Shown here one piece after another: positions 1 through 64,000 of a stretch of 64,000 nt of DNA. The stretch is from NCBI GenBank assembly GCA_024641705.1, contig JAHECO010000001.1:195897-259896 (forward strand), written 5' to 3'. A program made the position numbers and the translations under genes. Position 1 is the stretch's first letter. Each line of letters starts with the position of its first letter. The notes below the pieces were generated by a model, which saw only the letters and a list, made by a program, of their open reading frames with translations, was not told the origin of the DNA and ran no database searches. Source of the DNA: Candidatus Kryptoniota bacterium (GTDB lineage Bacteria; Bacteroidota; Ignavibacteria; Kryptoniales; JAKASW01).

Positions 1-1
1 C

Positions 2-289
2 GTGGTGACCAACCCCACCCACTATGCGATTGCGATCAAGTACGACCAGGCGGTAATGTCAGCCCCCAAAGTCGTGGCGAAAGGCAGAGACCTCATCGCG
101 CAGAAGATAAAGGAGATAGCCGCCGAGCACAATATCCCGATCGTCGAGGATAAACCGCTGGCGCAGCTTCTCTATAAGACGGTTGAGATTGACGAACAGA
201 TTCCATCCGACCTCTTCAAGGCCGTGGCGCAGATACTGGCTTATATCTATCAAATGAAGAAAATGAAACGCGGTTACGGAGCGAGCTAG
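2..289 (+). CDS. flhB: Flagellar export protein FlhB, C-terminal fragment (5' end outside window)
   Basis: NPTH autocleavage motif at the start of the ORF (VTNPTHYAIAIKY), then the conserved FlhB C-terminal block APKVVAKG..IAQKI..A....IPIVE..PLA..LY; directly precedes flhA. Confidence 0.85.
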   Translation: MVTNPTHYAIAIKYDQAVMSAPKVVAKGRDLIAQKIKEIAAEHNIPIVEDKPLAQLLYKTVEIDEQIPSDLFKAVAQILAYIYQMKKMKRGYGAS

Positions 290-290
290 A

Positions 291-2369
291 GTGGCAACGA
301 CCGTAGAAAGAATATCCGGCAGCAGGGCCTTCAGAGTGGCGGGCAAGAACACCGACCTCGCTCTCGCGGGACTCGTGCTGCTAATTCTGTCGATGATGAT
401 CGTGCCGCTTCCTCCGTTCCTCCTCGACGTCCTGATCTCCGCAAACATCACTTTCTCGATCGTCCTGCTGATGGTGGCCATGTACGTCACGAGCCCGCTC
501 GAGTTGTCCGCCTTCCCGGGCTTACTTCTGATACTCACATTGTTCCGGCTATCTCTCAACGTTGCATCTGCCAGGCTGATCCTCAGCCAGGGGTACGCCG
601 GCGAGGTGATCCATGCCTTCGGCTCGTTCGTGGTCCAGGGCAATTATGTGGTCGGCGTCATCATCTTCATTATCCTCGCAACGATTCAGTTTGTCGTGAT
701 CATAAAGGGATCGGGAAGGATCGCCGAAGTGACCGCCAGGTTCACTCTCGATGCCATGCCCGGAAAGCAGATGAGCATAGACGCAGATCTGAACTCCGGC
801 CTTATAAATGAAGAGCAGGCGAGGCAGCGGAGGATGACCCTGCAGAGGGAAGCCGATTTCTTCGGGGCGATGGACGGTGCCAGCAAGTTTGTGAAAGGGG
901 ATGCGATCGCAGGCGTGATCATCATCCTTGTCAACGTCATCGGCGGTTTCATCATCGGCATGGCACAGCTCGGCATGTCGTTCACGGAGTCGCTCGCCAG
1001 GTATACGCTGCTGACGATCGGAGACGGCCTCGTTACCCAGATCCCGGCACTCGTCATTTCGACTGCTGCCGGTATGGTCGTTACGAGGAGCGCTTCGGGG
1101 AACCAGCTGGACGTGGAGTTGAGACGCCAGCTCTTTTCGCGCCCGAAGGCTCTCTACATTGCCGGAGGCACACTCGGCTTTTTCGCCATCATCCCCGGGC
1201 TCCCGACCGTACCGTTCCTCGCACTCGGCTCGATTATGGCGGCCGCCGGCTACATGCGTTCGCAAATGTCCATGAAGAAGCCCGAAGAGACCGATGTGAA
1301 GGCCGCCGCGGGCGAAAAGAAGGAAGAGAAGATCGAGTCCTACCTGCAGGTAGACCCGATCGAGGTCGAGATAGGTTACGGACTCATCTCCATGGTCGAT
1401 GAAGAGGCGGGAGGCGACCTGTTCCAGCGCATAACGAACCTCAGGAAACAGATCGCCCTCGAGCTCGGCCTGATCGTCCCGCCGATCCGCGTGCGCGACA
1501 ACCTGCAATTACAGCCGAGTCACTATGTCGTAAAGATTCGCGGCGTGCAGGTGACCTCAGGCGAGTTGTACATGGACCGCTACCTTGCGATGAGCCCTTC
1601 CATGAAGGAAGGGGACATACCGGGGATCTTCGTGACCGATCCCACATTCGGACTCCCTGCAGTCTGGATAGAGAAGTCGCAGCGGGACAACGCGGAGGTG
1701 CTGGGTTATACCGTCGTCGAGGCGGCCGCCGTCCTGTCGACGCACCTCGGTGAGACGCTGAAGAAGAACGCCGACAAGATCCTGAGCAGGCAGGAGGTCA
1801 AGATACTGATCGACAATCTGAAGAAAGAATACCAGGCCCTGGTAGACGAGATAAATCCGGACGTCCTTCCGCTTGGCACGCTGCAGAAGGTGCTTCAGAA
1901 TCTTCTCAAGGAACGCGTCCCGATCCGGGATCTTGTAACGATCATCGAAAGCCTGCTCGATTATTCGAAAGTCACGAAGAATACAGAGGTGCTCACCGAG
2001 TATGTGCGTCACGCGCTGTCGGAAACCATAGCCGCCCTTTTCGCGGACCCGTCGGGCGTCATCCACGCGATCGCGCTCGACCCAAGCATCGAGCAGATAC
2101 TCTCGAGCTCACTCCAGAATCAAAAGGAAGTGACGAGCACGCTCGGCCTCTCCCCGGAAGTTACGAAAGGAATTAACGGCAGCGTATCCAAGAACGTGGA
2201 ACATGCGCAATCGTTCGGATACGACCCGGTCATCATATGCTCCGCTACGGTCCGGCTGTATTTCTACCGGCTCATACACACAAACTTCCAGCAGGTAGCA
2301 GTCACGTCATACACTGAATTACCGGCCAGGACCGAGATCGATATTATCGGAAGGATCACAGCCCAATGA
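291..2369 (+). CDS. flhA: Flagellar type III export gate protein FlhA
   Basis: 692 aa. N-terminal polytopic membrane region, the FHIPEP-type block GEVIHAFGSFVVQGNYVVG..VIIKGSGRIAEV.ARFTLDAMPGKQMSIDADL, and a large cytoplasmic C-domain. GTG start at 291. Confidence 0.95.
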   Translation: MATTVERISGSRAFRVAGKNTDLALAGLVLLILSMMIVPLPPFLLDVLISANITFSIVLLMVAMYVTSPLELSAFPGLLLILTLFRLSLNVASARLILSQGYAGEVIHAFGSFVVQGNYVVGVIIFIILATIQFVVIIKGSGRIAEVTARFTLDAMPGKQMSIDADLNSGLINEEQARQRRMTLQREADFFGAMDGASKFVKGDAIAGVIIILVNVIGGFIIGMAQLGMSFTESLARYTLLTIGDGLVTQIPALVISTAAGMVVTRSASGNQLDVELRRQLFSRPKALYIAGGTLGFFAIIPGLPTVPFLALGSIMAAAGYMRSQMSMKKPEETDVKAAAGEKKEEKIESYLQVDPIEVEIGYGLISMVDEEAGGDLFQRITNLRKQIALELGLIVPPIRVRDNLQLQPSHYVVKIRGVQVTSGELYMDRYLAMSPSMKEGDIPGIFVTDPTFGLPAVWIEKSQRDNAEVLGYTVVEAAAVLSTHLGETLKKNADKILSRQEVKILIDNLKKEYQALVDEINPDVLPLGTLQKVLQNLLKERVPIRDLVTIIESLLDYSKVTKNTEVLTEYVRHALSETIAALFADPSGVIHAIALDPSIEQILSSSLQNQKEVTSTLGLSPEVTKGINGSVSKNVEHAQSFGYDPVIICSATVRLYFYRLIHTNFQQVAVTSYTELPARTEIDIIGRITAQ

Positions 2370-3601
2370 GAATCAAGAAATTCACAGGATCCACCGCCAA
2401 GGAGGCCGCGGATAAGATGCGGCAGGAATTCGGGGACGAGGCGGTTATTCTGAACACCCGCCGCGTATCGAAGGGAAGTGTACTCGCAGGTGGGAACGCC
2501 GAATATGTCGAAGTCACTGCGGCGTACGACGAAGCTCCGATGAAAGTGCAATCCCTGCGCCCGGCGAAGCCCAGGGCGACCGCTCCCGCTGCGGGTGAGG
2601 ATGTCCTCGGGAGCCTCCGCCAGCTGGCTTCGAAATTCGAAGAGAAGCGAAAGACGGACGGAGGACAGAAGCAGCTTCCGCCGGCAGTCGTCCAGGCTGC
2701 CTCCGGTGCCGAAAGCGAAGCGCTGAAGGCGGAACTTTCGGAAGTGAAGAGCGCCCTCGGTGAAATCGCACAGCATATCAAACACTCGAAGATGCCGGTT
2801 CTTTCCGAGACACTGAAGAATGTTTACACATCACTGCTGGAAAGCGAGGTAGAGGAAGAGATCGCACTTGAGCTGGTCCAATCGTGCAACCATACGCTCA
2901 GCGGCGGTGAGATCGACAACCAGTTTGCCGTCGACGCGTTTATCTTCGGGTCGATAGCACGCCGGTTCCTTGAGGCCCCGGTGCGCAGGCTCGGAAGAAA
3001 AGGCCACGTGGTCGCGCTTGTCGGTCCGACCGGCGTCGGGAAGACGACGACCGTCGCAAAGCTCGCCTCCATCAGCAAGCTCGTCAAAGGGGAGAACGTG
3101 GCGCTTATAACGGCGGACACATACAGGATCGGTGCGATCGACCAGCTGAAGGCCTTTGCAGACATAGCGTCCATTCCGCTCTCCGTCGTCTACACGCCGG
3201 ACGAGATGATTGCCGCGATAAAGAAGTTCTCGAATTACGACAGCATCTATATAGACACCGTAGGCAGGAGCCAGCGGAGCGCGGACAAGATAATGGAGCT
3301 CGGCAGGTTCATCGACGCGGCGGACCCGAACGAAGTGCATCTCGTGCTGAGCGCGAACTTCTCCCTCAATACCGTGCGCGACATATACAAGAAATTCAAG
3401 AGCCTGAAGCCGAACAGACTCCTCATAACGAAGATCGACGAAGCGGTGTCGCTCGGAATGCTTCTCAGCCTTGCCCGGGATTCAAGGCTGCCGTTCTCTT
3501 TCCTGACGGACGGACAGAGCGTGCCGGACGACATCGAGCCGATATCCGGAGACAAACTCTCGAAAATGATTTACAAAGTCGGAGTCGAAGCGCATGCTTG
3601 A
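2366..3601 (+). CDS. flhF: Flagellar SRP-like GTPase FlhF
   Basis: G1 GPTGVGKTTT, DTVGRS and TKIDE motifs in the C-terminal half; ATGA overlap with the flhA stop. Confidence 0.9.
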   Translation: MRIKKFTGSTAKEAADKMRQEFGDEAVILNTRRVSKGSVLAGGNAEYVEVTAAYDEAPMKVQSLRPAKPRATAPAAGEDVLGSLRQLASKFEEKRKTDGGQKQLPPAVVQAASGAESEALKAELSEVKSALGEIAQHIKHSKMPVLSETLKNVYTSLLESEVEEEIALELVQSCNHTLSGGEIDNQFAVDAFIFGSIARRFLEAPVRRLGRKGHVVALVGPTGVGKTTTVAKLASISKLVKGENVALITADTYRIGAIDQLKAFADIASIPLSVVYTPDEMIAAIKKFSNYDSIYIDTVGRSQRSADKIMELGRFIDAADPNEVHLVLSANFSLNTVRDIYKKFKSLKPNRLLITKIDEAVSLGMLLSLARDSRLPFSFLTDGQSVPDDIEPISGDKLSKMIYKVGVEAHA

Positions 3602-4418
3602 TCAGGCAGTGAAACTGAGAGAAGTGGTGAATGCCCAGACGACCGTAGCGCCTCTCGGGTCGCAGCCGCATAAGATTACAGTGGTGAGCGGAAAGGGCGG
3701 CGTTGGGAAGAGTAACATCGCGCTGAACCTGGGACTGGCTCTTGCGCGCGACGGTGCCCGGGTACTCCTGGTCGACGGTAATGTCAACCTCTCGAACCTC
3801 GATATCCTTTCCGGCGCGTCTCCCTCGTACAGGTTGTTCGACGTCATAGATGGGAATGTCAGGCTCAAAGATGCCGTGGCCGAGATATCCAGAAACGTCT
3901 TCCTACTGGCGGGTTCGTCGGACGGGCGGCTCAAGAGACTGACATCCGGAGACGCGGCGACTTTCTTCAAGGAGGTAAGACTGACGGAGCCGGCCTTCCA
4001 CTATGCCGTCATCGACACGGCGGGCGGGATCGTGCAGGAATCCATTTCTCTGGCCCTCCTTTCGGACGAAGTCCTCGTCGTCTCGACGCCGGAGCCGACC
4101 GCCGTCATGGATGCCTACGTGCTGGTCAAGGCTATAAAGAGAATTAATTCCAGCGCGGACCTGAAACTCCTCATCAACAGGGCAAGGGACGCCGAAGAGG
4201 CGGAAGAGGTCAGGACCAAGTTCGATCTGGTGAGCGAGCATTTCCTGAACATGAAAATCGATTACGCCGGATTCATCCCCTGGGATGAATCGGTCGAAAA
4301 GGCGGTCAGCGCGCAGTCGCCGTTGATGAAGGAATTCCCGGAATCGCAGTCGTCGAGGGCGCTGACGGTCATCGCGGACCGCATATTGTCTAAAGGATCT
4401 TTCGGAAAGAAGAAATAA
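3594..4418 (+). CDS. flhG: MinD/ParA-type ATPase FlhG (FleN/YlxH)
   Basis: Deviant Walker A SGKGGVGKS; position after flhF; 8-nt overlap with flhF. Confidence 0.85.
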   Translation: MLDQAVKLREVVNAQTTVAPLGSQPHKITVVSGKGGVGKSNIALNLGLALARDGARVLLVDGNVNLSNLDILSGASPSYRLFDVIDGNVRLKDAVAEISRNVFLLAGSSDGRLKRLTSGDAATFFKEVRLTEPAFHYAVIDTAGGIVQESISLALLSDEVLVVSTPEPTAVMDAYVLVKAIKRINSSADLKLLINRARDAEEAEEVRTKFDLVSEHFLNMKIDYAGFIPWDESVEKAVSAQSPLMKEFPESQSSRALTVIADRILSKGSFGKKK

Positions 4419-4687
4419 TGGACAAGCTTGGGACTAGAATACCGATGCTCATCTTTTTCCTGGGAGTCGTCTACTTCGTTTCGAACGGGTTCGACGTCGT
4501 CGACGCCGTCATCAGGGCATTCATGCTCGCCTTCGGCGTGGCTCTGATAATCCTCGTCCTTACGATGTTGCTGATGTTCTTCCTCACTCTCGAAAAAAAC
4601 AGATCCGAAATCATGAAAGTCTCCGCAGCCGAGGAACACGGCCAGAACGTGTCGCTGCACGAGAAGAAAGTTGAGATGCAGGCATGA
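4418..4687 (+). CDS. Small predicted two-TM membrane protein, unknown function
   Basis: 89 aa with two hydrophobic stretches (IPMLIFFLGVVYFV; AFMLAFGVALIILVLTMLLMFFL). TAATG overlap with flhG and ATGA overlap with fliA suggest it is translated. Confidence 0.45.
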   Translation: MDKLGTRIPMLIFFLGVVYFVSNGFDVVDAVIRAFMLAFGVALIILVLTMLLMFFLTLEKNRSEIMKVSAAEEHGQNVSLHEKKVEMQA

Positions 4688-5412
4688 GTAATCAGGAGCT
4701 CTGGGAGAAATACGCCAGGCGCCGCACCGCGGCTGTAAAAAAGGAACTCGTCCTTTCCTACATGAACCTGGTCAAATTCGCGGCGCGCGCGATCAACCTC
4801 CCGCCCAAGTGCGTGTTCAGCAGCGAAGACCTGATGAGTATAGGAATAATCGGGCTCGTGGAAGCGATCGAAAGGTTCGACCCCTACAGAGGAGTGAAGT
4901 TCGAGACGTTCGCCTCGCAGAGGATCCGGGGAGTCATGCTGGACGAGATCAGGAAGGTGGACTGGCTCCCGCGATCGGTCCGAGACAAGTACAAGAAGGC
5001 TTCGAAATCCCTGAGCAAGCTGGATATGAACAGCATTAACGGCGAGAAATACGCGCGGGCGATCAACATGACCATCAGTGAGTTTGAGCAGATAAAAGGT
5101 TATCTCGCGAATTCCGAGGCCGTATCGCTTACGAGAACGATCGGCGAAGACATGACTCTCGAAGACGTCATCGGCGGCGACAGCGAAGTCGTCGAGCAGT
5201 TCGAAGAAGAGGAACTGCGCGAACAGCTCGTCGCAAGACTGAAAAAGCTCCCCGAGAGAGAACGAATGGTCATTACACTTTACTACTACGAGGAGCTCAC
5301 GTTCAAGGAAATCGGGAAAACTCTCGGGATCAGCGAGTCGAGGGTGTCACAGATACACTCTGAAGTGATCTCGAAGCTCAAGGATTCAATCAGGAAGGTT
5401 GTTGAACTATGA
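4684..5412 (+). CDS. fliA: Flagellar sigma factor FliA (sigma-28)
   Basis: Region 2 (GIIGLVEAIERFDP..G.KFETFA..RIRG) and region 4 (LPERERMVITLYYYEELTFKEIGKTLGISESRVSQIH); flagellar context. Confidence 0.9.
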   Translation: MSNQELWEKYARRRTAAVKKELVLSYMNLVKFAARAINLPPKCVFSSEDLMSIGIIGLVEAIERFDPYRGVKFETFASQRIRGVMLDEIRKVDWLPRSVRDKYKKASKSLSKLDMNSINGEKYARAINMTISEFEQIKGYLANSEAVSLTRTIGEDMTLEDVIGGDSEVVEQFEEEELREQLVARLKKLPERERMVITLYYYEELTFKEIGKTLGISESRVSQIHSEVISKLKDSIRKVVEL

Positions 5413-6575
5413 TAGGGGTCGGACAATTGACTGACAGGTTACTAAATATAAAAGACTTGCCGACGTTCCCGACGACCGCACTCGAGGTTATGCGTCTTGC
5501 CAGCGATTCCGACAGCAGTGCGGCGGAACTGGCGAGAATAATTTCGAAGGATCCGGCACTCGCTACGAAGATACTCAGGGTGGCGAATTCACCGTACTAC
5601 AGCTTTGCGAGAAAGATCTCAACCGTCGAGTGGGCGATAGTCGCCCTCGGCTTCGAGACGCTTCGGGAATCGGTGCTGTCGCTCACGCTGATCGACCTGT
5701 TCAGGGGAAGTGCCATGAAGCAGTTCGATCCCCGGAAGTTCTGGAAGCATGCGATAGACACGGCGACGGCAGGCCGTTCCCTCGCGAGAGAGCTGAAGTA
5801 CAGGATCCCCGGTGAAGCGTATGCGGCCGGACTCCTGCACGACATAGGAACGCTGGTCCTCTACAGGTATTTCCAGGAGGACTTCGAGGAGATAAACAGG
5901 CTGATTAACGAAGAGAATATGCAGCCCTCGCAGGCAGAGGTGGTCGTTACCGGCACCACGCACGGCGAGGTCGGAGCGTGGCTCGCTTCGAAGTGGAATT
6001 TTCCTTCTTATCTCGTCGAAGCGATACAGTTCCGTCATACACCCGCCTTCGCGGAGGTCAATCCGGAATTGACCGCGATAACTCACGTCGCGAGCCTCAT
6101 TGCCTCCTGCACCGGTTACTCATGCGCCGACAAGCCGTTGAAGTTCGACATGGCGGCAGTGCAGCTGATTGGGATCGACAAACTCGGCGTTTCCGTGACT
6201 GCCCTCGCCGACAAGTACATCGGCGATGATGCGTCGACTCTCGTCAAGGTCAAGATACCAATGACGGACTACTTGCCGGGTGCAGAGCCGCATGATGCCG
6301 GCAATGAACCCGCGCCCGAGCCGCCGGAGGAAGTCGACGACGGCACACTCAAAAGATTTTTCAAGGACGCGATCAAGCTCCTCCCATCGACGGAGAGGCT
6401 CGTCGTTACATTGAAGCTTTACGAAGGGCTGGAATTAAGACAGGTCGCCACCGTCCTCGGCTACGAGGAGGTAAGGGTGGCGGAATACTACAAGAATGCG
6501 ATCGGTGTCCTCCAGCAAATGGCAGAACGCGCAATCTTAACAAACAGGTTGGACCAATGGAAAATGAAATACTGA
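5409..6575 (+). CDS. HDOD-domain protein with a C-terminal sigma-70 region-4-like HTH
   Basis: HDOD hallmarks (LPTFP..A..V..L......S..ELA.II..DPAL..KILR.ANS.YY; GLLHDIGTLVL). Residues ~313-373 (nt 6345-6527) read LLPSTERLVVTLKLYEGLELRQVATVLGYEEVRVAEYYKNAIGVL, a sigma region 4.2 signature. Confidence 0.8.
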   Translation: MIGVGQLTDRLLNIKDLPTFPTTALEVMRLASDSDSSAAELARIISKDPALATKILRVANSPYYSFARKISTVEWAIVALGFETLRESVLSLTLIDLFRGSAMKQFDPRKFWKHAIDTATAGRSLARELKYRIPGEAYAAGLLHDIGTLVLYRYFQEDFEEINRLINEENMQPSQAEVVVTGTTHGEVGAWLASKWNFPSYLVEAIQFRHTPAFAEVNPELTAITHVASLIASCTGYSCADKPLKFDMAAVQLIGIDKLGVSVTALADKYIGDDASTLVKVKIPMTDYLPGAEPHDAGNEPAPEPPEEVDDGTLKRFFKDAIKLLPSTERLVVTLKLYEGLELRQVATVLGYEEVRVAEYYKNAIGVLQQMAERAILTNRLDQWKMKY

Positions 6576-7417
6576 AGGAAAAGGTACAGAATATAATTCA
6601 GCTTCCGGCGCTGCCGACGATTGCAGTCGAGGTCGCTTCCCTGATAGACAACCCGAACACCAGCGTGTCGAAACTGACGCAGGTGATTTCGGCGGACCAG
6701 GTTCTGACGGCGAAAGTGCTGAAGATCGCGAATTCTCCGTTCTACGGATTCCAGCGCAGGATATCGACGCTCGATTTCGCGATAATGGTGCTAGGCTTCG
6801 ATTCGCTCAAGGAGATACTCATAAGTGTCTCCCTCATAAGCTCGTTCAAGAAGAAGCAGGACAAGTACTTCGATTCGAGGGAATTCTGGGAACACTCGCT
6901 CGCGACAGGAATCGCCGCCCGTACCCTTGCCAGACAGCTCGGCTACAGGATAAGCGGCGAGTCTTTCGTCGCGGGGCTGATACACGATATCGGGATACTC
7001 GTGACTCACCAGTACTTTCACGACGATTACAAGCGGATTGTCGACGCCGTAACGGAGGGGAAATCGACTTTCCAGGACATGGAGCAGGCGGTATTGTTCG
7101 CCACGCATGGAGACATCGGTGCCTGGCTCGCCGAGCGGTGGAACCTGCCGGACCAGTTGATCGAGGCGATAAAATTTCACCACAAGCCGGGGCTTGCGGA
7201 GAAGAACGTGCAACTGACGGCGTTGATTCACTTCGTCGATTACCTCTGCCATAAACTGGGCATAGGGGCTCTTTCGTACGAGAAAGTCGACAGTTTTGAT
7301 CCGGAGGCGCTTAAGATCCTTAACATATCGGAGGCGGAGATCACACAGGCGTTCTTCGATTCCTTCGGTTCCAAACTGCGCGAAGATCTTGAAAGGACAT
7401 TTGTAAACATTATCTGA
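6557..7417 (+). CDS. HDOD-domain protein (paralog of the preceding gene, no sigma4 tail)
   Basis: LPALPTIAVEV..L....NTSVSKL.QVIS.DQVLTAKVLKIANSPFYGF and GLIHDIGILV motifs. Confidence 0.85.
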   Translation: MENEILKEKVQNIIQLPALPTIAVEVASLIDNPNTSVSKLTQVISADQVLTAKVLKIANSPFYGFQRRISTLDFAIMVLGFDSLKEILISVSLISSFKKKQDKYFDSREFWEHSLATGIAARTLARQLGYRISGESFVAGLIHDIGILVTHQYFHDDYKRIVDAVTEGKSTFQDMEQAVLFATHGDIGAWLAERWNLPDQLIEAIKFHHKPGLAEKNVQLTALIHFVDYLCHKLGIGALSYEKVDSFDPEALKILNISEAEITQAFFDSFGSKLREDLERTFVNII

Positions 7418-7438
7418 TTTGTTCACCTGGAGAGTCTG

Positions 7439-8842
7439 ATGAAGAAGGACGAAATGATAGGGCAAGAGATAAAGAAAGACGACCAGAAACTCGGCGGTCA
7501 GAACGCTGCCGATGCCATAGAGCGTTTCATGGAGACGCGTGAGAGCTACATACGAGCTCTTGAAACGACCATCCAAGTGCTCAAGGGCAAGGTGGATTTG
7601 CACGAGAGGACCGAGACCAGCATAAAGCAGTCGTTGGACGAAATGGTCGCGATGCAGAGGCTGGCAAACACCATAAGCATAGCCACCGACCCCGTCTCCG
7701 TTTTCGATTCGCTTCTCGAGCTTACCCGGCAGGTGATACCGGTTGAGGAAAGCATGCTTTTCGAAGTGGGTGATTCGAGGTCCCGGACCAAACCTTTCCT
7801 GCAGACATGCTCCGACTACATGATTACAGCGTCCCAGCATCTTCTGGAGGAAGGGATCCTGGACTGGGTTATCGAACAGAAGAAGACCACAGTCGTACCT
7901 GACCTGAACACTTCAGTGGGAGAAGCGGGGGAGAGAAATTTCGTCGTGGTCCCGGTGGTTCTCCGCAACGAAGCGATCGGGGTTTACATCATACGTACCG
8001 AGAAAGTGCGCAGGGCATTCTCCGATCACGAGCTTGCGCTTCTCGGAATCCTGGCAAACCAGGCCGCGATAGCGATGGAAAATCTTAGGAACATCGACAG
8101 GCTGGTGAAAGCGGCGGACGAACTGAAGAAGTCGCAGGCCCAGATGTTGCAGGCGGCGAAGCTAGCCTCGTTGGGCGAACTCGCCGGCGGCATCGCGCAC
8201 GAGATCAACAACCCCCTGCAGATACTCCTCGGACACATCGCCCTTCTCCAGCAGGGGAAGGACATGGAGCACAGGGTCGAGATAATCCGAAATCAGGTCC
8301 AGAGGATAGCCCAGATTACGCGACAGCTCGTTTCGTTTTCGAGAAGCGTGCCCGAAGAACTGGAGCATGAACTTGTGAACGTGAACTGGGCGGTCAACGA
8401 GATCATAGCGCTGGTCGATTACCAGTTCAAGAATCGCGGCATCGAGTTCGACCTGCGTTTCTCGGAGGAAATTCCGCCGCTTGATTCCAACAAGAACTAC
8501 CTGCAGCAGGCGTTCCTGAACCTGCTTATAAACGCAAAGGATGCGATGCCGAGCGGAGGCAAGATGCTCATCGCGACGGAATTCGTGAACGGGAAAATAC
8601 AGATCCGCTTCACAGACTCCGGCACCGGCATAAAGAAGGAAAACCTTACGAAGATATTCGAGCCTTTCTTCACGACGAAAGAACCGGGAAGAGGAACGGG
8701 GCTCGGCCTGCCTATCACGAGAGGGATCGTGAGAAAGTTCGGAGGCGACATGAAAGTGGACAGCGTCGAAGGTCGCGGGACGACGTTCACGATGGTGCTT
8801 CCGGTAAAGGGTGTGGAAACAAGGAACGGAGGGATAAAGTAA
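7439..8842 (+). CDS. Cytoplasmic GAF-domain sensor histidine kinase
   Basis: No TM segment. GAF-like central region, H-box GIAHEINNPLQ, N-box LLINAKDAM, G1 DSGTGI, G2 GTGLGL. Confidence 0.85.
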   Translation: MKKDEMIGQEIKKDDQKLGGQNAADAIERFMETRESYIRALETTIQVLKGKVDLHERTETSIKQSLDEMVAMQRLANTISIATDPVSVFDSLLELTRQVIPVEESMLFEVGDSRSRTKPFLQTCSDYMITASQHLLEEGILDWVIEQKKTTVVPDLNTSVGEAGERNFVVVPVVLRNEAIGVYIIRTEKVRRAFSDHELALLGILANQAAIAMENLRNIDRLVKAADELKKSQAQMLQAAKLASLGELAGGIAHEINNPLQILLGHIALLQQGKDMEHRVEIIRNQVQRIAQITRQLVSFSRSVPEELEHELVNVNWAVNEIIALVDYQFKNRGIEFDLRFSEEIPPLDSNKNYLQQAFLNLLINAKDAMPSGGKMLIATEFVNGKIQIRFTDSGTGIKKENLTKIFEPFFTTKEPGRGTGLGLPITRGIVRKFGGDMKVDSVEGRGTTFTMVLPVKGVETRNGGIK

Positions 8843-9513
8843 TGCTTGGAATGCTGTTGGCTTTGCTGTCCGATACGACAGCCGTGAACATAAGGGCCCT
8901 CGTGACGCAGGACATCGATCGCGCCACTCTCAAGTCTGCCGCGGCAGCGAATCAGAGTTTCGCGGAACGCATCTTCGGGATCTCCGACTTCGTCCTGATC
9001 GTCGAGCTCGCCATGATCCTTGCGATGGCGGTGCTCCTCGTCGCGCTTATCGTGCGGGCGAGAAGGCTGATGAGAGAGCAAAGGCGGAAGATCGACTCCG
9101 CGCAGCGCATGAACGTGAAACGTCCACCTGCCATATCAAGAACGCAGATCGAGAGGATATTGAACCAGATAGCGAGCGAGAAGGTGAAAATGGCAGACAT
9201 GGCCGGAGGCGACTACTTCATCGACCACAACGGCAGGCTCGATTCCGGTGCTGCCGTTCACGAGATGGCCAGGACACACGGGATGGAATCGGAACGGCTC
9301 AACTTTGCAATCAACTACGCTTCCCAGCACGCGAGGCAATCGGGCGCCAAATTCAAAGAGGCCTTCGCACTCGTTACCGAGGATTCCGACCTCAACGTGC
9401 TCGCGAGACAGCTTAACATGGGAAAAGGCGAACTCGAACTCATCCTCGCACTCAAGCGAAGCAAGATTGCAAACTCGAGGACCGCGACGGGAAACCGGGG
9501 AGGTCGGCGATGA
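8842..9513 (+). CDS. Hypothetical single-TM protein inside the flagellar operon
   Basis: 223 aa with one hydrophobic helix (FVLIVELAMILAMAVLLVALIV). TAATG overlap with the kinase gene and ATGA overlap with flgF. No family recognised. Confidence 0.5.
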   Translation: MLGMLLALLSDTTAVNIRALVTQDIDRATLKSAAAANQSFAERIFGISDFVLIVELAMILAMAVLLVALIVRARRLMREQRRKIDSAQRMNVKRPPAISRTQIERILNQIASEKVKMADMAGGDYFIDHNGRLDSGAAVHEMARTHGMESERLNFAINYASQHARQSGAKFKEAFALVTEDSDLNVLARQLNMGKGELELILALKRSKIANSRTATGNRGGRR

Positions 9514-10262
9514 TAAAGGGAATCTATACCAGCGCGCTCGGCTTGATACCTCTCCAGAAGAGGCTAGAGGTCATCGCAAACAACTTGGCGAACGTAAATA
9601 CGACGGCCTTCAAGAGAGACGACTCGTTCACCGGCGAGCTTATTTCGGCGAGTACTCTTCTCCGCGACGGCACCGTCGATCCGACTCAAAAGGATGTGAA
9701 TGAGAAGACCTGCACTGATTTCTCGCAGGGCACTCTTCAGCAAACCAACAACCCGCTGGACCTGGCGCTGGACGGCCAGGGGTTCTTCGCGGTTCAGACC
9801 GCAGACGGCGTCCGCCTGACGCGCGACGGTTCGTTCACGCTGTCCAATGACGGCACGCTCGAGACGCGGGATGGCGGTATCGTTCTGGGTGTGGGCGGTC
9901 CAATCCGGATCGACAACATACAGCAGATACAGTCCGCGAAGCTCGTGGTGGATAAAAACGGAGAGGTCAAAGCGGGCAGTGAAGTGTACGGCCAGCTCAG
10001 GGTCGTGGTGCCGGGCGACTACAGCCATATATCCAAAGCGGGCGCGAATCTCTATTCGCTCAACGACGGTGCGACAGTCCGGGACGCAGACCCCGCCAAC
10101 GTGAGCGTGCGACAGGGCTATCTTGAAGGTTCGAACGTCAACCCGATCGACGAGATGGTTGCAATGATTCAGCTGCAACAGAACTTCGAAGCGGGTCAAA
10201 AAGCAATCCAGAGTCAGGATAACTCGCTCGGCGAATCGAACCAGGTGGGACAGGTGTCATGA
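9510..10262 (+). CDS. flgF: Flagellar basal-body rod protein FlgF
   Basis: N-terminal rod motif IANNLANVNTTAFK and C-terminal GYLEGSNVN..DEMV.MI..QR/Q.FE block. Confidence 0.85.
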   Translation: MIKGIYTSALGLIPLQKRLEVIANNLANVNTTAFKRDDSFTGELISASTLLRDGTVDPTQKDVNEKTCTDFSQGTLQQTNNPLDLALDGQGFFAVQTADGVRLTRDGSFTLSNDGTLETRDGGIVLGVGGPIRIDNIQQIQSAKLVVDKNGEVKAGSEVYGQLRVVVPGDYSHISKAGANLYSLNDGATVRDADPANVSVRQGYLEGSNVNPIDEMVAMIQLQQNFEAGQKAIQSQDNSLGESNQVGQVS

Positions 10263-10416
10263 TCACCGTCAGCCTGACGGGCTCCGGCGGGAGACTTCAC
10301 TGCGTGTTGAGCAGGGGCATCGTCACTGCAGAGGGTGATTCGAAATCGGTAATCGGAGTTCTGGCAAAGACGTACGCCAGGCTCGTCATAAGAGATTTTA
10401 AGGCAAGAACAACAAA

Positions 10417-11220
10417 GTGGAGGAAAATATGGACAGAGCGTTGAAAACTGCGGCGACCGGAATGTACGCGCAGCAACTGAATGTGGATGCGATAGCAAAC
10501 AACCTTGCAAACGTGAACACGACTTCATTCAAATCGACCAGGGTGGAATTCCAGGACCTCATGTATGAGACCCTTCGTGCGACCGGGGTTCCCGACCAAC
10601 AGGGCGGCACTCCTCCCGCAGAGCTCCAGGTCGGCGACGGCACCGTGCCCTCCTCGACGACGAGAAACTTCGGGCAGGGAGACCTGACTCCGACTCAGAA
10701 CCAGCTCGACTTCGCGGTCCAGGGCGACGGCTTTTTCCGGGTGAGAATGCCGGACGGCTCGGAAGCCTATACGCGGGACGGCTCCTTCAAAATTTCCGGC
10801 GACGGCAATATGGTCACTTCGGACGGATACCTCGTTGAACCGGGTTTCACGCTCCCCCAGGACACGACCGGTATACAGGTCGGAGTGGACGGGACTGTCC
10901 AGGCGACCGTGTCGGGGCAGACGACCCCCGTCACCCTCGGCCAGCTCGAACTGGCGAAGTTCATCAATCCCGACGGGCTTCACGCTGTCGGAAGCAACCT
11001 TTACAAGGAAACTGTCGCCTCCGGTACTCCGATACTCGGGAATCCGAACTCTACAGGTTTCGGAACGATACAGCAGGGTTACCTGGAGTCCTCTAACGTT
11101 TCGATCGTGAACGAGATGGTGAAGATGATCGAGGCCGAAAGAGCGTACGAGCTCAATTCGAAAGCGGTGCAGACCGCCAATAATATGATGCAGCTGGCGA
11201 ACAACCTTAAGACTTCATAG
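10417..11220 (+). CDS. flgG: Flagellar distal rod protein FlgG
   Basis: MDRALKTAATGMYAQQ..IANNLANVNTTSFK and C-terminal GYLESSNV..V.EMV.MI.A.RAYE. The start may be the ATG at 10429. Confidence 0.9.
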   Translation: MEENMDRALKTAATGMYAQQLNVDAIANNLANVNTTSFKSTRVEFQDLMYETLRATGVPDQQGGTPPAELQVGDGTVPSSTTRNFGQGDLTPTQNQLDFAVQGDGFFRVRMPDGSEAYTRDGSFKISGDGNMVTSDGYLVEPGFTLPQDTTGIQVGVDGTVQATVSGQTTPVTLGQLELAKFINPDGLHAVGSNLYKETVASGTPILGNPNSTGFGTIQQGYLESSNVSIVNEMVKMIEAERAYELNSKAVQTANNMMQLANNLKTS

Positions 11221-11237
11221 CAACCGGAGGTACGTAG

Positions 11238-11948
11238 ATGAAACGCGTTGGCTTGGAATTAGGGGTTCTGGTTTTTGCTTTCGGGCTTGCGTCCGCCGCG
11301 GCCTCCGCTCAGACCGTGAGCGCCGCCGCCGTGCGGGATGTGGTGGCTTCGTACATAAAGGCCTCACTTCCGCCGTCGCTTGAAACCTCCATCAACTTTG
11401 AAGACCTGAAGAAGAGCTACCCCGTAGGTTACAAGCAATGTGACCTGGTCGTTGCTTCCGCGAATTCCGTCACCCTCAAAGGACTCGTTACTTTTCTGGT
11501 TAAGGCCCGCCCCTCCGGAAGGGAAGAAGGCTACACGCAGGTCATACCGGTAACCGTCCGGATAAGGACCTTCCAGAAAGTTCTCGTAGCCTCACAGACG
11601 ATCTCCCCTCACAGCGAGATCGAACGGGACGATATCAACACGGTCAGGGCCGAGACGACCGACCTTCAGAACCCTGTATCAAGCCTGAGCGAGCTTAAAG
11701 GGAAATGGTCGACCAGGTGGATACAGGGCGGGAAGGTTCTCACGTTCGACATGTTTACCGACGAGCCGATAGTCAAGCGCGGGCAGGAGATTACGATAAT
11801 CTTCAGGACTAAGAATATTACGGTCCGTGACCAGGGGAGCGCGCTGCAGGACGGGAAGCTCGGCGACGTGATAAGAGTGGCAAACGAATACAGGGACAAC
11901 CTCCGCGCCAGGATCGTGGGCAGGGGCGAAGTTGTCCTCGTGAATTGA
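11238..11948 (+). CDS. flgA: Flagellar P-ring assembly chaperone FlgA
   Basis: Signal peptide and a C-terminal SAF-like block (IVKRGQEITIIF....ITV...G.ALQDGKLGDVIRV.N); sits before flgH-flgI. Confidence 0.8.
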   Translation: MKRVGLELGVLVFAFGLASAAASAQTVSAAAVRDVVASYIKASLPPSLETSINFEDLKKSYPVGYKQCDLVVASANSVTLKGLVTFLVKARPSGREEGYTQVIPVTVRIRTFQKVLVASQTISPHSEIERDDINTVRAETTDLQNPVSSLSELKGKWSTRWIQGGKVLTFDMFTDEPIVKRGQEITIIFRTKNITVRDQGSALQDGKLGDVIRVANEYRDNLRARIVGRGEVVLVN

Positions 11949-11961
11949 GAATGGAGTTGAG

Positions 11962-12528
11962 ATGATGAAGACGATAATCTTCGCACTTTTCATAGCCGGT
12001 ACGACTTACGGACAGGTAATGCAGAAGCCGAACAAGTCGCTCTTCTCCGATTACAAGGCTTGCAGGGTCGGAGATGCGGTGACCGTACTCGTGACCGAGG
12101 AGAACTCGGCATCGAAGGACGCGTCGACGAACACGAGCAGGCAGAGCACGATCGGAGCCAGCGGCTCGGCAAGTTACGGCACGAAGAGTCTCCCCTCGGG
12201 AGCGTTACAGCTCGGCACCGACAACGAGTTCAAAGGAGCCGGGTCGACTAGCGAAAAGGGAAGCGTGCAGGCGACGGTCAGTGCACAGGTCGTCAGAGTG
12301 GATGAGTACGGCAACCTCGAAATAAAGGGAAGCAGGCTCATATCGATAAACGGGCAGGACCAGGTGATCAAACTCAGCGGGATCATTCGTCCTTCCGACA
12401 TCCAGCCCGATAACACAATTTATTCTTCCCAGATTTCAGACGCACAGATAATATTCGAAGGATCGGGTTCAATCAACCAGTCTCAGAGTCCCGGCTGGCT
12501 GACCAAACTATTTCACTGGCTCTTCTGA
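11962..12528 (+). CDS. flgH: Flagellar L-ring protein FlgH
   Basis: SLFSDYKA.RVGD.VTVLV.E...ASKDA.T and C-terminal IRP.DI..DNTI.S..I.DA.I motifs. No lipobox Cys is visible in the signal peptide. Confidence 0.85.
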   Translation: MMKTIIFALFIAGTTYGQVMQKPNKSLFSDYKACRVGDAVTVLVTEENSASKDASTNTSRQSTIGASGSASYGTKSLPSGALQLGTDNEFKGAGSTSEKGSVQATVSAQVVRVDEYGNLEIKGSRLISINGQDQVIKLSGIIRPSDIQPDNTIYSSQISDAQIIFEGSGSINQSQSPGWLTKLFHWLF

Positions 12529-12536
12529 GGTATGCG

Positions 12537-13625
12537 ATGAAAAAAGTTTTGATTCTCCTGATGGTCGTTACATCCGCCGCGTTCGCGACGCGGATTAAAG
12601 ACATAGCTTATGTCAAAGGCGTGAACGACTACCAGGTCATAGGTTACGGTCTCGTCGTCGGCCTGCACGGAACGGGAGATTCGCAGATGTCGATATTTAC
12701 ACAGCAGTCGGTGGCGAGCATGCTGAAGAGATTCGGCATCACCGTGACGCAGACGCAGATCCGAATGAGGAACGTTGCCGCGGTTATGGTAGTCGCGTCG
12801 ATTCCGCCGTTTTCCAGCAAGGGGGCCTCGATCGATGTCACCGTCTCCTCCATGGGAGACGCGACGAGCCTCCAGGGCGGAGCTCTTCTCCTCACCGACC
12901 TGATTGGTCAGGACGGAAAGATTTATGCCACCGCGCAGGGTCCGCTGTCTGTCGGCGGATTCGATATCCAGGCTGCCGGCACGGAGATACAGAGGAATTT
13001 CACGACAACTGGAAGAATCCCCAACGGAGGTCTCGTACAGGAGACTCCTCCGGTCGATTTCATAAACAACTGGGTCCTCTCGATAATACTTTCGCAGGAG
13101 GACTTCACGACTGCCAACCGGGTTGCGGACATCATTAATAAGAGTATCGGCGATACTGTGGCGGAGGCCGTCGACGGCGGTACGATCAACGTGCAGATTC
13201 CGCAGGCCTTCCAGTCAAAAGACAAAGTCGTTCAATTCATCTCGCAGATAGAGATGCTGCAGGTTGTGCCGGATGTGGTCGCGCGCGTCGTGATCAACGA
13301 GCGGACTGGCACGGTCGTCGTAGGCCAGAATGTCACGGTACTCCCAGTGGCGATATCGCACGGCAATCTCAACATAGAGATACAGGCGTATCCGGTGATC
13401 TCGCAGCCGGCGCCTTTCTCGCAGGGACAGACCGTCGTAACCCAGGCTGCGACGGCGCAGGTGACGCAGGAAAACAATTCTATGGTCGCGATCAACGGTG
13501 CGGCGACGGTGCAGGACATAGCGACCGCGCTGAACTCGCTGAAGGTAAGGCCGCGAGACATCATCGCGATATTCCAGGCGCTGAAGGCCGCCGGCGCCCT
13601 GAAGGCAGAACTGGTAATAATGTAG
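12537..13625 (+). CDS. flgI: Flagellar P-ring protein FlgI
   Basis: RIKDIA...GV..YQVIGYGLVVGL.GTGD and C-terminal V.DIA.ALN.L.V.PRDII.I.QALK.AGAL.AELVI. Confidence 0.9.
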   Translation: MKKVLILLMVVTSAAFATRIKDIAYVKGVNDYQVIGYGLVVGLHGTGDSQMSIFTQQSVASMLKRFGITVTQTQIRMRNVAAVMVVASIPPFSSKGASIDVTVSSMGDATSLQGGALLLTDLIGQDGKIYATAQGPLSVGGFDIQAAGTEIQRNFTTTGRIPNGGLVQETPPVDFINNWVLSIILSQEDFTTANRVADIINKSIGDTVAEAVDGGTINVQIPQAFQSKDKVVQFISQIEMLQVVPDVVARVVINERTGTVVVGQNVTVLPVAISHGNLNIEIQAYPVISQPAPFSQGQTVVTQAATAQVTQENNSMVAINGAATVQDIATALNSLKVRPRDIIAIFQALKAAGALKAELVIM

Positions 13626-13630
13626 CAGAG

Positions 13631-14449
13631 ATGGACAAGGTTCAACAAAGCGCGTCGACAGCGCACCTCCAGCTCACCGAGCAGCAGAAGACGAAGCTGA
13701 AAGCTGCCGTCAAGGATTTCGAGGCGGTGTTCATGGAGTATATGCTGAAATCGATGCAGCAAACCGAGAAGATCGACGGGAGCGACAAGGAACAGGGATA
13801 CGGCAACGACATCATGACCGGCCTGTTCAACACGAAGCTCTCCGAATACATTACAAAGAATTCGAACCTCGGTATCGGCAACATGCTGTACAAGCAGTTC
13901 ACCGGAGAGGACATGAATTCGCAGCCTTCCGGTATTTCGGCCTCCGACTCGGCTATCCTGTCGCAGGGTCTTACGGACGCGCAAACGCTGGCTTTACAGA
14001 AGATCAAGACTTACAGCTCGGGCTCCCTGCTGGAGAACGTGGGTAAATACTCCGATATAATAAATGAAGCGGCGGGTACTTACGGTCTGCAGCCCAACCT
14101 GATAAAGGCTGTGATTGCCGCGGAATCGGCCGGGAAAGCGGATTCGCTTTCCGCGAAGGAGGCCAAAGGCCTTATGCAGCTTACCGATTCCACCGCGAAG
14201 GATATGGGCGTCTCCAATTCCTTCAATCCCAAGGAGAACATCATGGGCGGCGCGAAGTACCTGAAAAGTCTGATAGAGAAGTACTCGGGAAATCTCGATA
14301 TGGCGTTGGCATCCTACAATGCGGGACCCGGGACGGTCGAACAGTACAGCGGTGTGCCCCCATACCCCGAGACCCAGAATTACATCAAGAGAGTAATGAA
14401 TTACCTTAACATGTTTGACGCAAGCGAGGTGAGCGATGGCGGACAGTGA
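13631..14449 (+). CDS. flgJ: FlgJ-like protein: N-terminal rod-binding domain fused to an SLT (GH23) lytic transglycosylase domain
   Basis: The N-terminus AVKDFEAVFMEYMLKSMQ is the FlgJ rod-binding signature. The C-terminal half has AESAG...GLMQL....A and ASYNAGPGTV, the SLT catalytic Glu-Ser and AYNAG motifs. Confidence 0.8.
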   Translation: MDKVQQSASTAHLQLTEQQKTKLKAAVKDFEAVFMEYMLKSMQQTEKIDGSDKEQGYGNDIMTGLFNTKLSEYITKNSNLGIGNMLYKQFTGEDMNSQPSGISASDSAILSQGLTDAQTLALQKIKTYSSGSLLENVGKYSDIINEAAGTYGLQPNLIKAVIAAESAGKADSLSAKEAKGLMQLTDSTAKDMGVSNSFNPKENIMGGAKYLKSLIEKYSGNLDMALASYNAGPGTVEQYSGVPPYPETQNYIKRVMNYLNMFDASEVSDGGQ

Positions 14450-14876
14450 CAACACGGGACTCGTTGAAACCACCAGGAAAGAAATGGCCGAATTCAGCAG
14501 GATGCTCGAGATCCTTCACAGGAAACAGGAGGCCATCTCGAAGCTGGACACGGAGGCGATCCGGAACCTGGTGAGCGAAGAGCTGAACGGTTTGAAGCGG
14601 ATCGGATCTGTCGAGAAGGAGAGGTCGCAGATCATCGGAAAGTTGGGGCTAACCGCAGAGGACCTTAACGATCCGCGCGCGCTCGGCGAGAAGCTCGGAA
14701 ATTCAGCCGGAAGCTATGCAAAACTCCATGCTGCTTTCAAGGAAGTCTTCTCCCAAGTGACGCGGTTGAACGGGATCATCAACATCCTTTTGCTTCACTC
14801 CGTGGCGTTCATAAAGCAGAACATCAGCATCCTGACCGACAACGGCAACAGAAGGCTTGTCGACAAGAAAGCGTAG
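14436..14876 (+). CDS. flgN: FlgN-like flagellar export chaperone
   Basis: Small helical protein immediately upstream of flgK-flgL; FlgN-like heptad pattern (LEILHRKQEAISKLD.EAI..L..EE). The start is uncertain, with an alternative ATG at 14484. Confidence 0.6.
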   Translation: MADSDNTGLVETTRKEMAEFSRMLEILHRKQEAISKLDTEAIRNLVSEELNGLKRIGSVEKERSQIIGKLGLTAEDLNDPRALGEKLGNSAGSYAKLHAAFKEVFSQVTRLNGIINILLLHSVAFIKQNISILTDNGNRRLVDKKA

Positions 14877-14885
14877 ACACCCAAC

Positions 14886-16268
14886 ATGAGCGGACTGAAC
14901 GGCATATTGAACATCGCGCGCGACGCCCTGCAGACTTCGCAGGCGGAGCTCGACACGACGGGGCACAACATTGCCAACGCGAGCACGGACGGTTACACGA
15001 GACAGCGCGTCGTTACGGAGGCATCGACTCCGCTGCAGACCACATTCGGTTACCTCGGCTCGGGCGTCGAGATAAACCGTATCGAGGGGGTCAGAGACGC
15101 GTACGTGAACTCACAGGTCATGAATCTGAATTCCGGCCTCAGCCAGTCTGCCGCCGATCAACAAACGCTTACCGCCGTACAGGGAATCTTCAGCGAGACA
15201 TCGACATCGACCGGCGGATTGACCGCACAGCTCAACGCCTTCTTCAGCGCCTTCCAGACCCTCTCCCAGAACCCGGAAGATACCGGCATACGGCAGACCG
15301 TCCTTCAGACCGGCATAAACGTCGCGACGACTTTCAACAACCTTAACACGCAGCTTCAGAACGCAAAGTACCAGGTCGGGCAGCAGATAGACGCCGACGT
15401 CACAAAGATCAATCAGCTTGCCAGCACGATCGCCGGCATAAACCAGCAAATCCTAGCGAACGCCGGGAGTTCCAGGAATTCTTCCGACCTCCAGGACCAG
15501 CTGAACAGCGCGGTGTCCGAACTGAGCAACCTCGTCAACGTGAAAGTTGTGACAGACGCCAACGGGGCTGCCAACGTGACGGCGGGAGGGGCGGTGCTGG
15601 TCGCGGCGGGGAACGCCTATCAGTTCAAGATGACTCAGACCGCGACGGGGATAACCGTCGGCCGGGCCGACTCATCGGTTCCCGCGACCGTGTCGTCGGG
15701 AGAGATCGCAAGTCTCATCAATTCGTACGACAATCTGATCCCGACTTACTCCGCCCAGCTGGACAGCATCGCAAACACTCTGGTCAAGACGATAAACTCC
15801 TTCAACTCTACCGGCTACACGCTCTCGACGAACGGGAACCCGCCTGAAACGGGAAAGACTTTCTTCCAGGGGACATCTGCCGGAAGCATACAAATCTCAC
15901 CCGACATCCTGTCGAACCTGAACAACATCGCGGCGTCATCTTCCGGCGATCCCGGTAATGGGGAGAACGCCGCGGCGATGGCGAACGTCCTGAACGCGGC
16001 AGTCATGGGAAACGGCCAGTCGATACTGAACGCTTACGAGGCGCTTGTCAACCGCGTCGGAACGGACACCCAGCAGGCCGGCAACAACGTGCAGACGCTG
16101 CAGACGGAGCAGAACCAGATGAAAGCGTACCAGACTTCGATCTCGGGGGTTTCCCTCGATCAGGAGTTGACGAACATGATACAGTACCAGCATTCTTTCG
16201 AGGCTGCGGCAAAGGTGGTAACGACCGCGGACTCGATGTACCAGACAATAATCGGAATGGTGGGTTGA
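14886..16268 (+). CDS. flgK: Hook-associated protein 1 FlgK
   Basis: N-terminus L.TSQ..L.TTGHNIANA.T.GYTRQ and C-terminus GVSLD.EL.NMI.YQ..F.AAAKV...D.M. Confidence 0.85.
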   Translation: MSGLNGILNIARDALQTSQAELDTTGHNIANASTDGYTRQRVVTEASTPLQTTFGYLGSGVEINRIEGVRDAYVNSQVMNLNSGLSQSAADQQTLTAVQGIFSETSTSTGGLTAQLNAFFSAFQTLSQNPEDTGIRQTVLQTGINVATTFNNLNTQLQNAKYQVGQQIDADVTKINQLASTIAGINQQILANAGSSRNSSDLQDQLNSAVSELSNLVNVKVVTDANGAANVTAGGAVLVAAGNAYQFKMTQTATGITVGRADSSVPATVSSGEIASLINSYDNLIPTYSAQLDSIANTLVKTINSFNSTGYTLSTNGNPPETGKTFFQGTSAGSIQISPDILSNLNNIAASSSGDPGNGENAAAMANVLNAAVMGNGQSILNAYEALVNRVGTDTQQAGNNVQTLQTEQNQMKAYQTSISGVSLDQELTNMIQYQHSFEAAAKVVTTADSMYQTIIGMVG

Positions 16269-16269
16269 T

Positions 16270-17154
16270 ATGAGAATCAATGAACAGCAGGTGGTCAGCG
16301 ACCTCCTCTACTCGCTGGGGCAGGATCGGCAATCGATCGACCAGCTCCAGGAGCAGATATCTTCCGGCAAAGTGGTGAACACGCCTTCGGACGACCCGAC
16401 TCTGAACCAGCGGCTCATGCTCCTGCAGGACCAGGTCAATCAGAACAAGTCGTACAACGACAACCTCCAGTACGCACAGAGTTTCCTGACAATGCAGGAG
16501 AGCGCGCTCGGCAGCGCGGTGACGACGCTGACGAACATCAAGACCATGATGTTGTCCGCTGCGAACGACAGCAACCCGCAGGACCAGCAGAACTACGGGA
16601 CGCAGCTCGGACAATACATTACGCAGCTCGTGGACCTGGCAAACAGCAAATACGGGAGCAAATATGTCTTCGGCGGGACGCAGACAACGGCCCAGCCGTT
16701 CTTCATGAATTCCAATGGGACGAGCGTTTCCGTCAACCCGAACGGCATAGACGGTGCGCTCAAAATCGACGTCGGCTTCCAGATCTCCGAGCAGTACAAC
16801 GTGACCGGGCAGGAGGCTTTCAACGGCGGACAGTTGTTCAACGACCTCATTGCCTTACAGAACAAACTGACCAGCGGTACCGCGCCGAGCCAGGCCGACC
16901 TGACGACGGTGAGCAACTACCTTAATTCCATGATAAGCTCGAACGCGAAGGCCGGTTCAATGCTTAACAGGGTCCAGCTTATTCAATCCCAGCTCTCGTC
17001 TCAGACCCAGTCGCTTCAGACCACTATGTCGAATCTCGGCGATACGGATATCGCCTCTGCCGTCATCAAGATGCAGCAGCAGCAGACGACGCTGAACTCG
17101 GCACTGCAGACCGGCGCACAACTCATTAAACTATCACTCGTGAATTATCTCTAG
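16270..17154 (+). CDS. flgL: Hook-associated protein 3 FlgL
   Basis: Flagellin-like N and C termini (MRI....V.DLLY.L......I..LQEQISSGK; DTDIA.A.I.MQQQQT.L.SALQ); follows flgK. Confidence 0.8.
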   Translation: MRINEQQVVSDLLYSLGQDRQSIDQLQEQISSGKVVNTPSDDPTLNQRLMLLQDQVNQNKSYNDNLQYAQSFLTMQESALGSAVTTLTNIKTMMLSAANDSNPQDQQNYGTQLGQYITQLVDLANSKYGSKYVFGGTQTTAQPFFMNSNGTSVSVNPNGIDGALKIDVGFQISEQYNVTGQEAFNGGQLFNDLIALQNKLTSGTAPSQADLTTVSNYLNSMISSNAKAGSMLNRVQLIQSQLSSQTQSLQTTMSNLGDTDIASAVIKMQQQQTTLNSALQTGAQLIKLSLVNYL

Positions 17155-17155
17155 A

Positions 17156-17932
17156 ATGAAAAAGTCCCTCGAAATAGGCACGGTTGCCGGGCTGCTCTTC
17201 GGTCTCTTCTCGATATTCGGGTCGTTCCTTATGGAAGGCGGGAAGATCGGTGCGCTTATAATGATCCCCGCCATGACGATCGTGTTCGGTGGCACGTTCG
17301 CGACCGCAATGATCGGATCGTCCTTCAGGCAATTCAGCAGGATCTGGAAATTCGCCCTCGTGGCGTTTCTCCCGCCGAAGCACGACGTGGAGAAGCTTAT
17401 CGAATTGATCGTGCGCTACGCGACAATCGCGCGCAAGGAGGGGCTGCTGGCTCTCGAAAAGGAGCTCAACAACATCGACCAGAGTTTCCTGAAGAAGCTG
17501 CTCAGGTTTGCCATCGACGGGACGGATCCTCAGACGATGAGGTCGGTAGCCGACGCAGAGATGGGGTTCCTCAACGAGCGCCACAGCTCGAACGCGCTAA
17601 TCTTTCAGAAGATGGGCGGCTATGCCCCGACCATGGGTATCATCGGGACCGTCATGGGTCTCATCGTGACACTCGCAAATGCCGGAGGCGACCCGAACGA
17701 CCTTATCCATCACATCGCGAGCGCGTTCATCGCCACGCTGTGGGGCATATTCACGGCGAATATTATCTGGCTGCCGATTGCAGACAAGTTGAAGACCATT
17801 CACGGTGAAGAGAACCTCATAATGGAAGTGGCGCTCGAAGGAGTCCTCTCGCTTCAGGCCGGGGAGATACCGGCTATAGTCAAAGCGAAGCTGAGGGCGA
17901 TGCTCCCGAGCACCGAGCAGGGTGAAGTGTGA
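17156..17932 (+). CDS. motA: Flagellar stator protein MotA
   Basis: Four TM segments and the MotA/TolQ/ExbB C-terminal block APTMGIIGTVMGLI.....G.....L...IA.AFIATLWGI..AN. Confidence 0.9.
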   Translation: MKKSLEIGTVAGLLFGLFSIFGSFLMEGGKIGALIMIPAMTIVFGGTFATAMIGSSFRQFSRIWKFALVAFLPPKHDVEKLIELIVRYATIARKEGLLALEKELNNIDQSFLKKLLRFAIDGTDPQTMRSVADAEMGFLNERHSSNALIFQKMGGYAPTMGIIGTVMGLIVTLANAGGDPNDLIHHIASAFIATLWGIFTANIIWLPIADKLKTIHGEENLIMEVALEGVLSLQAGEIPAIVKAKLRAMLPSTEQGEV

Positions 17933-18633
17933 TGCGAAAGAAACACGCCGGAGAGCACGACAATCTCGAAAGGTGGCTCCTCACCTACGCCGACCTGATC
18001 ACTCTGCTTCTCGGGCTCTTCGTGATACTCTACGCGAGCTCCCGGGTGGACATGAAGAAGTACAAGGCAGTCATGTCAGCTTTCGAGAACGTCTTCGGCG
18101 GCGGACCCAGCCAGGGCGCGCTTTCCGGTGAGAATGGCATCATGTCGCAGCCCGCTGAGAATCCCGGGATGAGAGAATCCCGGTCGATGGAGCGGAAAGT
18201 GAAGGCAGCCGTGGGCGATGCTTTGAAGAAGGGCGGAGCCATGATCACCGTCGACGAGCGCGGCGTCACCGTGCACTTCCTTGAAAAGTTCATGTTCGAT
18301 CCAGGGGAGGCCCGAATAAGAACGGAAGCCCTGCCTGTGCTGGACACGCTGGGTTTCCTCCTTTCATCGGTGCCGAACCGCATAAGGATCGAAGGGCATA
18401 CGGACGATACTCCTATCCACAACTCGGAATTCCCGTCCAACTGGCACCTGTCGGTTGCACGTGCGTTGAATGTAGGTTATTATTTATTGCAGCATTACCC
18501 TATCAGGCCGGAGAAAGTGGCAATTGTCGGCTATGGAGAATTTCACCCTCTTGTTCCGAACGACACTCCGGTCCACAAAGCACAAAACAGGAGAGTGGAC
18601 ATTGTCATACTCAACAGCATCACGAAAGACTGA
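17929..18633 (+). CDS. motB: Flagellar stator protein MotB (OmpA-like C-terminal domain)
   Basis: N-terminus ERWLLTYADLITLLL.LFV (plug/TM with the conserved Asp). C-terminus IRIEGHTDD.P......SNW.LS..RA and NRRVDIVIL. Confidence 0.9.
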   Translation: MMRKKHAGEHDNLERWLLTYADLITLLLGLFVILYASSRVDMKKYKAVMSAFENVFGGGPSQGALSGENGIMSQPAENPGMRESRSMERKVKAAVGDALKKGGAMITVDERGVTVHFLEKFMFDPGEARIRTEALPVLDTLGFLLSSVPNRIRIEGHTDDTPIHNSEFPSNWHLSVARALNVGYYLLQHYPIRPEKVAIVGYGEFHPLVPNDTPVHKAQNRRVDIVILNSITKD

Positions 18634-18646
18634 GGAGTCTATAGAG

Positions 18647-19045
18647 GTGAAATCGAAGCTCGTGACCAAGCAGTTCGGCGAGTTGGAATTCGACGAGAGC
18701 ATCGTGTATCATTTCCCGAACGGTATCCCGGGTTTTGAAGAACTTCATAACTTCATTATAATAGACGATAAAGACACCGAGCCTCTGAGGTGGTTGCTGT
18801 CGACGGACGACCCGAACGTCGGCCTTGCACTGCTCGAGGCTTCTCTGGTTGCGCCTGAGATTTACCGGGAATTGTCTGCGGAAGACGGTTCCTCCACCGC
18901 CTTCGCGGTGGTGGTGTTGCGCCGGGATCCGGAGCCCATTACGGCAAACCTCAAAGCTCCGATTGTACTCAACCATGCTTCGAAATCGGGCAGACAAATA
19001 GTTCTTAATTCGGACAGGTATTCCACGGAATACAAAATCAATTGA
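18647..19045 (+). CDS. fliW: Flagellar assembly factor FliW (CsrA antagonist)
   Basis: FGELEFDES.VY.FP.GIPGFEEL..F.II......PL.WL.S..DP.V.L. GTG start at 18647 preceded by GAGGAG; the ORF-track N-terminal extension overlaps motB. Confidence 0.85.
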   Translation: MKSKLVTKQFGELEFDESIVYHFPNGIPGFEELHNFIIIDDKDTEPLRWLLSTDDPNVGLALLEASLVAPEIYRELSAEDGSSTAFAVVVLRRDPEPITANLKAPIVLNHASKSGRQIVLNSDRYSTEYKIN

Positions 19046-19060
19046 CCATGGAAGGCAAAT

Positions 19061-19342
19061 ATGTTAGTCTTGACAAGGAAGTTAGGCGAAGTAATCAAGA
19101 TTGGCGACAGGATTAAAGTAGTCGTCGTATCCGTTGAAGGCGGGAGTGTCAAGCTCGGGGTGGAAGCCCCCGACGAGATCCCTGTCCACAGGGAAGAAAT
19201 ATACCAGAAGATAGCGTCGGAGAACAAAGCGGCATCCGCCCAGATCGACAGGGAGAAGGCCAAGACGCTTAAGAACATCCTCCCGAAGTCGGATCAGGCC
19301 GGGAAGAAGGGCGCTGCAGGGATCGGGGAAAAAAATGCCTGA
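19061..19342 (+). CDS. csrA: Carbon storage regulator CsrA with an extended C-terminus
   Basis: MLVLTRK.GE.I.IGD.I.V.V..V.G..VKLG.EAP..I.V.REEIY. Confidence 0.9.
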
Positions 19343-20051
19343 AGCGGTACCCAGGTCGGTCCTCGTTATCGACGACACGAAGATAGTCCAGCGGTTCGCC
19401 GAAGATTTCTTCAAGCGACTCAAGCTCAACGTATTCCTGGCCTCGGACGGTTATGAGGGGTTACAGGCTGCCCTCTCGACGAAACCCGACCTCGTCTTCC
19501 TCGACTTAATGATGCCCCGCCTGGATGGCTTCAAGACTCTGCAGGTGATGAAGTCTAACGAGTTAACGAAGAATATACCGGTAATCGTAATGACCGCATA
19601 CTCGGACAGGATAAACGTTGTATCGGCGAAGAAACTCGGGGCGGCGTCAGTGATCACAAAACCGCTCAGCGAGGAGGTGCTTCTCCGCAAGTTGAAGCAG
19701 GTCTTCGGCGAAAAATTCGTGAAGTCCGTCCTGCCGGCGGATCCGAAAGCGAAAGAGAACCCGTTCGGCGTAAACGAGGAGGAATACGGCGATGTCGTGC
19801 GCGGCATGGTCGAGGAGTTTGTGAAGTTCTTCTCGGAACAGGTCGACCGGCTCGAGACCGCGGTGCACAACGAGGATGTTGAGGTTGTACGGAAAATCAC
19901 ACACAATATCCGCGGGACCGGCGGGTCCTTCGGGTACGATGAGGCGACCACACTCGCGACCCGCCTGAATCAGACTGTCCACGCTTCCCCTGTCAACTGG
20001 CGGGAAGCGGAGGAACTTGTGGTCCAGTTGAAGAATAGGCTTAAAAGATGA
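19335..20051 (+). CDS. Response-regulator receiver domain fused to an HPt phosphotransfer domain
   Basis: REC motifs (VLVIDD...; [13 protein letters not shown]; PVIVMTA). The C-terminal HPt signature is [16 protein letters not shown]. 8-nt overlap with csrA. Confidence 0.8.
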
Positions 20052-20431
20052 AAGCTCTTGTTGCAGACGATGTCCCGATGATCAGAAAACTCGTCGAGTT
20101 TCACTTGAAGCAGATCGGGTTCGATATCTCCAACGCGGCAGACGGCGCCGAGGCGCTCATGCTCGCCAGTAATTCTAAGTTCGACCTGATACTCCTCGAT
20201 ATCATGATGCCGGAGATGGACGGCCTGGAAGTCCTGCGCAAGGTACGCGCCGGATCGGTCAATAAGGAAACTCCCGTCATTATAATGACGGCGTACGGAG
20301 ATTCGGCGAATGTAAGGAAAGCCGTCGAATACGGCGCCAACGATTTTATAGTTAAACCGGTGGAGCAGGTGTCGTTCCGGAAGAAGGTTATCGATGCCGT
20401 CAACAGCAAGAAAGCAGAAAAGGAGAAATGA
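20048..20431 (+). CDS. Single-domain CheY-like response regulator
   Basis: ALVADD.., DLILLDIMMPEMDG, PVIIMTAY, K at FIVKP. ATGA overlaps on both sides. Confidence 0.85.
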   Translation: MKALVADDVPMIRKLVEFHLKQIGFDISNAADGAEALMLASNSKFDLILLDIMMPEMDGLEVLRKVRAGSVNKETPVIIMTAYGDSANVRKAVEYGANDFIVKPVEQVSFRKKVIDAVNSKKAEKEK

Positions 20432-21948
20432 AGCTCTCCCTCTCGATGATTGTGAAGAACGAAGAACGGTTCCTGCCGGGCTGCCTTGAAAGCGTGACGG
20501 GACTTGTCGATGAGATCGTCGTGGTGGACACGGGGTCGACGGACAGTACCAGGGAAATCGCAGCCGGCTTCGGTGCGAAAGTGTTCGACTTCGAATGGTG
20601 CGACGACTTCTCGGCCGCAAGAAACGAATCCCTCAGGCACACCACCGGCGACTGGGTCCTTTACCTCGACGCCGACGAGAGAATCTCGCAGGTGTACCAT
20701 AAGATGATCCGTAAGATGATGGCCGGAGGCGAGGGGGATGCTTTCCTTCTCAACCTGAAGAGCAAGATCGGCACCGCCGAGGATTCCCAGTATCATCTCG
20801 TCTCCTACCCCAGGTTGTTCAGGAAACTCGCCGGCGTACGCTTCACCGGCAGGGTCCATGAGCAGATCACGAGCTCGCTGAACCAGGTCCGGGCAAGGAT
20901 CGCCCCTTCGGATGTAATCGTCGATCACCTCGGCTACGCACAGGATGATGATGTTATACTCGAGAAGGCCCGGCGCAACTACAGCCTTCTCCTGGGGCAG
21001 GTGGAGCGGAGAGAGAACTACGGCTATGCCCTCTACCAGCTGGGTCAGACGGAGGTCATCCTGGGCGAAACAGAGAAGGGCCTGAGTCGTCTTCGCGAGG
21101 CGCTCGCCGCCGGTGGTTTCGGGAAATCAGTCGAGGCGTCCATCCAGGGTATCATCGCGGAAAACATGTTGAAGAATGGGGACGAGGAGGCTGCTCTCGC
21201 GGCGTGCGACAAATCGCTTGCAGCCGCTCCGCAACAGGCTTTCGCAGTGATACTCAAAGGCGACATATACATGAAGCTCGCGAGATATGACGAAGCCGAG
21301 AAGGCCTTTGCGGATGCGTTGAAACGCCACGAAGGAGGCGTCTCCGACGGCAAGGCGGACACTGCGATCGAACCTGTTTTTCCGACAGAGGTGCTCTACT
21401 CCAGGCTCGGCCGCGCGGCCTCTCTGGCCGGAGACTGGCCGGTCGCCGCTTCATTTCTAGGGAGAGCCGCGAAAGAGAAGCGACGGCCGATGAGCGTCGC
21501 CGCCTATTTTGATGCGCTGCTCCGGCTTAAATCGTATGAGGAAGTACTGAGGGCAGCGGATGAATTCAGCGATTTCGAAAATGAAGATTGGTATCTCAAG
21601 CTTGTCGCATCGGCGCTTATCGAGACTGAAGACTTTGCCAGAGCCGCAGGACTTCTCGGCAGGGTCGTCGATCACGATCAGGCATCGTTGTCGAGTCTCG
21701 CGAACTGCAGGATGAAAACCGGTGACCTTGAAGGATGCGAGTCGGCATTCAACCAGGCGATCGCTCTCGGGTACAACGATCCGCAGGGATTGGAACTCCT
21801 CGGGCTCGTGCAGTTCAAGCTTTTCAAGTTCCGGGAAGCGGCCGAGACTCTGACCGGAGTCCTTCAAGCAGAGCCTTCAAACCAGCGGGCAATGAAATTC
21901 GTCCAGGCTGCCAGGGCGCAGATCGGGACGCAAGCGCTGGGCAGGTAA
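20428..21948 (+). CDS. Family-2 glycosyltransferase fused to TPR repeats
   Basis: N-terminus LSLSMIVKNEE..L..CL.SV....DEIVVVDTGSTD.T..IA..FGA.V..F.W.DDFS.ARN; C-terminal ~330 aa is TPR-like. Confidence 0.8.
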   Translation: MKLSLSMIVKNEERFLPGCLESVTGLVDEIVVVDTGSTDSTREIAAGFGAKVFDFEWCDDFSAARNESLRHTTGDWVLYLDADERISQVYHKMIRKMMAGGEGDAFLLNLKSKIGTAEDSQYHLVSYPRLFRKLAGVRFTGRVHEQITSSLNQVRARIAPSDVIVDHLGYAQDDDVILEKARRNYSLLLGQVERRENYGYALYQLGQTEVILGETEKGLSRLREALAAGGFGKSVEASIQGIIAENMLKNGDEEAALAACDKSLAAAPQQAFAVILKGDIYMKLARYDEAEKAFADALKRHEGGVSDGKADTAIEPVFPTEVLYSRLGRAASLAGDWPVAASFLGRAAKEKRRPMSVAAYFDALLRLKSYEEVLRAADEFSDFENEDWYLKLVASALIETEDFARAAGLLGRVVDHDQASLSSLANCRMKTGDLEGCESAFNQAIALGYNDPQGLELLGLVQFKLFKFREAAETLTGVLQAEPSNQRAMKFVQAARAQIGTQALGR

Positions 21949-22001
21949 GCGTCCGGCACAGCAGGGGAACTTTCTCTCCAGGGTTGAAATGTCCGATAAC
22001 G

Positions 22002-22023
22002 GCGCGGATCGCGCGTTTTCTTG
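22002..22023 (+). terminator. Candidate intrinsic terminator closing the flagellar operon
   Basis: GCGCG-GAT-CGCGC stem-loop (22002-22014) followed by GTTTTCTTG. The stem is short, so this is weak. Confidence 0.35.
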
Positions 22024-22060
22024 ATTCACAGGGCTGTATATTCTAACTTAAGAAAGCATT

Positions 22061-22996
22061 ATGGCACGAGAAGAAAGTATTGCAGAAATTTTCAATATTA
22101 GTCGTTCAGAATCGGACAGGGCGGGCTATATAGCAATTGTAGGCGGCGGTCTGATGGGCAGAGGAATCGCCGAAACAGCAGCAACCGTCGGCATCAATGT
22201 GCTCTTGCTCGAGCGGGACGATGAATCGGCGGACCTGTGCAAACAGCGTCTGTCGGAAACGCTCGATACCGAGATCGAGAGGTGGGCGCTCACGAAAAGC
22301 GAGAAGAAGGCGATCCTTTCACGCCTCAAGTTCTCGATCGACCTTAGCGACGTCGCGGAATGCGACCTTGTCATCGAAGCGGTCGACGAGGAGTTCGCGT
22401 CCAAGAAAGCCGTCTTCAAGGAACTCGATAAGATATGCGATCCTAATACCGTTTTCGTTTCCAACACGGCCACCCTCAGCCTGACGAAACTTGCCGAGGC
22501 GACGTCGCGCCCGGACAAGATAATCGGCATGCACTTCCTGAACCCGGTTCCGAAGGTGCCGCTTGTGGAGGTGATCCGCGCACTGAAAACGAGCGACGGG
22601 ACTTTCAAGCGCATAAAGAAATTTGCCGAGGACATGGGAAAGACCGTAGTGGAGGTCTTCGAGTATCCCGGGTTCGTAACGACAAGGGTGATCCTCCCGC
22701 TGCTCAACGAAGCAATGCAGGTCCTCCTTGAAGGGATAGCCACGGCGGAGGGCATAGACACCGCCATCAAGCTCGGCTACGGACTGAACGTCGGCCCGCT
22801 GGAAATGGCGGACTCGATGGGTCTGGACGAAGTCTTGACATGGCTCGACACGATGTACCACGAGCTGGGGGTCGCCCAGTACCGGGCGAGCCCGATACTC
22901 AGAAGGAAAGTACGCGAGGGACATCTAGGGAAAAAGACAGGCCAGGGTTTCTTCAAGTACGATGAGTCGGGAAAGAGAATAGAAATCAATCAATAG
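22061..22996 (+). CDS. hbd: 3-hydroxybutyryl-CoA / 3-hydroxyacyl-CoA dehydrogenase
   Basis: NAD fold IAIVGGGLMGRGIA; blocks DLVIEAV.E....K...F.ELD and GMHF.NP.P...LVEVI; C-terminal G.LG.K.G.GF..Y. Confidence 0.85.
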   Translation: MAREESIAEIFNISRSESDRAGYIAIVGGGLMGRGIAETAATVGINVLLLERDDESADLCKQRLSETLDTEIERWALTKSEKKAILSRLKFSIDLSDVAECDLVIEAVDEEFASKKAVFKELDKICDPNTVFVSNTATLSLTKLAEATSRPDKIIGMHFLNPVPKVPLVEVIRALKTSDGTFKRIKKFAEDMGKTVVEVFEYPGFVTTRVILPLLNEAMQVLLEGIATAEGIDTAIKLGYGLNVGPLEMADSMGLDEVLTWLDTMYHELGVAQYRASPILRRKVREGHLGKKTGQGFFKYDESGKRIEINQ

Positions 22997-23023
22997 CTGT
23001 CTTTGATGAAAACGAAAGCCGAA

Positions 23024-24307
23024 ATGAAAGTTCTTGTTTTAAATTCCGGAAGTTCCTCCGTAAAGTATCAATTTATCGATTTGAAAGACCGCGTAGTTCT
23101 CGCAAAAGGGCTCATCGACCGCGTCGGCATGAGCGACTCTGTTGTCACTCACGAGCGGTATGACGGCGACAAAATCAAGATCAGTGCCGAGGTGCTCGAC
23201 CACCAGACGGCGATAGAATATGTCCTTGCCGTTCTCCTCAGCAAAAACCACGGTGTCATACAGGATAAAACCGAAATCGACGCCGTAGGCCACAGGGTCG
23301 TACACGGCGGCGAAAGTTTTTCCGAAAGCGTGCTCGTGGACGAGAAGGTAATGGACGAAGTCCGGGAGAACATCGAGTTGGCACCGCTGCACAACCCGCA
23401 CAACCTTCGAGGAATACAGGCTGTGCTGAAACACCTCCCGGGCACACCGCAGGTTGCCGTGTTCGACACCGCATTTCACCAGAAGATGCCCCCGTATGCT
23501 TTCCTCTACGGGATACCGTATCTGCTGTACCGCCGCTACAAGATCCGGCGCTATGGTTTCCACGGGACGTCGCATTTTTATGTCTCGCGCAGAGCCGCGG
23601 AGCTGCTGGGCAAACCGATCGAGAAGTTGAAGCTAATAACGACGCATCTCGGGAACGGTTGCAGTATGGCCGCCGTCGACGGCGGTGTGTCCGTCGATAC
23701 GTCGATGGGTTTCACCCCGCTCGAGGGTTTGCTGATGGGAACGCGCAGCGGCGACCTCGACCCGCAGATAATACTACACATAGTCGGCAGGGAAGGCCTG
23801 TCGCTTGCGGAGGCCAACACGCTTCTCAACAAGCACAGCGGGCTTCTGGGGATCTCCGGCCTGACGAGCGATATGCGTGAAATCATTACGGAGAAGAAGG
23901 CGGGTAACAAGCAGGCCGAGCTGGCGTTCGAAGTCTTCACGTACAGGATAAGGAAATATATCGGCTCGTACGCTGCCGTCATGGGCGGCGTCGATGCCAT
24001 AGTCTTCACCGGCGGGATCGGGGAGAACAGTCCCGACGTACGCGCGGAGAGCTGCAAAGGGCTCGAGTTCCTCGGCGTCAGCATAGACGCGGGGAGAAAC
24101 AATTCCGAAGAGAAAGAGAAGCTCATCAGTGCGGATTCCTCGAAGGTAAAGGTATTCGCCCTTCCAACAAACGAGGAGCTGGTCATAGCTCTCGACACTG
24201 CGAGAATTGTCGAGGGTGCCAGACATCCCGCGGCACATCCTGATCATCAGCGGGACGGAATTTCTTCCGGAAAGGTGGAGCATGAAAAAATTAATTCTAA
24301 TCGTTAG
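23024..24307 (+). CDS. ackA: Acetate kinase
   Basis: MKVLVLNSGSSSVKYQ, HRVVHGG, FDTAFH..MP, RRYGFHGTSH and PTNEEL.IA.DT motifs. Start chosen by homology logic; the ORF extends to TTG 23003. The C-terminus is ~30 aa longer than I expect. Confidence 0.9.
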   Translation: MKVLVLNSGSSSVKYQFIDLKDRVVLAKGLIDRVGMSDSVVTHERYDGDKIKISAEVLDHQTAIEYVLAVLLSKNHGVIQDKTEIDAVGHRVVHGGESFSESVLVDEKVMDEVRENIELAPLHNPHNLRGIQAVLKHLPGTPQVAVFDTAFHQKMPPYAFLYGIPYLLYRRYKIRRYGFHGTSHFYVSRRAAELLGKPIEKLKLITTHLGNGCSMAAVDGGVSVDTSMGFTPLEGLLMGTRSGDLDPQIILHIVGREGLSLAEANTLLNKHSGLLGISGLTSDMREIITEKKAGNKQAELAFEVFTYRIRKYIGSYAAVMGGVDAIVFTGGIGENSPDVRAESCKGLEFLGVSIDAGRNNSEEKEKLISADSSKVKVFALPTNEELVIALDTARIVEGARHPAAHPDHQRDGISSGKVEHEKINSNR

Positions 24308-24431
24308 CGCTGCGGCTGCCGCAGTAGGGATCGCTTATCTGGTCGTAAAAACGGTGGAAGAACTTCGGTTCGAAGAAGATGAAGAGTTCACTTCGGCCGA
24401 TGTCGAGTCCCAGCTGCTCCAGCACGAATAG
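24282..24431 (+). CDS. Possible 49-aa single-TM protein
   Basis: ATG preceded by AAGGTGGAG. Hydrophobic N-terminus (LILIVSAAAAAVGIAYLVV) and acidic tail; overlaps the ackA 3' end by 26 nt. Confidence 0.3.
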   Translation: MKKLILIVSAAAAAVGIAYLVVKTVEELRFEEDEEFTSADVESQLLQHE

Positions 24432-24439
24432 AGCGGAAG

Positions 24440-25213
24440 TTGATTCCCAGGGTTATAGGAGTAGTTCACCTCCTCCCGCTTCCAGGCTCCCCGCGGTTCA
24501 ACGGCTCGCTTGATGAAGTATTGAACCGGGCAGCCCAGGACTGCGCGGTCTACCGCAACGGAGGAGCGGGAAGTCTTATCGTCGAGAACTTCGGGGATGC
24601 CCCCTTTTGCGCGGGCAAAGTCGAACCTGTCACCGTGGCATCGATAACGAGGGCCGTGGTTGAATTGAAGAAGGAGTTTCCGGATATCCACTTCGGCGTC
24701 AACGTGCTCCGCAACGATGCGGAATCTGCATTGAGCATAGCTCAGGTGACGGGCGCCGAGTTCATCCGCGTGAATGTCCACGTTGGTGCTGTCGTGGCGG
24801 ATCAGGGGATAATTGAGGGGCGGGCGTCCAAGACCCTTCGCTTGAGGAAGAATCTGAATTCGGAAGTCGCGATTCTCGCGGATGTGGATGTCAAGCACTC
24901 GGCTCAGATCGGTGACTACGACATCTATACGCAGGCCGCCGACGCTCTGGAGAGGGGGCTTGCCGATGCCATCGTGATCAGCGGGTCCAGAACGGGACAG
25001 GCTGTCGACGTGAAACAGCTCCGCCGGCTGCGTCGCGAATTACCCGATGCAAAGATCGTCATCGGGAGCGGAGCGAGCAGCCGTAACGTTAGAGATCTTC
25101 TCAAGCTTGCCGACGGCGTGATCGTCGGGACATCTGTAAAAACTGGCGGGAAGACTTCCAACCCTGTCGATTCGAAACGTCTCAAAGATTTCATGCGGGC
25201 CGCGGCGTCCTGA
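24440..25213 (+). CDS. BtpA/SgcQ-family TIM-barrel protein
   Basis: IGVVHLLPLPGSPR... and later ENFGD.PF motifs typical of the BtpA family; TTG start. Confidence 0.75.
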   Translation: MIPRVIGVVHLLPLPGSPRFNGSLDEVLNRAAQDCAVYRNGGAGSLIVENFGDAPFCAGKVEPVTVASITRAVVELKKEFPDIHFGVNVLRNDAESALSIAQVTGAEFIRVNVHVGAVVADQGIIEGRASKTLRLRKNLNSEVAILADVDVKHSAQIGDYDIYTQAADALERGLADAIVISGSRTGQAVDVKQLRRLRRELPDAKIVIGSGASSRNVRDLLKLADGVIVGTSVKTGGKTSNPVDSKRLKDFMRAAAS

Positions 25214-25236
25214 GCGGCCTCCCGGCCGTTGCACGA

Positions 25237-26202
25237 TTAAACCCTTTCCAAGAGCATCAAATCCGACCTGTATTTTGCGAACATAGCCTTCCTCTTTTTT
25301 GACATGAGAGGCGAGGCCAATCTCAACAACCAGGCAAACGGCATCTCTCTCTTCAGTCGTTTCCCCTCTCCCGTCGCGGACCTAATAGCTGCTCCCCTCC
25401 AGCCGTACGTCCTGAAGAACTTTATTCCCTCAGCCGGAGCGAACTGCATCCTCGCTTCCCCCGTGCCGAATTGTCGTCTGTAAGTCTTGAGCGTCCACTC
25501 CAGCAGCTCCGGGGTAGAGTACTCCGTTATCCACCATTTGAAGTTAGCCTGAGAGTGCAGATCCGTCGCAATTGATGCAACTTCCTCTCTCTTTAAATAG
25601 ATGAGAAGGCCTTCGGTGAGGGCCACCGCACATCTCGATTCGCCGTTAACGCGCTCGAGAAGCCTTCTCCTGGCAGGTGCATCCGTTATGTCCATCTTTA
25701 CCCGCTCGAGAGAGCAGACCGGGACATAATCGGCGAGTAGCCTCTCTTTGTAAGTGAGTATGCCCGGGAGGTCTACTTCAATCCAATGTAAGTCCGCGGG
25801 AAGTCCGAGTCGGTACGGTCGCGCATCCAAACCCGCACCCAGATTGACCACGGTGTCCACTCTCTCTTGCAGCACGCAGCGCTCGATGTATTCGTCGTAG
25901 ACTGCCGTGCGAACGATCGTTCCCCACGAGCTGCTTCTTCCATACCGAAGGCCGCGCGCGATTTTTTCGCCTTCCGGTCCCGCAAGCCTTCGCGCGAATG
26001 GGTCTTTAAACAGCGCATCCCTGCGTTCTGTCTCCATGGCCCTGTGAAGCGCGATCCATCTTGCGGTGTCGGAGATATGGGAGATAAGTGAATCAGTTGT
26101 CTGAGTCGGGTTTTCCTTCTTCAATCTTCTCTCCTCTCCGGGGTTGCTTGATGCCGGTGCCCGATCGGCGGAGCACCGCTTTGTCCTTGATAACGTGTGC
26201 AC
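25237..26202 (-). CDS. Class I SAM-dependent methyltransferase (LCMT / TIGR00027-like)
   Basis: SDTARWIA..RA.E..R.DALF.DPFA..LAG ... VVNLGAGLDARPYRL. An alternative TTG start at 26124 is preceded by GGAGAGGAG. Confidence 0.7.
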   Translation of the reverse strand: MHTLSRTKRCSADRAPASSNPGEERRLKKENPTQTTDSLISHISDTARWIALHRAMETERRDALFKDPFARRLAGPEGEKIARGLRYGRSSSWGTIVRTAVYDEYIERCVLQERVDTVVNLGAGLDARPYRLGLPADLHWIEVDLPGILTYKERLLADYVPVCSLERVKMDITDAPARRRLLERVNGESRCAVALTEGLLIYLKREEVASIATDLHSQANFKWWITEYSTPELLEWTLKTYRRQFGTGEARMQFAPAEGIKFFRTYGWRGAAIRSATGEGKRLKREMPFAWLLRLASPLMSKKRKAMFAKYRSDLMLLERV

Positions 26203-26298
26203 CGTTGCTGTCGTTTCAATTTAACGGGGCGGAGCCGACGATGCACGACGCCCGAATTCTCTTGTCATTCCGTATCAATCTGTTTATTTTGACAGAAC

Positions 26299-27660
26299 AT
26301 GGGAGCGATTCTGTCGGAGTCGGTGCATTCGTTTGAATTCAGTGAAGCTGCGGTGGTTGCCGGGGCCGATCCCATCATCAGAGTCCTCATCTACTTAATC
26401 ATTATGCTCGTTGCGGCCAAGCTGGGCGCAGAGCTGTTCGAGAGGGTGGGTCAGCCCGCGGTTCTCGGCGAACTCATCGCAGGTGTCATACTCGGCAACA
26501 TCGTTCTGCTCGATGGGAACTGGAGTTTCTTCGAACCGCTCCGGGCCGCGGTCCTGACAGACCACGCGGCGATCGGGATCGACATACTCGCCAAGATCGG
26601 AATAATCATCCTCCTGTTCGAAGTAGGTCTCGAGTCCAGCGTCAAGGAAATGAGGCGCGTCGGGATATCATCCTTCCTCGTCGCCGCTATCGGGGTTGTG
26701 CTCCCCTTCGTGCTCGGCTATTTCGTTTCGGCGGTCTTCATCACGAAGGTGCCGAAGGAAATTCTGGCAATCTCTCCGAATTTCAACATAAACAACATTC
26801 ACATGTTCATCGGTGCGACCCTCTGCGCCACGAGCGTCGGCATCACGGCCCGCGTATTCCAGGACATGGCGAGGATCCAGACGCCGGAGGCGCGGATAGT
26901 TCTCGGTGCCGCAGTCATCGACGACGTGCTGGGGCTGATCATACTCGCCACGGTTTCCGCGATCGTTTCATCGGCGGAGACGGGAAAGGACCTCTCGCTC
27001 CTGGAAATCGTCAAGCTTACGACGATCGCCATCGGGTTCCTCGTGGGCGCGCTGCTTGTGGGAATCTATTTTGTCCCCCGGGTGATGAGGGTGGCAGCGA
27101 AATTCAGGACACAAGGCCTGATGCTGATCACTGCCATCCTTCTTTGCTTCGGCCTCTCGGCTCTGGCGGGCGAAGCGGGGCTGGCTTCGATTGTGGGAGC
27201 ATTTGCCGCCGGCCTGATACTGGAAGAGATACATTTCCGTGAGTTCGGCACCACCGTCGGTATAACAGCCCTCATCCAACCGATCGCCACAATCTTTGTG
27301 CCCGTGTTCTTCGTGTTGATGGGGATCCAGGTTCACCTGGAAAGCTTCTTCACGCCGGCAGTGCTCGGGGTCTCGGGCGGTTTGATAGTCGCGGCGATGA
27401 TCGGGAAGCAAGTGTGCGGTCTCGTCGTCCGCGAGAAAAACGTCGACCGCGTTACGGTAGGTATCGGGATGATCCCGAGAGGCGAGGTCGGATTGATTTT
27501 CGCCAGCATAGGAAAAGGACTGGGAGTTATCGATAACGAGATATTCTCGGCGGTCGTGATAATGGTTATCGTGACGACGTTCGTCACGCCGCCGCTGCTC
27601 AAGTGGTCGATTGCGCGTGCAGAAAGGAAGGCCGCGTTGAAAAAGGAGGACGAGGAATGA
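26299..27660 (+). CDS. Cation:proton antiporter (CPA2 / Kef-type Na+/H+ exchanger family)
   Basis: Polytopic protein. Blocks AKLGAELFERVGQPAVLGELIAGVILG and GMIPRGEVGLIFA. Confidence 0.8.
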   Translation: MGAILSESVHSFEFSEAAVVAGADPIIRVLIYLIIMLVAAKLGAELFERVGQPAVLGELIAGVILGNIVLLDGNWSFFEPLRAAVLTDHAAIGIDILAKIGIIILLFEVGLESSVKEMRRVGISSFLVAAIGVVLPFVLGYFVSAVFITKVPKEILAISPNFNINNIHMFIGATLCATSVGITARVFQDMARIQTPEARIVLGAAVIDDVLGLIILATVSAIVSSAETGKDLSLLEIVKLTTIAIGFLVGALLVGIYFVPRVMRVAAKFRTQGLMLITAILLCFGLSALAGEAGLASIVGAFAAGLILEEIHFREFGTTVGITALIQPIATIFVPVFFVLMGIQVHLESFFTPAVLGVSGGLIVAAMIGKQVCGLVVREKNVDRVTVGIGMIPRGEVGLIFASIGKGLGVIDNEIFSAVVIMVIVTTFVTPPLLKWSIARAERKAALKKEDEE

Positions 27661-29051
27661 TCACGGAGGCTATCCATGGAGGAGCGATCGGCTTCTCGAA
27701 GTCCCTCGTCGCTGCCGTTGTTTTGCAGGGCGGCGACAGCCTTCGTACTGCCGCAGATTCTACGGTAGGCGCTATCAGCAGGGGAGTCGACACGTTTCTC
27801 AGTGAACCCTCCAAGTTGAACTACTTCCTCGTGCATGGAGGTCTGTTCCTTCTCCTCACCGTCCTGCTCGTGGTTGCCGTCAAACTCTCGAACCGTGTCT
27901 TCGTCAGGCTGTACAGCCTCATCCGCAGCAGCCGGGGAAAGGTCATCCGCCCGATAAGGCTGAAGAATCTCGAGCTCATATCTGTAGACCAGCTGACGTC
28001 GATCGCCTTCAAGTCGGTCAGAGTCCTCAGGTGGGCAGTCGTCATCTTTATCTTCTACCTGTTTGTTACGCTCGCTTTCAGCCTCTTCGTCTGGACCGAG
28101 CTGGTGGCGCAGAAGCTCCTCGAGTATCTGCTCAGTCCGCTGGTAGGGATCGGAAAGGGGATAATATTCTATCTCCCGAACGTCTTCTACATAATAGTCG
28201 TGGCGATCGTTGCACGATATGCCCTCAAGCTGATGAAGCTCGTGTTCTCGAAGGTGGCGGACAAGAGTATAGTGATTCCAGGTTTCCCCGAAGAATGGGC
28301 CAAGCCGACTTATCAGATCGCGGCCTTCCTCCTGGTTGTTCTCGTGGCGGTGATCATTTTTCCCTATCTGCCCGGATCACAGAGTGCTGCGGCCAGAGGG
28401 ATCTCCATATTCCTGGCGCTCCTCCTTTCGCTGGGTTCCTCGTCCGCCGTCTCGAACATTGTGGCCGGCGTCGTCATCACGTACATGCGCTCGTTCAGGC
28501 TCGGCGACAGGGTGAAGATCAACGAGATCACCGGAGACATAATCGAGCATAATTTTCTTATAACCAGAGTGAGGACCACGAAGAACGAGGAAATAACGAT
28601 CCCGAACTCGGTCGTTCTCAGCGGGCACGTCACCAACTACTCGGCGGTTGTCCGGGACGGAAAGCCGCTGATCCTTTACACGAGCGTCACGATCAGCTAC
28701 GATACGCCATGGACGAAGATACATGGACTTCTCATCGGGGCGGCTCTCGCCACGGGAAAGATCCTGCATAACCCGAAGCCGTTCGTGCTTCAGACTGCGC
28801 TCAACGATTTCTATGTTTCATACCAGATAAATGCTTACACGAATTCCCCGGCAGACATGCCCGTCATTTATTCGTCGCTTCACCAGAATATCCAGGACAA
28901 GTTCTTCGAAGCGGGGGTTGAAATTGCGTCGCCGCACTACTATTCACTCCGCGACGGCAACCGCCGTGCGATACCCGACAGCTTCCTCGAAGACGGCTAC
29001 ACGACCCCGGCGTTCAAAGTCAGGATGGAACCCGACTCTCTGAAGAAATGA
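27657..29051 (+). CDS. Mechanosensitive ion channel (MscS family)
   Basis: TM helices followed by the MscS beta-domain block FRLGDRVKI.E.TG.I.E..FL.TRVRT..NEE.TIPNS. ATGA overlap with the antiporter stop. Confidence 0.8.
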   Translation: MITEAIHGGAIGFSKSLVAAVVLQGGDSLRTAADSTVGAISRGVDTFLSEPSKLNYFLVHGGLFLLLTVLLVVAVKLSNRVFVRLYSLIRSSRGKVIRPIRLKNLELISVDQLTSIAFKSVRVLRWAVVIFIFYLFVTLAFSLFVWTELVAQKLLEYLLSPLVGIGKGIIFYLPNVFYIIVVAIVARYALKLMKLVFSKVADKSIVIPGFPEEWAKPTYQIAAFLLVVLVAVIIFPYLPGSQSAAARGISIFLALLLSLGSSSAVSNIVAGVVITYMRSFRLGDRVKINEITGDIIEHNFLITRVRTTKNEEITIPNSVVLSGHVTNYSAVVRDGKPLILYTSVTISYDTPWTKIHGLLIGAALATGKILHNPKPFVLQTALNDFYVSYQINAYTNSPADMPVIYSSLHQNIQDKFFEAGVEIASPHYYSLRDGNRRAIPDSFLEDGYTTPAFKVRMEPDSLKK

Positions 29052-29098
29052 TCCGCCGCAGACTTGAAGGGCAGATAACCGGGATTGCCGCTTAGAAT

Positions 29099-29665
29099 AT
29101 GCCTGATATGCTGACGCCCTCGAAGTGGGTCCAGAGTTATGCCGATTCGCTCTTCGGTTTTGCGATCGCCAGAACTGGCGACCGCGATATCGCGAGAGAT
29201 CTCGTACAGGAAACGTTCCTCTCCGCACTCGAGAACCGCCGCACGTTCAGGGGAGAGAGCTCGGAGAGGACCTGGTTGTTCTCAATCCTGAAGAACAAGA
29301 TCATCGATCACTATCGCAGGAAGGGGAGTGAGAGGACGGTTTCCGTTTCCGGCGACGCCGAAAACGCGGACGAAAGCTATTTCTTCGATGAGGTGGGACA
29401 CTGGAAGTCTACGCTCCTCCCGACCGACTGGGGGAGCGCCCCGGAAGAAGCAAGGTCCAGCGAGTTCCTGGAAACGCTTCAGAAATGTCTTTCCAGGCTC
29501 ACCGCGCAGTGCCGGGGCGTTTTCACTCTGAAGTATATCGACGAGATGGAATCGGACGAAATCTGTAAGGAACTGGCGATCTCGCCGTCTAACTACTGGG
29601 TCATAATTCACAGGGCGAAGCTTCTGTTGAGGAATTGCCTTGAAAAGAACTGGTTGAACGCCTGA
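29099..29665 (+). CDS. ECF-type sigma-70 family factor
   Basis: Region 2 (ARDLVQETFLSA......F.G.S...TWLF.ILKNKI.D.YRR) and region 4 (C.GVFTLKY.DE..SDEIC.EL.IS..N..V..HRA...LR). Confidence 0.85.
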   Translation: MPDMLTPSKWVQSYADSLFGFAIARTGDRDIARDLVQETFLSALENRRTFRGESSERTWLFSILKNKIIDHYRRKGSERTVSVSGDAENADESYFFDEVGHWKSTLLPTDWGSAPEEARSSEFLETLQKCLSRLTAQCRGVFTLKYIDEMESDEICKELAISPSNYWVIIHRAKLLLRNCLEKNWLNA

Positions 29666-29674
29666 GGAAGAGAA

Positions 29675-29944
29675 ATGTCGCAAGGGTCTCACCGTAAGCT
29701 TTTTATAACATGCCAGGAGGCGACCTACCTCATCTCAAAGGACGAGGTATGGGCGACGGGGCTTCTCGACAAGCTGAAGCTTGCCGTCCACCTGATGATA
29801 TGCGAATTCTGCCGGCGCTTCAGCAAGCAGACGAAGATCATCGAGAGACAAGCCCGGCACCTGACTCCTGAAGCCCGCCTTTCTGAGGAGGAGAAAGGGC
29901 TTATGGAAGAGGCGATAAAGACGAAGGAGAATGGGTTGCAGTAA
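29675..29944 (+). CDS. Small TM-less ZAS-type (zf-HC2) anti-sigma factor candidate
   Basis: 89 aa directly after the ECF sigma. C13-x25-H39-x3-C43-x2-C46 matches the ZAS pattern; no hydrophobic segment. Confidence 0.6.
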   Translation: MSQGSHRKLFITCQEATYLISKDEVWATGLLDKLKLAVHLMICEFCRRFSKQTKIIERQARHLTPEARLSEEEKGLMEEAIKTKENGLQ

Positions 29945-29982
29945 CATTTGAGACCGCCTGTTTCACCGGATTTTGGCCTTTC

Positions 29983-30011
29983 TTGATTAAAATCCCCTCC
30001 CTGGTTATATT
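29983..30011 (+). promoter_or_regulatory. Candidate sigma70-type promoter for yceD-rpmF-plsX-fab
   Basis: TTGATT (29983-29988), 17-nt spacer, TATATT (30006-30011). Confidence 0.35.
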
Positions 30012-30165
30012 ACCTTGCTTTTTTTCGTTCGAAAGACGCTGTGCCCGAAGTTCGAACATGCTGCCCTTGGCGGCGGCGCGTGCGGAATTTGTACCGCAGC
30101 GCGGTGTTCTTTGTGATGGTCCGTCTCCTTATCGATCTGACGGCCCTAAAACCAATTGATGACGA

Positions 30166-30666
30166 ATGATTATTAATATTTCGAACCTATCGGAAGGAGT
30201 CCACGAATACCAATTCGAGGAGAACCCTTCCGCCGTTAAGCTGGATGAGCACTTCTCCAAGCCGGTTGTGGTGAAAGCCGAGATCGAGAAACGAAGACGA
30301 CAGCTTTTCCTGACGGCACATGTAAAAACTGCGGGCAGATTTGTGTGCGATCGTTGTCTGGACGATTTCGAGAAGGAAATCGAAATCGATTACCGGATGG
30401 TTTACGTCTACGAGATGGGCGATGCCGGCGAAATCGACAAAGGCGAGATAACGGTGATCCACACGAGCACGAACGAGATCGACATTGCTGAGGATGTAAG
30501 GCAGTACACGCTCTTGGGTGTTCCCCTGAAGCTGCTCTGTAAAGACGACTGCGCGGGATTATGTGGGAACTGCGGCGCGAACCTGAACCATACAGCCTGC
30601 GACTGCCCGAAGGAAAACGGCGACCCGAGATGGGAAGAGCTGAGAAAGATTTTGAATAAAAATTAG
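30166..30666 (+). CDS. yceD: YceD/DUF177-family protein
   Basis: C.R.L..F....E.......... and the C-terminal Cys cluster C.DDCAGLC..CG.NLN...C.C; canonical position before rpmF. Confidence 0.85.
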   Translation: MIINISNLSEGVHEYQFEENPSAVKLDEHFSKPVVVKAEIEKRRRQLFLTAHVKTAGRFVCDRCLDDFEKEIEIDYRMVYVYEMGDAGEIDKGEITVIHTSTNEIDIAEDVRQYTLLGVPLKLLCKDDCAGLCGNCGANLNHTACDCPKENGDPRWEELRKILNKN

Positions 30667-30681
30667 GATCAAGGAGCAGAT

Positions 30682-30864
30682 ATGCCAAATCCCAAACGAA
30701 GACACTCGAAGACAAGAGGCGCGAAGCGGCGCACCCACTACAAGGCGACCGCCCCGACCGTTTCCGAGTGCCCGCATTGCCACGAACCCAAGCTCCCGCA
30801 CCGGGCCTGTCCAAACTGCGGCTATTACAGCGGAAGAGTAACATTCATCCCCAAAGGCGCCTAG
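30682..30864 (+). CDS. rpmF: 50S ribosomal protein L32
   Basis: [12 protein letters not shown]...RR.H, with the zinc-ribbon C.HC....PHR.CP.CGYY. Confidence 0.95.
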
Positions 30865-30909
30865 CCTGACCGAAGGCTTGTCAGCCGTCAGGTATTGGCC
30901 AATTCAAGA

Positions 30910-31920
30910 ATGCGAATAGCACTTGATGCGATGGGCGGTGACGAGGCACCGCTCAGAATCGTCGAAGGCGGTTTGCAGGCTCTAAAGGAGGCGGGCAACC
31001 GGTTCGAACTCGTCCTTGTCGGACGGAAAGAGGAGATCGAGAAAGAGACTTCCCGCCTGTCCGCCACCGGCCTCAACTATTCGATTGTGAACGCGACCGA
31101 AGTGATTCAGATGCACGAAACCCCGAACACCGCGCTGAAGCAGAAACGCGATTCTTCCATCGTCGTGGGGGCCCACCTTCACAAGGAGAGGAAGGTCGAC
31201 GCGTTCGTCAGCGCCGGCAACACGGGCGCCTTCATGGCGGCATCGACGCTTATTCTCGGCCGGGTGAAGGGAGTCGGACGACCGGCGGTGGGGACGCCTC
31301 TCCCGACGGTTACAGGCACCTGTCTGTTGATAGACTCGGGTGCCAATTCCGACAGCCGCCCCCAGCACATTCTCGAATTCGGCGTGATGGGATCCATCTA
31401 TTCCAGGGAAATCATGAACAGGAGTAATCCTACCGTCGGGTTGCTCAACATTGGTGAAGAAAGTTCGAAGGGCAACGAGCTTGCCCAGGCGTCATATCCT
31501 CTTCTCGAGAAAAGCGGGCTGAACTTCATTGGGAACATAGAGGGGCGGGATATCCTGGCAGGAAAGGCTGACGTGGTTCTCTGCGACGGCTTCGTCGGAA
31601 ACATCGTCCTGAAGTTCGCGGAGAGCATACTCCCGACGCTGAGAAAAAGGTTCAAAGACTACGCTTCCGGCAATTTCTTCCGGATGATCCAGGCCGGGAT
31701 GATAGCGAAAACTCTCAGAAAGGTGTTGAAGGGCTTCAGCTACGAGGCACAAGGGGGAGCGCCGCTCCTCGGTGTAAACGGCATATCCATCATAGGCCAC
31801 GGCAGCTCTTCAGTCCTTGCGGTGAAGAATATGGTTTTCCGCGCAGAAGAGATGGTGAACCACAATATCAGCAAGCTCATCGAGAATTCAATCTCAAAAA
31901 TAGAAAGTAAGGCTCATTAG
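30910..31920 (+). CDS. plsX: Phosphate acyltransferase PlsX
   Basis: MRIALDAMGGD.AP; SAGNTGA.MA; GNIEG.D; DGF.GN..LK. Confidence 0.9.
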   Translation: MRIALDAMGGDEAPLRIVEGGLQALKEAGNRFELVLVGRKEEIEKETSRLSATGLNYSIVNATEVIQMHETPNTALKQKRDSSIVVGAHLHKERKVDAFVSAGNTGAFMAASTLILGRVKGVGRPAVGTPLPTVTGTCLLIDSGANSDSRPQHILEFGVMGSIYSREIMNRSNPTVGLLNIGEESSKGNELAQASYPLLEKSGLNFIGNIEGRDILAGKADVVLCDGFVGNIVLKFAESILPTLRKRFKDYASGNFFRMIQAGMIAKTLRKVLKGFSYEAQGGAPLLGVNGISIIGHGSSSVLAVKNMVFRAEEMVNHNISKLIENSISKIESKAH

Positions 31921-32916
31921 ATGCCAAAGCACGCAGTAATAACCGGCGTCGGTCATTATGTTCCGGAAGAAAAGCTCACCAACGCCGATCTCGAGAAGAT
32001 GATGGATACCACAGACGAGTGGATCAGGACAAGAACCGGAATCATCGAGAGAAGGATATTGAGGAACGGCGCAACGAGCGATCTCGCCGCGGGTGCCATC
32101 AACGACCTTCTGGAGAAGAAGAAGATGTCCGCGGAGGAAATAGACCTCATCATCGTAGCGACGGTGACCCCGGATATGTTCTTCCCGGCTACCGCCTGCG
32201 TCATCCAGGAAAAGATCGGCGCGAAAAAGGCATGGGGTTTTGACCTGTCCGCCGCGTGCTCGGGATTCATCTTCGCACTGGTGACGGGAGCCCAGTTCGT
32301 CTCGACCGGCGCTTACAGGAAAGTCATAGTGGTTGGTGCCGACAAGATGTCGTCGATCACCGACTACACGGACCGCGCGAACTGCATACTCTTCGGCGAC
32401 GCCGGCGCTGCCGTCCTCCTAGAACCTACCGAAGACGAAAAATACGGCGTGCTCGACTATATAGTGCATTGCGACGGGGCAGGCGGACCATTCCTCAATA
32501 TGACGGGCGGAGGAAGTCTCAACCCGCCGACCCACGAGACCGTCGACCGGAAGATGCACTACATCTACCAGGACGGCAAGGCGGTGTTCAAGGTCGCGGT
32601 CGTCGGAATGGCGGACGTCTCGTACGAAATCATGAAAAAGAATAATCTCACCGGGAAAGACGTCGATTGGCTCGTCCCGCACCAGGCGAACAAGCGGATC
32701 ATCGATGCAACCGCGAAGCGGATGGAACTCGACAGCTCGAAGGTTATGCTGAACATCGACAGGTACGGCAACACCACTGCCGCCACCATTCCCCTCTGTC
32801 TCTCCGAGTACTTCTCCAACGGGCAATTGAAGAAAGGGCAGAACCTGGTCCTCTCGGCGTTCGGGGCAGGGTATACATGGGGAGCTGTCCTGGTGAAATG
32901 GGCATTCGATAGATAG
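31921..32916 (+). CDS. fabH: 3-oxoacyl-ACP synthase III FabH
   Basis: TSDEWI..RTGI.ER; active-site AACSGF; HQAN.RI; GNTSAA/TAATIP; GAG.TWGA. Confidence 0.95.
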   Translation: MPKHAVITGVGHYVPEEKLTNADLEKMMDTTDEWIRTRTGIIERRILRNGATSDLAAGAINDLLEKKKMSAEEIDLIIVATVTPDMFFPATACVIQEKIGAKKAWGFDLSAACSGFIFALVTGAQFVSTGAYRKVIVVGADKMSSITDYTDRANCILFGDAGAAVLLEPTEDEKYGVLDYIVHCDGAGGPFLNMTGGGSLNPPTHETVDRKMHYIYQDGKAVFKVAVVGMADVSYEIMKKNNLTGKDVDWLVPHQANKRIIDATAKRMELDSSKVMLNIDRYGNTTAATIPLCLSEYFSNGQLKKGQNLVLSAFGAGYTWGAVLVKWAFDR

Positions 32917-32947
32917 AATCGAGGAGTCTAACATCATCGCAAGGGAG

Positions 32948-33103
32948 AAACTCTAAATACTAAATCCGAAATTCCAAACAATGACCAAAATTCAAACGAT
33001 AAAACTCGAAATCCTTTCAGAATTCCGGTATAGACCGAGACGAATGTCTGGCGTTTTGAGCTTTCGGTTTTCGAATTTGTTTAGAGTCTAGGATTTAGAA
33101 TTG
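32948..33103. repeat. AT-rich imperfect inverted-repeat element in the fabH-fabD spacer
   Basis: ACTCTAAA (32950-32957) pairs with TTTAGAGT (33080-33087). AAATCCGAAA (32962-32971) pairs 9/10 with TTTCGAATTT (33069-33078). CTAAATCC (32960-32967) is the exact complement of GGATTTAG (33091-33098). Confidence 0.3.
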
Positions 33104-33123
33104 ATGATTTTTCATAGTCGAAT

Positions 33124-33151
33124 TTGAATGAAGGCGTTGGACAAATAAAGT
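33124..33151 (+). promoter_or_regulatory. Possible internal promoter for fabD-fabG-acpP-fabF
   Basis: TTGAAT, 16-nt spacer, TAAAGT; followed by AGGAGA 9 nt before TTG 33177. Confidence 0.25.
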
Positions 33152-33176
33152 GGCACCTCAGGAGAATGCGAATCTG

Positions 33177-34091
33177 TTGAAGACAGCCTATATTTTTCCC
33201 GGACAAGGTTCCCAGTATGTGGGGATGGGAAAAGACTGGTATGATTCCAACCCGGAAGCGAAGAAGATGTTCGACCGGGCGAACGAAATCCTTGGTTTCG
33301 ACATAACGGGAATTTGTTTCGACGGACCGGAAGACGAACTTCGCCAGACCTCGGTCACTCAGCCGGCCATCTTTCTTCACAGCGCGATAGTGTTTCATCT
33401 GCTCGAAAGCAGACGGTTCGACGCAACTGCGGGACATTCCCTCGGCGAGTATTCGGCACTCTATGCGGCCGGAGCTCTCGATTTCGAGCATGCCCTTATG
33501 CTCGTCGGACTTCGCGGCAGGCTCATGCAGAACGCCGGCAACGTCAGGAAGGGCACGATGGCGGCAGTCGTCGGGCTTGAGAATGATAAGGTCGAGGAAG
33601 CGTGCCGCGAAGCGTCGGTCGGCGGAGTTGCGCAGCCTGCAAACTACAACTCGCCGGGACAGATCGTAATCTCGGGTGACGTCGAGGCGGTGCGCAAGGC
33701 GATGGAGCTCGCGCGCGCAAAAGGCGCGAAGATGGTGAAGGAGCTCGTCGTGAGCGGCGCATTCCATTCTCCGCTGATGGAGGCCGCGAAGGAGGAATTG
33801 AAGAAGGCCATCGATGCGGCCCCGATCGGAGATGCATCGGTGCCTGTGTATGCCAACGTCACTGCAAAGCCGGTGAGATCGGCTGGAGAAATCAGAAACG
33901 CTCTGATCATGCAGCTGACCAGCCCGGTCAGATGGCAGGAATCGGTCATGAACATGTCGGCCGATGGAATTGTGAACTTCGTGGAGATCGGACCAGGGAA
34001 GATACTCCAGGGACTTGTGAAACGAACCATTTCCGGCGGAGCGATTGCCGGGATAGACAAAACAAACGATACGGGTGTATTGACGAAATGA
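33177..34091 (+). CDS. fabD: Malonyl-CoA:ACP transacylase FabD
   Basis: (M)KTAYIFPGQGSQYVGMG, active-site GHSLGEYSAL, and the QP block. TTG 33177 has an AGGAGA RBS; the ORF-track GTG 33150 has none. Confidence 0.9.
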   Translation: MKTAYIFPGQGSQYVGMGKDWYDSNPEAKKMFDRANEILGFDITGICFDGPEDELRQTSVTQPAIFLHSAIVFHLLESRRFDATAGHSLGEYSALYAAGALDFEHALMLVGLRGRLMQNAGNVRKGTMAAVVGLENDKVEEACREASVGGVAQPANYNSPGQIVISGDVEAVRKAMELARAKGAKMVKELVVSGAFHSPLMEAAKEELKKAIDAAPIGDASVPVYANVTAKPVRSAGEIRNALIMQLTSPVRWQESVMNMSADGIVNFVEIGPGKILQGLVKRTISGGAIAGIDKTNDTGVLTK

Positions 34092-34726
34092 ACGAGAAGG
34101 AAATAGAGATAGCCGGAACCAGATTCGAGCTCAAAATTTTCACCGAAGGATTCATGGACAAGAACGGTCCGAATGCCTGCACGTCAATGTGCTGTCGCCA
34201 CGGTGTGTACCTCGACCCCGTGGAGAGAGACCGCATACTCGAGCATGCCGATATCGTAGAGAAGTATCTCGACGAGACACAGACCAGGAGCAGGGACGTG
34301 TGGTTCGACAACACCGAAGAGCAAGACGTCGATTTCCCGTCGGGAGTCTGCGTCGGCACGCAAGTGCATAACGACAAGTGCGTGTTTCTCGACGGCAAAG
34401 GAAGATGCGTTCTACAGGTGGCGGAGAAAGAGGAAGGGATGGGACGCTTCTCATTGAAACCGTTCTACTGTGTGCTCTTTCCAATCGTGAAGTCGGACGG
34501 CGTTATCGGATATGACGATTTTTGCTCGGGAGATTCGCCCTGCTGCACTGCCACCACCGACAGCGGGAGGAAGATGGTCGAGTCGTGTTCTATCGAGCTC
34601 GAGCACGCTCTGGGCGCCGCGAAATACAAAGAAGTGTTGGACTATTACCGGAACAATTTCCCGGAGAGGAAAATAAAGGAAACATCGAAGAATACCCGAA
34701 AGGATTCGGTTGATGCTGGAAGGTAA
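34088..34726 (+). CDS. Cys-rich YkgJ/DUF3109-like putative metal-binding protein inserted in the fab operon
   Basis: 212 aa from ATG 34088 (ATGA overlap with the fabD stop). Cys motifs CTSMCC, NDKCVFLDGKGRCVLQ, KPFYCVLFP and CSGDSPCC resemble the CxxCxxCC/YkgJ superfamily. Confidence 0.6.
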   Translation: MNEKEIEIAGTRFELKIFTEGFMDKNGPNACTSMCCRHGVYLDPVERDRILEHADIVEKYLDETQTRSRDVWFDNTEEQDVDFPSGVCVGTQVHNDKCVFLDGKGRCVLQVAEKEEGMGRFSLKPFYCVLFPIVKSDGVIGYDDFCSGDSPCCTATTDSGRKMVESCSIELEHALGAAKYKEVLDYYRNNFPERKIKETSKNTRKDSVDAGR

Positions 34727-35453
34727 AGTAGTCCTGGTTACGGGCGGAGCCCGGGGAATCGGGAAAGCGATCGTACTCGAGCTCGCGAAAAACGGCGCGG
34801 ACGTCGCTTTTACGTACCGGAGTTCTGCTCAGAATGCCGAGTCGCTTGCGGCCGAGATCAGGGCGGCCGGGAGGAAAGCGCTCGCCATCGAAGCCGATGC
34901 GACCTCGACGAAGTCGGCGGTGGAAGTCGTCGAGAAGGTCGTGGCGGAATTCAAACGGCTCGACATCCTTGTCAACAACGCGGGGATAACCAAAGACAAC
35001 CTTCTCCTCAGGATGAGCGAGGAGGAATGGGATGCGGTTATCCAGACGAACCTCAAGAGTGTTTTCAATTATACGAAGGCGGCCGCGCGCACCATGATGG
35101 GGCAGAGGTACGGGAAGATTATCAACCTGAGCTCCGTCGTGGGGATCAAGGGGAATGCCGGGCAGTCGAATTATGCGGCCTCCAAAGCGGGTATAATAGG
35201 CTTTACCAAATCGATCGCGAAGGAACTGGCCAGTAGAAACATACTTGTCAATGCTGTGGCCCCTGGTTATATTGACACCGACATGACCGCAGCTTTGACA
35301 GATGAACAGCGGAAGGCGGTAATCGATGCGATCCCATTGAAGCGAGTTGCAAAACCCGATGATGTGGCAAGAGTGGTGCTTTTTCTCGCCTCGCCTGATG
35401 CGGATTACATAACGGGTCAGGTTATCTCGGTGGACGGCGGGATGTCAGTTTAA
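34710..35453 (+). CDS. fabG: 3-oxoacyl-ACP reductase FabG
   Basis: TGGARGIGKAI, NNAGIT, and S..G..G..GQ.NYAASKAG SDR motifs. Confidence 0.95.
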   Translation: MMLEGKVVLVTGGARGIGKAIVLELAKNGADVAFTYRSSAQNAESLAAEIRAAGRKALAIEADATSTKSAVEVVEKVVAEFKRLDILVNNAGITKDNLLLRMSEEEWDAVIQTNLKSVFNYTKAAARTMMGQRYGKIINLSSVVGIKGNAGQSNYAASKAGIIGFTKSIAKELASRNILVNAVAPGYIDTDMTAALTDEQRKAVIDAIPLKRVAKPDDVARVVLFLASPDADYITGQVISVDGGMSV

Positions 35454-35477
35454 AAACAAATTAATGGAGGAAATACC

Positions 35478-35717
35478 ATGGCAGTAGATGTCGAAGCAAA
35501 AGTGAAGGAGATTATCGTAAACAAGCTCGGTGCTGAAGAATCACAGATCAAGCCGGAAGCCTCTTTCACGAATGATCTCGGAGCCGATTCCCTCGATACC
35601 GTCGAGCTGGTGATGGAGTTCGAGAAAGCTTTCAACATCCAGATCCCCGATCAGGACGCGGAGAAGATCCGCACCGTCGGAGATGCGATAAACTACCTGA
35701 AGCAAAAGGTCAGCTGA
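35478..35717 (+). CDS. acpP: Acyl carrier protein
   Basis: [17 protein letters not shown] phosphopantetheine-attachment motif. Confidence 0.95.
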
Positions 35718-35751
35718 TAACGTCAACAAAAGATCCCATAAGGGAAATCAT

Positions 35752-37002
35752 ATGAAAAGCGGAAGACGTGTCGTAGTAACCGGACTTGGCGCAGTAACAC
35801 CGATCGGGCTCACCGTGAGTGAGTTCTGGCAATCCATGATGGAGGGAAAGAGCGGCGCCGGGCCGATCACGTATTTTGACGCTTCGAAGTACGACACGAA
35901 GTTCGCATGTGAAGTCAAGGGATTCGACCCCCTGAGGTATCTTGACAGAAAGAGCGTGCAGCGCATGGACTTGTTTGCCCAGTTCGCCATGGCAGCTGCC
36001 GCTCAAGCGGTCGAGGATGCGGCGATCGACTTCGGGAAGGTCGACAGGGACCGCGTCGGCGTGGTGGTCGGGAGCGGAATCGGCGGAATGTGGACATACC
36101 AGCGACAGCAGGAGAACCTCTTCTCCGTCGGAGGACCGGACCACATCAGCCCGTTCTTCATACCGATGATGATCTCCGACATCGCGGCCGGCAACATCTC
36201 GATACGGTATAAGCTGCGCGGGCCGAACTACGCCACCACTTCAGCGTGTGCCACATCGGGCCACGCGATCGCGGACGCGTCGATGCTGATACAGCGCGGG
36301 GATGCCGACATGATGATAACGGGCGGCTCGGAAGCTGCGGTCTGCCCGATGGGAATAGGCGGATTCAATTCGATGAAGGCTCTGTCGACACGGAACGACG
36401 ACCCTGCCCATGCAAGCAGACCGTTCGACGCGAAGCGCGACGGCTTCGTGATGGGCGAAGGCGGCGGGATCCTCGTCCTGGAAAGTTATGAGCACGCGGT
36501 CAAGCGCGGCGCGAAAATCCTCGCTGAACTCTCGGGCTTCGGACTCACTGCCGACGCCTACCACCTGACACAGCCTGCCCCGGGCGGCGAAGGAGCCGTC
36601 AGGGCGATGAGACTCTCGCTCAGCGATGCCCAGCTGAAACCGGAAGATATCGATTACATCAACGCCCACGGTACATCTACGCCTTTCAACGATAAGAACG
36701 AGACCGAAGCGATAAAAACCGTCTTCGGCGACCACGCGCGTAAGCTTCACGTGAGTTCTACGAAGTCGATGACAGGTCACCAGCTCGGCGCCGCCGGTGG
36801 CGTCGAAGCAGTCGCTACGGTCCTTGCAATTATGAACGATACCCTTCCCCCTACGATCAACTACGAGTTTCCGGATCCCGAATGCGACCTGAACTATGTG
36901 CCGAATAAACCCCTGAAAAAGACGGTCAACGCTGCGATCAGCAACACGTTCGGTTTCGGAGGACATAACGCCTGTCTCTTGTTCACAAAGTCCAGAGAGT
37001 AG
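35752..37002 (+). CDS. fabF: 3-oxoacyl-ACP synthase II FabF
   Basis: RRVVVTGLG; active-site ATTSACATSGHAI; HGTSTP; GH.LGAAG; FGFGGHNA. Confidence 0.95.
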   Translation: MKSGRRVVVTGLGAVTPIGLTVSEFWQSMMEGKSGAGPITYFDASKYDTKFACEVKGFDPLRYLDRKSVQRMDLFAQFAMAAAAQAVEDAAIDFGKVDRDRVGVVVGSGIGGMWTYQRQQENLFSVGGPDHISPFFIPMMISDIAAGNISIRYKLRGPNYATTSACATSGHAIADASMLIQRGDADMMITGGSEAAVCPMGIGGFNSMKALSTRNDDPAHASRPFDAKRDGFVMGEGGGILVLESYEHAVKRGAKILAELSGFGLTADAYHLTQPAPGGEGAVRAMRLSLSDAQLKPEDIDYINAHGTSTPFNDKNETEAIKTVFGDHARKLHVSSTKSMTGHQLGAAGGVEAVATVLAIMNDTLPPTINYEFPDPECDLNYVPNKPLKKTVNAAISNTFGFGGHNACLLFTKSRE

Positions 37003-37229
37003 CGCTCGCTAGCGATCGATCACGGCATAGCCGGAGAGACATGCGAGGGAACATCCTTTTTATCGATGTGTGAAGCCCACAATCACATATTCTCGCCGAT
37101 TTTCTGCAGTATAGTCACCTCCGGAATTCCCTTCCGGAAAAGCGGACAAGAACCCACTACCACATTCCTCACCCCATCGTCCCCCGACAGACGCGCCGGA
37201 GAACCTTCCGAGAAGGGGGTGGAGACTCA

Positions 37230-38006
37230 TTGAAGGCCCCGCTCTCTGTGAAAAAGCTTCTCGGCATATTTCTCAAAAGAGGGAAGGAGAAGCTCAGGCG
37301 GAAGGGCGATCTGGAGCGCGCACTGGGGATAAAGGTCAGGAACGAGGCATATTTCTCCGAAGCGCTCAGGCACCGCTCCGCTCTCTCGATGCCCTCGAAC
37401 GGAGGGAAGAACTCGAATGAGCGCATGGAGTTCCTCGGCGATGCGGTCCTTAACCTCCTTGTCGCAGAAATCCTTTTCGAGCGCTTCGAAGAGCTCGATG
37501 AAGGACAGATGACCCGGCTCAGGAGCCTCCTCGTCAATCAGCATGCACTTGCCGAAAGGGCGGCTGCCGTCAACCTCTCCGACTTTCTCATGATGAGCAA
37601 CAGCGCCCACCAGACAATCGAGAAGGGCTACGAGACCATCATATCTGATGCCTTCGAGGCGGTGGTTGCGGCGATATATCTCGACGGCGGTCTCAAAGCC
37701 GCGAAGGCATTCGTGCTCGACAAAGTGATGCCGGGTGAATTCAGGATCGACAGGGAAATGTTCAAAGCCCTCGACAGGAACTTCAAAAGCGCGCTGCTCG
37801 AGCTCTCCCAGGGACGCGGACTCGGAGCGCCGCGATACAACCTCATAAAGGAAGAAGGTCCGGATCACGACAGGACTTTCACCGTGGAGGTCCTCGTCAA
37901 CGAGACCCGCTACGGAATGGGGTCCGGCAAAACCAAGAAGGCCGCCGAACAGGCCGCGGCGGAACAGGCTTATGAAAGCCTGAAGGACGAAAAGGGGATA
38001 GACTGA
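37230..38006 (+). CDS. rnc: Ribonuclease III
   Basis: RNase III signature ERMEFLGDAVL and a C-terminal dsRBD (GPDH...F.V.V........G.G.TKK.AEQ.AA..A). TTG start after GGGGGTGGAG. Confidence 0.9.
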   Translation: MKAPLSVKKLLGIFLKRGKEKLRRKGDLERALGIKVRNEAYFSEALRHRSALSMPSNGGKNSNERMEFLGDAVLNLLVAEILFERFEELDEGQMTRLRSLLVNQHALAERAAAVNLSDFLMMSNSAHQTIEKGYETIISDAFEAVVAAIYLDGGLKAAKAFVLDKVMPGEFRIDREMFKALDRNFKSALLELSQGRGLGAPRYNLIKEEGPDHDRTFTVEVLVNETRYGMGSGKTKKAAEQAAAEQAYESLKDEKGID

Positions 38007-38114
38007 AATTCCAGCACAGTGCCGGAAGTTCGGAAGCGGCCGCCCGCCCGTTGAGTCCACAAGAGTTTTCAGATCACAATCGTCAGTAATGTAATCCCGG
38101 AGAAATGAGGATCC

Positions 38115-39251
38115 GTGAATAGAAGAGAGTTTGCAAGGACAGTTGGATTAGCCGGCATCGGTTTCGCCGCGAAAGGGATCTTCCCGAAGATCGGCTTGCC
38201 GTCCGTCGGCGGCGAAGCGAGAAAGCTCAAACAGTGGGTCTGGATCGGCACGGACACGGGCGCCCCTCCCGACGAGTGGAAGAAACGCTTTGCCGTGATG
38301 AAGGACGCGGGCATCGATGCCATTCTCCCGGAGATATACAACAGCAGGCAGGCATTCTATGGGAGCAGCCACCTTCCTGTCGGACAGCCGTGGCTCGAGA
38401 CGATCCTTCCTCTTGCGAAAGAGGCGGGACTCGAAGTGCATACGTGGATGTGGACGATGCCCTGCAACGTCGACGATGTGGTCGACAAACATCCGGAATG
38501 GTTCGTCGTGAACCGCCTCGGCGAATCGTCGATTCAAAAGCCGGCGTACGTTCCATACTACAAATTCCTCTGCCCCTCACGGTCGGAGGTGTGGGAGTTC
38601 GTCCGGGAAACGGTCTCGGAGCTGTCGGCGATCGGGGAGCTCGACGGGGTACACCTCGACTACGTACGTTATCCGGACGTGATACTCCCCATCGGCCTTC
38701 AACCGCGGTATCACATCGTTCAGGACCGCGAATATCCTCAATACGACTACTGCTATTGCGACGTGTGCCGGGCGGATTCCAAGAAGGAAGCGGGGATAGA
38801 TCCGTTGAAGATCGCCGAGCCTTCGGAGAACACGGCGTGGAAGCAGTTTCGGTATAACCGGATAACGCACATCGTCAACGACGTCCTGATACCGGAGGCT
38901 CACAAGCACAAGAAATTGATGACCGCGGCCGTGTTCCCGAACTGGAAGGATGTGAGACAGGAATGGTCGCAGTGGAAACTTGATGGTGCCCTCCCGATGC
39001 TCTACGCGCGGTTCTACAACGAGGGGGTCGACTGGATCGGGAAGATGACGAAAGAAGAAGTGAAATCGCAGCGATACGGCGCGCTGGTTTACAGCGGCCT
39101 CTCCGTCGGACAGCTGAGCGCGGACGAAATCGCGGAGGCGGTGCATGTCTCGCGCGCGTCGGGCGGGAGCGGCGTCTCACTCTTCTCCGCCCAGAGCATG
39201 ACCGATGCCAAGTGGTCGAGCTTCAGGAAGGCGGTCGAATCCGGGGATTGA
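38115..39251 (+). CDS. Tat-signal glycoside-hydrolase-like TIM-barrel protein (GHL10-like)
   Basis: Twin-arginine N-terminus MNRREFARTVGLAG. The LDGVHLDYVRYP block resembles the GHL10/YngK family; the family call is tentative. Confidence 0.55.
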   Translation: MNRREFARTVGLAGIGFAAKGIFPKIGLPSVGGEARKLKQWVWIGTDTGAPPDEWKKRFAVMKDAGIDAILPEIYNSRQAFYGSSHLPVGQPWLETILPLAKEAGLEVHTWMWTMPCNVDDVVDKHPEWFVVNRLGESSIQKPAYVPYYKFLCPSRSEVWEFVRETVSELSAIGELDGVHLDYVRYPDVILPIGLQPRYHIVQDREYPQYDYCYCDVCRADSKKEAGIDPLKIAEPSENTAWKQFRYNRITHIVNDVLIPEAHKHKKLMTAAVFPNWKDVRQEWSQWKLDGALPMLYARFYNEGVDWIGKMTKEEVKSQRYGALVYSGLSVGQLSADEIAEAVHVSRASGGSGVSLFSAQSMTDAKWSSFRKAVESGD

Positions 39252-39278
39252 TTCCGGGCACTGCGAGGTTGTTCTGGG

Positions 39279-39434
39279 GTGTCACGGTCCTACCTTGACA
39301 CTGGAACGCTCGTCGTAGCTCGGCTCAGCTTCACGACGGTTTGCCACCGCACTATCGTCATTCCCGCGCAAGCGGGAATCCAGAACAAAAGCGACTTTCT
39401 GGTCCGGCTTAGCGTCACGGATTGGTCCGTGACG
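39279..39434. repeat. Cluster of four closely spaced REP-like hairpins
   Basis: GTGTCA/TGACAC (39279-39301). CGTCGT/ACGACG (39311-39338). ATTCCCGC-GCAA-GCGGGAAT (39360-39379, 8 bp with a GNRA-type loop). CGTCACGGA-TTGG-TCCGTGACG (39413-39434, 9 bp). Confidence 0.5.
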
Positions 39435-39805
39435 GCCTGAGAATACAAAATATACATTTGGTACAGCTGTCGGGGTACACATCGTTGCCGAGAAGGAGAA
39501 TCCCGTCAATTCTCTATGGAGGACCTGGATGTACTCGGCGGTTGGAGGAGGCCCCGGGTATGCCAGTGCGCTCGTGCTGAGCCGGGTATACAAGACAGTC
39601 CCTAGTGAAGGTGCCGTGCTCCTCCTGTGCCCGCTTGTTGGTTCGATGGTCTATTCGCTTTTCATCGCCGACTGGCCGGGCGAGAACGGCATCGCCGCCG
39701 CATTACCGGCCCCGGTTCGGACTAGTCCAGGTGTGTCTGCCGGTCTGCTCAAGCCGCCGGCGACTTTCTGTGTCAATTTGATTACCATCGAACTTTGATG
39801 AATCG

Positions 39806-39834
39806 TTGACATTGCAGCCGGGCCGGGGTATATT
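39806..39834 (+). promoter_or_regulatory. Near-consensus sigma70 promoter in front of the ORF6N'/RloC-like cassette
   Basis: TTGACA (39806-39811), exactly 17-nt spacer, TATATT (39829-39834). Confidence 0.5.
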
Positions 39835-39920
39835 CGTTTCAAATGTCCCACTGGCTACGGATCAGGGAAGGAGGCGGGATCTTTCGGAAAGGTTGGATAA
39901 GGACTCGGAAGAAAAAGGAA

Positions 39921-40232
39921 ATGTCAGAGGGTTCACGACGTAATGCACGATCACTGGTCCCCGAAGGGCATATCGAGGAGCGTATTTACTTCATGAGAGG
40001 TGAGAAGGTCATGCTGAGCACAGATCACCGGGCCCGTTTTCCGGACGATTTCCTGTTCCGACTGACGAAGGATGAGTACTCTGGTTTGACATCGCAAATT
40101 GCGATATCGAACAGAGCCAGCCAGGCAGGGTTTGGTCAGGAGACTGCTGCATGTCCACTTACGCCCATTAGGTTTCAGAGGCTTGAAGTCACAGAATACG
40201 ACTTCAATGATGGACATAAGAAAATCTGGTGA
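39921..40232 (+). CDS. ORF6N-domain (KilA-N-like) protein with an internal deletion, possibly decayed
   Basis: RIYFMRGEKVML and RFPDDFLFRLTKDEYSGLTSQIA match the two conserved ORF6N blocks, but the ~20-aa segment normally between them is missing and the C-terminus is divergent. ATG 39921 follows AAGGAA. Confidence 0.5.
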   Translation: MSEGSRRNARSLVPEGHIEERIYFMRGEKVMLSTDHRARFPDDFLFRLTKDEYSGLTSQIAISNRASQAGFGQETAACPLTPIRFQRLEVTEYDFNDGHKKIW

Positions 40233-40241
40233 GGGTGAATC

Positions 40242-42413
40242 ATGATTACGAAAATCACAATGAACCAAGTGGCGAGTTACAAAAGCTTGACCACCCTCGA
40301 GACCAACAAAAAGGTTAATCTGATTTATGGCCTTAACGGGACGGGGAAAAGCGTGCTTTCGAACTTCTTATATAAGCCGACGCATCTGGATTTCTCACAT
40401 TGTTCCGTAGAAGGTCCTAATTCAGACGAAGACGTCCTCGTATACAATCAAGCCTTCATTGATGACAACTTCTATGTGTCGGAAACCCTGAAAGGAATCT
40501 TCACCTTATCAAAAGAGAATAAGGAAGCCGAAGAGAACATCGGAAAAGCAGAGCAAGAAATACAATCGCTCGAAATGCAGAGGCAGAAGTTTACTGATGC
40601 AATAACTCATCTCGAAAACGATTTGGCCCAGAGGAAATTGGGCGCTGAAAACAAGACTTGGGAAATTAAAGAGACATTCACAGGCGGCGATCGGGTCTTA
40701 GACTATTGTCTCACGGGATTCAAAAATAACAGAAGTACGCTGTTTACTTACCTAGCGAGCATCCCTAAGCCATTAGAAAAACCACCTGTGACCACAGAGC
40801 AATTAGAGAAGGAAGTTGAAGCTATTGAGGGAAGCACGGCCCAAGAATACAGCTTATTGCCGTCTATAAAATTCTCCGGACAAGCTACGGAGTCAAACCC
40901 ACTCTTTCATAAGGCAATAATTGGGAACGAAAATAGCACAGTTGCCGAGCTAATTAAAAGGCTTGGGAATTCAGATTGGGTTAAGAAGGGGCTAGAGTTC
41001 ATTCCGGAAAGAATTGAGGGCGAGGGGGAGCCATGTCCTTTTTGTCAGGAAAGAACGATCACTAATTCTTTGATTGAGAAGATACGGGGGTATTTCGATG
41101 AAACTTACGCAAACGAAATAAGTGAAATACAGAAGCATCAATCCGATTACGAGTCAGAGATGGATTCAATTCCCAAGAGCGCCGTTTATGGATCCAATCC
41201 TTATTTAATCGGAAGGAGAGCAGAATATGAAAACCTATTTGGCGCAATCACGCTAAGCTTGAACGCCAATAGAGCCCGCATGGCGGAGAAACTGGAAACA
41301 CCCAGTAAAGTCGTGTCCTTATCGAGTTCAGCAGGTGCAATCAACGCTTTCAATGAATTTATTGATGACATCAATAAGTCAATTACGAAACATAATAAGA
41401 GGATTGAAAACAAAGATACAGCACTTGCCGATGTTAGGAAAAGTTTCTGGCTCATTATGCGCTGGAACTACGATCAGACGATATCAATATACCAAAATGA
41501 TAGAGATGCCATCGGCAAGAAGATACGCGATCTGGAGAACGCAATGTCTGATGTCCAGACAAGGATAGATAAACAAAGAGAGATCATAGCAGATCAACAG
41601 AAGAAAACCGTTAATATCGACGAGGCGATTGCCAACATCAACAACGGGCTCCTTGGACTAGGAATAGATAGCTTCCGGATCGAAAGGCATTCGGACAGAC
41701 TATACAAGATCGTTAGAGATGGGTCTTCCGAGAACACTTTTCACACTCTTAGCGAGGGCGAACAAATGATAATCAGCTTCCTTTACTTCATCGAGCTGTG
41801 CAAGGGAAGGCAGGAGGCCAGCGAAACGACTACAAGCAAGATAATCGTGATCGACGATCCAATTTCTTCACTGTCCCACATCTACGTTTTCAACGTTGGC
41901 CAACTCATCTATAGCAATTTCACAAATCCCCGGAGCAAGTACGAACAGGTCTTCATACTGACTCATAGCTTATATTTCTTTTATGAGTTGGCAGCCCGTG
42001 ATCAAGAAAGAAGAAAGAAGTATCAGAATCTTTTTAGAATTGTCCGAAATGAGAATGGTTCTGAATTCCTTGCGATGGAGTATAATGAGCTCCAGAATGA
42101 TTATCAGAGTTATTGGGAGGTAGTGAAGGACCAAACCCAATCGCCCGCCTTAATTGCAAACTGCATGAGAAATATTATTGAATATTTCTTCGGTTTTATC
42201 GAGAAGAGGAATCTTAATGAAGTATTTCAAAAAGAAACGTTCAAAGCCAACAAGTATCAGGCATTCTGTAGATATATGAATAGAGAGTCTCATTCGGATG
42301 CTCAAAATATCTTCGACATGAAAGAGTTTAACTATGCTGACTTCAGGGACGCTTTTATGTTAGTGTTCGAAGAGAGCAAATATGCGGAGCATTATAAGAG
42401 GATGATGGGTTGA
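40242..42413 (+). CDS. rloC: AAA_13-type ABC ATPase, RloC/PrrC-like putative anticodon nuclease
   Basis: Walker A GLNGTGKS (40329-40352). Long helical insert containing CPFC (41034-41045). Signature LSEGEQ (41748-41765), Walker B IIVIDDP (41841-41861), H-loop ILTHS, and C-terminal RYMNRESH (42270-42293). The gene is markedly AT-richer than its flanks. Confidence 0.7.
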   Translation: MITKITMNQVASYKSLTTLETNKKVNLIYGLNGTGKSVLSNFLYKPTHLDFSHCSVEGPNSDEDVLVYNQAFIDDNFYVSETLKGIFTLSKENKEAEENIGKAEQEIQSLEMQRQKFTDAITHLENDLAQRKLGAENKTWEIKETFTGGDRVLDYCLTGFKNNRSTLFTYLASIPKPLEKPPVTTEQLEKEVEAIEGSTAQEYSLLPSIKFSGQATESNPLFHKAIIGNENSTVAELIKRLGNSDWVKKGLEFIPERIEGEGEPCPFCQERTITNSLIEKIRGYFDETYANEISEIQKHQSDYESEMDSIPKSAVYGSNPYLIGRRAEYENLFGAITLSLNANRARMAEKLETPSKVVSLSSSAGAINAFNEFIDDINKSITKHNKRIENKDTALADVRKSFWLIMRWNYDQTISIYQNDRDAIGKKIRDLENAMSDVQTRIDKQREIIADQQKKTVNIDEAIANINNGLLGLGIDSFRIERHSDRLYKIVRDGSSENTFHTLSEGEQMIISFLYFIELCKGRQEASETTTSKIIVIDDPISSLSHIYVFNVGQLIYSNFTNPRSKYEQVFILTHSLYFFYELAARDQERRKKYQNLFRIVRNENGSEFLAMEYNELQNDYQSYWEVVKDQTQSPALIANCMRNIIEYFFGFIEKRNLNEVFQKETFKANKYQAFCRYMNRESHSDAQNIFDMKEFNYADFRDAFMLVFEESKYAEHYKRMMG

Positions 42414-42661
42414 GACACGCGGTCACCCGCACTTCTTATAGTTGGGTGATGTTTATTCAACGCATTTCGTTACCCGTCTTCTCATCTTTCCCGGGTTCAC
42501 CCTGCGAAGACGTGCCTTGAGGCTCTGCTGCGGCATTTGTTCTTTCACATTTTTGCAACACTAAGTTCCTCCTCCTCGCATCGACACACCGCCCGTCTGT
42601 CCCGGCAAATGCGTCGAGTTGTCCCGAATTCTACCGCACACCATCGGGTGAGCGTTGACCC

Positions 42662-45148
42662 CTATCTCCCTCTTCTTCTCCCCCTGTTCCGTTTTCCCTT
42701 CTTCCGTTCTCCTTTTTCTCCCGCCATCTCCTTCAAGCGCTTCTCTACAAGATAGAAAACAGAATCCTTCTCGTATTTACCCTTGGCGTCCTGTTTCCCG
42801 GCAGTCCTGCCTGTTAAGATCTCGATCCCTTCCTCGATCTTCGCGACAGGGTAGATGTGAAACTTCTTTTCCTTCACCGCCTCTACGACTTCATCGCGAA
42901 GTACCAGGTCATTCACGTTGCGTGTCGGGATCATCACCCCCTGGTCGCCGGTAAGGCCTTTTGACTTGCAAACCTGGAAGAACCCTTCGATCTTCTGGTT
43001 CACCCCGCCGATTGGCTGCACGTCGCCTTTCTGGTTCACGCTCCCGGTTACCGCGATGCCCTGTTTGATCGGCAGGTTGCTGAGGCTCGACAGTATGGCG
43101 TAGAGCTCCGTCGATGACGCGCTGTCCCCGTCGACACCGCTGTAAGATTGTTCGAACGCGATACTCGCGGAGAGCGAAAGCGGTTTCTCCTTAGCGAATT
43201 TCTCCCGCATGTATCCCGCGAGCGTCATCACGCCTTTGTTGTGTATCTTTCCCGACATGTTCGCTTCGCGTTCTATGCTCGTGATGTCGGCCTTGCCGGC
43301 GCCTACGGCCGCAGTTATCCTCGTCGGCCGCCCGAATGAATAGTAACCGATGTTGTAAACGGACAGTCCGTTCACCTGCCCGACCCGCTCGCCGCTCGTG
43401 TCTATCATCAGCACGTCCTCCTCGATCATTTCCTGCACCTTGTCCTCGTACAGGTTATTCCTCTCGATGAGGGAATCTATGCTCTTGAGGACATCCTCAC
43501 GGTTGACAAGCTTGTGACTGTTCTTGCTCGCCCAGAAGCTCGCCTCGCGGAGAAGGTCCGCGATGTCGCTGAACCTTGTCCAGAGCTTGTCCTGTCTCCC
43601 GGCCCGGCGAGCGGCGTATTCTATGACGGCCGCGACTCCGGACTTGTCGAAGTGCATCAGGTTCTCGACCTTGCAGATTCGGGCTACGAACCTGGCGTAC
43701 TCTTCGATCTTCCGTTCGTCGCGCTTGGCCTCCCGGTCGAAATCGGCCTTGACCTTGAATATCTTCTTGAAGTCCTCCTCGGCGTCATAGAGAATATCGT
43801 AGATATATGGATCGCCGATCAGGATGACTTTCACATTTATGTCGATCGGCGCGGGCTTAAGGGCGATCGAGCTGATCTGGAAGAACGTGTCGAGAGGCTG
43901 AATCTCCAGCTTTCTGTAAATGAGCGTTCGCTTGAGCGCTTTCCAGACGCCGGGCTCCGTCAGCGCGTCGAGCGCGTTCACGACGAGGTATCCGCCGTCG
44001 GCCCTGAGCAGTGCGCCCCCCTTTATCTTTGTGTGATCAGTCTGGAAAAATCCGCGCGGGTCGACGGTCCGCTCGATCGTGCCGAACAGGTTCGTGTACG
44101 TCGGGGTTGTCTCTATCACGACCGGGCACGGCTCCTTGTCCGTGTTGTCCTGTATTACGTTGACGCGGTACACGATGAAAGGGTCGATGTCCGTCTTCGA
44201 GGACGGAGACATCGTAATCCCGGAATCCTGTTCATCGCCCTTCTTAAAAATCTGGATATTGTCGAGCGTGTACTCCCTGACCGATGCGAGGTAATCGAGC
44301 GCCTTCGCGTTGCCCTTGTACCGGCTCGCAAGCTCTTCGAATATCAGGTCGATGACGCTCGAGACCGCCTGCCTTTCCATGTCCTCGACCTTCTTCATCA
44401 TCTCGTTCGCGAGGGCGGAGCCTTTTCTCGCTACTGACGTGAATTCCTTCCTCAACTCCTGCAGCTTCTGCTCGGCGTCGGAATATTCTTTCGAGGTTAT
44501 CTTGCCTTCGCTCGCCATCTGCTCGAGCTCTTCGATGGGGATCGGCTTCCCCTGAAAGAGTGGAAAGACCTGCGGCTGTGTAATGGGCCCGACCTGGACC
44601 GGGATCAGCGCGAAGCCCTGGCTTTCGATCTTCTTCTGGAACTCCATGAGGAGCGCCTTCTCCCGCTTCTCGTACGATTCTACGATTTTCCCCCGCGCGT
44701 CCGTGTAGGCTTCGCCGGTGAGAATCTCCGGGATCTTTCGCCTCAGGTAACGGACCGTGGCCTCCAGGTCCTCTTTGAATTTACCACCGTGTCCGCGCTC
44801 GAGCTCGAGAAGGCGCGGATTGTCCGGCTCCTTGATGTTGTAGAGGTAGCACCTGTCGGGCGAGGGGATACACTCGACGTGGATCTCCTCGAGCAGCCGC
44901 TTGATCGTGGTCAGCCTTCCGGTCCCGGCGAGGCCGCTTACGAAAACGTTGTACCCCGGGCTCTTGATCTCGACGCCGAACTGCAGCGCCTTCACCGCGC
45001 GTTCCTGTCCGATAATGGAATCGATCGGCTGGAGCTCTGCGGTGGAATCGAATTTCAGTTCGCCCTCCGGGCAGCGCCAGGTGAGCTGCTCCGGCGTCAG
45101 TTCGCGTACACGAGTAGTTCCTGCGGAAGTCTTCTTCTGAGTTTTCAA
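42662..45148 (-). CDS. LonC-type Lon-like protease (AAA_32-like N-domain + S16 protease domain)
   Basis: GQERAVKAL..G......YNVFVSGLAGTGRLT. The protease domain has VDGDSASSTELYAILS (catalytic Ser) and IGGVNQKIEGF (Lys). Overall collinear with my memory of Meiothermus LonC. Confidence 0.85.
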   Translation of the reverse strand: MKTQKKTSAGTTRVRELTPEQLTWRCPEGELKFDSTAELQPIDSIIGQERAVKALQFGVEIKSPGYNVFVSGLAGTGRLTTIKRLLEEIHVECIPSPDRCYLYNIKEPDNPRLLELERGHGGKFKEDLEATVRYLRRKIPEILTGEAYTDARGKIVESYEKREKALLMEFQKKIESQGFALIPVQVGPITQPQVFPLFQGKPIPIEELEQMASEGKITSKEYSDAEQKLQELRKEFTSVARKGSALANEMMKKVEDMERQAVSSVIDLIFEELASRYKGNAKALDYLASVREYTLDNIQIFKKGDEQDSGITMSPSSKTDIDPFIVYRVNVIQDNTDKEPCPVVIETTPTYTNLFGTIERTVDPRGFFQTDHTKIKGGALLRADGGYLVVNALDALTEPGVWKALKRTLIYRKLEIQPLDTFFQISSIALKPAPIDINVKVILIGDPYIYDILYDAEEDFKKIFKVKADFDREAKRDERKIEEYARFVARICKVENLMHFDKSGVAAVIEYAARRAGRQDKLWTRFSDIADLLREASFWASKNSHKLVNREDVLKSIDSLIERNNLYEDKVQEMIEEDVLMIDTSGERVGQVNGLSVYNIGYYSFGRPTRITAAVGAGKADITSIEREANMSGKIHNKGVMTLAGYMREKFAKEKPLSLSASIAFEQSYSGVDGDSASSTELYAILSSLSNLPIKQGIAVTGSVNQKGDVQPIGGVNQKIEGFFQVCKSKGLTGDQGVMIPTRNVNDLVLRDEVVEAVKEKKFHIYPVAKIEEGIEILTGRTAGKQDAKGKYEKDSVFYLVEKRLKEMAGEKGERKKGKRNRGRRRGR

Positions 45149-45255
45149 GCTACGCCCTGCCTTTTTCCCAATTTATCGGTGAAATGGGTCAAAGACAATG
45201 ATCTTGTCCAAATCTGGCGGCACGGATCTCCGGGAAGCGAATTAAACCACGAGAG

Positions 45256-45323
45256 ACACAGAGACACGGAGAAAAAACCAGCATCATTCACTTTTCGATC
45301 TCTGTGCCTCAGTGTCTCTGTGT
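45256..45323. repeat. REP-like inverted repeat in the lon / ECF-sigma divergent region
   Basis: ACACAGAGACAC (45256-45267) is the exact reverse complement of GTGTCTCTGTGT (45312-45323); 44-nt spacer, then a TTTTTGTTT run. Confidence 0.4.
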
Positions 45324-45503
45324 TTTTGTTTATGAAAAGGGTGCGCAAACTTGAATATGATCTGAGAATGTACAAAGTTACCGGCAACTTTTGCCCGGTT
45401 GGCGGGTTATATCTGAGTCCGCGGCTGCCGCCGGTACAGGGTACTCCCGGCGCGAGGACCTGCGCTTTGAACGCACTGAACCTGGACCTGAAGAAGGAAA
45501 AGC

Positions 45504-46007
45504 GTGCTCGATCAGGAAACGAACGATTTCGAGGAAATCTATAACAGGCATAAGTCGGGGATATACCGCTACTGCTGCCGCATGCTGAACGATCCGGACG
45601 AGGCGAAGGACGTGGTTCAGGAAGTCTTCACGAGATATTTCGAAAGTCCGGCCAGGTTCGACGGAGAGGTGCCCGTCAAGGTCTGGCTCTTCAAGTCGGC
45701 AAGGAACAGGTGCCTGAATCTCATACGTGACAGACAAAAAGTGTCGAACATCGGAGACGATGCGGACCGGCTGCCGCAACCGGAATCCGGGGATCCGGAC
45801 GTGCACGATGCGTCTGCAGTCGTCGGAACTCTTCTTGAGAAGATGCCGGAGGATTACAGGGAGATTCTTATTCTCCGGGAATGGAACGCGATGAGCTATG
45901 ATGAAATTGCCCGGACACTCGATATCACCGTCCCGGCCGTGAAGTCGAAGCTGTTCAAGGCGAGAAAGCGGGCGACCGCTATTTACAGGAAACTGTATGG
46001 AGATTGA
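45504..46007 (+). CDS. ECF-type sigma-70 family factor
   Basis: Region 2 (A.DVVQEVF......P..F.G......WL...ARN.CLN.IRD) and region 4 (YREILILREW..MSYDEIA..L.IT..AVKS.L.KAR). GTG start. Confidence 0.85.
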   Translation: MLDQETNDFEEIYNRHKSGIYRYCCRMLNDPDEAKDVVQEVFTRYFESPARFDGEVPVKVWLFKSARNRCLNLIRDRQKVSNIGDDADRLPQPESGDPDVHDASAVVGTLLEKMPEDYREILILREWNAMSYDEIARTLDITVPAVKSKLFKARKRATAIYRKLYGD

Positions 46008-46461
46008 AAATATGAACTGTGATCATGTGCAGGAGAAATTGAGCGCCTTCCTTGACAGGGAGGAAGCCGCGGACGATTTCGACGGAGTGCTGACCCATCT
46101 GTACGGGTGCGAAAGCTGCCAGAGTTTTTTCGGGACCGCCGTGAAGATCCGTTCGCTTGCCGGCGACGACAGGACGACGTTCCCGGTCGAAGTCGACGAG
46201 CCGGTCCTGAAGAGCCTGAAGAAGGCTCGCAGTGCCAACCCGTTGAGCTACCGTCTGAGGCTGCCGGTCTATGTCGTGTCCGCTGCGGCGGTGGTGCTGC
46301 TCGCGGTTTCGTTCATGTTCGGGTTCATGATGCAGCAGGATATCTATCAGAAACGGATCGATGCAATAATGCAGGCTCCTCCCGCGCAGGTGGTATATGG
46401 AATGCCGGCGCAGCTGGTCTACCCCGCCGCGATCCGGGAAACGAAAGGAAATGTTCGATGA
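45997..46461 (+). CDS. Membrane-anchored ZAS (zf-HC2) anti-sigma factor
   Basis: C8-x25-H34-x3-C38-x2-C41 plus one TM helix (VYVVSAAAVVLLAVSFMFGFMM). Overlaps the sigma gene by 11 nt. Confidence 0.7.
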   Translation: MEIENMNCDHVQEKLSAFLDREEAADDFDGVLTHLYGCESCQSFFGTAVKIRSLAGDDRTTFPVEVDEPVLKSLKKARSANPLSYRLRLPVYVVSAAAVVLLAVSFMFGFMMQQDIYQKRIDAIMQAPPAQVVYGMPAQLVYPAAIRETKGNVR

Positions 46462-47159
46462 ATATCGTAAAGCAAGTGGTCCTGATATCTGCCGTCCTCT
46501 TCCTGTTGCCGCCTTTTGTCCGGGCACAGGATACGACTTCCGTAATGCTGGCGGTGCAGGACACGTCTAAGGCGCCGCCGGACTTTCTAAACGTCGATAC
46601 ACCGCCGCAGATTATTTCGCAGGCGATCCCGGAATACCCCGAGGCGGCGAAGAAAGAGGGGATCGATGGAAGGGTTTACCTGAAACTGTGGGTGGGGAAA
46701 GACGGTCTGGTAAAGAAGGTCGTTCTTATGAAAAGCAGCAACGAAATATTCGACAAGCCTTCGATCGCCGCGGCGATGAAATACAAGTTCAGCCCCGCGA
46801 TTCTGAGGGATAGACCGGTTGATGTCTGGGTCGTGATTCCTTTCACTTTCAAGCTGAAGCCCGATATGCCCGGGGCGACTGTCAAAGATGCATCGGCCGC
46901 GATGAAGCAGTTTAAAGGTGAATCGGCGGAGGACGAGTTTACGAAGCTGTCTCAGAATTTCCAATCCTACCAGGAGATGATAAAGAAGTACGACGCTGCC
47001 ATGTACTTCCAAAGGATGAAGGATTACAAGAAGGCTGTGAAATCGTACCGGGAGTTCCTGAAGCAATCGAAGGAATTCCCTTATGCCCCGGAAGAGATGG
47101 TACGGTATGCTAAATTGATGATCCGGAAATATTCAAAGATCCGGGGAAGCGCGAACTAG
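46458..47159 (+). CDS. Secreted TonB C-terminal-domain protein with a TPR-like tail
   Basis: Signal peptide MNIVKQVVLISAVLFLLPPFVRAQ. TonB_C block PEYPE.A...GI.G.V.L...V...G.V..V.......IFD..A..A....KF.PA. ATGA overlap with the anti-sigma gene. Confidence 0.7.
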   Translation: MNIVKQVVLISAVLFLLPPFVRAQDTTSVMLAVQDTSKAPPDFLNVDTPPQIISQAIPEYPEAAKKEGIDGRVYLKLWVGKDGLVKKVVLMKSSNEIFDKPSIAAAMKYKFSPAILRDRPVDVWVVIPFTFKLKPDMPGATVKDASAAMKQFKGESAEDEFTKLSQNFQSYQEMIKKYDAAMYFQRMKDYKKAVKSYREFLKQSKEFPYAPEEMVRYAKLMIRKYSKIRGSAN

Positions 47160-47228
47160 AACGCGGCTGGATCGACTTCGTTTGCCTGATTCCAACGACG
47201 CACAGGGCCGCCTGAATAGGAACGAGCA

Positions 47229-49634
47229 ATGATTAAGAACTACCTGAAGCTTGCCTTTAGAATCCTCCTGAGGAATAAATCCTATTCGTTGATAACCATC
47301 GCGGGGCTGTCGGTCGGGCTGGCTCTGACTTTCATGATCACGCTCTATTCAGTTCATGAATTGAGTTACGACAAGTACAACAAGAAGCTCGACAGAATCT
47401 ACGTCCTCACGATGGATTTCTTTATCGGCGTAAGTCAACCGCGCTGTCCGTTCCCGGCCGGTCCGGCACTCAAGGAAGAATTCCCGGAAGTAAAGGAATA
47501 TGCCAGGTTTGAGCCGGTTAGGTGCGAGATTGGATTCAGAGACAAGACCTTCGATAAGGTCCGGTGTGTCTGTGCTGATTCGACCATATTCGACGTCCTG
47601 ACTCTCCCTATAATCTCGGGAAGCCTGGCGGATCTCTCCGCCGAAAGGAACTCTGCGGTCATCAGCCTCGGCCTGGCAAAGAGACTCTTCGGCAGCGATA
47701 ACCCGATCGGCAAAGTAATTACCGTCCACTACTGGGGACAACCCTACGATTTTGAGATAGCCGCGGTCATGGCGAATATACCGTCTACTTCTACTTTTAG
47801 AGCCGATTGTATTATGCCCCTGTTCCCGTTCGAGCAATCGGTTGTGAAGCGGTACAGGCCTGGCCCGGAGCCTGTCCTGGAGACATGGAGAATCGGAATC
47901 ATTCCGACGTACCTTCTCTTGTCGAATCGCAGTTCGGCGGACCAACTGGCCGCAAAACTGGCGGGTTTGTCGAAAGAGCACACGATGGTCAACGGCGGGA
48001 TTCCCTCGAGATTGCATATCCGCCCTCTGAAAGACATCTACTTCCATTCGTCGGATCTCGTGAACAGTCCCTTCCCTGAGGGAAATATTACGGACGTGCA
48101 TGTTTACTCGGCGATAGGGTTGTTGACTCTCCTGATCGCCTGCATAAACTTCATAATATTGAGTACCGGAAGAGGGACCGTTCGCACGAAGGAAGTCGGC
48201 GTAAGAAAAGTGGTGGGTGCGTCCAGGTTCGACCTTTCAAAACAGGTGATGATCGAGACGGTTACGCTCTCGCTCCTGTCATTGCCGGTTGCATTGTTAC
48301 TGTCCGAGACGTTCATGCCGTCATTCACGCGCTTCATCGGGGAGAACGCTGCTCCTGCCTATTATCATACCGTTCCCTCGATTCTCCTGTGTGTCGCCGT
48401 TACTCTGACTGCCGGTATTCTTTCCGGAAGCTATATCTCCTTCCATCTCTCCGGCTTCCGGCCGATCGATATCCTGAAAAACAAGTTCGCTGCCGGACAG
48501 ACCAAAGTTGCCTTCAGGAGAGTATTGATCGGAGTTCAGATGATGATATTCGTCGGGCTAATTTCAACTTCGATAACTGTCTACAGGCAGATGCGGTATG
48601 TTCACACCAAGGACATGGGCTTCGACACGAGGAATCTGGTGGTCTTCTCCGATTTCAGCGGGGGGCTCTCGGACCACGGCTTCGGAGACAGGTTTGAATC
48701 GTTCAAGGACGCGATACTTAGTCTGCCCGATGTCTCGGGAGTCGCGGGAGGAACATACATGCCCGGAACACTAGGCTACACGGTATCTGCCGTACCCGAG
48801 AAATCCGACCCGCGAAGATTCGTGAAGTACCAGATGTTCACCGTAAGCCGCGACTTTTTTGAAACGCTGGGGATGAAGATGGTGCGGGGAAAGACTTTTG
48901 CCGAGGCGACATCTGAGGAGGGTAAGAATGCGATCATTATCAATCAAACCGCAATGAGAGATCTTGGCATCAAGAATACTTCCGCGGAGCTGTTTCAAGG
49001 CCAAAGGATTTTGGGTGTGGTGAAGGATTTCAACATGCATTCACTCCATGAGCAGGTCGTTCCGACGGTTTTTGAAGGAGGGACGGGGTCTATGTACGAA
49101 ATAGCGATTAGGCTGAGGCATTCGAAGGGGGTCTCACAGACGCTGGCGACCGTTGAACATGACCTGGAAAAATTCGATGGAGGGAAGCGTGCCGATTTTC
49201 AATCCTTCACCGACAGAATAAATGATCTGTACGGCAGCGACTATAAATTTGCCGACATGATAGGGTCCTTTACGGCATTGGCTATCTTCGTCGCTTCTCT
49301 CGGCCTCTTCGGCATGTCTCAATTCGTAATTCAAAGACGAGTGAAGGAAATAGGGATAAGGAAAGTGCTCGGTGCTTCCGTGCCCGGCATCTTCTTGCTG
49401 GTGGTGAAAGAGTTCGTTGTGTCGCTGTTGATCTCAAGCGCCATCTCGCTGCCTGTCGCGGTCTATCTCTCGCGGGAGTGGCTCAGGGACTACGCCTATC
49501 ACGTAAACGCGGCGACGCCGGTCTCGGTCGGAATCACGATCCTGTCGGGATTGGTCGTTGTTGTTTTAGCGGTCGGCTACGTTGCGGTCAAGGCCGCGAC
49601 GGCGAACCCCGTGAACTCACTGAGATATGAATAA
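47229..49634 (+). CDS. MacB-like ABC transporter permease (two FtsX domains), no adjacent ATPase
   Basis: N-terminus NYLK.A.R.L.RNK.YS.I.I.GL.VG. Two FtsX-type blocks (R.KE.G.RKV.GAS). 801 aa. Confidence 0.85.
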   Translation: MIKNYLKLAFRILLRNKSYSLITIAGLSVGLALTFMITLYSVHELSYDKYNKKLDRIYVLTMDFFIGVSQPRCPFPAGPALKEEFPEVKEYARFEPVRCEIGFRDKTFDKVRCVCADSTIFDVLTLPIISGSLADLSAERNSAVISLGLAKRLFGSDNPIGKVITVHYWGQPYDFEIAAVMANIPSTSTFRADCIMPLFPFEQSVVKRYRPGPEPVLETWRIGIIPTYLLLSNRSSADQLAAKLAGLSKEHTMVNGGIPSRLHIRPLKDIYFHSSDLVNSPFPEGNITDVHVYSAIGLLTLLIACINFIILSTGRGTVRTKEVGVRKVVGASRFDLSKQVMIETVTLSLLSLPVALLLSETFMPSFTRFIGENAAPAYYHTVPSILLCVAVTLTAGILSGSYISFHLSGFRPIDILKNKFAAGQTKVAFRRVLIGVQMMIFVGLISTSITVYRQMRYVHTKDMGFDTRNLVVFSDFSGGLSDHGFGDRFESFKDAILSLPDVSGVAGGTYMPGTLGYTVSAVPEKSDPRRFVKYQMFTVSRDFFETLGMKMVRGKTFAEATSEEGKNAIIINQTAMRDLGIKNTSAELFQGQRILGVVKDFNMHSLHEQVVPTVFEGGTGSMYEIAIRLRHSKGVSQTLATVEHDLEKFDGGKRADFQSFTDRINDLYGSDYKFADMIGSFTALAIFVASLGLFGMSQFVIQRRVKEIGIRKVLGASVPGIFLLVVKEFVVSLLISSAISLPVAVYLSREWLRDYAYHVNAATPVSVGITILSGLVVVVLAVGYVAVKAATANPVNSLRYE

Positions 49635-49651
49635 CATGTCGGGAGGCTGAA

Positions 49652-50929
49652 ATGGTTGTCCTGTTTGTCATGGCGCTGATGACTTCGACGTGCTTCTCGA
49701 CACAGGTTGCCGATGTGGCCGAGGCGGACAGCGTTTCTCGTTTCAACCGGGCCGTGGAATGTCTCAAGTCGGGGGAATACCGAAAAGCATTGACTCTCTT
49801 CAACGGTTTGAACAGCCCCGATTCGGAGAGCGCGATCAGTTACTACCGGGGCATTTGCTTCTATCAGCTCGGCGACTACGGCGACGGGGTCGTGTCTTTG
49901 AGAAACTTGAATCCAGAAGACTCTCTGTATCCGCTCGCGTCATTCTACATGGCCGAGACCATGCTTGCCCTTCATAATCCGCAAGCCGCCAGAAAGTATC
50001 TCGAGAATTCTTTGGCGGGGGATTCGTCTTACGCTCCTGCCAGGCTCGAGTATATCAGGACGCTTTGCGCCATCGACAGCTTCCGGATTGCGGAACAGTT
50101 CGTTAAGGGGGCGGACAACGAGGACGAAGTGCTCACACTGGCACAGGGGCTCGTCGAGGCCAAGAAATATGAAGAGGCCTATCCATTTCTTGCGCTCGTC
50201 ACGGCGAGAGATTCGACGAACACGCTTGCCGGCCTTTTGCTTGGCGAAACATATTTTCAGAGTCAGAAGTACGCTTACGCCGAGAAGGTCTACTTCCGGA
50301 TGTTGTCCGCCTTCGGGGCGTCGCCGTTCGTCCTGCACAGGCTCACCCTTTGCTACGGCAATATGGATGGCCGTGAGAACCTCGAGAAAGCAATTAATCT
50401 GATGCACCGATACATGGCTGTTTCCCGCGACACTACCGGCGATGATCTCGGACGCATAGGGACCTGGTATTACCAGCTTGCGGATTACGACTCCGCTGAA
50501 TCCTATTTCCGGCTGGCGATCGCGAATGATTTCTCGGACCCGCAGGCGCGTCTCAATCTCGGCTTGGCCCTGATGCGACTCGGCAAATACGACGATGCCA
50601 TAAAGAGCATGTCGCTGGCGTATGCGCTGTCTAAGGGCAGCATGGGTTTCAGCCTTTCGATTCTCAAAAGCCTGGCTGCAGCCGAGTTGAGAGCCAAAGG
50701 GTATTCCCGGGCAATCCGGAACTACCGCCTGATTCTCGAAATAGATCCGGCCGACGGCGAGGCGGTCTATGGACTCGGGCTTGGCTACGACCAATCGGGA
50801 GACACTGCGAAAGCGGTGTACTGGTACAGGAAATTTGTTTCTATGGAGGCTTCACCGGCTGTGAACGAAGATTTCGTGAAGTACGCCAGACTGAGGCTCG
50901 AGAGTCTCGGTGTGAGGAAGAGGAATTAA
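49652..50929 (+). CDS. Exported TPR-repeat protein
   Basis: Signal-like N-terminus and repeated A..YY/A...Y...G.Y..A TPR pattern throughout. Confidence 0.7.
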   Translation: MVVLFVMALMTSTCFSTQVADVAEADSVSRFNRAVECLKSGEYRKALTLFNGLNSPDSESAISYYRGICFYQLGDYGDGVVSLRNLNPEDSLYPLASFYMAETMLALHNPQAARKYLENSLAGDSSYAPARLEYIRTLCAIDSFRIAEQFVKGADNEDEVLTLAQGLVEAKKYEEAYPFLALVTARDSTNTLAGLLLGETYFQSQKYAYAEKVYFRMLSAFGASPFVLHRLTLCYGNMDGRENLEKAINLMHRYMAVSRDTTGDDLGRIGTWYYQLADYDSAESYFRLAIANDFSDPQARLNLGLALMRLGKYDDAIKSMSLAYALSKGSMGFSLSILKSLAAAELRAKGYSRAIRNYRLILEIDPADGEAVYGLGLGYDQSGDTAKAVYWYRKFVSMEASPAVNEDFVKYARLRLESLGVRKRN

Positions 50930-51040
50930 TCCACCTGCTCGGCGGCTCGCCGTGTCGCACCAGGCTCCTGCGTGGTTATCCACACCGCCGGGCCCGGATG
51001 TTGGAAGGAATATGAGGCTGTTGTTTGAGGACATGGAGGA

Positions 51041-51364
51041 TTGACTATGAAGACTCTTATCGTACTGATGCTATTGCCTGTGTCAGCTGCCTTTGCCCGC
51101 AGTAATCCCGACACCCTAATGATGCAAGTTCCGGATCATTCTTTTCATAGGAACAAGCAGGAGTTGCAAAGATGGTGGCTATCTCGACCTCGCATCGACT
51201 CCGACGGCGTCGTGATTGATGGCGTGAAATACTTCATCCTGATAGTCAAGCCGGACCCCTCGATAGACTATAAAATGTTGAAGATTGTTTCCGACGGCCG
51301 CGGGGCGGGGACAATGCCGCGGAGGTTCTTCATTCCTCCGCTTCCTCATCTAGAGCCGCGGTGA
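51041..51364 (+). CDS. Hypothetical small secreted protein
   Basis: GGAGGA RBS and signal peptide MKTLIVLMLLPVSAAFA; no family recognised. Confidence 0.4.
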   Translation: MTMKTLIVLMLLPVSAAFARSNPDTLMMQVPDHSFHRNKQELQRWWLSRPRIDSDGVVIDGVKYFILIVKPDPSIDYKMLKIVSDGRGAGTMPRRFFIPPLPHLEPR

Positions 51365-51373
51365 TCAGGGCAT

Positions 51374-51413
51374 AAAAAAACGAAGCCTGCCGGAGGGGGT
51401 TGACAGGCTTCGT
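51374..51413 (-). terminator. Intrinsic terminator (reads as hairpin + U-run on the minus strand)
   Basis: ACGAAGCCTG (51380-51389) and CAGGCTTCGT (51404-51413) form a perfect 10-bp stem. The A7 run at 51374-51380 becomes a T-run after the hairpin on the minus strand. Confidence 0.6.
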
Positions 51414-51495
51414 ATCTGCTTTGTTACCTGGAGCTACTCAAGCTATGGGTTTAAGAGTTAACCTTTTTCTTTATTTTTCATTATCGAACTCATGT

Positions 51496-52302
51496 TCAGT
51501 CGTCGGGATGACCGTCGTGATTCATGTCGCGGCCGCCTCTGCCGTTGTGGAACGACAGCTGGATCGCCTGCTGGATCCTCTCCATGTTCTGGTATGACAT
51601 GTCCGTCGGGTCGAGCAAGGCGCCGGTTTCGGGGTCTATGAACCACGAACCCATGTTGAAGTTAAGAGCGATATTGAGCTGTGATGTCGCCGCGTTTACG
51701 GTGAAGTTACCCTTTATTTTGAATTCGAGTTCCTGGTTATCCTTCAATTCAAATGATGTCCAGACGCCGTTTTTCTCTATGGCTCCCCACACGACAACGC
51801 TGTAGTTGGTCACAGCGGAATCGCTCGACGTGGGGTTCATTTTGTTATTGAACCGGTAGCTGTCCTCGCCTTGTTCTCCGGGTTCCATGCGGTGGACTTT
51901 GAACTTGATTCCGGTATATGTGCCGGCAGGAATTACCTGGTTCGCAAAGTCGATTGCAGTCGTGTCATGAATATGGACAATGAACGGTCCCCTGAAAATG
52001 AGGCTTGAATCGCTGTTGTCCTCGCCGTTGTTGTTGGCGTTCGTGTCGACTTGCACGGTGTCGATGTTGGACTCGAATTTTATTCTATCGAAAACGACGA
52101 TCGCGCTGTCGATGCGTATTGAATCGGCCCCGTCTACGCTGCTTACCTTCCTCAAGCCCACGGCAGTACCGCCGTCGGTGAAGGCAACGGACATCGTAAC
52201 GCTGGAGGTGCCGGCGGGCGCCGATAGCGGATTCGTCGACTTAGAGCATCCAAACAGAAGCATGGATAAGATAGCCAGACCTACAGTCTTTCGCGCAAAC
52301 AT
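51496..52302 (-). CDS. Lipoprotein, possibly DUF4382-like
   Basis: Start at MFARKTVGLAILSMLLFGC (lipobox LFGC) preceded by AAGGAG. The VIPAGTYTGIKFKV block resembles DUF4382; the upstream ORF-track extension is discounted. Confidence 0.55.
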   Translation of the reverse strand: MFARKTVGLAILSMLLFGCSKSTNPLSAPAGTSSVTMSVAFTDGGTAVGLRKVSSVDGADSIRIDSAIVVFDRIKFESNIDTVQVDTNANNNGEDNSDSSLIFRGPFIVHIHDTTAIDFANQVIPAGTYTGIKFKVHRMEPGEQGEDSYRFNNKMNPTSSDSAVTNYSVVVWGAIEKNGVWTSFELKDNQELEFKIKGNFTVNAATSQLNIALNFNMGSWFIDPETGALLDPTDMSYQNMERIQQAIQLSFHNGRGGRDMNHDGHPDD

Positions 52303-52659
52303 TCTGTCTCCTTTTTCTTCTGTATGAATCATCCGGCGTGCCGGAGCTTTTCCGGCGTTTCGGGACTGAAATCGCGATATGCCGCCGGCGTCCCGCGCAC
52401 GGAATGCTTCGGGGGGTGCAAGGATTGCGTGATGCGGCCGCTGTCGGTGCCCGGACGGCACTCAGCTGCCCACGCCCCTCCGGTTTGCCGGGCGAAGATC
52501 GGCATTAAACGGGACTCATGCAGCTTTTTTCTCCGCCGCCCTCTGGAAAGTCAGTGCGCGCGAAATTATATTTTAAATTCAATCTGTCAGGTATTCCACA
52601 AATACTCTTTCAGCACTGAATCAACCACCATATACAAACACCATCTTTGAGATCTAGGA

Positions 52660-53910
52660 ATGAATGTGATGCGCAAGTTTTTACCCCTACTTCTTCTCTG
52701 CTTCATTATCCCGCAACCATCCGCCCAAGCCGACAATGACATAGTCAACTCGAACGCGACGGGGCCCAACGTCTTTATAGATTGCCATATTTGCGATTTT
52801 AATTACATCAGGACTCACGTCAGGTTTGTCAACTACGTTCGCAACCGCGACGAAGCCCAGGTGCAGGTGCTCATAACCGCAATGCCGACCGGGAGCGGCG
52901 GAAGGCAATATACCCTGATATTTCTCGGCCTGAAAAATTTCCAGGGGATGAACGATACTCTCACATATGTCTCTACACCCTCCGAGAGCTGGGACATGAT
53001 CCGCACCGGAGTCTCGAACACGCTGGGACTCGGGCTCGTGCGCTATGCCGACCAGACGCCCGTCGCGAAGTATCTCTCGATTGGAGTCTCGAAGCCCGAT
53101 TCATCGGATGCCTTGAAGGATAAGTGGAACTACTGGGTCTTCACGCTCGGTGTAAACGGCCACCTCAGCGGCCAGTCCCTGACAAGCCAGAACTCCTGGG
53201 CCGGCCGCCTGTCTGCAGGGCGGACTACCGCCGACTCGAAGTTCCTGGTGTCGGCCGGGATGGGATACAGCGAGAGTCACTACGTTACCAACGACCAGGA
53301 TGTCATCGCGATCTCGCGCCGCGACGACCTGAAAGGGATGGGAGCGCTCAGCCTCGACGGCCACTGGTCGGCCGGGGGAATCTTCTCCGCCTATTCATCG
53401 ACGTATGACAACAAGATGGCGGATGTTTCGTTGTCGCCGGAAATAGAATACGACATCTTCCCTTACTCACAGTCGACGATGAGGCAGCTCCGGTTGCGGT
53501 ACCAACTGGGATACGACCACACGCGGTATTATGCGGAGACGATTTTCGGCAAGTATTCGGACGACCTTGCCAGCGAAGGTCTGTCGGTCATACTGAACCT
53601 CACCCAGCCGTGGGGTTCCATCAACGCCTCGCTCCACGGCGCCAACTACTTCTACGATTTGTCCAAAAACCACGTGCAGCTCTACACACAGGTGTCGTTG
53701 TCGCTGTCGCAGGGGCTGTCGCTGAACTTGTCCGGAGCGGTATCGATGATCCACGATCAGCTGTCGCTGCCCCAGACGGAGGCCACAACGGATCAAATAC
53801 TGCTGCAGCAGACCGAGCTCGCGACGCAGTATTCTTATTGGACTTCGTTCGGGGTGAGTTACACCTTCGGGTCGATATACAACAACATCGTCAACCCGCG
53901 GCTCTGGTAG
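52660..53910 (+). CDS. Predicted outer-membrane beta-barrel protein
   Basis: Signal peptide ...IIPQPSAQA, alternating-hydrophobic strand pattern, aromatic C-terminus (..NPRLW). Confidence 0.5.
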   Translation: MNVMRKFLPLLLLCFIIPQPSAQADNDIVNSNATGPNVFIDCHICDFNYIRTHVRFVNYVRNRDEAQVQVLITAMPTGSGGRQYTLIFLGLKNFQGMNDTLTYVSTPSESWDMIRTGVSNTLGLGLVRYADQTPVAKYLSIGVSKPDSSDALKDKWNYWVFTLGVNGHLSGQSLTSQNSWAGRLSAGRTTADSKFLVSAGMGYSESHYVTNDQDVIAISRRDDLKGMGALSLDGHWSAGGIFSAYSSTYDNKMADVSLSPEIEYDIFPYSQSTMRQLRLRYQLGYDHTRYYAETIFGKYSDDLASEGLSVILNLTQPWGSINASLHGANYFYDLSKNHVQLYTQVSLSLSQGLSLNLSGAVSMIHDQLSLPQTEATTDQILLQQTELATQYSYWTSFGVSYTFGSIYNNIVNPRLW

Positions 53911-54059
53911 GGAGAAATTTACGGACGGGTTTGAGAGGCTTGAGCCGTTGCTGCCCTAGCAGCACCTCGGCCCTTCGCTGTGATCGGAGAAAACCCCTTT
54001 CAGGAAATCCTTAATCGCGTGTAAAAAGCGCATGAGCGCGGATGTGATTGCCACCATCG

Positions 54060-55160
54060 TCATCTTGCCTCCACCTTCACTCCTTCCATCATCCTGATGA
54101 AATCGTCGAAGAGATAATCGCTGTCGTGCGGCCCTGGAGACGCTTCGGGGTGGTATTGGACGCAGAACAGGGGAAGGCTCTTGTGCCTGAAGCCTTCGAG
54201 TATGTTGTCGTTCAGGTCAATGTGAGTTACTTCGTAATCTGACGGCAGGCTGTCGGGGTCGACGGCAAAGCCGTGGTTATGTGAAGTCACCTCGACAGTT
54301 TCGTTCAGCAGGTGCTTCACGGGGTGGTTCGCGCCGCGATGGCCGAACTTCATCTTGAAGGTCTTCGCTCCCGCGGCCAGGGCGAGTATCTGGTGACCGA
54401 GGCAGATCCCGAAGATCGGCTTCTTCCCGATGAGGCTCCTGACGTTCTCTATGCCGTACGTCACCGCAGCCGGGTCGCCGGGTCCGTTCGAGAGGAAGAC
54501 GCCATCCGGGTTGAGCTTCAAAACCTCGTCGGCAGGGAAAGAGGCGGGGACGACCGTGACGTCGCATCCGCGCTCGTACAGCTTGCGGAGTATGTTCGTC
54601 TTTATGCCGTAGTCGTAAGCGACGACCCGGAACTTGAAGTCCGATTTGCCATTCTTCGAAAAACTGTACTGAGACTTCGTAGTGACGACCTTCGCAAGGT
54701 CAAGACCGGACATCGACGGGAACGCGTTGGCTTTCTTCACGAGCGAAGCGTCGTCAAGATCAGTCGTGGAGATCACCGCGTTCATCGCGCCGACATCCCT
54801 GATTATCCTCGTGAGTTTCCGCGTGTCGATGCCCTCTATCCCGACGATACCGTTGCGCTTCAGGTAGTCGCCCAGGCTTTCCGACGCGCGGAAGTTGCTG
54901 TAGAACTTGCTGTATTCTCTCACCACGAATCCCGCGACTTGCGGCTTTGACGACTCGACATCCTCGGGGTTTATGCCGTAATTCCCGATATGCGGGTATG
55001 TCATCGTGACGATCTGTCCGCAATAGGAAGGGTCGGTCAGGATCTCCTGGTAACCGATCATGCTTGTATTGAATACGACTTCGCCGGCGGTTTCGCCTTC
55101 CGCACCGAACGATTCTCCGGTGAAGACCGTGCCGTTGGCGAGTGCCAGTTTTGCTTTCAA
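54060..55160 (-). CDS. carA: Carbamoyl-phosphate synthase small (glutaminase) subunit
   Basis: GE.VFNT.M.GYQE.LTDPSY.GQI...TYP.IGNYG and the GATase triad region GICLGHQ, ..H.G.NHPV. Confidence 0.95.
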   Translation of the reverse strand: MKAKLALANGTVFTGESFGAEGETAGEVVFNTSMIGYQEILTDPSYCGQIVTMTYPHIGNYGINPEDVESSKPQVAGFVVREYSKFYSNFRASESLGDYLKRNGIVGIEGIDTRKLTRIIRDVGAMNAVISTTDLDDASLVKKANAFPSMSGLDLAKVVTTKSQYSFSKNGKSDFKFRVVAYDYGIKTNILRKLYERGCDVTVVPASFPADEVLKLNPDGVFLSNGPGDPAAVTYGIENVRSLIGKKPIFGICLGHQILALAAGAKTFKMKFGHRGANHPVKHLLNETVEVTSHNHGFAVDPDSLPSDYEVTHIDLNDNILEGFRHKSLPLFCVQYHPEASPGPHDSDYLFDDFIRMMEGVKVEAR

Positions 55161-55415
55161 ATGTGCTCCAAATTCTTGCGTTAAAATTTAATAACCACGG
55201 CGTTCCTATCCAATTTGCGCCGCCGCAAAAGATTCGGGGACGGACGAGCCGTGCCGGCTAAGCCTTTACGTGATCGCGCTGCCCAGCGGATTTTCCCGCT
55301 TTGCTCATGTATTCCCGGTTGCGATTGCGCGGAAGCAGCTCACAGGATGGTTGCGGTCCTCTTTACAATGTCAGATTATCTGTGCCCCGGTCGGCTGCCT
55401 TTCTTGCTTCTGTGA

Positions 55416-55826
<411 letters not shown>

Positions 55827-55865
55827 CAATATCAGCGTTCAGCGGTCAGCTATCGGCTGCGAGAT

Positions 55866-56768
55866 ATGAGCTATCGCTCCGGCTACGTCGCGCTGATCGG
55901 TGAACCAAACGTCGGCAAGTCCACACTCCTAAATGCCCTACTGGGGCAGAAGCTTTCGATCGTCACACCAAAACCTCAGACTACTCGCCACAAGATTGCC
56001 GGCATACTTACCGGCGAGAACTACCAGGTCGTATTCCTCGATACCCCCGGGCTGATCAAGCCGAAATACGCTTTGCAGGAAGTAATGATGTCGTTCGCGG
56101 GGGATGCCATCGAAGAGGCGGATATAGTCGTGTTCCTGACGGACGCGAGCGACAGCGGAGCCGCCGGCTCGGTGAGAAACTCGCCTGCGATCGCGCGACT
56201 TTCCGAAAAGAAGGACACGAAGCCCGTCTTCATGGTGATCAACAAGATCGACCTCGTGAAGAAAGCCCAGGTGCTCCCTCTCATACAGGCGTTCAGCGAG
56301 ATCTACCCGTTCAAGGAAATCGTACCGGTGTCTGCGCTGAAGGAGGAGAACATCGGCGATCTGAAGAAGACAATCGTGAAATATCTCCCGGAAGGGAACG
56401 CATTTTACCCGGAGGATTACGTCAGCGACAGGGACGAGCGATTCTTCGTCAGCGAGCTGATACGCGAAGAGATATTCAAGGTTTTCAAGGAAGAGGTGCC
56501 GTACGCCACTACCGTTGAAATTGAAGAATTCAGGGACAGCGATAGTGAACGAAAGACGTATATTCGCGCGGTCGTCTACGTAGAGAGGGATTCGCAAAAG
56601 GGAATAATCATCGGGAAAAAGGGGGCGGCGCTGAAGCAGGTCGGGCAGAACGCGAGGAGACAGATCGAGGAGATGATCGGTCACGAGGTGTTCCTCGAAT
56701 TGTTCGTGAAGGTCGAGAAGGAGTGGCGGGACGACAAAGGGAAGATTAAGAGACTGGGGTATAGGTGA
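55866..56768 (+). CDS. era: GTPase Era
   Basis: G1 GEPNVGKST, DTPG, NKID and a C-terminal KH domain (IIIGKKG..LK.VG..AR..IE). Confidence 0.95.
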   Translation: MSYRSGYVALIGEPNVGKSTLLNALLGQKLSIVTPKPQTTRHKIAGILTGENYQVVFLDTPGLIKPKYALQEVMMSFAGDAIEEADIVVFLTDASDSGAAGSVRNSPAIARLSEKKDTKPVFMVINKIDLVKKAQVLPLIQAFSEIYPFKEIVPVSALKEENIGDLKKTIVKYLPEGNAFYPEDYVSDRDERFFVSELIREEIFKVFKEEVPYATTVEIEEFRDSDSERKTYIRAVVYVERDSQKGIIIGKKGAALKQVGQNARRQIEEMIGHEVFLELFVKVEKEWRDDKGKIKRLGYR

Positions 56769-56907
56769 AGCAAGTCAAAAGTAAGAAGTCAATGGTCAAG
56801 AGTTAAGTACGGTGGCGGGTGGTTAAGAATGGGGACTGTTGGGAGGGACGAAAAACTCACGGAAAGGTGCCGCCAGGCTTTGAGGTTACTCAAGGGAGTG
56901 TGAATCT

Positions 56908-57378
56908 ATGGATGAAGTGAGAAGAATTTCAGAATTGTTGAGGGAGACCTACGAAGGGAATCCCTGGCATGGGTCATCGCTGAAGTCTATCATCTCCGGC
57001 GTAACGGGGAAGGTCGCGTCGACGAGAGTAACGGGAAGCTCTCACACTATCTGGGAGGATGTCAACCATATCAGGGCCTGGATGGAGATAGCGCGCCGCC
57101 GTCTCCTTGGAGAGGTGGTTGAACCGACCGACGAGCAGGATTGGCCGCCCGTGGAGCAAGTGAGGGAACCGGCATGGGAGGGAACCGTGAAGCTGATGGA
57201 CGTCGCTTTCAAGAACCTCATGACCACGATATCGAAGTTCCAACTGCACGATTTGGAACGAACTGTCGCGGGTAAAGACTACGACGCCTATACTCTGCTT
57301 CACGGGGTTATCAACCACAACGTTTACCATTCAGGCCAGATATCCCTTCTCAAGAAGGAGCTGACAAAGCGCGGCTGA
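56908..57378 (+). CDS. DinB-family metalloprotein
   Basis: NPWHG.SL...., H.IWE...H and ...H..YH.GQI His-triad pattern. Confidence 0.7.
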   Translation: MDEVRRISELLRETYEGNPWHGSSLKSIISGVTGKVASTRVTGSSHTIWEDVNHIRAWMEIARRRLLGEVVEPTDEQDWPPVEQVREPAWEGTVKLMDVAFKNLMTTISKFQLHDLERTVAGKDYDAYTLLHGVINHNVYHSGQISLLKKELTKRG

Positions 57379-57476
57379 GAAGCTGCTGAAGTTTCCCGAT
57401 ACGTCCCACTTTCCGCGCCTTGCATCGCAAATCCTGTAATTATTATTATGATAGTTGAAGAAAACAGGAGTATTAA

Positions 57477-58754
57477 ATGGCAGATATCCAACCATTCAAA
57501 GCTATTCATTACAACACAAGTGTAATCGGCGACCTCTCGAAAGTCGTCGCTCCACCCTATGATGTCATAAGCAAAGAGCAGCAGGAAGAATTTTACAAAA
57601 GAGGTCCGAACAACATTATAAGGCTCGACCTGAACCACGATCCCGATCCGTATCCGTCGGCCGCTGCGGAAATGAAAAGGATGATGAACGAGAAGGCGCT
57701 GGTTCAAGATGCCGAAGCCGCGATTTATCCTTGTTTCCAGACTTTCAAAACCCAGGACGGAGCCACGGTTACGCGGCGCGGCTTCATATCTTGGATCAAG
57801 CTGGAGCCGTTCGAAGCCGGCGTCGTCCTTCCTCACGAGCACACGCTTTCAGGACCGAAGATGGACAGGCTGAAACTCATGACCGCGACGAAGGCGTCGT
57901 TCAGTCAGATATTCAGCGTGTACGGCGACCAGGGCAAAACGCTCGAGAAAGAGTACGGCAAGCTCGCAAATGCTAAGCCGTTTCTCGAAGCGGACCAGGA
58001 CGGTGTCAACAACCGGGTTTACAGGATCACCGACCCGGCAACGGTCAAGGTGTTTCAGGACTTGCTGAAGAAGATTCCGGTCTACATTGCCGACGGACAC
58101 CACAGGTACGAGACTGCGCTCGAATACCAGCGCATCATGAAGGAGAAGAACGCAAAGCATACCGGCAAGGAAGCCTACAACTATATAATGATGTACTTCA
58201 CCAACATCTTCGACTCGGGGCTCGTCGTGTATCCGACTCACAGGATACTCCACAGCCTTGCGGCGTTCGACGGGAACAAGCTGATCGAGTCGGTGAAGAA
58301 ACATTTTGACTTTTCCACAAAACCGGACGTCGACTCGCTGGCATCATCGTTGCTTGCCGCCGGCTCGCATTCATACGGGATGATTCTCCCGGAGAAGAAG
58401 TATTATCTCATGAAGTTGAAACCCGGGTCAGACGTGTTGTCGATCGTTAAGGAGAATGTCCCGCCTCCGGTGAAGAGACTGGATGTGACACTCCTTCACG
58501 ACTACGTGCTGACTCAGACGCTCGGCATCTCGAAAGAGGCGCAGGAAAAGAAGCTGAACATCAACTACACGATCGACAGGCACGAGGTGGACAAGGCTGT
58601 TCAAGGAGGGAAGGGACAGCTCGGTTTTATCCTCAATTCGACTAAAGTCGAACAGGTAAAAGAAGTTGCCGATGCCGGCGCGGTCATGCCGCAGAAGTCG
58701 ACATACTTCTACCCGAAGCTCCTGTCGGGGTTGTTGTCGAGCAGTCTGGAGTAA
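57477..58754 (+). CDS. DUF1015-family protein
   Basis: N-terminus I.PFKAI.YN.........V.APPYDVIS and ADGHHRYETA. Confidence 0.8.
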   Translation: MADIQPFKAIHYNTSVIGDLSKVVAPPYDVISKEQQEEFYKRGPNNIIRLDLNHDPDPYPSAAAEMKRMMNEKALVQDAEAAIYPCFQTFKTQDGATVTRRGFISWIKLEPFEAGVVLPHEHTLSGPKMDRLKLMTATKASFSQIFSVYGDQGKTLEKEYGKLANAKPFLEADQDGVNNRVYRITDPATVKVFQDLLKKIPVYIADGHHRYETALEYQRIMKEKNAKHTGKEAYNYIMMYFTNIFDSGLVVYPTHRILHSLAAFDGNKLIESVKKHFDFSTKPDVDSLASSLLAAGSHSYGMILPEKKYYLMKLKPGSDVLSIVKENVPPPVKRLDVTLLHDYVLTQTLGISKEAQEKKLNINYTIDRHEVDKAVQGGKGQLGFILNSTKVEQVKEVADAGAVMPQKSTYFYPKLLSGLLSSSLE

Positions 58755-58840
58755 GCATGGGCCCGACCTTGCGAAGGGTTCCGGCTCCTCCGAGTTCCTT
58801 CGGGGTTTCGATATCCCAACTTTTGCAAAGCTTGAGACGA

Positions 58841-60154
58841 CTACCTGATTACCAGGTTTAAAGCCTGAAAATTCGTCCCGGTTACGGACGAGTTGCCCGT
58901 ATACTCGCTGTAATCGTACTGCAGATCTACGTGGTCGACTATGAACGAGCAAATTCCCGGATGGTCGATGTCAACCAGTTTGTAGACCGCCAGGATTCTG
59001 ACCAGCCCGTTGAGCCTGAGGGCGTATCCAAGGGTTTTGTAACCTGTTACCCCCGGACTTGTAGACGATCCGCCGCGTACGTAGAGGAACTCCGCCAGCT
59101 GGAACTGCCAGCCCCTGTGCATATCGACATTCCCGTTGCTCCGGCCGAATATCAGGTTATCGATCGGAGAGATGTCTCCGAGACCGCCTTTGTACGAGAA
59201 GACATTAGAAAAGGCGTTGATCGTATCTCCGAGTCCAACCGGGGTCACGGGTTGCTGGGAAACCGAGACGAGGTTGTCTTCAGCTTCTCTTGCCCACGTG
59301 AAAGAAATCAAGGTCCATGATCTGCCCTCAACCTGTGACTTCACTCCGAAAACTGCGCTCAATCCGAGGACTGCCTGCCGAGGGAAAGGCTGAGTCTGTG
59401 CGGGCTCTAAATAGTAGATCCCATCTCCCATGTTCCGTCTGACATATGCCGCTGTCAGATTGACCACAGGAAAGATAGCCTCCCCGAACTTGATTTCGCG
59501 CCGCGCCAATCCGGCCATGACATCGGCAACGGGCAGATCCACCGTTATCCCATAGTCATACGCAAAGGCTTTCCCTTCGGCATTCGAAATCGCTTGCGCG
59601 GATGGATCAAGGGTTGACAGCTTCGAATCAACCCATTTGAAATTGCAGCCTATGCCCAGCTTCACCCAATAGTCCAGGCCGATCGCCAAGGTCAGGTTTT
59701 GCACGCTTTGCGTGGCGTGCCACAGCGAGGTAACGGCAGGGCCACTTATAGGCGTCATTTCGAACTGAGGGAGTTTCATCTGCGCCGTAGAAAACCCGAC
59801 ACCCAAGCCGACTGGTATCGGTAAACTGATAAAGCTCTTTAGGTTGACCCCCGCATTGACAGCTCCGGCATAGAGCGAATTGTCGGTGGCGGAGCTCGGT
59901 GACCATCCAGTACTGGCGAGATACGTGCTCGCATTGAAACGCTTCTCCAGACTGAACATCCCCAACTGTGCCGGGTTTGCCATCGTCGCCAAAGCGTTAT
60001 TCGAAATAACAGATGCCGATACTCCTCCCATGCCGTTTGCCTCGGCTGAAACAGGAGTCGTCATTACGGGCACTGTACTTATTTCCTGGCTGCGGGCCGT
60101 GCCGAACGATGTCACGAGAGCTGCCAGACAGAGAGCCGCAAAGTTCTTCTTCAT
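58841..60154 (-). CDS. PorV/PorQ-like outer-membrane beta-barrel protein (copy 1)
   Basis: Signal peptide MKKNFAALCLAALVTSFGTA. The A.ANGMGGV.A........A...NPAQLG pattern resembles the PorV N-terminus; start at ATG 60154 after GAGGT. Confidence 0.55.
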   Translation of the reverse strand: MKKNFAALCLAALVTSFGTARSQEISTVPVMTTPVSAEANGMGGVSASVISNNALATMANPAQLGMFSLEKRFNASTYLASTGWSPSSATDNSLYAGAVNAGVNLKSFISLPIPVGLGVGFSTAQMKLPQFEMTPISGPAVTSLWHATQSVQNLTLAIGLDYWVKLGIGCNFKWVDSKLSTLDPSAQAISNAEGKAFAYDYGITVDLPVADVMAGLARREIKFGEAIFPVVNLTAAYVRRNMGDGIYYLEPAQTQPFPRQAVLGLSAVFGVKSQVEGRSWTLISFTWAREAEDNLVSVSQQPVTPVGLGDTINAFSNVFSYKGGLGDISPIDNLIFGRSNGNVDMHRGWQFQLAEFLYVRGGSSTSPGVTGYKTLGYALRLNGLVRILAVYKLVDIDHPGICSFIVDHVDLQYDYSEYTGNSSVTGTNFQALNLVIR

Positions 60155-60181
60155 TATTATATGTACCTCGCCGGACCTCAA

Positions 60182-61483
60182 TTACTTGAAGACTATATTT
60201 ATCGAACTAAACCTGGTCCCGTTGATAAAGCCGTTCCGGCTGCTCGTGTAGACACTCGTACTGTACTGCAGGTCAAAATGGCTGAGGAAATAGGCTCCCC
60301 AGCCGTGCCTTGGATTCCAGACTCCCAGTGAGGCCAGTATCTTAAGAAAGCCGTTGAGATGAAAGCTCTCGCCGTGGGTCTGGTACAGTAGAGTGCCGAC
60401 GTCGGTGTTTGACCCACCACGAATGTAGAGGCATTCCGCGACCTGAATCTGCCACCCTTTTTGAAGTGCGATCTCCCCGTATGTCTTTCCGAGCAGAAGA
60501 TTGTCGATGGGGCGGATGCTTCCGAGGCCGCCTTTGTAAGAGATAAGATTGGTGTACATCGTATCGCCCGGCGCCGGGACAGTCTCGATCGTCTTCAGCG
60601 ACACAAGGACGTCCTCAGCCTCCCGCGCCCATGTAAACGTGAGGAGCTTCCACGGGCGGTGGTTCACTTCAGACATCAGCCCGGCTTCGAAATTCCATCC
60701 GAGCACACCCTGCCTCGGGAGTGGGTCGGACTGTATTTGCATGCCGTAACTGACGCCGCCACCGACATTTCTTTCGGCGTAACCGAATGTCAAATCGAAT
60801 AGAGGGGCGAGTTCGTCGTTGAATGCAACCGGTGCTTTCTGCAATTTTGAGACGACGTCGATAAGAGGGACCTGTAATATCGCGCCGAAATCATGCGCCG
60901 GAACTTTCGCGATCCCTGTACCAGCTTCTTGTCCCGTCCCGAAAGGCCCGAGCTCCGAGTCGATCCATTTGAAACTGTAACCGAGTCCGAACTTGACTAC
61001 ATAATCGATCCCAATTCCTACAGTCAGCAAGTCTGATTTCTCATGGGCGTTCCATGTCCCTATCACCGTGCCGTCCGGAGTGACGCGGGTGAATTCCCCG
61101 AGATCGAAGTAGACCTGTGAATAGCCGACACCGACGCTGATGGGGACCGGGAGGTTGAAATGCCTGTTGAGCTTCAACCCCGCGCTCAATGCCGTCGCAT
61201 CAAGGCTCAAGCCGCTTGCGAAGCCAGGAAGCCAGTCGGTCTTGGGAGAATAAGTGCTTAAGCTCAGTGAATTACTGAGGCCGAATACTCCAAGCTGTGC
61301 CGGGTTGGAAAAATTCGAAATCGCATCGTCCGTTATCAGTGAAGCGGCTACCCCTCCCATCCCGTTTCCCTCAACAGAAGTCGGTATCATAAGGAACGGG
61401 ACCCCCGTTTCTCCTTGTCCGTAACCTCTCGCCGAAACCATGAAAATAAACGCTAAAACAAGTGCCTTTGTCCTGTTACCCAT
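60182..61483 (-). CDS. PorV/PorQ-like outer-membrane beta-barrel protein (copy 2, tandem paralog)
   Basis: Signal peptide MGNRTKALVLAFIFMVSA. EGNGMGGVAASLITDDAISNFSNPAQLG; collinear with copy 1 along the whole length. Confidence 0.55.
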   Translation of the reverse strand: MGNRTKALVLAFIFMVSARGYGQGETGVPFLMIPTSVEGNGMGGVAASLITDDAISNFSNPAQLGVFGLSNSLSLSTYSPKTDWLPGFASGLSLDATALSAGLKLNRHFNLPVPISVGVGYSQVYFDLGEFTRVTPDGTVIGTWNAHEKSDLLTVGIGIDYVVKFGLGYSFKWIDSELGPFGTGQEAGTGIAKVPAHDFGAILQVPLIDVVSKLQKAPVAFNDELAPLFDLTFGYAERNVGGGVSYGMQIQSDPLPRQGVLGWNFEAGLMSEVNHRPWKLLTFTWAREAEDVLVSLKTIETVPAPGDTMYTNLISYKGGLGSIRPIDNLLLGKTYGEIALQKGWQIQVAECLYIRGGSNTDVGTLLYQTHGESFHLNGFLKILASLGVWNPRHGWGAYFLSHFDLQYSTSVYTSSRNGFINGTRFSSINIVFK

Positions 61484-61641
61484 TATGCGCCCTATCCTCT
61501 TTCGTCTTGACTGAACATAGAAATGGACATCAATCATGTCAAGACATGGCCTGGTCTCCGTTCTTGCGGTCGGCAGAGGGGAGGCCTGAATCTGAGCGAT
61601 TCGTGGTAATTATCTCCTTCAAGTTGGTTATCTTGTAAAGG

Positions 61642-62727
61642 ATGAGAGTTACACCCGACAAGCTGGCTGAATTCAGGGCGGAAGTGCCGCTTGCTGAGTT
61701 CACGACGATACGCCTTGGAGGAAACGCTCAGTATTTCATCATTTGCAGGACGCTTGATGAGATACTTTCAGCGGTAAATTTCTTCCAGACTACCGGCTTT
61801 TCAGTCTTTATTCTTGGCGGCGGGAGCAATGTGGTTTTCCCCGACAACGGTTTCCGCGGTCTCGTGCTCAAGGTCGACCTGAGAGGCCTCCGTTTCGATG
61901 AGAGGGGGGATTCGGTCGTCGTTTCGGCGAAGGCGGGCGAGACGTGGGACGATGTGGTGAGGCTCTCAGTAGAGAAGGGACTCGCCGGGATAGAATGCCT
62001 CTCCGGCATTCCCAGTTCGGTTGGCGCGACGCCTATCCAGAACGTCGGCGCGTACGGGCAGGAAGTGAAGGATACCATCCTCGCGGTCAAGGCCCTCGAC
62101 AGGAAATCGCTCGAGCTTGTCGAGTTCAGCGCCGCCGATTGCAGGTTCGGCTATCGTACGAGCCGGTTCAAATCGGAAGACAGGAATCGGTTCGTGATCG
62201 TGGAGGTAAGCTACAGGCTCGTCAGGTCGGGAGAGCCGACTCTGAAGTACGCCGAGCTGAAGGAGTACCTCGGCCCGAAAGTCCACATGGATGCGGGCGA
62301 GCCTGCGGAACGAAGGCTCGGATCGGTTAGGGACGCCGTTCTGGCGCTTCGGAGGAAGAAGTCGATGGTCATAGATCCGGCAGACCCCAATTCCCGTTCA
62401 GTCGGCTCGTTCTTCGTCAACCCGGTTCTGACGGAGGAACAGTACGAGGACTTTCTCGAGAAGCTGAAGAAGTACGGCATCGGACCGGCGCCGACTTACA
62501 AGAGCGGCGAAGGTACGAAGGTACCTGCCGCATGGCTCGTAGAGCACGCCGGCTTTCGCAAAGGGCAGCGAAGAGGCGGCGTCGGAATTTCAACCAATCA
62601 TGCGCTTGCTCTGGTGAATTATTCCGGGAGAACAAAAGAACTGCTTACCCTTGCGTCTGAAATCGAAGATGCGATCGCGGACAAATTCGGGATCAAATTG
62701 GAGAGGGAAGCGGTTATAATCGAGTAG
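61642..62727 (+). CDS. murB: UDP-N-acetylenolpyruvoylglucosamine reductase
   Basis: FTTIRLGG.A......, ILGGGSN.VF.D.GF.G.V, GIPSSVGA.PIQNVGAYG, SVGSFF.NP, K.PAAWL.E.AGF.KG. Confidence 0.9.
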   Translation: MRVTPDKLAEFRAEVPLAEFTTIRLGGNAQYFIICRTLDEILSAVNFFQTTGFSVFILGGGSNVVFPDNGFRGLVLKVDLRGLRFDERGDSVVVSAKAGETWDDVVRLSVEKGLAGIECLSGIPSSVGATPIQNVGAYGQEVKDTILAVKALDRKSLELVEFSAADCRFGYRTSRFKSEDRNRFVIVEVSYRLVRSGEPTLKYAELKEYLGPKVHMDAGEPAERRLGSVRDAVLALRRKKSMVIDPADPNSRSVGSFFVNPVLTEEQYEDFLEKLKKYGIGPAPTYKSGEGTKVPAAWLVEHAGFRKGQRRGGVGISTNHALALVNYSGRTKELLTLASEIEDAIADKFGIKLEREAVIIE

Positions 62728-62807
62728 GACGGGCGCAATGTCCGCCGCACTCACCGAGCAGGCAAAGAAATCTAACTTTTAGTAACAAAGGAAACGGTGA
62801 AAGAAAG

Positions 62808-64000
62808 TTGTTAAAGAACATATTGAAAAAGCTATTCGGCCAGAAGGCCGCGAAACCGGAAGTAAGAAAAGCCGAAGAGAACGCTCCTAAGAAGAGCGAA
62901 GATAGACCGCAACAGAATCAGAGACATGATCAGCGGAGGAATCAGGGAAATCAGAGAGGCCACGGAGACCAAAGAGACCAGAGAAGAAACAAAGGGGATG
63001 GGAGACAGCAGCAAAGCGCCAGAAACCAGAGGCAGGACAGGCGGCCGCGCACTGAAGCCAAACGTCCTCCCGAAAAGCCAAAAGCGCCCCGGCGCGACGC
63101 AGGTTCGTGGGATGTTTCGAAGTACGTCGTCCCGCCGGCTGAAGGCAAGAACAGGTTCCATGATTTCCCGATCCGCCAAGAGGTAATGCATGCCATAGCC
63201 GACAAGGGGTTCAAGTACTGTACCCCGATCCAGGCGGGAATACTTCCGAAAGCTCTTGAAGGGCTTGACGCTGCCGGACGTGCCCAAACAGGGACCGGGA
63301 AGACTGCGGCGTTTCTCATATCTATCATTACAAGGTTGCTCGACAACCCGCTGCCCGAGCCGAACCGCAAGGCGCCTCGCGCGTTGATACTCGCCCCCAC
63401 CAGGGAACTCGCGATGCAGATCAAGAATGACGCCGACGAGCTGATAAAATATACTGACATCAAAGTGCTTGCAGTTCTAGGAGGGATGGAATACCAGGAA
63501 CAGAAGAACACTCTTGCGGGTGAAAATGTGGACATCGTAGTTGCCACTCCCGGAAGGCTCCTGGACTTCAAGAAGCAGGGGAGTATACACCTGGACAAGG
63601 TGGAGATACTCATCATCGACGAAGCCGACAGGATGCTCGACATGGGATTCATACCGGACGTCAGGCAGATCATAGAAAGCACGCCTCCGAAATCGAGGAG
63701 GCAGACGATGCTCTTCAGCGCGACGCTTACTCCGGAGGTCAACAGGCTCGCTTCCAAATGGACGACCGAACCGAGCATCGTGGAAATCGAGCCAGAGAGA
63801 GTCGTCGTAAAAACGATAAAGCAGGTGTTCTATCTCACGATGGATATCGAGAAATTCAAGATCCTCTATAATCTCATCACGAAGCGCGGGCTCGATAAGG
63901 TCCTCGTCTTCACGAACCGCAAGGACACCGCCAGAGATCTGAAAGATCACCTCTCCGCGTACGGCATCAATTGCTCTCTTCTCTCGGGAGATGTCGAGCA
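62808..64000 (+). CDS. DEAD-box RNA helicase, 3' end outside window, with an Arg/Gln-rich N-terminal extension
   Basis: Not in the ORF track because it is open at the window edge. Frame traced by hand: Q-motif F.DF.I...V..AI...GF..CTPIQ, motif I AQTGTGKT, Ia PTRELA, DEAD at IIDEADRMLDMGF, SAT. The likely start, TTG 62808 (MLKNILKKLFGQ), is tentative. Confidence 0.85.
   Translation, partial: MLKNILKKLFGQKAAKPEVRKAEENAPKKSEDRPQQNQRHDQRRNQGNQRGHGDQRDQRRNKGDGRQQQSARNQRQDRRPRTEAKRPPEKPKAPRRDAGSWDVSKYVVPPAEGKNRFHDFPIRQEVMHAIADKGFKYCTPIQAGILPKALEGLDAAGRAQTGTGKTAAFLISIITRLLDNPLPEPNRKAPRALILAPTRELAMQIKNDADELIKYTDIKVLAVLGGMEYQEQKNTLAGENVDIVVATPGRLLDFKKQGSIHLDKVEILIIDEADRMLDMGFIPDVRQIIESTPPKSRRQTMLFSATLTPEVNRLASKWTTEPSIVEIEPERVVVKTIKQVFYLTMDIEKFKILYNLITKRGLDKVLVFTNRKDTARDLKDHLSAYGINCSLLSGDVE

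Follow-up and report, generated by a model that had tools for sequence, protein, structure and literature searches.

Within the stretch of DNA analysed here, 64,000 nucleotides from a Candidatus Kryptoniota bacterium, hereafter called the window, a gene lying directly 3' of fliA encodes an HDOD domain joined to a copy of region 4 of the flagellar sigma factor, sigma-28. Judged from its sequence, this fusion is a candidate decoy regulator of flagellar transcription. The best explanation, to which we assign a probability of about 40%, is that the gene encodes a two-module regulator, in which a decoy copy of sigma-28 region 4 competes for the partner of FliA. The fusion protein is not a sigma factor, and probably not a reader of -35 elements either; the ligand of the decoy, the direction of the regulation and the signal are, in what follows, those that we infer.

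The open reading frame spans positions 5409..6575 and codes for 388 amino acids plus stop; it lies on the forward strand (+), like all features given below. In the product, an HDOD domain comes first, followed by a linker that is acidic and disordered, and then by a sigma region 4 made of four helices. The first-pass annotation had described an HDOD protein ending in a FliA-like region 4, a reading now supported by Pfam, NCBIfam, hhalign, AF2 and Foldseek; the full-length AF2 model is moderate (pLDDT 67), being built on a shallow alignment. The start of the gene within the fliA stop, also claimed there, is borne out by the coordinates: fliA covers 4684..5412, the ATG of the fusion gene is at 5409, and the ATGA at 5409..5412, as read directly, is shared by the TGA stop of the former and the start of the latter. 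The same overlap is found in 19 GTDB species, as ATGA in 17 and as GTGA in 2; in a second clade of fusion proteins, described below, the two genes do not overlap and are separated by a 13-nt gap.

The HDOD domain proper (5457..6044, residues 17-212) matches Pfam PF08668 over profile positions 1-196 of 196, with 213 bits against a cutoff of 22.9 (E 3.7e-63); the HD and TIGR00277 HDIG models also exceed their own cutoffs on the fusion protein (29 and 32.8 bits, respectively). The best solved relative is 3HC1 (E 1.7e-33), a Geobacter HDOD protein in which two iron ions are held by five His and one Asp (PMC12075610). H114, H144-D145, H185 and H210 of the fusion are identical to the residues aligned with them in 3HC1, and H114, H144, D145, H185, H210 and H226 are invariant in both clades; position 209 is R in the window protein and His in most relatives. 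The domain is predicted to retain an intact HD-type di-metal site, and the general statement that HDOD domains are catalytically inactive, made in the first-pass annotation, is unsafe here, since the His/Asp positions aligning with the 3HC1 di-iron structure are kept (PMC12075610). A helical C-terminal extension of the module follows (6045..6260, residues 213-284), in which AF2 places helices at 219-235 and 248-270 with pLDDT values of about 84-93; its mean pairwise identity is 0.61.

HDOD domains are very common, with about 48,000 cluster representatives found at E <= 1e-3 by profile search. HDOD proteins have repeatedly been tied to motility (PMC6543031), and one of them, SadB, works as a protein adaptor (PMC12075610); according to the HDOD literature, the mechanistic role of the domain is not established. 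What the described stand-alone or fused HDOD proteins (3HC1, Cj0248, GsmR, SadB) have in common with the fusion is a full-length HDOD domain; SadB and 3HC1, whose domain make-up was checked, carry no sigma domain, unlike the fusion protein. No general linkage of HDOD genes to fliA was found: in other phyla, the nearest HDOD-only homologs are encoded in unrelated surroundings, one of them beside cheX.

The linker (6261..6344, residues 285-312) is predicted to be disordered, residues 274-309 having pLDDT values below 50 in the AF2 model. It is hypervariable, with a mean pairwise identity of 0.19 and a length of 23-37 aa among 25 family members, and is absent from the second-clade proteins. Its description as acidic and Pro-rich holds in its first part for the whole set, the net charge being between -2 and -11 in 25 out of 25 members, while the richness in Pro is confined to the closest relatives. 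In its last residues, the linker shares homology with the terminal part of the 3/4 linker of FliA, and the NCBIfam FliA_WhiG match begins here, at residue 302.

The tail (6345..6518, residues 313-370; helices 4.1, 4.1b and HTH) is clearly a region 4 of the sigma-28/WhiG type, though it stays below the Pfam cutoff in the window protein. Sigma70_r4 matches residues 321-368 with 18.5 bits in the full protein and 21.8 bits in the tail alone, against a cutoff of 24.1. All 25 family tails match r4 and r4_2 (best E 8e-7 and 2.5e-7), and the second-clade member P0149 exceeds the Sigma70_r4 cutoff with 35.4 bits. In NCBIfam, residues 302-371 match FliA_WhiG model positions 153-222 of 224 (E 5e-8). Aligned by BLASTP with the organism's own FliA, the tail shows 18 identities in 55 positions (33%, E 2e-9) with no gaps, in line with an earlier hand alignment, also gap-free and with 18 identities, and hhalign pairs the two over 58 ungapped columns with 97.4% probability (E 1.6e-11). 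Among PDB sequences, the tail profile finds WhiG (7.8e-10), E. coli FliA (8.7e-8), P. aeruginosa FliA (3e-7) and Aquifex sigma28 (5.6e-5), with SigF and ECF classes far weaker. The AF2 model of the tail (pLDDT 89) consists of four helices, at tail positions 2-12, 17-28, 33-40 and 44-67; each of the top 45 Foldseek matches in the PDB is a sigma-factor entry in which region 4 is the aligned part, at a probability of 1.0, TMq of 0.62-0.77 and rmsd of about 1 A, and the structure-based alignment with WhiG shows 40-44% identity.

The tail is thus homologous to region 4 of FliA/WhiG sigma factors, whose anti-sigmas are FlgM and RsiG and which have in addition regions 2 and 3, while the fusion protein has neither. 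Sigma70_r2 finds no Pfam match on it, its N-terminus being HDOD, and the TIGR02479 score (32.9 bits against a cutoff of 189.6) corresponds to no full-length match. Because regions 2 and 3 are missing, the fusion protein can neither melt promoters nor engage core RNAP productively.

All sequences of the family come from MAGs and metagenomes of uncultured Kryptoniota-type bacteria. They form 41 full-length clusters, 382-398 aa long and 60-100% identical; the gene is also present on complete Kryptoniota chromosomes, among them OY969888.1 and OY969800.1. An intact ORF of 387-398 aa is present in 19 out of 20 GTDB species, within the same synteny, fliA-[HDOD-sigma4]-HDOD-GAF kinase. The second clade, 17 clusters of about 30% identity, has the same architecture and the same position after fliA. 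Among the best 150 matches listed from a search of 1.84 billion representatives, only one full-length 50%-identity cluster, one fragment and the distant P0149 were found. Conservation within the protein is highest in region 4: the tail has a mean pairwise identity of 0.79, compared to 0.75 in the HDOD and 0.19 in the linker, which indicates that within the clade the tail is under strong purifying selection and is no dead remnant.

These data bear directly on the reading of the fusion as an assembly or frameshift artefact, or as a functionless, decaying remnant of a duplicated fliA 3' end, a reading which could point to species L025, where an internally deleted 121-aa version lies within a decaying flagellar cluster. 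The independent full-length clusters, the uninterrupted ORF in nearly all species, the conservation of the tail and a second clade sharing architecture and position rule it out, and we give it practically no chance. Separate genes in relatives, which the first-pass annotation had named as a sign of artefact, were not what the relatives revealed. A recent duplication of the 3' end of the adjacent fliA is likewise rejected, both by the modest identity of the tail to its own FliA region 4 (just 33%) and by the 31% identity between the tails of the two clades.

The surfaces of the tail have fared differently. In P. aeruginosa sigma28, Q228 makes a critical base-specific contact and the Q228A change cripples transcription (PMC12784957). 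This position is Gln in every genuine FliA of the loci analysed, whereas 23 of the 25 Kryptoniota-clade tails have Glu here, and second-clade tails D, E, G, H, Q or S. More generally, Kryptoniota-clade tails have A/V, R/K, A and E where P. aeruginosa has S224, R225, S227 and Q228; in second-clade tails these residues are hypervariable and often acidic, while the FliAs of the same loci retain SESRVSQIH. Two Lys residues, invariant in FliA and aligned with tail residues 344 and 348, are lost, and the HTH has a net charge of -5 to 0 in each of the 38 tails, while the FliAs range from 0 to +3. The tail therefore differs from its FliA/WhiG relatives in the base-reading Gln and its flanking residues, and also in an added C-terminal extension past region 4.2 (6519..6572, residues 371-388), which starts with MAERAILTNRLDQWK. 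This is a feature of the Kryptoniota clade only, FliA and the second clade either lacking it or differing from it; in the AF2 model the recognition helix runs on into it as far as residue 377, and its mean pairwise identity is 0.79, with A375, I376, R380, L381 and K385 invariant. Taken as a whole, the tail appears to have lost its DNA-reading surface, and occupation of class-3 -35 boxes, one of three mechanisms put forward in the first-pass annotation, comes out as the least likely of them, given the replaced Gln, the two lost Lys and the acidic or neutral HTH.

The same positions are relevant to the view that the protein is a one-component transcription factor, in which the HDOD would sense a signal and the sigma-4-derived HTH would bind -35-like boxes or a new operator, repressing or activating flagellar or other genes. 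Region 4 is a bona fide DNA-binding fold, the recognition helix of the Kryptoniota clade is conserved in a new form (E-A/V-R/K-V-A-E-Y-Y-K-N), and the R225 position is basic in 24 out of 25 tails of this clade. Another HDOD protein, P0204, ends in a probable Fis-type HTH, below the Pfam cutoff (18.7 bits against 22), suggesting that an HDOD may plausibly precede a DNA-binding output, a point which also counts against a decoy. However, the change of the base-reading Gln to Glu, the loss of two FliA lysines and the net acidic or neutral HTH in 38 out of 38 tails do not fit with this view, nor do the DNA-facing positions of the second clade, which are hypervariable and often Asp or Glu, R225 being replaced by D, E, S or T in many tails. 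A conserved operator would moreover predict conserved reading residues across clades that have this operon in common, in contrast with tails that are only 31% identical. We regard a transcription factor as rather unlikely.

The picture is different for the hydrophobic groove. In holoenzyme structures, the beta-flap tip helix, the universal partner of sigma region 4, lies in this groove. In sigma-28, the groove receives the C-terminal helices of the anti-sigma factor FlgM. The hydrophobic FlgM-contact positions are common to FliA/WhiG and the tail: P. aeruginosa L187, I191, L200, A203, L204 and L210 have F, I, L, T/A, L and L as their equivalents in the tails, five of the six being hydrophobic in 38 out of 38 tails; at the A203 position, Kryptoniota-clade tails have Thr and second-clade tails Ala. 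L335, the equivalent of L204, is invariant. The L204R change weakens FlgM binding by about 190-fold in P. aeruginosa and leaves motility nearly intact (PMC12784957), hence the known role of this residue is in anti-sigma binding, not in folding or in DNA or core contacts. Retention of the groove residues lends indirect support to the decoy idea; since the same residues also belong to the general architecture of sigma-4, their retention is weak evidence.

A retained groove might also serve to bind RNA polymerase. In this case the tail would take the flap-tip helix and push aside, or keep away, region 4 of FliA or other sigmas, altering -35-dependent initiation. The universality of this partner and the preservation of the C-terminal stretch of the FliA 3/4 linker speak for such a role, but a lone sigma-4, lacking the dominant sigma-2/beta-prime contact, would be a poor competitor against whole sigmas, and its effect would not be FliA-specific, which fits ill with the strict linkage to fliA. 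Between clades, the tails are 31% identical, compared to 56% for genuine FliA region 4, a fast divergence that one would not expect if the tail bound so conserved a partner as the flap; it fits, instead, a release from DNA and RNAP constraints, along with co-evolution with a fast-evolving partner. A flap binder seems to us quite improbable.

The fusion gene is part of a regulatory insert. Between flhG and fliA lies a gene for a small protein of 89 aa with two TM segments (4418..4687), its stop overlapping with the start of fliA; the protein has been assigned to no family and shows nothing beyond weak Pfam and NCBIfam matches of the TM type, and a gene of 73-94 aa is found in its position in the compared loci L001-L006 and, by tblastn, in 20 out of 20 genome loci. 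The fliA gene encodes a complete sigma-28 of 242 aa with regions 2 and 4, recognized by TIGR02479 FliA_WhiG (216.6 bits, cutoff 189.6) and by both Sigma70_r2 and Sigma70_r4 of Pfam, which keeps the canonical recognition helix GISESRVSQIH. Downstream of the fusion gene, and overlapping its end by 19 nt, is a gene for a tail-less HDOD paralog of 286 aa (6557..7417; HDOD, 219.7 bits), 42% identical to the HDOD of the fusion; it occurs in all loci and is better conserved than any other gene of the module, its copies elsewhere being 75-96% identical to that of the window. A gene for a soluble histidine kinase of 467 aa, GAF-HisKA-HATPase by Pfam, comes next (7439..8842), and is found 3' of both HDOD genes in L001-L005 and in 19 out of 20 genome loci. 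A conserved single-TM protein of 223 aa (8842..9513), with only weak similarity to DUF2802 and DUF6115 (E 0.016 and 0.07), closes the insert before flgF; a gene of 218-243 aa without Pfam matches occupies this position in L001 and L003-L005. The sigma-28 promoter motif TAAA-N14-17-CGATA has 3 matches, about 1 being expected, none of them meaningfully placed. Scans of the window for Rfam families and tRNAs were negative, and no repeats were found in the ORF-poor stretch at 39.2-40.3 kb. The scan for sigma-70 promoters and terminators was uninformative.

FlgM (PF04316/TIGR03824) has no match among the annotated genes or the small intergenic ORFs of the window between 1 and 20.4 kb, nor in the Pfam lists of loci L001-L006. 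The gene is thus missing from its usual place before flgN, and the earlier remark that the operon contains no flgM agrees with both Pfam and NCBIfam over the flagellar part of the window. The fusion gene directly follows fliA and overlaps its stop, as genes of anti-sigmas typically do with those of their sigmas; this is the classical place of an anti-sigma rather than of an anti-anti-sigma. Both observations are what would be expected if the fusion were itself an anti-sigma-28 replacing FlgM, which would bind FliA, for example by docking its sigma-4 in trans on sigma-2 and sigma-3, until the HDOD signal releases it. The compact state of sigma28, in which sigma-4 packs on sigma-2 and sigma-3 (PMC12784957), provides a possible geometry. 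E209, however, which bridges to R82 of sigma-2 in this state, is Gly in the tails, and no case is known to us in which a sigma-4 domain inhibits a sigma factor in trans, so that we consider a direct anti-sigma unlikely.

We return, then, to the decoy. In the mechanism we propose, the HDOD module, with its HD-type di-metal site, would receive a signal, and the four-helix tail, retaining the sigma-4 scaffold and the hydrophobic helix-binding groove, would compete with FliA's own region 4 for the groove ligand, most likely an anti-sigma-28. As the fusion protein would be made together with FliA, the competition would set the amount of free FliA driving late flagellar genes, the input being whatever the HDOD module, the tail-less paralog and the adjacent GAF kinase sense. 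By analogy, the logic would be that of the PhyR/NepR/EcfG partner switch, i.e. sigma-factor mimicry, moved to the flagellar sigma. The tail being a sigma-28/WhiG-type region 4 under purifying selection with changed -35-reading positions favours this explanation, as do the loss of the FliA-invariant Lys and the lowered HTH charge alongside kept FlgM-contact positions, the divergence of the tails between clades, much faster than that of genuine FliA region 4, and the position after fliA, fixed in two clades and with a start/stop overlap in 19 species. Against it, FlgM was found neither in the flagellar cluster of the window nor in five related loci, and in a genome devoid of anti-sigma-28 there would be nothing to titrate; an anti-sigma which wraps all three sigma domains would have a lower affinity for sigma-4 only; and the overlap of the gene with the fliA 3' end is, as noted, the classical anti-sigma position. 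A more specific version, in which a metal-containing HDOD would expose or hide the region-4 decoy, capturing anti-sigma-28 or the flap and coupling a signal to late flagellar genes, is put forward tentatively, as possible but somewhat doubtful.

The nearest known parallel is PhyR, the anti-anti-sigma factor that serves the general stress response in alphaproteobacteria, in which a signalling domain is joined to a non-functional sigma-domain copy, thought to act as bait for a sigma-binding protein (PMC4814048, PMC4551977). PhyR and the fusion protein share the joining of a signalling domain to a sigma-like copy; the sigma-like part of PhyR does not read promoters and keeps partner-binding surfaces, much like the fusion tail. 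They differ in that PhyR combines a receiver domain with a mimic of ECF sigma-2 and sigma-4, and the fusion an HDOD with a sigma-4 only, of the sigma-28/WhiG class, in reversed domain order, the sensor of the fusion being N-terminal. Response_reg has no match on the fusion protein, unlike the PhyR receiver, the NCBIfam PhyR model reaches only E 0.025, and no cognate anti-sigma, as in the PhyR system, was found in the window or related loci. The phage T4 proteins AsiA and gp33, as well as Rsd, resemble the proposed decoy in targeting the sigma-4/beta-flap interface, not DNA; they bind sigma-4 or the flap and are unrelated in sequence and fold, not being copies of sigma-4.

No paper dealing with HDOD together with Sigma70_r4 was found in the literature searched, and the titles and abstracts on Kryptonia and flagella contained nothing relevant to the fusion. 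The first-pass annotation knew of no description of the domain combination, which agrees with this search; yet the combination has already been annotated by machine in the second clade, whose members carry PF08668 and PF04545 and are in some cases named 'RNA polymerase sigma factor' by JGI. We know of no sigma-mimicry system outside the ECF/PhyR family. If the decoy is real, it would be the first known case of such mimicry outside this family, now for the flagellar sigma, and would provide the first defined molecular output for an HDOD domain. As a "Rosetta stone" the fusion points to sigma-28 control as one HDOD output, and comparison of decoy tails with genuine FliA region 4 from the same genomes separates DNA-reading from partner-binding residues. 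For the organism, the fusion may show how a lineage without flgM at the canonical site checkpoints its late flagellar genes.

The window begins within a sizeable flagellar gene cluster, which reads flhB (present as its 3' end), flhA, flhF, flhG, a gene for a small two-TM protein, fliA, the HDOD-sigma4 fusion gene, a second HDOD gene, a GAF kinase gene and a gene for a TM protein, then flgF, flgG, flgA, flgH, flgI, a flgJ-like gene, flgN, flgK and flgL, and finally motA, motB, fliW, csrA and genes for REC-Hpt, REC and GT2-TPR proteins; housekeeping genes lie beyond about 22 kb. As already read in the first-pass annotation, the fusion ORF (5409..6575, + strand, 388 aa) starts in an ATGA overlap with the TGA stop of fliA (4684..5412, +). 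It overlaps by 19 nt an HDOD paralog devoid of the sigma tail (6557..7417, +), followed by an orphan soluble GAF histidine kinase (7439-8842) and by a single-TM protein of 223 aa (8842-9513), which ends the regulatory insert 5' of flgF. The latter is conserved and has no family assignment; its C-terminal part shows a weak likeness to DUF2802 (E 0.016) and DUF6115 (E 0.07), domains occurring in flagellar or chemotaxis clusters. The two-TM protein (89 aa, 4418-4687), whose gene has start/stop overlaps with both flhG and fliA, is found at the same position in every related locus; unnamed small genes, such as Helicobacter HP1033, occupy the equivalent place in other flagellar clusters. At the cluster end (19335-21948), the REC-Hpt protein and the single-domain REC protein, which precede a GT2-TPR glycosyltransferase, are candidate partners of the orphan kinase.

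The assignment of the N-terminal part to the HDOD family was confirmed by a full-domain Pfam match (residues 17-212, 213 bits), and the HD and HDIG models also exceed their own cutoffs: the product is a genuine HDOD protein. For the tail, the Pfam call proposed initially is borderline, Sigma70_r4 scoring 18.5 bits on the full-length protein and 21.8 on the tail alone, below the cutoff of 24.1, while all other comparisons support the assignment. NCBIfam FliA_WhiG aligns its final 70 positions with residues 302-371 (E 5e-8), and a profile built from 25 family tails, run against solved structures, retrieved as its best matches WhiG (7.8e-10), E. coli FliA (8.7e-8), P. aeruginosa FliA (3e-7) and Aquifex sigma-28 (5.6e-5), with other sigma classes (SigF, ECF) far behind. 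The ungapped likeness to the organism's own FliA, formerly counted by hand, is borne out by BLASTP (18/55 identities, E 2e-9), and hhalign gives a probability of 97.4%. In the AF2 model the tail forms four helices (pLDDT 89), its best PDB fold matches being all sigma region 4; in the full-length model, a disordered stretch (274-309) separates the two folded parts.

The fusion is real and conserved. A search of 5.8 billion proteins yielded 41 full-length clusters (382-398 aa, 60-100% identity, 98-100% coverage), their named sources being "Candidatus Kryptoniota" or "Bacteroidetes bacterium" MAGs, and scanning GTDB species genomes with the tail identified 20 species, in 19 of which the ORF is uninterrupted (387-398 aa). 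All 19 carry the tail-less paralog and the GAF kinase downstream of it, and the overlap with fliA is ATGA in 17 and GTGA in 2. In the remaining species (locus L025, OY969815.1) an in-frame internal deletion leaves a 121-aa protein (L025:3872-4237), joining the first 40 or so residues to the sigma-4 tail. This locus, examined to about position 6000, lacks the GAF kinase and retains only motB-like and fliW-like fragments, followed by a TonB-type receptor; its flagellar cluster appears to be decaying. An assembly or frameshift artefact, envisaged in the first-pass annotation, is excluded by these clusters, by the 19 intact species and by a second clade carrying the gene in the same position.

This second clade emerged from an exhaustive HMM search over 1.84 billion representatives which, among the matches listed, returned one full-length 50% cluster, one fragment and P0149, a 347-aa HDOD protein matched in two stretches, whose Sigma70_r4 domain (35.4 bits) is above the Pfam cutoff. 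Its locus reads fliA, HDOD-sigma4, HDOD, GAF kinase, TM protein, flgF, an identical placement. The relatives of P0149 fall into 17 clusters (342-374 aa), every one with PF08668 and PF04545 already assigned; these proteins are 27-33% identical to the window protein and have neither the acidic linker nor the C-terminal extension. Since so distant a clade shares architecture and position, the architecture predates the Kryptoniota clade. It is already machine-annotated, NCBI naming these proteins "HDOD domain-containing protein [Bacteroidota bacterium]" and JGI some of them "RNA polymerase sigma factor (sigma-70 family)"; no paper mentioning it was found in the literature. The fusion is confined to uncultured FCB-group lineages.

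Among solved structures, the HDOD module is closest to Geobacter 3HC1 (E 1.7e-33), which holds two iron ions through five His and one Asp (PMC12075610). H114, H144-D145, H185 and H210 align to identical 3HC1 residues and, together with H226, are invariant in both clades; the module therefore probably binds metal, and the earlier description of HDOD domains as inactive is unjustified here. That an HDOD protein can work as a protein adaptor is exemplified by SadB (PMC12075610). The tail-less paralog, 42% identical to the HDOD part of the fusion protein, may pair with it; across species it is better conserved than any other gene of the fliA-HDOD-HDOD-kinase module (75-96% identity to the window copy, against 66-88% for FliA and 61-86% for the fusion protein). 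Two further HDOD proteins lie outside the window: P0204 (349 aa), in which HDOD is joined to what is probably a Fis-type HTH (HTH_8 at 18.7 bits, under the cutoff), and P0121 (602 aa), with two tandem HDOD domains.

Within the Kryptoniota clade the sigma-4 segment has the highest mean pairwise identity of the protein (0.79). The linker (window 6261-6344) has 0.19 and varies from 23 to 37 aa, yet is acidic in 25 of 25 members (net charge -2 to -11), which might serve, for example, to shield the sigma-4 domain.

In P. aeruginosa sigma-28, S224 and Q228 make base-specific -35 contacts, Q228A being strongly defective, while FlgM is contacted by the sigma-4 residues L187, I191, L200, A203, L204, Y206, E209 and L210; L204R lowers FlgM affinity about 190-fold and leaves motility nearly normal (PMC12784957). 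We aligned 25 tails from the Kryptoniota clade and 13 from the second clade with the genuine FliA proteins encoded at five of these loci. The motif S-E-S-R-V/A-S/F-Q-I-H is preserved in each of the five FliAs, whereas Kryptoniota tails read E-A/V-R/K-V-A-E-Y-Y, Glu taking the place of Q228 in 23 of the 25, and in the second clade the DNA-reading positions are hypervariable, Asp or Glu being frequent at those of R225 or Q228. The tails have lost two Lys invariant in FliA (aligned with tail residues 344 and 348), and each of the 38 has an HTH with a net charge between -5 and 0, versus 0 to +3 in the FliAs. Conversely, hydrophobic residues occupy five of the six hydrophobic FlgM-contact positions throughout the tails, L335, which corresponds to L204, does not vary, and at the A203 position Kryptoniota tails have Thr and second-clade tails Ala. 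Between clades, tails are 31% identical, versus 56% for true FliA region 4. The DNA-reading surface thus seems freed from FliA-type constraint and the helix-binding groove retained, on evidence that is indirect, because groove residues also serve the fold. A DNA-binding one-component regulator, for which the recognition helix conserved within the clade and the probable HTH of P0204 may be adduced, appears unlikely on this basis.

The reading we favour, with a probability of about 0.4, is an HDOD sensor coupled to a sigma-4 decoy, which would act by protein contacts and most likely sequester an anti-sigma-28. Its main weakness is FlgM itself, whose absence from the flagellar operon, inferred initially by eye, was upheld by Pfam and NCBIfam searches across the cluster. 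That the fusion protein is itself the anti-sigma-28, substituting for FlgM, would suit the classical "downstream and overlapping" gene placement, but we regard it as somewhat less probable than DNA binding; binding of the tail to the beta flap is the least probable of these alternatives. The fliW-csrA pair (18524-19342) makes a flagellin-level partner-switch checkpoint probable even though flgM was not detected; the annotated part of the window (about 1-34 kb) showed no gene for flagellin, FliD or FliS. Elsewhere in the window (29099-29944), an ECF sigma factor gene (188 aa) is followed after 10 nt by an ORF of 89 aa whose product contains H-x3-C-x2-C (HLMICEFC), has no Pfam match and looks like a zinc-binding anti-sigma, and about 1 kb (39252-40241) contains no long ORF, Rfam or tRNA match, or repeats.

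The fusion protein is not a sigma factor, since it lacks regions 2 and 3. The nearest concept is sigma-factor mimicry, and the proposed decoy would follow the same logic as PhyR/NepR/EcfG (PMC4814048, PMC4551977); the fusion protein is not a member of the PhyR family, because both the receiver domain and the sigma-2 mimic of PhyR are absent. Specialists would be surprised by the coupling of a sigma-28 region-4 decoy to an HDOD sensor.
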